Assembly: GCA_002794465.1 (NCBI GenBank)
Contig: MTSL01000174.1
Coordinates: 36,759 to 44,333, forward strand
Source of the DNA: Paramicrosporidium saccamoebae KSL3
Lineage: Eukaryota > Fungi > Cryptomycota
Reading direction: 5' to 3'
DNA length: 7,575 nucleotides
The position numbers and the translations under genes are program-made. Shown one piece after another: positions 1-7,575 of this stretch; positions within the stretch are counted from its first letter, which is position 1, and each line of letters opens with the position of its first letter. Under the pieces are notes generated by a model. The model was not told the DNA's origin, did not search any database, and was given only the letters and a program-made list of their open reading frames with translations.

Positions 1-57
1 TAGATTTGATGTGCGACGAGTCGAGTGGGTGGTATTGGATAGTAGCATTGCAGTCAT
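1..57 (-). CDS. Possible 5' end of a divergent gene running off the window (MTAMLLSNTTHSTRRTSNL...)
   Basis: Minus-strand ATG at 57 with 19 open codons to the window edge, head-to-head with the gene at 199 across an AT-rich spacer. Too short to identify and may be chance. Confidence 0.25.
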   Translation of the reverse strand, partial: MTAMLLSNTTHSTRRTSNL

Positions 58-198
58 ATTACTACAAGATGTATAATAATATTTTGCATTAATATATATA
101 GCAACATTAAGCATTAGTGATACAAATATTCATCACACAATACCAAGTAGCCGCACCGTCACAGAAGTATTAACGAGTGTTGGACCCTTGTTAGATAA

Positions 199-1140
199 AT
201 GACTTTTTTAACAACTCTTGGAGCAGGAGTTCTCTTTGTTGCTGTCTATAAATTAATCAGCTTCGTTTTCCGTCTTTTCCTCGTCGCCCCCACCAACGTA
301 TTCCCTTCTGTTAGGTCTAATTTTTAGTGGAGCAGATATGGGGCCAAGAAGGACAGCTGGGCCATTGTGACCGGCTGCACTGACGGTATCGGCAAGGAAT
401 TCGCCCTTCAGCTCGCCAAAAAGGGCCTCAACATTATACTCGTTGCCCGTAATGCCGAAAAGTTAAAGATGACACGCGATGAAATCCTCAAAGACGGCGG
501 CAAGTGTGAGACGCACGTATTGGATTTTGCGGGACCCGCCAACGAGGCGATTGAAAAATTCACAGCAACTTTAAAGGGAAAGACAGTGTCGGTGCTGGTC
601 AATAATGTGGGCATTAGTCACGCACATCCCGAATATTTTACTGAGACGGCTTCGGAGACGATTGAGGCTATTGTGACTGTAAACATTATGAACACACTGC
701 TGCTCACCCGCTCCATCCTCCCTGCCATGGTGCAGAACAACAACGGACTCATTCTCAATCTTGGTTCATTCGCCGGAGAGGTGCCCACTCCACTGCTGCA
801 GACATATGCAGCCAGCAAGGCCTTCCTCAAGCATTGGAGCAAGGCCTTGGCCGCCGAAGTGGGTCCTCAGGGAGTAAATGTACAGCTCCTCAACACATAC
901 TTTGTCGTCAGCAAGCTGAGTCGTCGTAAGCGGGCATCCATGATGATTCCCACCCCACGTGACTATGTCAAAGCGGTACTCCGTTCCGCAGGACAATCCG
1001 ACTTCAGCACCCCCTATCCCTCCCATGCAGTTTTGTGTGCCCTAATGGAGCTGATCCCCGAAGCTGTCTTGGCCAAGATTAATCTTGCTCAGATGCGCGC
1101 CACCCGCCAAATAGCGCTGCAGAAGGCGAAATTGAACTAA
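199..1140 (+). CDS. IFA38: Very-long-chain 3-oxoacyl-CoA reductase (KAR / 17beta-HSD12-like SDR), 303 aa; join(199..297,328..1140)
   Basis: Hydrophobic N-terminal anchor MTFLTTLGAGVLFVAVYKLISFVFRLFLV. A 30-nt intron 298-327 (GTATTC...CTAAT...TTAG) carries an in-frame stop; splicing gives APTN|WSRYGAKKDSWAIVTGCTDGIGKEFA (TGxxxGIG Rossmann motif). Also NNVG, catalytic YAASK and a C-terminal KxKxx (KAKLN) ER-retrieval-like motif. Confidence 0.9.
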
Positions 1141-1153
1141 CTCTTTGCAGTTT

Positions 1154-1159
1154 AATAAA
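1154..1159 (+). terminator. AATAAA polyadenylation-type signal of the reductase gene
   Basis: AATAAA 13 nt after the stop at 1140. The same hexamer follows three minus-strand genes (1681-1686, 4256-4261, 6938-6943). Confidence 0.55.
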
Positions 1160-1185
1160 TAACTTGTTGGCCGGGATTGCTGAAC

Positions 1186-1661
1186 ATGTCCGCGGATGAC
1201 AAGGTAGAGGCGCGCAGGCGGATTAAGGAAATTATGGCGCGTCCCGAATTGGAGCCGGTGCAGACAGAGTTTTCACGAATTCCCCTATATGGTAGCAGAC
1301 ATTTTGGACTGTGTTTGACGACTAGCAATTCTGGGTGGAGGATCCATGTACTTTATGGTTGACGTGGGCCGTACGTCATTATGGTCGTTATATAATGGGT
1401 CTAGTCCGACGAGGAATGATGGGAACTGTCAACAGACCTGCCATGTATCGCGTGGGCGGCTTGGCGCTTGGCGTATTATGCGGACTACAGATTGGTCTTT
1501 ACCGCATGCGCAGTCTGTACCAGCAGATTGATCCCAACAATACCATTCGTGCCGAGCTGGAGACGCTCTTCAAAGCTGCCCGTGGATCCGGTCCCTGTCC
1601 CGTCTCAGCTGCTGAGACGGAGGAAAAGAAGAACCAATATGGCGATGACTTGAATCCATGA
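1186..1661 (+). CDS. Hypothetical 135-aa protein with two Gly-rich hydrophobic segments; join(1186..1291,1326..1370,1405..1661)
   Basis: Two 34-nt GT-AG introns (1292-1325 GTAGCA...TTGAC...TAG; 1371-1404 GTACGT...TAG) join three frames into one ORF: MSADDKVEARRRIKEIMARPELEPVQTEFSRIPLYAILGGGSMYFMVDVGLRRGMMGTVNRPAMYRVGGLALGVLCGLQIGLYRMRSLYQQIDPNNTIRAELETLFKAARGSGPCPVSAAETEEKKNQYGDDLNP. No family recognised. Confidence 0.7.
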
Positions 1662-1680
1662 GGTTGAAAGTAAAGACTGC

Positions 1681-1686
1681 TTTATT
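1681..1686 (-). terminator. AATAAA polyadenylation-type signal of the inositol monophosphatase gene
   Basis: TTTATT on the plus strand, about 43 nt downstream of the minus-strand stop at 1729. Confidence 0.5.
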
Positions 1687-1728
1687 GGAAGCCGGGTATA
1701 TCATAAGATGGCTCGCACAGTATCAATT

Positions 1729-2660
1729 TCATTGCAATAGATGTATGATTTCATCAGCGACGGCCTTGCAGCTTACTGAAATGACCTCCCCTTTGTACAA
1801 ATCAAAGACGTCCTTTCCATCGTAGTCAGTAACATGTCCACCGGCTTCGCGGACAATTGCGACAGCAGCACAGATATCCCAGCATTTAATTCCCTTTACA
1901 AGGAATCCATCAACTCTGCCACAGGCAGAGTAACACATTCCCAAGGCTGCTGAGCCCATCATACGGATCTAAAACGGTCAGCAGGGTTACTGAGAGTTGT
2001 ACGCTGCGAACATGACGCATTAGAAGCAAATTGTCCCGAGAAGCATTTTCAATCTCTTCATAATTGGTCGTGAATTCAGTGATTAGGAGACACTGGCTCA
2101 ACGACGCAACTCCTCGGCTGACACTGATGGGCTGATCATTGAGAAAGGCGCCGTATCCAGTGGCGGCAGAGAACATTTCATTTGTGATTGGATTAAAGAC
2201 GACCCCAAGAGCTGGAATTTTGTCAATAGCTAATCCAATTGCAATGCAGAAATTTGGTAGTCTACGACATCCATATGATGCGATCGAGTTTACCCGTGAA
2301 CAAAGTTAGTAGTCCCATCAATTGGATCAACTATCCATGTGGGAGCGTCGGGAATCCCACTCCCTGCTACATGAGTCTCCTCTCCTATAAATCTAATTCG
2401 TCAATTTCGTCTCATCAGGCATACTTGTGTCCAGGAAACTCCTTCCTTAGGCGTTCCTCAATAAACGCTTCAATAGCACGGTCAGTTTCCGTGACCAAAT
2501 CCTGTGCGCATGTCTTGCTTTCCACGCGTTTCGGCTGTCGGAATGCCGTGGCACTCATCTTCCCCGCCTCGGCCGCAATCTCCTTGGCCGCTTTGAGACA
2601 TTCTACACTTAGATGTTTCAATGCGTTATTACTAGACAAATCAACAGTTTCCGCCACCAT
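1729..2660 (-). CDS. Inositol monophosphatase (IMPase), 277 aa; complement(join(1729..1968,2003..2261,2294..2392,2425..2660))
   Basis: Introns 2424-2393 (32 nt), 2293-2262 (32 nt) and 2002-1969 (34 nt), all GTA...TAG, restore [41 protein letters not shown] and WDICAA, the diagnostic IMPase motifs. The paralog (INM1/INM2/IMPA type) cannot be assigned. Confidence 0.92.
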
Positions 2661-2936
2661 TGCAGCAAAAATAACTGATGCAAAGGGTTGCAACACTTTA
2701 ACTATTGCGACTCTACGTAACCAATAGTTGACGGGCGGTGAGTAATTCTAGTATTGTCACTTTTGGCATTGATAATAGAGCCCAATTGAATATGATTTGT
2801 AAGGTTAGTTAATACGACCCTTTATTAGAATCCATGGTCCGTAGTTACACCATCTCAGATTGGTACATTTTGACTTGAATAGGGGCAGCGCGCGGTCCTG
2901 TTGATAATCAAATTGGTCTTATTAAAGTAAACGGCA

Positions 2937-2944
2937 TCTTTATA
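2937..2944 (-). promoter_or_regulatory. TATA-like TATAAAGA facing the IMPase gene (left palindrome arm)
   Basis: Mirror image of the element at 3121-3128; function is inferred. Confidence 0.35.
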
Positions 2945-3120
2945 GGCTGCCATCCTCAATACGATGATAATGGATTGTGGTATCGCCATCGGGATCGAAC
3001 CCTACAATAATAAGTGGATAATACTTAACAGACCTGTTAAACAGCATCCACTTATTATTGGAGAGTCCGACTCAGATAGCGGTTTCACAATCTAGTCTGG
3101 TTATATTAAGAATGGCCACC

Positions 3121-3128
3121 TATAAAGA
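3121..3128 (+). promoter_or_regulatory. TATA-like TATAAAGA facing the dehydrogenase gene (right palindrome arm)
   Basis: 117 nt upstream of ATG 3238; function is inferred. Confidence 0.4.
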
Positions 3129-3237
3129 AGCCATATACTTTAATAGGGGTGAGCACCCATCAACAAGGCCTTTTAACGGGGATTACAACAATGCATTTAA
3201 AAAGTAATGTTGGTCAATTAATCGTTTCGTCGATATT

Positions 3238-4162
3238 ATGACTGGCATTCGTCGGGTTGCAGTGGTAGGTGCCGGTCAAATGGGCGGCGGTATTGCCCAG
3301 ACAGTCGCTGCTGTAGCAAAACTGCCCGTTACTCTATTTGATGCCAGTGCAGAGCAACTAACTCGACAGAAATCATTCATTGGTATGCCGTGCATCCGTA
3401 ATAATCATTGTTGATTCCTTGCTGAGTAAGGATGTGAATAAGCAAAAGATTAGCGAACACGATAAGAAGGAGGTTCTTGGTCGCATCAGCACAACCACAT
3501 CTCTAGCCGATCTCGCAGAAGCCGACTTTCTCATTGAAGTACCTCGGTGCAATTATTGAATGTAGGCAATTTCCGAAGACTTTGTCCGCAAGGAGACCCT
3601 GTTCAAGCAACTGGGAAGTGTTCTGAATAACCGCGATGCCATTGTCGCCTCCAACACGAGCTCCATCTCCATTACAAAATTGGCTGCTACATATCGCCAT
3701 CCGGAGCGGTTCGTCGGCATGCATTTCATGAACCCGGTGCCTGTAATGCGACTCGTTGAGCTAATCTCGGGATGTCAAACCAGCGAAGCAACGATGGCCA
3801 CTACCAAACTGTTGGCCGAGGCCATGGGCAAGACGACCACCGCGTCCAAAGATGTTCCGGGATTCATTGCCAACCGAATCTTGATGCCGTATATCAATGA
3901 GGCTGTATACACTCTCTATGAGGGAATTGGAACCCGCGAGGACATTGACAAAACAATGGTACTTGGGACCAATGTCCCAATGGGTCCTCTCAAGTTGGCG
4001 GACTTTATTGGTTTGGACACTTGTTTGGCTATCACCCGGGTCCTCCATCAAGAGCTTGGCGATTCCAAGTACCGACCATGTCCGTTGCTAGTCCAGTATG
4101 TGAATGCCGGATGGTTGGGCAAGAAGGCCGGTCGAGGCTTTTATGATTACTCGAAACTATAA
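3238..4162 (+). CDS. 3-hydroxyacyl-CoA / 3-hydroxybutyryl-CoA dehydrogenase (Hbd/PaaH/HADH family), 288 aa, C-terminal SKL; join(3238..3382,3414..3538,3566..4162)
   Basis: [15 protein letters not shown] (GxGxxG), ADFLIE|[54 protein letters not shown] and [14 protein letters not shown] are all present. Intron 2 (3539-3565, 27 nt) is canonical. Intron 1 (3383-3413) appears to end in TG; see findings. Confidence 0.92.
3383..3413 (+). other. 31-nt intron with GTATGC donor and apparent non-canonical TG acceptor
   Basis: Read-through hits TGA at 3412. From the GTA donor at 3383 no AG up to 3480 restores the frame. A junction after TTG at 3413 gives [15 protein letters not shown]. Confidence 0.6.
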
Positions 4163-4255
4163 CATTGCACCAGCGGGGATTTCACAACTATCCCCGATTA
4201 CAAGGTTCAGGCTATACTATTTATAAAGCGTCATGCGTGTTGTTCTTACTCTTTG

Positions 4256-4261
4256 TTTATT
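4256..4261 (-). terminator. AATAAA polyadenylation-type signal of the Ser/Thr-rich gene
   Basis: About 30 nt downstream of the minus-strand stop at 4291. Confidence 0.5.
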
Positions 4262-4290
4262 CAGTACGGTTCGTAGATTAAGTGGAACAA

Positions 4291-4716
4291 TTACAGAGCA
4301 ATGTAAGCAACAGCAGCGGCAGCAGCCACAATCTTGGCAACAGCTGGAGATCCCAATTCGGCAGCAGCATTGCGGCTTGGGCGAGTCACAGTGGCAGTCA
4401 CATCAGAAGTCTGAGTGGTTGAGTCGGTCTCGGTCTCAGTCTCAGTCTCGTCAGTGGTGCTGGTGTTGGTAGTGCCAGACGAGTTTGTGGTCACAGAGGT
4501 AACGCGAGACGTGCTGGTAGTGCTGGTAACAGATGTGCTCGTCGTCACAGAGGTCGAGGAGACGATCGTGGTGCTCACGCTTACAGTGTTGGGGTTCACC
4601 GATGAGCTGGAGCTGGAGGAGGAGGAGCTGGAGGAGGATGAGCTAGACGAGGAAACGGCGGAGCCAGAGGCAGCAGCGATGACGGAAGCGAGGATGAGTG
4701 CGAGCTTAATGTTCAT
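4291..4716 (-). CDS. Ser/Thr-rich secreted, probably GPI-anchored surface/cell-wall protein, 141 aa, intronless
   Basis: Signal peptide MNIKLALILASVIAAASG, 18-Ser run, Ser/Thr/Val body, ETETETET, candidate omega site SRNAAA, spacer and hydrophobic C-terminus AVAKIVAAAAAVAYIAL. No Cys. Confidence 0.85.
   Translation of the reverse strand: MNIKLALILASVIAAASGSAVSSSSSSSSSSSSSSSSSSVNPNTVSVSTTIVSSTSVTTSTSVTSTTSTSRVTSVTTNSSGTTNTSTTDETETETETDSTTQTSDVTATVTRPSRNAAAELGSPAVAKIVAAAAAVAYIAL
4427..4449 (-). repeat. Hexamer tandem repeat (GAGACY) encoding Glu-Thr repeats
   Basis: Plus strand gtctcggtctcagtctcagtctc. Confidence 0.8.
4600..4653 (-). repeat. Poly-serine-encoding low-complexity tract (18 Ser; mixed TCN/AGC codons)
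   Basis: Plus strand shows (gag/gga)n interrupted by gct; codons 22-39 of the gene. Confidence 0.85.
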
Positions 4717-4907
4717 TGTCTAGAGTGGGCGCTCCGGGCTGGTTTGTTGGGGCATGACGCGCCATTTGCACTATTTATGCAAACCCGAATCGGAAAAACT
4801 CTCAAACACAAAATTGCCTATTTGGGTATAATGACCTGATTGGCTGGACGAGTGGACCATAGCCATTAAAGGGCCCGGAAACTACGTGCCCATTCAGTGA
4901 TAAGACG

Positions 4908-5887
4908 ATGGCGGTGCAGACGGCTACGATTACTCCCGTGGAGCCGGTGCTGGTCAAAAAGCCAATGTCGTGGCGAAACCTTGCCATCGGTGCTGCTATT
5001 CAGGTCTTTGAGGTGTCAACATTGGGACAGCCCTTTGAAGTGCTGAAGACGCAAATGGCAGGTACTTGTGGAGCCCAAAAAGGGTGCTAATCTCTTAGCT
5101 AACCGCGGAGATGGTCTCGTCACTGCGTTCAAAAAGACAGCTCAGCGTGGTGGTATCGCTGGGTTCTACCAAGGTCTCGTGCCATGGGCGTGGATTGAGG
5201 CTTCCACCAAGGGAGCTGTGCTTCTGTTTGCCTCCTCGGAGATTGATCATTATCTAAGGGCAAAGGCCGGAATGTCATCATCCATGTCGGGAGTAATCTC
5301 TGGGATGGGTGGGGGTCTGGCCCAAGCCTACACAACAATGGGATTTTGCACATTTATGAAAACGGTCGAAGTGACAAGACACAAGCAGGTCGGCGAAAAT
5401 GTTTCCACCCTCCAGATCGCCCGCAATGTCCTTCAGAAGGAGGGAATTGTTGGTATTAATAAGGGCGTCTCGGCTGTAGCTCTGCGGCAAATGACCAACT
5501 GGGGATCCCGCTTTGGTAGGGCCATGGCATAATGATGGTTTATATGCAGGAATTTCGCGGATTTCAGAAATGATCATGAAGGGCGATGACAAGCAGAGGG
5601 TGCTGAGCATCCCTGAGAAATTGACTGCGTCAGTGATTGGCGGTGCGTTGGGTTGCTGGAATCAGCCCATCGAGGTGATTCGCGTCGAGATGCAGAGCCA
5701 GACCAAAAATCCCAATCGACCGGAGAAGCTCAATATTTGGACTACAGCCAAATACATTTATGAGCATCACGGGATAAAGGGTTTCTATCGAGGCGTCACT
5801 CCCAGGATTGGATTGAGCGTCTACTTGACCGTGTGCATGGTGTTTGGTGGTGATCAAATCAAAGAGTACTTTGGAAAGTCCAAGTAG
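4908..5887 (+). CDS. YHM2: Mitochondrial citrate/2-oxoglutarate carrier (SLC25, Yhm2 type), 302 aa; join(4908..5061,5099..5515,5550..5887)
   Basis: Introns 5062-5098 (37 nt, GTACTT...GCTAAT...TTAG) and 5516-5549 (34 nt, GTAGGG...CAG). Yhm2-like segments: [13 protein letters not shown]|[49 protein letters not shown]|[25 protein letters not shown]. Confidence 0.93.
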
Positions 5888-6030
5888 CAGTGCATATCTA
5901 TTATAAATTTTATTTTGCCTAACTAACAGATCTCTATCGCGTCAGTATGGGCGGGTCGCGGAGACCGGGACGTACCGCCAATCAAAGTCCTTACATCGTG
6001 TCTCGACAAAAAGATACGAAATCATTATTA

Positions 6031-6502
6031 ATGCTCCGAAATATCACGAGGTTTTCGTTGTGTAGCAACAGTAACATTCCATCGAATAACTGACTGCAGG
6101 ATTCATGTCAACCATTGGAAAAGGAAGCGTGGCCAAGCTCGCCAACTTGGAGCAATTTGCCACCGTTCTGCAGTCCACCGACCCTGTGCTCGTCGACTTT
6201 TCCGCCGTGTACTTTTTATCAAAGATTGCTTATAGTAGTTGGTGTGGACCGTGTCGGGTGCTATCACAGGTGCTAGATCAGCTCTCCCCAAAAAACACAA
6301 AGGTCCACTTCCTCAAGGTGGATGTGGATCAGTTTCCGACATTGGCCACCCAGTTTAATGTACCCATAATCGTACGGCGTGGATGGTTTAGGTTTCGTCA
6401 GTGCCCTATGTTGTCATGTTCAAAAACGGCAAGCCGGTCGATTCATTCATGGGAGCACAAAGCGCATCTGCTGTACAACAATTCTTGGACAAGAATAACT
6501 AA
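6031..6502 (+). CDS. Thioredoxin with predicted mitochondrial presequence, 126 aa; join(6031..6070,6100..6208,6239..6359,6392..6502)
   Basis: Introns 6071-6099 (29 nt, GTAACA...CTGAC...CAG), 6209-6238 (30 nt) and 6360-6391 (32 nt) give MLRNITRFSLCSNRF-MSTIGKG...VLVDFSAVWCGPCRVL...FLKVDVDQFPTLATQFN|VSSVPYVVMFKNGKPVDSFMGA...DKNN. Canonical WCGPC and cis-Pro (VP) motifs are present; Trx3/TXN2-like by its presequence. Confidence 0.88.
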
Positions 6503-6698
6503 TATATGTTATATGATATATGATATGTGTGTGAATGTAACCATTCTCGATACAAGATGTGGACTCGCTCAGTGTATCCATCTCGGCAGGTGGTGCATCC
6601 ATCCTCGGATGTAGTATCTCTATGCTTTTAGTGCAAGATTAGAACAAAATTTATCTAATGTCTAGTGTGATGCCTAATGCTTGCTTTACATGCAGTGC

Positions 6699-6831
6699 CT
6701 AAGAGTTAGCAAAATTCCAACATATGGGTGGGTCAGAAGTTGTATTCGGTAGCTCGGTGTTTTTCGGCACAGAAGAGTGCCGACCCTCCTGAGACAAATG
6801 CCAAAGTCATCATTCCCGGTTTGAGTCTTAC
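6699..6831 (-). other. 133-nt intron of a probably non-coding snoRNA host transcript
   Basis: Donor GTAAGA at 6831, branch site GCTAAC at 6710-6705 and acceptor TTAG ending at 6699; these are the strongest splice signals in the window. The flanking exons give only a 16-codon ORF. Confidence 0.6.
6730..6817 (-). ncRNA. Box C/D snoRNA, snR13/SNORD15-like guide (predicted LSU rRNA Am2281, yeast numbering)
   Basis: C box ATGATGA at 6813-6807 and D box CTGA at 6736-6733. Terminal GGG/CCC stem has correct kink-turn geometry. Guide GGCATTTG (6802-6795) is followed by T and a D'-like CTCA. Internal 7-bp hairpin at 6783-6764. 88 nt, intron-located. Confidence 0.7.
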
Positions 6832-6893
6832 CATTCACACGCAGTGTTCCATGGACTTGCGAGAGAAAATTTAAAAGTCACCGGGGTTGCCCC

Positions 6894-6903
6894 TCCTTTT
6901 ATA
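6894..6903 (-). promoter_or_regulatory. TATA box TATAAAAGGA of the putative snoRNA host transcript
   Basis: Identical 10-mer to the TATA upstream of the gene at 7363; lies about 63 nt before the intron donor. Confidence 0.5.
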
Positions 6904-6937
6904 GGTTTAGCATAATAAAGAGTCGAAAGAGTTTTCG

Positions 6938-6943
6938 TTTATT
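6938..6943 (-). terminator. AATAAA polyadenylation-type signal of the second surface-protein gene
   Basis: 40 nt downstream of the minus-strand stop at 6983. Confidence 0.5.
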
Positions 6944-6982
6944 TTCATACTACTTGCCCTCTTGCATTCCTTGGACAGCTCT

Positions 6983-7363
6983 TTAGAGGACCTGGAAGAA
7001 CACAACGCTCATGGCGAACGCAGCAATGACGGCAACAAGCGAATTGCTTGAGGCGGCAGCGGCATTGATGTTGGACGTTTCGGTGGAAGCGATCGAGGTG
7101 ATCTCGGAAACAATGGAAGTGGAAATGTCCGAGAGGGCGCTGTCGATGGCGCTCTGGAGCTCCGAGGCCACAGAGGCAATGGCAGACGAGTCGGTGGCCG
7201 TGATGGAGTAGATGGCATCGAGCTGGGAGGACAGCGCGGACTGGATCTCGGAGGGCTGGTTGGCCAGAATGGAGCTTACCAGCTCACTGACGTTGGTGAC
7301 CTGGGAGCCACGGGCAACAGTCATGAGGACGAGGGCGGCAAAGATGGCTAAGATAGTGCGCAT
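6983..7363 (-). CDS. Ser/Ala/Ile-rich secreted, probably GPI-anchored surface protein, 126 aa, intronless
   Basis: Signal peptide MRTILAIFAALVLMTVARG, amphipathic Ser-rich body, candidate omega region NAAAASS and hydrophobic tail LVAVIAAFAMSVVFFQVL. No Cys; one NVS sequon. Confidence 0.82.
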   Translation of the reverse strand: MRTILAIFAALVLMTVARGSQVTNVSELVSSILANQPSEIQSALSSQLDAIYSITATDSSAIASVASELQSAIDSALSDISTSIVSEITSIASTETSNINAAAASSNSLVAVIAAFAMSVVFFQVL

Positions 7364-7396
7364 GTTGGTTGTTGTGCCACTCGCTTTGTTGTGTCA

Positions 7397-7406
7397 TCCT
7401 TTTATA
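7397..7406 (-). promoter_or_regulatory. TATA box TATAAAAGGA
   Basis: Starts 43 nt upstream of ATG 7363. Confidence 0.6.
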
Positions 7407-7562
7407 CCCCGCTGTATTACCGGTAATTGTTTTGACTTTCCTAATTGGGAATCACCGTTGGATATGATTGGTAGATAGGCGACTTTTGTTATATTACCGT
7501 TATCACCGTTGTCATGCTGGGTAGTGCAGCATAGCAGATTGCGGATTGGTCGACCAGGAGAA

Positions 7563-7575
7563 GGGGGGGGGGGGG
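7563..7575 (+). repeat. G13 homopolymer at the window end
   Basis: Directly visible; could be a sequencing or contig-end artefact. Confidence 0.8.

Follow-up and report, generated by a model that had tools for sequence, protein, structure and literature searches.

Between two divergently transcribed genes of Paramicrosporidium saccamoebae lies a long, imperfect palindrome, each arm of which carries a TATA-like box pointing outward at one of the genes. The question that it raises is whether this symmetry serves a purpose, as a promoter, an RNA or a DNA structure, or is simply the trace of the mutation that created it. A member of the Rozellomycota, P. saccamoebae lives as a parasite inside the nuclei of amoebae. 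Of its genome, 76% is gene space and no more than 0.53% is repeats, which are mainly simple sequence as judged with a RepeatScout library (PMC5701793). The window analyzed here is a stretch of 7,575 nucleotides that is an exact substring of contig MTSL01000174.1 (GCA_002794465.1). Its surroundings were studied in a 21-kb segment of the same contig (L001), for which a gene table and Pfam domains were available (window position = L001 position - 6763).

Geometry, extent and setting of the palindrome

The palindrome sits in the 577-bp spacer at 2661-3237, between an inositol monophosphatase gene (IMPase) on the minus strand and a 3-hydroxyacyl-CoA dehydrogenase gene (HADH) on the plus strand. The features on which the argument depends are as follows.

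1729-2660, minus strand: IMPase coding sequence as annotated, left flank (L001 gene table, Pfam Inositol_P; start at 2660)
2894-2905, no strand: possible outer left block GGTCCTGTTGAT, pairing at 10/12 positions with 3159-3170
2944-2933, minus strand: TATAAAGATGCC, TATA-like box toward IMPase, whose annotated start codon at 2660 lies 284 nt downstream of it
2920-3031, no strand: left arm, robust core (inverted-repeat search; gapped alignment 84/112, no gaps)
3005-3019, partner 3046-3060, no strand: CAATAATAAGTGGAT, the longest run free of mismatches, 15 nt (position check, match vector)
3025-3040, no strand: apex TTAACAG-AC-CTGTTAA, in which 7 bp pair perfectly across the 2-nt centre at 3032-3033
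3034-3145, no strand: right arm, robust core (inverted-repeat search, position check, gapped alignment)
3121-3132, plus strand: TATAAAGAAGCC, TATA-like box toward HADH, whose start codon at 3238 lies 117 nt downstream of it
3159-3170, no strand: possible outer right block ATCAACAAGGCC, pairing with 2894-2905
3238-4162, plus strand: HADH coding sequence, right flank (gene table; ATG at 3238, start conserved in relatives)

The arms were delimited by an inverted-repeat search, which returned two blocks of 112 nt each, 75% complementary and 2 nt apart (2920-3031 and 3034-3145). Reading the pairing position by position, for coordinates summing to 6065, gave the same arms, and gapped local alignment returned exactly the same block with 84/112 identities and zero gaps. 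The three read-outs agree with the sequence-only reading that 112 consecutive gap-free positions pair, 84 of them complementary (75%), and they place 2 nt at the centre. A centre-anchored palindrome score of 27 was obtained in the window, compared with 6 to 10 in 20 shuffles of it, and in the 21-kb contig segment the palindrome scored 28, compared with 10 at the next best site. Chance origin was rejected on these scores, which reach 27-28 at the palindrome and never exceed 10 in shuffles or neighboring DNA, and the palindrome is confirmed as real and far beyond chance. Arms that differ at 25% of their positions are incompatible with a read fold-back or an amplification chimera, in line with the earlier judgment that an assembly artifact was unlikely.

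The palindrome had been described as extending over about 277 bp. Its core at 2920-3145, about 226 bp, stands, while the outer blocks match at 10/12 positions only after a 1-nt register shift and some 13 unalignable bases. Because these blocks are not significant alone in a shuffle test (p ~0.2), the solid extent is about 226 bp rather than 277 bp, and the extension to 2894/3170 is suggestive only. Folding of both strands, which had been proposed as a check, gave a stable stem-loop in each case: -115.5 kcal/mol for plus-strand RNA (z=-8.3 versus shuffles) and -129.9 kcal/mol for minus-strand RNA (z=-13.5 versus shuffles), with -50.3 kcal/mol for the DNA hairpin (z=-7.4). Such stability is automatic, since any palindrome folds stably.

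The spacer itself is not unusual in its surroundings. The symmetry had been portrayed as a large investment of DNA against a background of 45-220-nt spacers, but this background does not hold locally: distances between coding sequences across the 21 kb range from 67 to 628 bp and exceed 390 bp in 5/14 cases, so a 577-bp spacer is unexceptional. Several observations on the neighboring genes were made in passing. The HADH of the window is 99% identical to the HADH annotated in P. saccamoebae. The annotated protein (P0001, 228 aa) omits about 65 residues, including DSLLSKDV...ADFLIEV, which the window encodes at 3328-3560 and which relatives conserve (P0004); splicing is probably wrong in the deposited HADH gene model. 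The minus strand at 4291-4716 encodes a Ser/Thr-rich protein of 141 aa whose N-terminus is hydrophobic and in which no Pfam domain was found. Its gene runs over GAG/GCT-type tandem repeats (direct-repeat family D1, 4601-4670). At L001 5525-7903 (in the window, up to 1140), the deposited annotation shows one 543-aa gene with Rap_GAP and adh_short domains. The two are separate ORFs in the relatives L131, L002 and L133, and the 543-aa gene may be an annotation fusion.

Decay of the arms and origin of the palindrome

Over 2918-3031 we counted 29 mismatches, comprising 19 transitions and 10 transversions, which is an ordinary ratio and nearly reproduces the earlier tally of 28 mismatches with 18 transitions. 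The arm divergence of about 25% corresponds to about 0.30 substitutions per site after Jukes-Cantor correction. Mismatches were not clustered (best 16-30-nt windows, p=0.73-0.92 versus shuffled placement), and the 15-nt perfect run is not exceptional at 75% identity (p=0.25). This random placement implies that the TATA-bearing block has not been specially protected. Special conservation of the TATA block (p ~0.8) and of the 15-nt run was accordingly rejected. A small group of mismatches flanks the apex at 3020-3024 and 3041-3045. Outward ORFs at 2855-2989 (minus strand) and 3058-3207 (plus strand) encode similar peptides, IIVLRMAAYKDAVYFNK and LVILRMATYKEAIYFNR. Protein-coding arms were considered and rejected, none of four frames bearing a coding signature, with a pN/pS of 0.47 that is not below that of other frames (0.51-0.70), differences distributed 10/6/13 over the three codon positions, and an in-frame stop in the left arm.

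One property of the arms fits less comfortably with unconstrained decay. The core arms contain no indels over 112 positions carrying 28 substitutions, whereas by a rough estimate 1.5 to 4 indels would be expected under neutral decay, giving a probability of about 0.1 for zero. This is slightly fewer than neutral decay predicts and could hint at constraint on pairing, and so count against a simple duplication, although it is only mildly unusual.

The geometry points to a local inverted duplication, which the sequence-only reading had raised as the source of a symmetric promoter. Gap-free arms of 112 nt, a 2-nt centre and a perfect 7-bp apex are the geometry of an adjacent reverse-complement copy, and the apex TTAACAG-AC-CTGTTAA is likely to be the junction of the inverted duplication. 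Our preferred reading, to which we give a probability of roughly 0.55, is that the palindrome arose as a lineage-specific local inverted duplication of the template-switch kind and has been decaying near-neutrally in the promoter region shared by the two genes. In a single event in the P. saccamoebae lineage, about 115-140 bp of IMPase-HADH intergenic DNA would have been copied in reverse complement alongside the original, through a template switch in which replication jumped, at a short inverted repeat, to the complementary strand or the nascent one, with the present apex as the junction. The arms would then have diverged to their present ~25% in a pattern indistinguishable from neutral decay. 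Because the copied piece would have carried TATAAAG, the motif would now occur twice, facing outward. New palindromes are unstable, and the mismatch cluster beside the apex (3020-3024) would have stabilized the newborn one. The template-switch origin, the near-neutrality and any contribution to promoter function are inferred. That template switching can generate such repeats and hairpins in a single step, and can enlarge inverted repeats at the promoters of yeast, is documented (PMC8794818, PMC5453318, PMC10710096, PMC13100816).

Through homologues of HADH, five loci from uncultured relatives were collected from Logan and ENA assemblies (L002, L006, L007-9, L131/132 and L133). Four of them have RrnaAD and/or adh_short and Mito_carr in common with this locus, and in L006 only the downstream Mito_carr is present. 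No palindrome scoring above 9 was found in any of the five relative loci, compared with 28 in P. saccamoebae. Both IMPase and HADH are kept in L002, L007 and L133. In L002 they are about 407 bp apart, with a spacer whose fold is no more stable than that of shuffled versions (z=-0.23), and in L133 (ENA ERZ25039472, 5374-5445) only about 72 bp separate the two start codons. Since the relatives have no palindrome and can have a shorter spacer, the gene pair works without it. On sequence comparison, the palindrome is specific to the P. saccamoebae lineage among the sampled loci. The coding DNA of the relatives is 66-81% identical to that of the window, a divergence at which the spacers cannot be aligned and the state before duplication is not directly visible.

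The stretch separating the two genes varies strongly from one relative to another, and the other relatives differ in gene content at this position. In L007 (1432-3075; also in L008 and L009), the two genes are separated by an ORF of 547 aa whose N-terminus is hydrophobic and in which Pfam recognizes no domain. This ORF resembles an orphan gene, peculiar to its lineage, that entered the same spacer, and a transposase was rejected for it given the lack of a Pfam domain and of flanking terminal repeats. No IMPase was found upstream of HADH in L131 or L006. At L131 (4258-5470), tblastn found no upstream IMPase while the order of adh_short and HADH is kept, which suggests gene loss or relocation.

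The palindrome could instead be the relic of a foldback element or MITE that inserted in the spacer and has since decayed. A length of 226-277 bp, hairpin potential over the full length, AT-richness and a position beside genes are all properties of this palindrome and are typical of MITEs. As a lead rather than a test, the possible termini GGTCCTGTTGAT / GGCCTTGTTGAT resemble ends of the Tourist/PIF type, although the outer block that would supply these terminal inverted repeats is not significant alone. No target-site duplication in the form of a direct repeat was found at either candidate boundary (flanks GCGC|...|TTTT at 2894/3170 and GGTCT|...|GGGGT at 2920/3145). The core ends in TA and TTAA (TATTAAAG...CTTTAATA), where a palindromic duplication of a TA or TTAA target site might be concealed; inside the ends, it would be indistinguishable from the palindrome itself. 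No transposase is present among the genes of the 21-kb neighborhood, so that the earlier statement that the locus has neither a target-site duplication nor a transposase is borne out for both boundaries and for the 21 kb.

Copy number also speaks to this alternative. The sequence-only reading had suggested BLAST of each arm against the whole assembly. The search covered 21 kb of the same contig, 0.3% of the genome, where the palindrome matches itself alone and no second copy was found. An exact 23-base pattern from the best-conserved block of both arms gave 0 matches in JGI metagenomes, and a different 23-base pattern gave 0 matches in viral contigs. Scanning with a 15-mer gave 120 metagenome loci, none with a match longer than 23 nt, and these were all discarded as due to chance. 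The published repeat content of 0.53%, mostly simple sequence in the RepeatScout library (PMC5701793), makes a sizeable MITE family unlikely, although a handful of copies may exist. Overall, these results disfavor a foldback or MITE relic, which we regard as a possible but unlikely origin.

TATA boxes and the shared promoter region

As the sequence-only reading had noted, TATAAAGA(T/A)GCC is present in both arms, at 3121-3132 on the plus strand and 2944-2933 on the minus strand, pointing outward so that a TATA consensus faces each of the two divergent genes. The symmetry might have been selected, the arms being kept for their TATA boxes and perhaps for paired transcription factor sites (CAATAATAAGTGGAT), with one arm driving IMPase leftward and the other driving HADH rightward. 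The location between divergent genes and the retention of an outward-facing box in both arms are consistent with such a symmetric bidirectional promoter, and the 27 nt around each box match at 24/27 positions between the arms. The right box, at 117 nt from the HADH ATG, would be compatible with initiation of the scanning type known from budding yeast. In addition, expansion of inverted repeats at yeast promoters can alter expression (PMC13100816).

Several results argue against selection for symmetry. By scan statistics, the TATA element is not preferentially conserved between the arms, matching no better than chance placement of mismatches would give (p ~0.8). No such element is common to the corresponding upstream regions of the relatives, in which the same gene pair occurs without the palindrome and, in one case, with the 72-bp spacer. 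TATAAA is rare upstream of neighboring genes and absent at most of them. Between the left box and the IMPase ATG there are 284 nt with four upstream ATGs. Between the right box and the HADH ATG there are two (3191-3241 and 3207-3221). The first begins a uORF of 16 codons that runs into the HADH start, which suggests that transcription really starts no more than about 30 nt from the ATG. Upstream ATGs at about chance frequency likewise suggest start sites near the coding sequences rather than long leaders, and their presence in both putative leaders argues weakly against long leaders. A short sequence, CGGGGAT(T/A)AC, is common to window positions 3176-3186, outside the palindrome, and L133 5406-5417. 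It lies 35-60 nt upstream of the HADH ATG and is too short for significance.

The proposal of a bidirectional promoter thus holds insofar as the palindrome occupies the spacer between divergent genes, and it is weakened by the unremarkable conservation of the TATA block and by the relatives that manage without the palindrome. We find a promoter selected for its symmetry doubtful. Under local inverted duplication, the mirrored TATAAAG pair exists because the duplicated piece carried the motif, and by our own estimate the chance of finding TATAAA in a 139-nt AT-rich piece is about 0.2. The right box may contribute to the HADH promoter, its 117 nt to the ATG being a yeast-like distance. On the preferred reading, the symmetry would be a by-product and not a selected device.

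Hairpin RNA and structural DNA

A further alternative is that the palindrome is a long-hairpin RNA locus, in which a transcript running across it, whether read-through or cryptic and with the minus strand as its likelier source, would fold into a stem of about 110 bp and be processed into small RNAs or serve as a structured non-coding RNA. The folds of both strands, the minus strand in particular, are compatible with this idea, as are the core arms without indels, but the stability is that of any palindrome, and the ten transversions break pairs on both strands. A mild bias toward G-U pairs in minus-strand RNA had been pointed out, with counts of 12 and 6. Over 2918-3031 we find G-U pairs possible at 12 mismatches in minus-strand RNA versus 7 in plus-strand RNA, nearly the same counts, and this asymmetry is not significant (binomial p=0.36). 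Scanning for the signal recognition particle RNA and other long non-coding RNAs in Rfam, another check that had been put forward, yielded only sub-threshold matches. All of these involved the minus strand and generic models of miRNA precursors, and their scores of about 30 bits fell far short of the thresholds, which range from 89 to 184, the best being MIR860 (30.4 bits, threshold 89) and mir-6096 (30.1 bits, threshold 100). No tRNA was found by ARAGORN, or in Rfam at E values up to 10. Membership of a known RNA family was rejected on the basis of two Rfam searches below threshold and the absence of a tRNA.

No comparable hairpin was found in L002, L006, L007, L131 or L133, and there is consequently no covariation to count. 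The TATA boxes, which face outward, would drive transcription away from the hairpin, and in the literature we found no statement on RNAi, or on Dicer or Argonaute, in P. saccamoebae. Template switching has been proposed as a route by which miRNA hairpins are born (PMC10710096). Taken together, with the fold as its only support, a hairpin RNA locus of any kind appears quite improbable. We consider very improbable a variant in which one template switch inside a divergent promoter would have created a hairpin-RNA gene, still young, whose small RNAs would derive from cryptic promoter-upstream transcription, mainly of the minus strand.

The palindrome might also act as DNA, by forming a cruciform at an origin of replication, by serving as a centromere-like element, or by binding TFIIIC as an insulator. 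The DNA hairpin fold can be cited for the first of these, and for the last a B-box-like sequence, GGTTCGATCCC, on the minus strand at 3001-2991, which matches the Pol III B-box consensus GGTTCGANNCC exactly; in budding yeast, sites for TFIIIC that consist of a B-box only occur between divergent genes. The match was noticed post hoc, and its calculated chance of about 0.004 per 577 bp on both strands overstates the evidence. The motif is present in one arm only, its mirror in the other, GAGTCCGACTC, having decayed. GGTTCGATCCC also fits the tRNA T-loop consensus GGTTCGANNCC and is followed by ...GGCGATACCA. A tRNA gene or tRNA-derived SINE was considered and rejected, as the B-box-like motif stands alone, with ARAGORN and Rfam both negative and no tRNA or tRNA-like fold. 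Cruciform extrusion is very unfavorable with arms matched at 75%, far from the near-perfect arms that it would call for, and the element is absent from all relatives sampled. A structural role in DNA, whether cruciform, origin, centromere or insulator, thus seems to us highly improbable.

Significance and comparison with known systems

Overall, the palindrome does not look like a conserved regulatory or RNA element and looks instead like a slowly decaying duplication scar. A MITE relic, a hairpin RNA and a selected symmetric promoter are each less likely than local inverted duplication. If inverted duplication is correct, the palindrome would be an ordinary mutational relic, the product of a known kind of mutation, and its value would lie in being a clean and unusually long example that has survived in a very compact, nearly repeat-free genome. 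It would also show how one inverted duplication doubles a promoter motif in mirror image. If both copies of the TATA box were used, a single mutation would have made a bidirectional promoter, and were small RNAs to come from the hairpin, it would amount to an RNA gene that arose de novo. Were it indeed a young hairpin-RNA gene, the birth of a small-RNA locus would have been caught in the act in the Rozellomycota, in an early-branching relative of the microsporidia.

These assignments can be set against the systems that the palindrome most resembles. Like TATA-containing bidirectional promoters, the locus has head-to-head genes with a TATA consensus facing each, but the boxes of P. saccamoebae, 117 and 284 nt from the start codons, are neither conserved in relatives nor favored between the arms. 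With foldback elements and MITEs the palindrome shares its size class, its whole-length hairpin potential, its AT-richness and its position beside genes; it differs from them in that no second copy was found here and there is neither an unambiguous target-site duplication nor a related transposase, and in that the P. saccamoebae genome is reported to be nearly repeat-free. Hairpin-RNA and miRNA-like loci have in common with it a long, imperfect and very stable stem-loop, and there is a weak Rfam likeness to plant and animal precursors. In contrast to such loci, the palindrome gives scores far below threshold, shows neither conservation nor covariation and has a fold that is predicted only, and canonical pre-miRNAs are much shorter than the ~110-bp stem seen here. 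The closest comparison is with template-switch quasipalindromes and inverted-repeat expansions. The documented events mostly involve tens of bases and stay below about 100 bp, whereas the arm here measures 112-139 nt, and the unduplicated ancestor is not seen here, the spacers of the relatives being too diverged. In both cases, a reverse-complement copy lies adjacent to its original across a very short spacer (PMC5453318, PMC8794818, PMC13100816), and, like those events, the palindrome is single-copy in the 21 kb searched, occupies non-coding promoter DNA and would have been a hairpin perfect at birth that has been decaying since.

Follow-up and report, generated by a model that had tools for sequence, protein, structure and literature searches.

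In Paramicrosporidium saccamoebae KSL3, a rozellid parasite of amoebae, the gene for a 3-hydroxybutyryl/3-hydroxyacyl-CoA dehydrogenase (Hbd/HADH type) is interrupted by a 31-nt segment that begins with GT and ends with TG. Judged by its own sequence and by its counterparts in related genomes, this segment is a real, ancestral U2-type spliceosomal intron with an ancestral AG end, and its terminal TTG is a derived state that departs from the ancestral acceptor by one base (T3412) or by a 2-nt deletion. Our best guess, which ranks first among the readings considered and is held with somewhat less than even confidence, is that T3412 is real and that the acceptor is weakened or dead, as a recent or heterozygous crippling allele. 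Positions refer to the window, that is, the whole 7,575-nt stretch analyzed (GenBank assembly GCA_002794465.1, contig MTSL01000174.1, positions 36,759–44,333, forward strand).

The dehydrogenase gene occupies 3238–4162 of the plus strand, where both introns also lie. Its three exons encode 288 residues ending in -SKL, followed by the stop codon TAA (4160–4162). Exon 1 (3238–3382) contains the Rossmann motif and ends with QKSFI and the first base, G, of an Asp codon; exon 2 (3414–3538) opens with AT TCC TTG CTG AGT AAG, ends with DFLIE, and aligns without gaps to relatives and Protein Data Bank (PDB) entries; exon 3 spans 3566–4162. Intron 2 (3539–3565, 27 nt) is canonical, reading GTACCT...TGTAG, and is common to three relatives (L004, L092, and L094), where it is GT–AG. 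The gene is intact at 288 residues only if the 31 nt at 3383–3413 are spliced out. The resulting product matches two Pfam domains over their full length, both above the gathering score: 3HCDH_N (PF02737; 190.5 bits, positions 2–179 of 180) and 3HCDH (PF00725; 119.4 bits, positions 1–97 of 97). Its best NCBIfam match is 3-hydroxybutyryl-CoA dehydrogenase (PRK07530/PRK05808), and its PDB matches are the Hbd structures 9fbd, 6aa8, and 4kug (E values of 1e-81 to 1e-89). With Hbd/HADH enzymes of known structure (PDB 9fbd, 6aa8, 4kug, and 1f0y), it shares the two full-length domains, the GxGxxG Rossmann motif, and a gapless alignment to solved Hbd structures across 283 residues; it differs in being eukaryotic, in having two ultrashort introns and a C-terminal -SKL, and in scoring below the NCBIfam bacterial equivalog cut-offs (390.5 versus 420).

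The C-terminal tripeptide -SKL (4151–4162) is a canonical peroxisomal PTS1 signal, the protein has no N-terminal presequence, and the dehydrogenases of the relatives end in -SKL, -SKI, or -SKV. This C-terminus hints that the enzyme may be peroxisomal rather than mitochondrial.

Exon 1 closes with TTC ATT G at 3382, followed by GTATGCC (3383–3389), the same seven nucleotides that open intron 1 of the neighboring IMPase gene on the minus strand (2424→2393), an intron that ends in TAG. The dehydrogenase intron (3383–3413, phase 1; GTATGCCGTGCATCCGTAATAATCATTGTTG) reads GTATGCC...CATTGTTG and is followed by ATTCC of exon 2. Its donor fits the local consensus (GTAnnn), and its removal restores the reading frame at a site common to orthologues, as for a U2-type intron; the terminal AG of that type is missing, since no AG was found within 3383–3413 and the segment ends in TTG (3411–3413) where relatives have TAG or CAG. 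The deviant base, T3412, corresponds to MTSL01000174.1:40170. A candidate branch motif, ATAAT (3401–3405), would put the branch A at 3404, at a distance of 9 nt from the intron end, based on motif match; an alternative motif, GTAAT (3398–3402), lies 12 nt from the end. The TTG has T at −3, a purine (A) at +1, and the next AG ending 13 nt downstream, which is the sequence context of TG–AG tandem acceptors.

The unspliced frame runs into TGA at 3412–3414, and the first AGs downstream of the intron (3425–3430), a GAG ending at 3426 and an AAG ending at 3430, are out of frame with the donor at 3383, as are the AGs ending at 3442, 3448, 3453, 3466, 3469, 3472, and 3489. With splicing from the normal donor to any of these nine AGs, translation stops at codons 50–72, so that the 76 nt after the intron end hold no in-frame AG; the nearest AG in frame with the donor has its G at 3506, and its use would delete 31 residues. 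The preliminary description had noted the donor shared with IMPase, the read-through stop, and the out-of-frame AGs as far as 3472, all of which we could reproduce and, for the AGs, extend to 3489.

To rank excisions with the frame left open, all segments starting at 3250–3412 and ending at 3411–3538 were enumerated, which yielded 3,734 distinct stop-free products, and these were scored with a hidden Markov model (HMM) of full-length homologues. First of the 3,734 came the 31-nt excision 3383–3413, with 486.6 bits. Among excisions with canonical ends, the highest scores went to GT–AG at 3390–3426 (473.9 bits) and GC–AG at 3387–3426 (471.8 bits), the latter being rejected for its lower score; the Pfam score of the product of 3390–3426 was 183.0 versus 190.5 bits. 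In-frame AG acceptors at 3506 or later gave lower scores or large deletions. The top-ranked junction can also be written as 3381–3411 (TG..GT) or 3382–3412 (GG..TT), with the same product, and has a GT donor only as 3383–3413. A 1-base indel or frameshift in place of an intron was likewise rejected: either frame adds about 10 residues found in no homologue, and the relatives have the intron. The spliced product aligns without gaps to PDB 6aa8, which reads FINKNLSKLVKKGKI in this region, in line with the clostridial Hbd segment given in the preliminary description. The first rank among 3,734 excisions, together with an orthologous intron at the same position in eight relatives, makes intron 1 real rather than a chance occurrence, and the claim of a real GT–TG intron in an intact dehydrogenase gene is thereby upheld.

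Homology-guided curation, which took over from an exhaustive GT–AG search on GenBank gene spans that proved too permissive, gave 12 introns in the window, including intron 1 of the dehydrogenase gene. With these introns removed, the ketoreductase, IMPase, mitochondrial carrier, and thioredoxin products all have full-length Pfam matches. Intron lengths are 27–43 nt (median 32, n = 12), so the suggestion that 31 nt is typical was correct. All introns but one (11/12) are GT–AG, the exception being intron 1 of the dehydrogenase. The other 11 use GTA donors in ten cases, as had been stated for all of them, and GTT in IMPase intron 3 (GTTCGC); their acceptors are TAG in ten cases and CAG in one. Neither GAG nor AAG was found as an acceptor among the 25 canonical introns curated (11 in the window and 14 in relatives), which bears out the view that a GAG acceptor would be rare. 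A TRAY-type branch-like motif lies 7–9 nt from the 3′ end in six of the 11 canonical window introns, and the 9-nt spacing from ATAAT to TG in intron 1 equals the modal branch-to-3′ end distance in the window. Apart from its penultimate base, 3383–3413 is, at the level of sequence, like all other introns in the window.

The window also contains a thioredoxin intron (intron 1, 6209–6238) that ends with TATAGTAG, a NAGNAG-type tandem acceptor permitting introns of 27 or 30 nt, both in frame. The products would read ...DFSAVSWCGPC or ...DFSAVWCGPC, the latter of which fits the usual spacing before the WCGPC motif.

Protein searches led to syntenic metagenome contigs of related rozellids with 64–86% amino-acid identity, which carry IMPase, ketoreductase, and carrier genes beside the dehydrogenase. 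The junction between exons 1 and 2 is covered in eight lineages, and all eight have an intron at the same phase-1 position with GT–AG ends. Where the P. saccamoebae window reads ATT G|GTATGCC...CATTGTTG|AT TCC TTG CTG AGT, the closest sampled relatives read ATC G|GTATTG...TTTGTAG|AT TCG TTG TTG AAC (L004/L093; 86% identity, two samples with 97.5% identical DNA) and CTT G|GTGAGC...TTATAG|AT TCA CTA CTC TCA (L094; 86%). The others read ATT G|GTACCC...GTCTAG|AC TCG TTG CTG AGC (L002/L003), ATT G|GTAGCT...CATTGTTTAG|AT GCG CTT CTG GGT (L009), ...CCGCAG|AG GGC (L005–L008), ...GTATAG|AA TCG (L090), ...TTCTAG|AG TCC (L091), and ...GAGCAG|AG TCG (L095/L096). Hence, the acceptor is TAG in the closest relatives and most others and CAG in two lineages, and TG was seen at this acceptor in none of the eight, unlike in tandem TG–AG sites, where the TG is conserved. 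The flanking codons are conserved, with differences mostly at synonymous positions. The relative L092 (88% identity in exon 3) begins inside exon 2 and is uninformative on intron 1. A scan of JGI metagenome contigs gave only matches of at most 64% identity with uninterrupted genes, which are uninformative on the intron.

The same-site GT–AG intron in eight lineages indicates that the intron is ancestral and that its ancestral end was AG. The comparison with sister species that the preliminary description had called for thus makes the TG derived. TTG could have come from an end like the TGTAG of L004 by an A>T change at 3412, or from one like the TTTAG of L009 by loss of TA. The preliminary description had hedged between genuine TG use and an error or mutation of TAG, and this inference is supported: since AG is ancestral and TAG is found in the nearest relatives, a one-base change of TAG is the origin under any outcome. 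Including intron 2 and six further orthologous introns in the IMPase, carrier, and gene B genes of the relatives, which are all GT–AG, every one of the 14 curated introns of the relatives ends in AG, so that the tally for the species and its relatives is 25 AG ends and one TG (n = 26). This consistency in 25 of 25 other introns implies that TG is generally not tolerated in the clade. The side idea that very short introns are defined by length and tolerate non-AG ends finds no support in these counts, yet the TG of intron 1 does sit at the modal branch-to-3′ end distance.

Two observations concern the relatives themselves. The dehydrogenase gene of L094 (1086–2068; sample DRR438482) has a third intron, GTACCC...GAGTAG, inside FIANR|ILMPY, which P. 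saccamoebae does not have; its presence in so close a relative (86% amino-acid identity) implies that intron gain or loss is ongoing in the clade. In L004 (211–897; protein P0003), the automatic gene call translates through the terminal TAG of intron 2 (...HKLQAISEDF) as if it were a sense codon, which is an artefact of calling an intron-bearing eukaryotic gene as a continuous open reading frame (ORF) and not a variant genetic code.

The remainder of the dehydrogenase gene is under evident constraint. The TG-spliced protein aligns without gaps to the full spliced proteins of seven relatives. Compared with its nearest relative, L004, dN is 0.095 and synonymous sites are saturated (pS = 0.82). 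At near-invariant columns, P. saccamoebae has no private substitutions versus 2–7 in each relative. No stops, frameshifts, or relaxed constraint were found outside the acceptor, so the further lesions expected of a unitary pseudogene are missing. This lack of decay implies that the gene is still functional or that any inactivation is very recent; as a rough estimate, a disabling change would date back less than about 1% neutral divergence.

The public gene models of this region need revision. The GenBank model of the dehydrogenase is wrong: it has 228 residues, jumps from 3327 to 3566, and lacks 60 residues, with the first half of the NAD-binding domain gone (Pfam score of 112.9 bits, profile positions 85–179 only). 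These residues were lost because the predictor had to find a GT–AG path. At least three neighboring models (IMPase, ketoreductase, and a small conserved protein; window 199–2660; L001 5525–9423) likewise contain errors, caused by overlooked introns of about 30 nt. The IMPase has 241 residues in GenBank versus 274 after curation (introns 2393–2424, 2262–2293, and 1969–2011), the small conserved gene (1186–1661) has 88 versus 135 (introns 1292–1325 and 1371–1404), and the ketoreductase is joined in one 543-residue model with the RapGAP gene upstream of it, by way of a 671-nt “intron”. A minimum-intron reconstruction of GenBank coordinates from gene spans also indicated that the GenBank models are themselves unreliable. 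These cases suggest that annotation error is systematic in the P. saccamoebae proteome, a resource in wide use for phylogenomics and gene-content comparisons of fungi and microsporidia. That the public dehydrogenase model and several neighbors are wrong through missed ultrashort introns is a firm by-product of this work.

Two further features of the window were recorded. The divergent IMPase/Hbd intergenic region contains a 226-nt imperfect palindrome (2920–3145; arms 2920–3031 and 3034–3145, 75% complementary) with a single-strand DNA fold of −44.4 kcal/mol (z = −6.9), which occurs once in the 21-kb locus and in none of the relatives. Its minus strand includes a tRNA T-arm-like stretch, GGGTTCGATCCC, but no match came from ARAGORN or Rfam, either there or, in tRNA and Rfam scans, anywhere in the window. 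At the window end, a run of 14 G (7562–7575) directly precedes an N run in the scaffold and has the look of an artefact of a contig ending at a gap.

In the reading that we place first, T3412 is taken as a real base and not as a consensus error. The 5′ splice site and the branch would be recognized normally, and the second step would meet no AG at the usual 7–9 nt from the branch. Most transcripts would then retain the intron or join the next AGs (3426 and 3430), leading to a frameshift and a stop at about codon 52, with TG ligation, and hence the normal 288-residue enzyme, left to a minority at best. By analogy with yeast and human data, retention or use of the GAG at 3426 or the AAG at 3430 would be expected; AG>TG acceptor mutations in human genes activate neighboring AGs and are not spliced at TG (PMC2374985). 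The change must be very young, because the coding sequence is otherwise pristine, and it would most simply be one allele of a diploid, picked by the assembler, or a recent or in-culture mutation. A diploid genome is reported for P. saccamoebae, in which 3,832 heterozygous SNPs passed filtering, and the assembly is a single-haplotype Velvet consensus (k = 53) of HiSeq 2000 reads with q ≥ 20 at 50–59x (PMC5701793). A one-haplotype assembler would select a heterozygous allele half the time; with reads of that quality at that depth, the consensus is unlikely to be wrong in unique sequence, and an allele picked arbitrarily is plausible. That T3412 is real, its zygosity, and its splicing outcome are what we infer from these data. 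Poly-A RNA-seq was generated for the species; the only accession given in the paper is the GenBank one, and the word “intron” is absent from the text (PMC5701793). Exact look-ups of seven window-encoded proteins or ORFs and of a 160-residue exon-3 ORF gave no match to independent sequence of the species, and homology searches with the full-length protein, exon 3, and the exon-1 ORF returned from the same species only the GenBank model (99–100% identity). If the allele is crippled, this genome-reducing parasite has lost a beta-oxidation-type enzyme very recently or in the heterozygous state.

What speaks against a crippled allele is that the intact, maximally conservative coding sequence is equally predicted by a functional TG acceptor, that the TG has the context of working TG sites (T at −3, purine at +1, AG 13 nt downstream, modal branch distance), and that rough priors for a young null through this very base are not above those for a rare functional GT–TG intron. 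A functional GT–TG intron, with the T real and fixed and exon 1 joined to 3414 at TG efficiently enough for enzyme supply, is accordingly a serious if doubtful reading. Its stricter form, in which TG is the sole productive acceptor, used constitutively and set by the distance of ~9 nt from the branch in a 31-nt intron, seems possible but rather unlikely as well; the AG 13 nt downstream may possibly license the TG, by analogy with human TG–AG tandems. Efficient use of TG would fit the first-ranked, gapless product, the fully intact gene with the most conservative sequence in the clade, and a downstream choice limited to GAG and AAG, acceptor types seen in 0 of 25 canonical introns; moreover, GT–TG makes up ~0.02% of introns in a transcript-corrected fungal annotation (PMC11590231). 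It sits poorly with the human cases, in which TG is used only where a productive AG lies nearby as the other option and mutants from AG to TG are not spliced at TG, with the out-of-frame position of the partner AGs here, and with the retention of AG in all 25 other clade introns, which implies selection against TG; none of the relatives has it. A sole TG acceptor would mean that the second catalytic step in ultrashort introns can do without the A of AG, would be a natural counter-example to the human-derived rule that TG works only beside a productive AG, and would make this 31-nt intron a compact substrate for studying 3′ splice site choice by branch distance. The ranking is soft, as rough prior counts overlap within an order of magnitude, and at the sequence level a crippled allele, TG splicing, and a consensus error are fitted equally well, since all three predict an intact, conservative gene.

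A consensus error, by which the genome would have TAG (or TTTAG) and the T (or the 2-nt loss) would be a Velvet assembly mistake, strikes us as improbable. A single-base change would restore a canonical intron like those of the relatives (TGTAG in L004/L093, TTTAG in L009), all else about the gene is normal, and the sequence is a draft short-read scaffold, with the window identical to MTSL01000174.1 and therefore no independent check on it; set against this are the depth of 50–59x with reads filtered at q ≥ 20 at every base, the location in unique coding sequence, where the site itself falls in neither a repeat nor a homopolymer, and the improbability of a substitution error in the majority of reads there. 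Use of the canonical pair 3390–3426 (GTGCAT...CTGAG, 37 nt), giving a 286-residue enzyme with ...SFIGMPKDV..., is very unlikely. It is in frame and stop-free and retains full-length Pfam domains, and GTG donors are known in relatives; its product, however, scores 12.7 bits below that of the TG junction, a strong consensus donor (GTATGC) 7 nt upstream would have to be skipped, a GAG acceptor would be required, and the DSLLS codons, conserved in all eight relatives, would be discarded, with a net loss of two residues, all of which agrees with the earlier judgment that this alternative is inferior. U12-type introns, spliced by the minor spliceosome, have the 5′ splice site (G/A)TATCCTT and the branch site TCCTTRAY 10–15 nt from the 3′ end, and the class tolerates non-AG ends set by branch distance. 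Measured against this consensus, TCCGTAAT (3396–3403) matches the branch site at 6/8 positions, ~12 nt from the intron end, but positions 5, 7, and 8 of the donor GTATGCCG depart from the rigid 5′ consensus, the ordinary TAG-ended IMPase intron opens with that donor too, known U12 introns are far longer than 31 nt, and the orthologous introns have no U12 motifs, which leaves this reading scarcely credible.

In size and layout, intron 1 falls among the introns of other compact genomes. To our knowledge, the AG end is invariant in the ultrashort introns of microsporidia and Rozella. Those introns resemble the P. saccamoebae intron in their length of about 25–45 nt, strong GTA donor, and branch near the 3′ end (PMC6349667), and they differ in that intron 1 is an exception to the AG end within its own genome sample. 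Human TG 3′ splice sites, known from 36 genes, are always alternatives at most 28 nt from an AG and never the sole acceptor (PMC2374985). The human TG–AG tandem sites (Szafranski et al. 2007, Genome Biol 8:R154; e.g., GNAS) resemble the present case: a GT intron of U2 type meets the next exon at TG, flanked by a pyrimidine at −3 and a purine at +1, and an AG follows no more than 28 nt on (13 nt in P. saccamoebae). There, TG is always an alternative to a productive AG and is conserved across vertebrates, whereas in P. saccamoebae no other acceptor would be productive, the frame is lost at the partner AGs, and all eight relatives have AG. A further parallel is human disease mutations from AG to TG (cited in PMC2374985), in which the invariant A at −2 of an otherwise normal, conserved intron is changed and cryptic AGs lie close downstream. 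These are documented losses of function with RNA evidence, in contrast to the P. saccamoebae case, which is known from sequence and has introns of about 30 nt with about 8 nt from branch to 3′ end. A transcript-corrected annotation of Ganoderma lingzhi lists GT–TG for 22 of 92,107 introns (PMC11590231), the same pair of ends in a fungal-lineage genome, likewise missed by standard predictors with wrong gene models as the result; G. lingzhi is a distant fungus with normal-sized introns, and its GT–TG class has transcript support. Viewed beside these systems, the GT–TG end or acceptor lesion in the P. saccamoebae dehydrogenase gene is another instance of a known rare kind, not a new mechanism.
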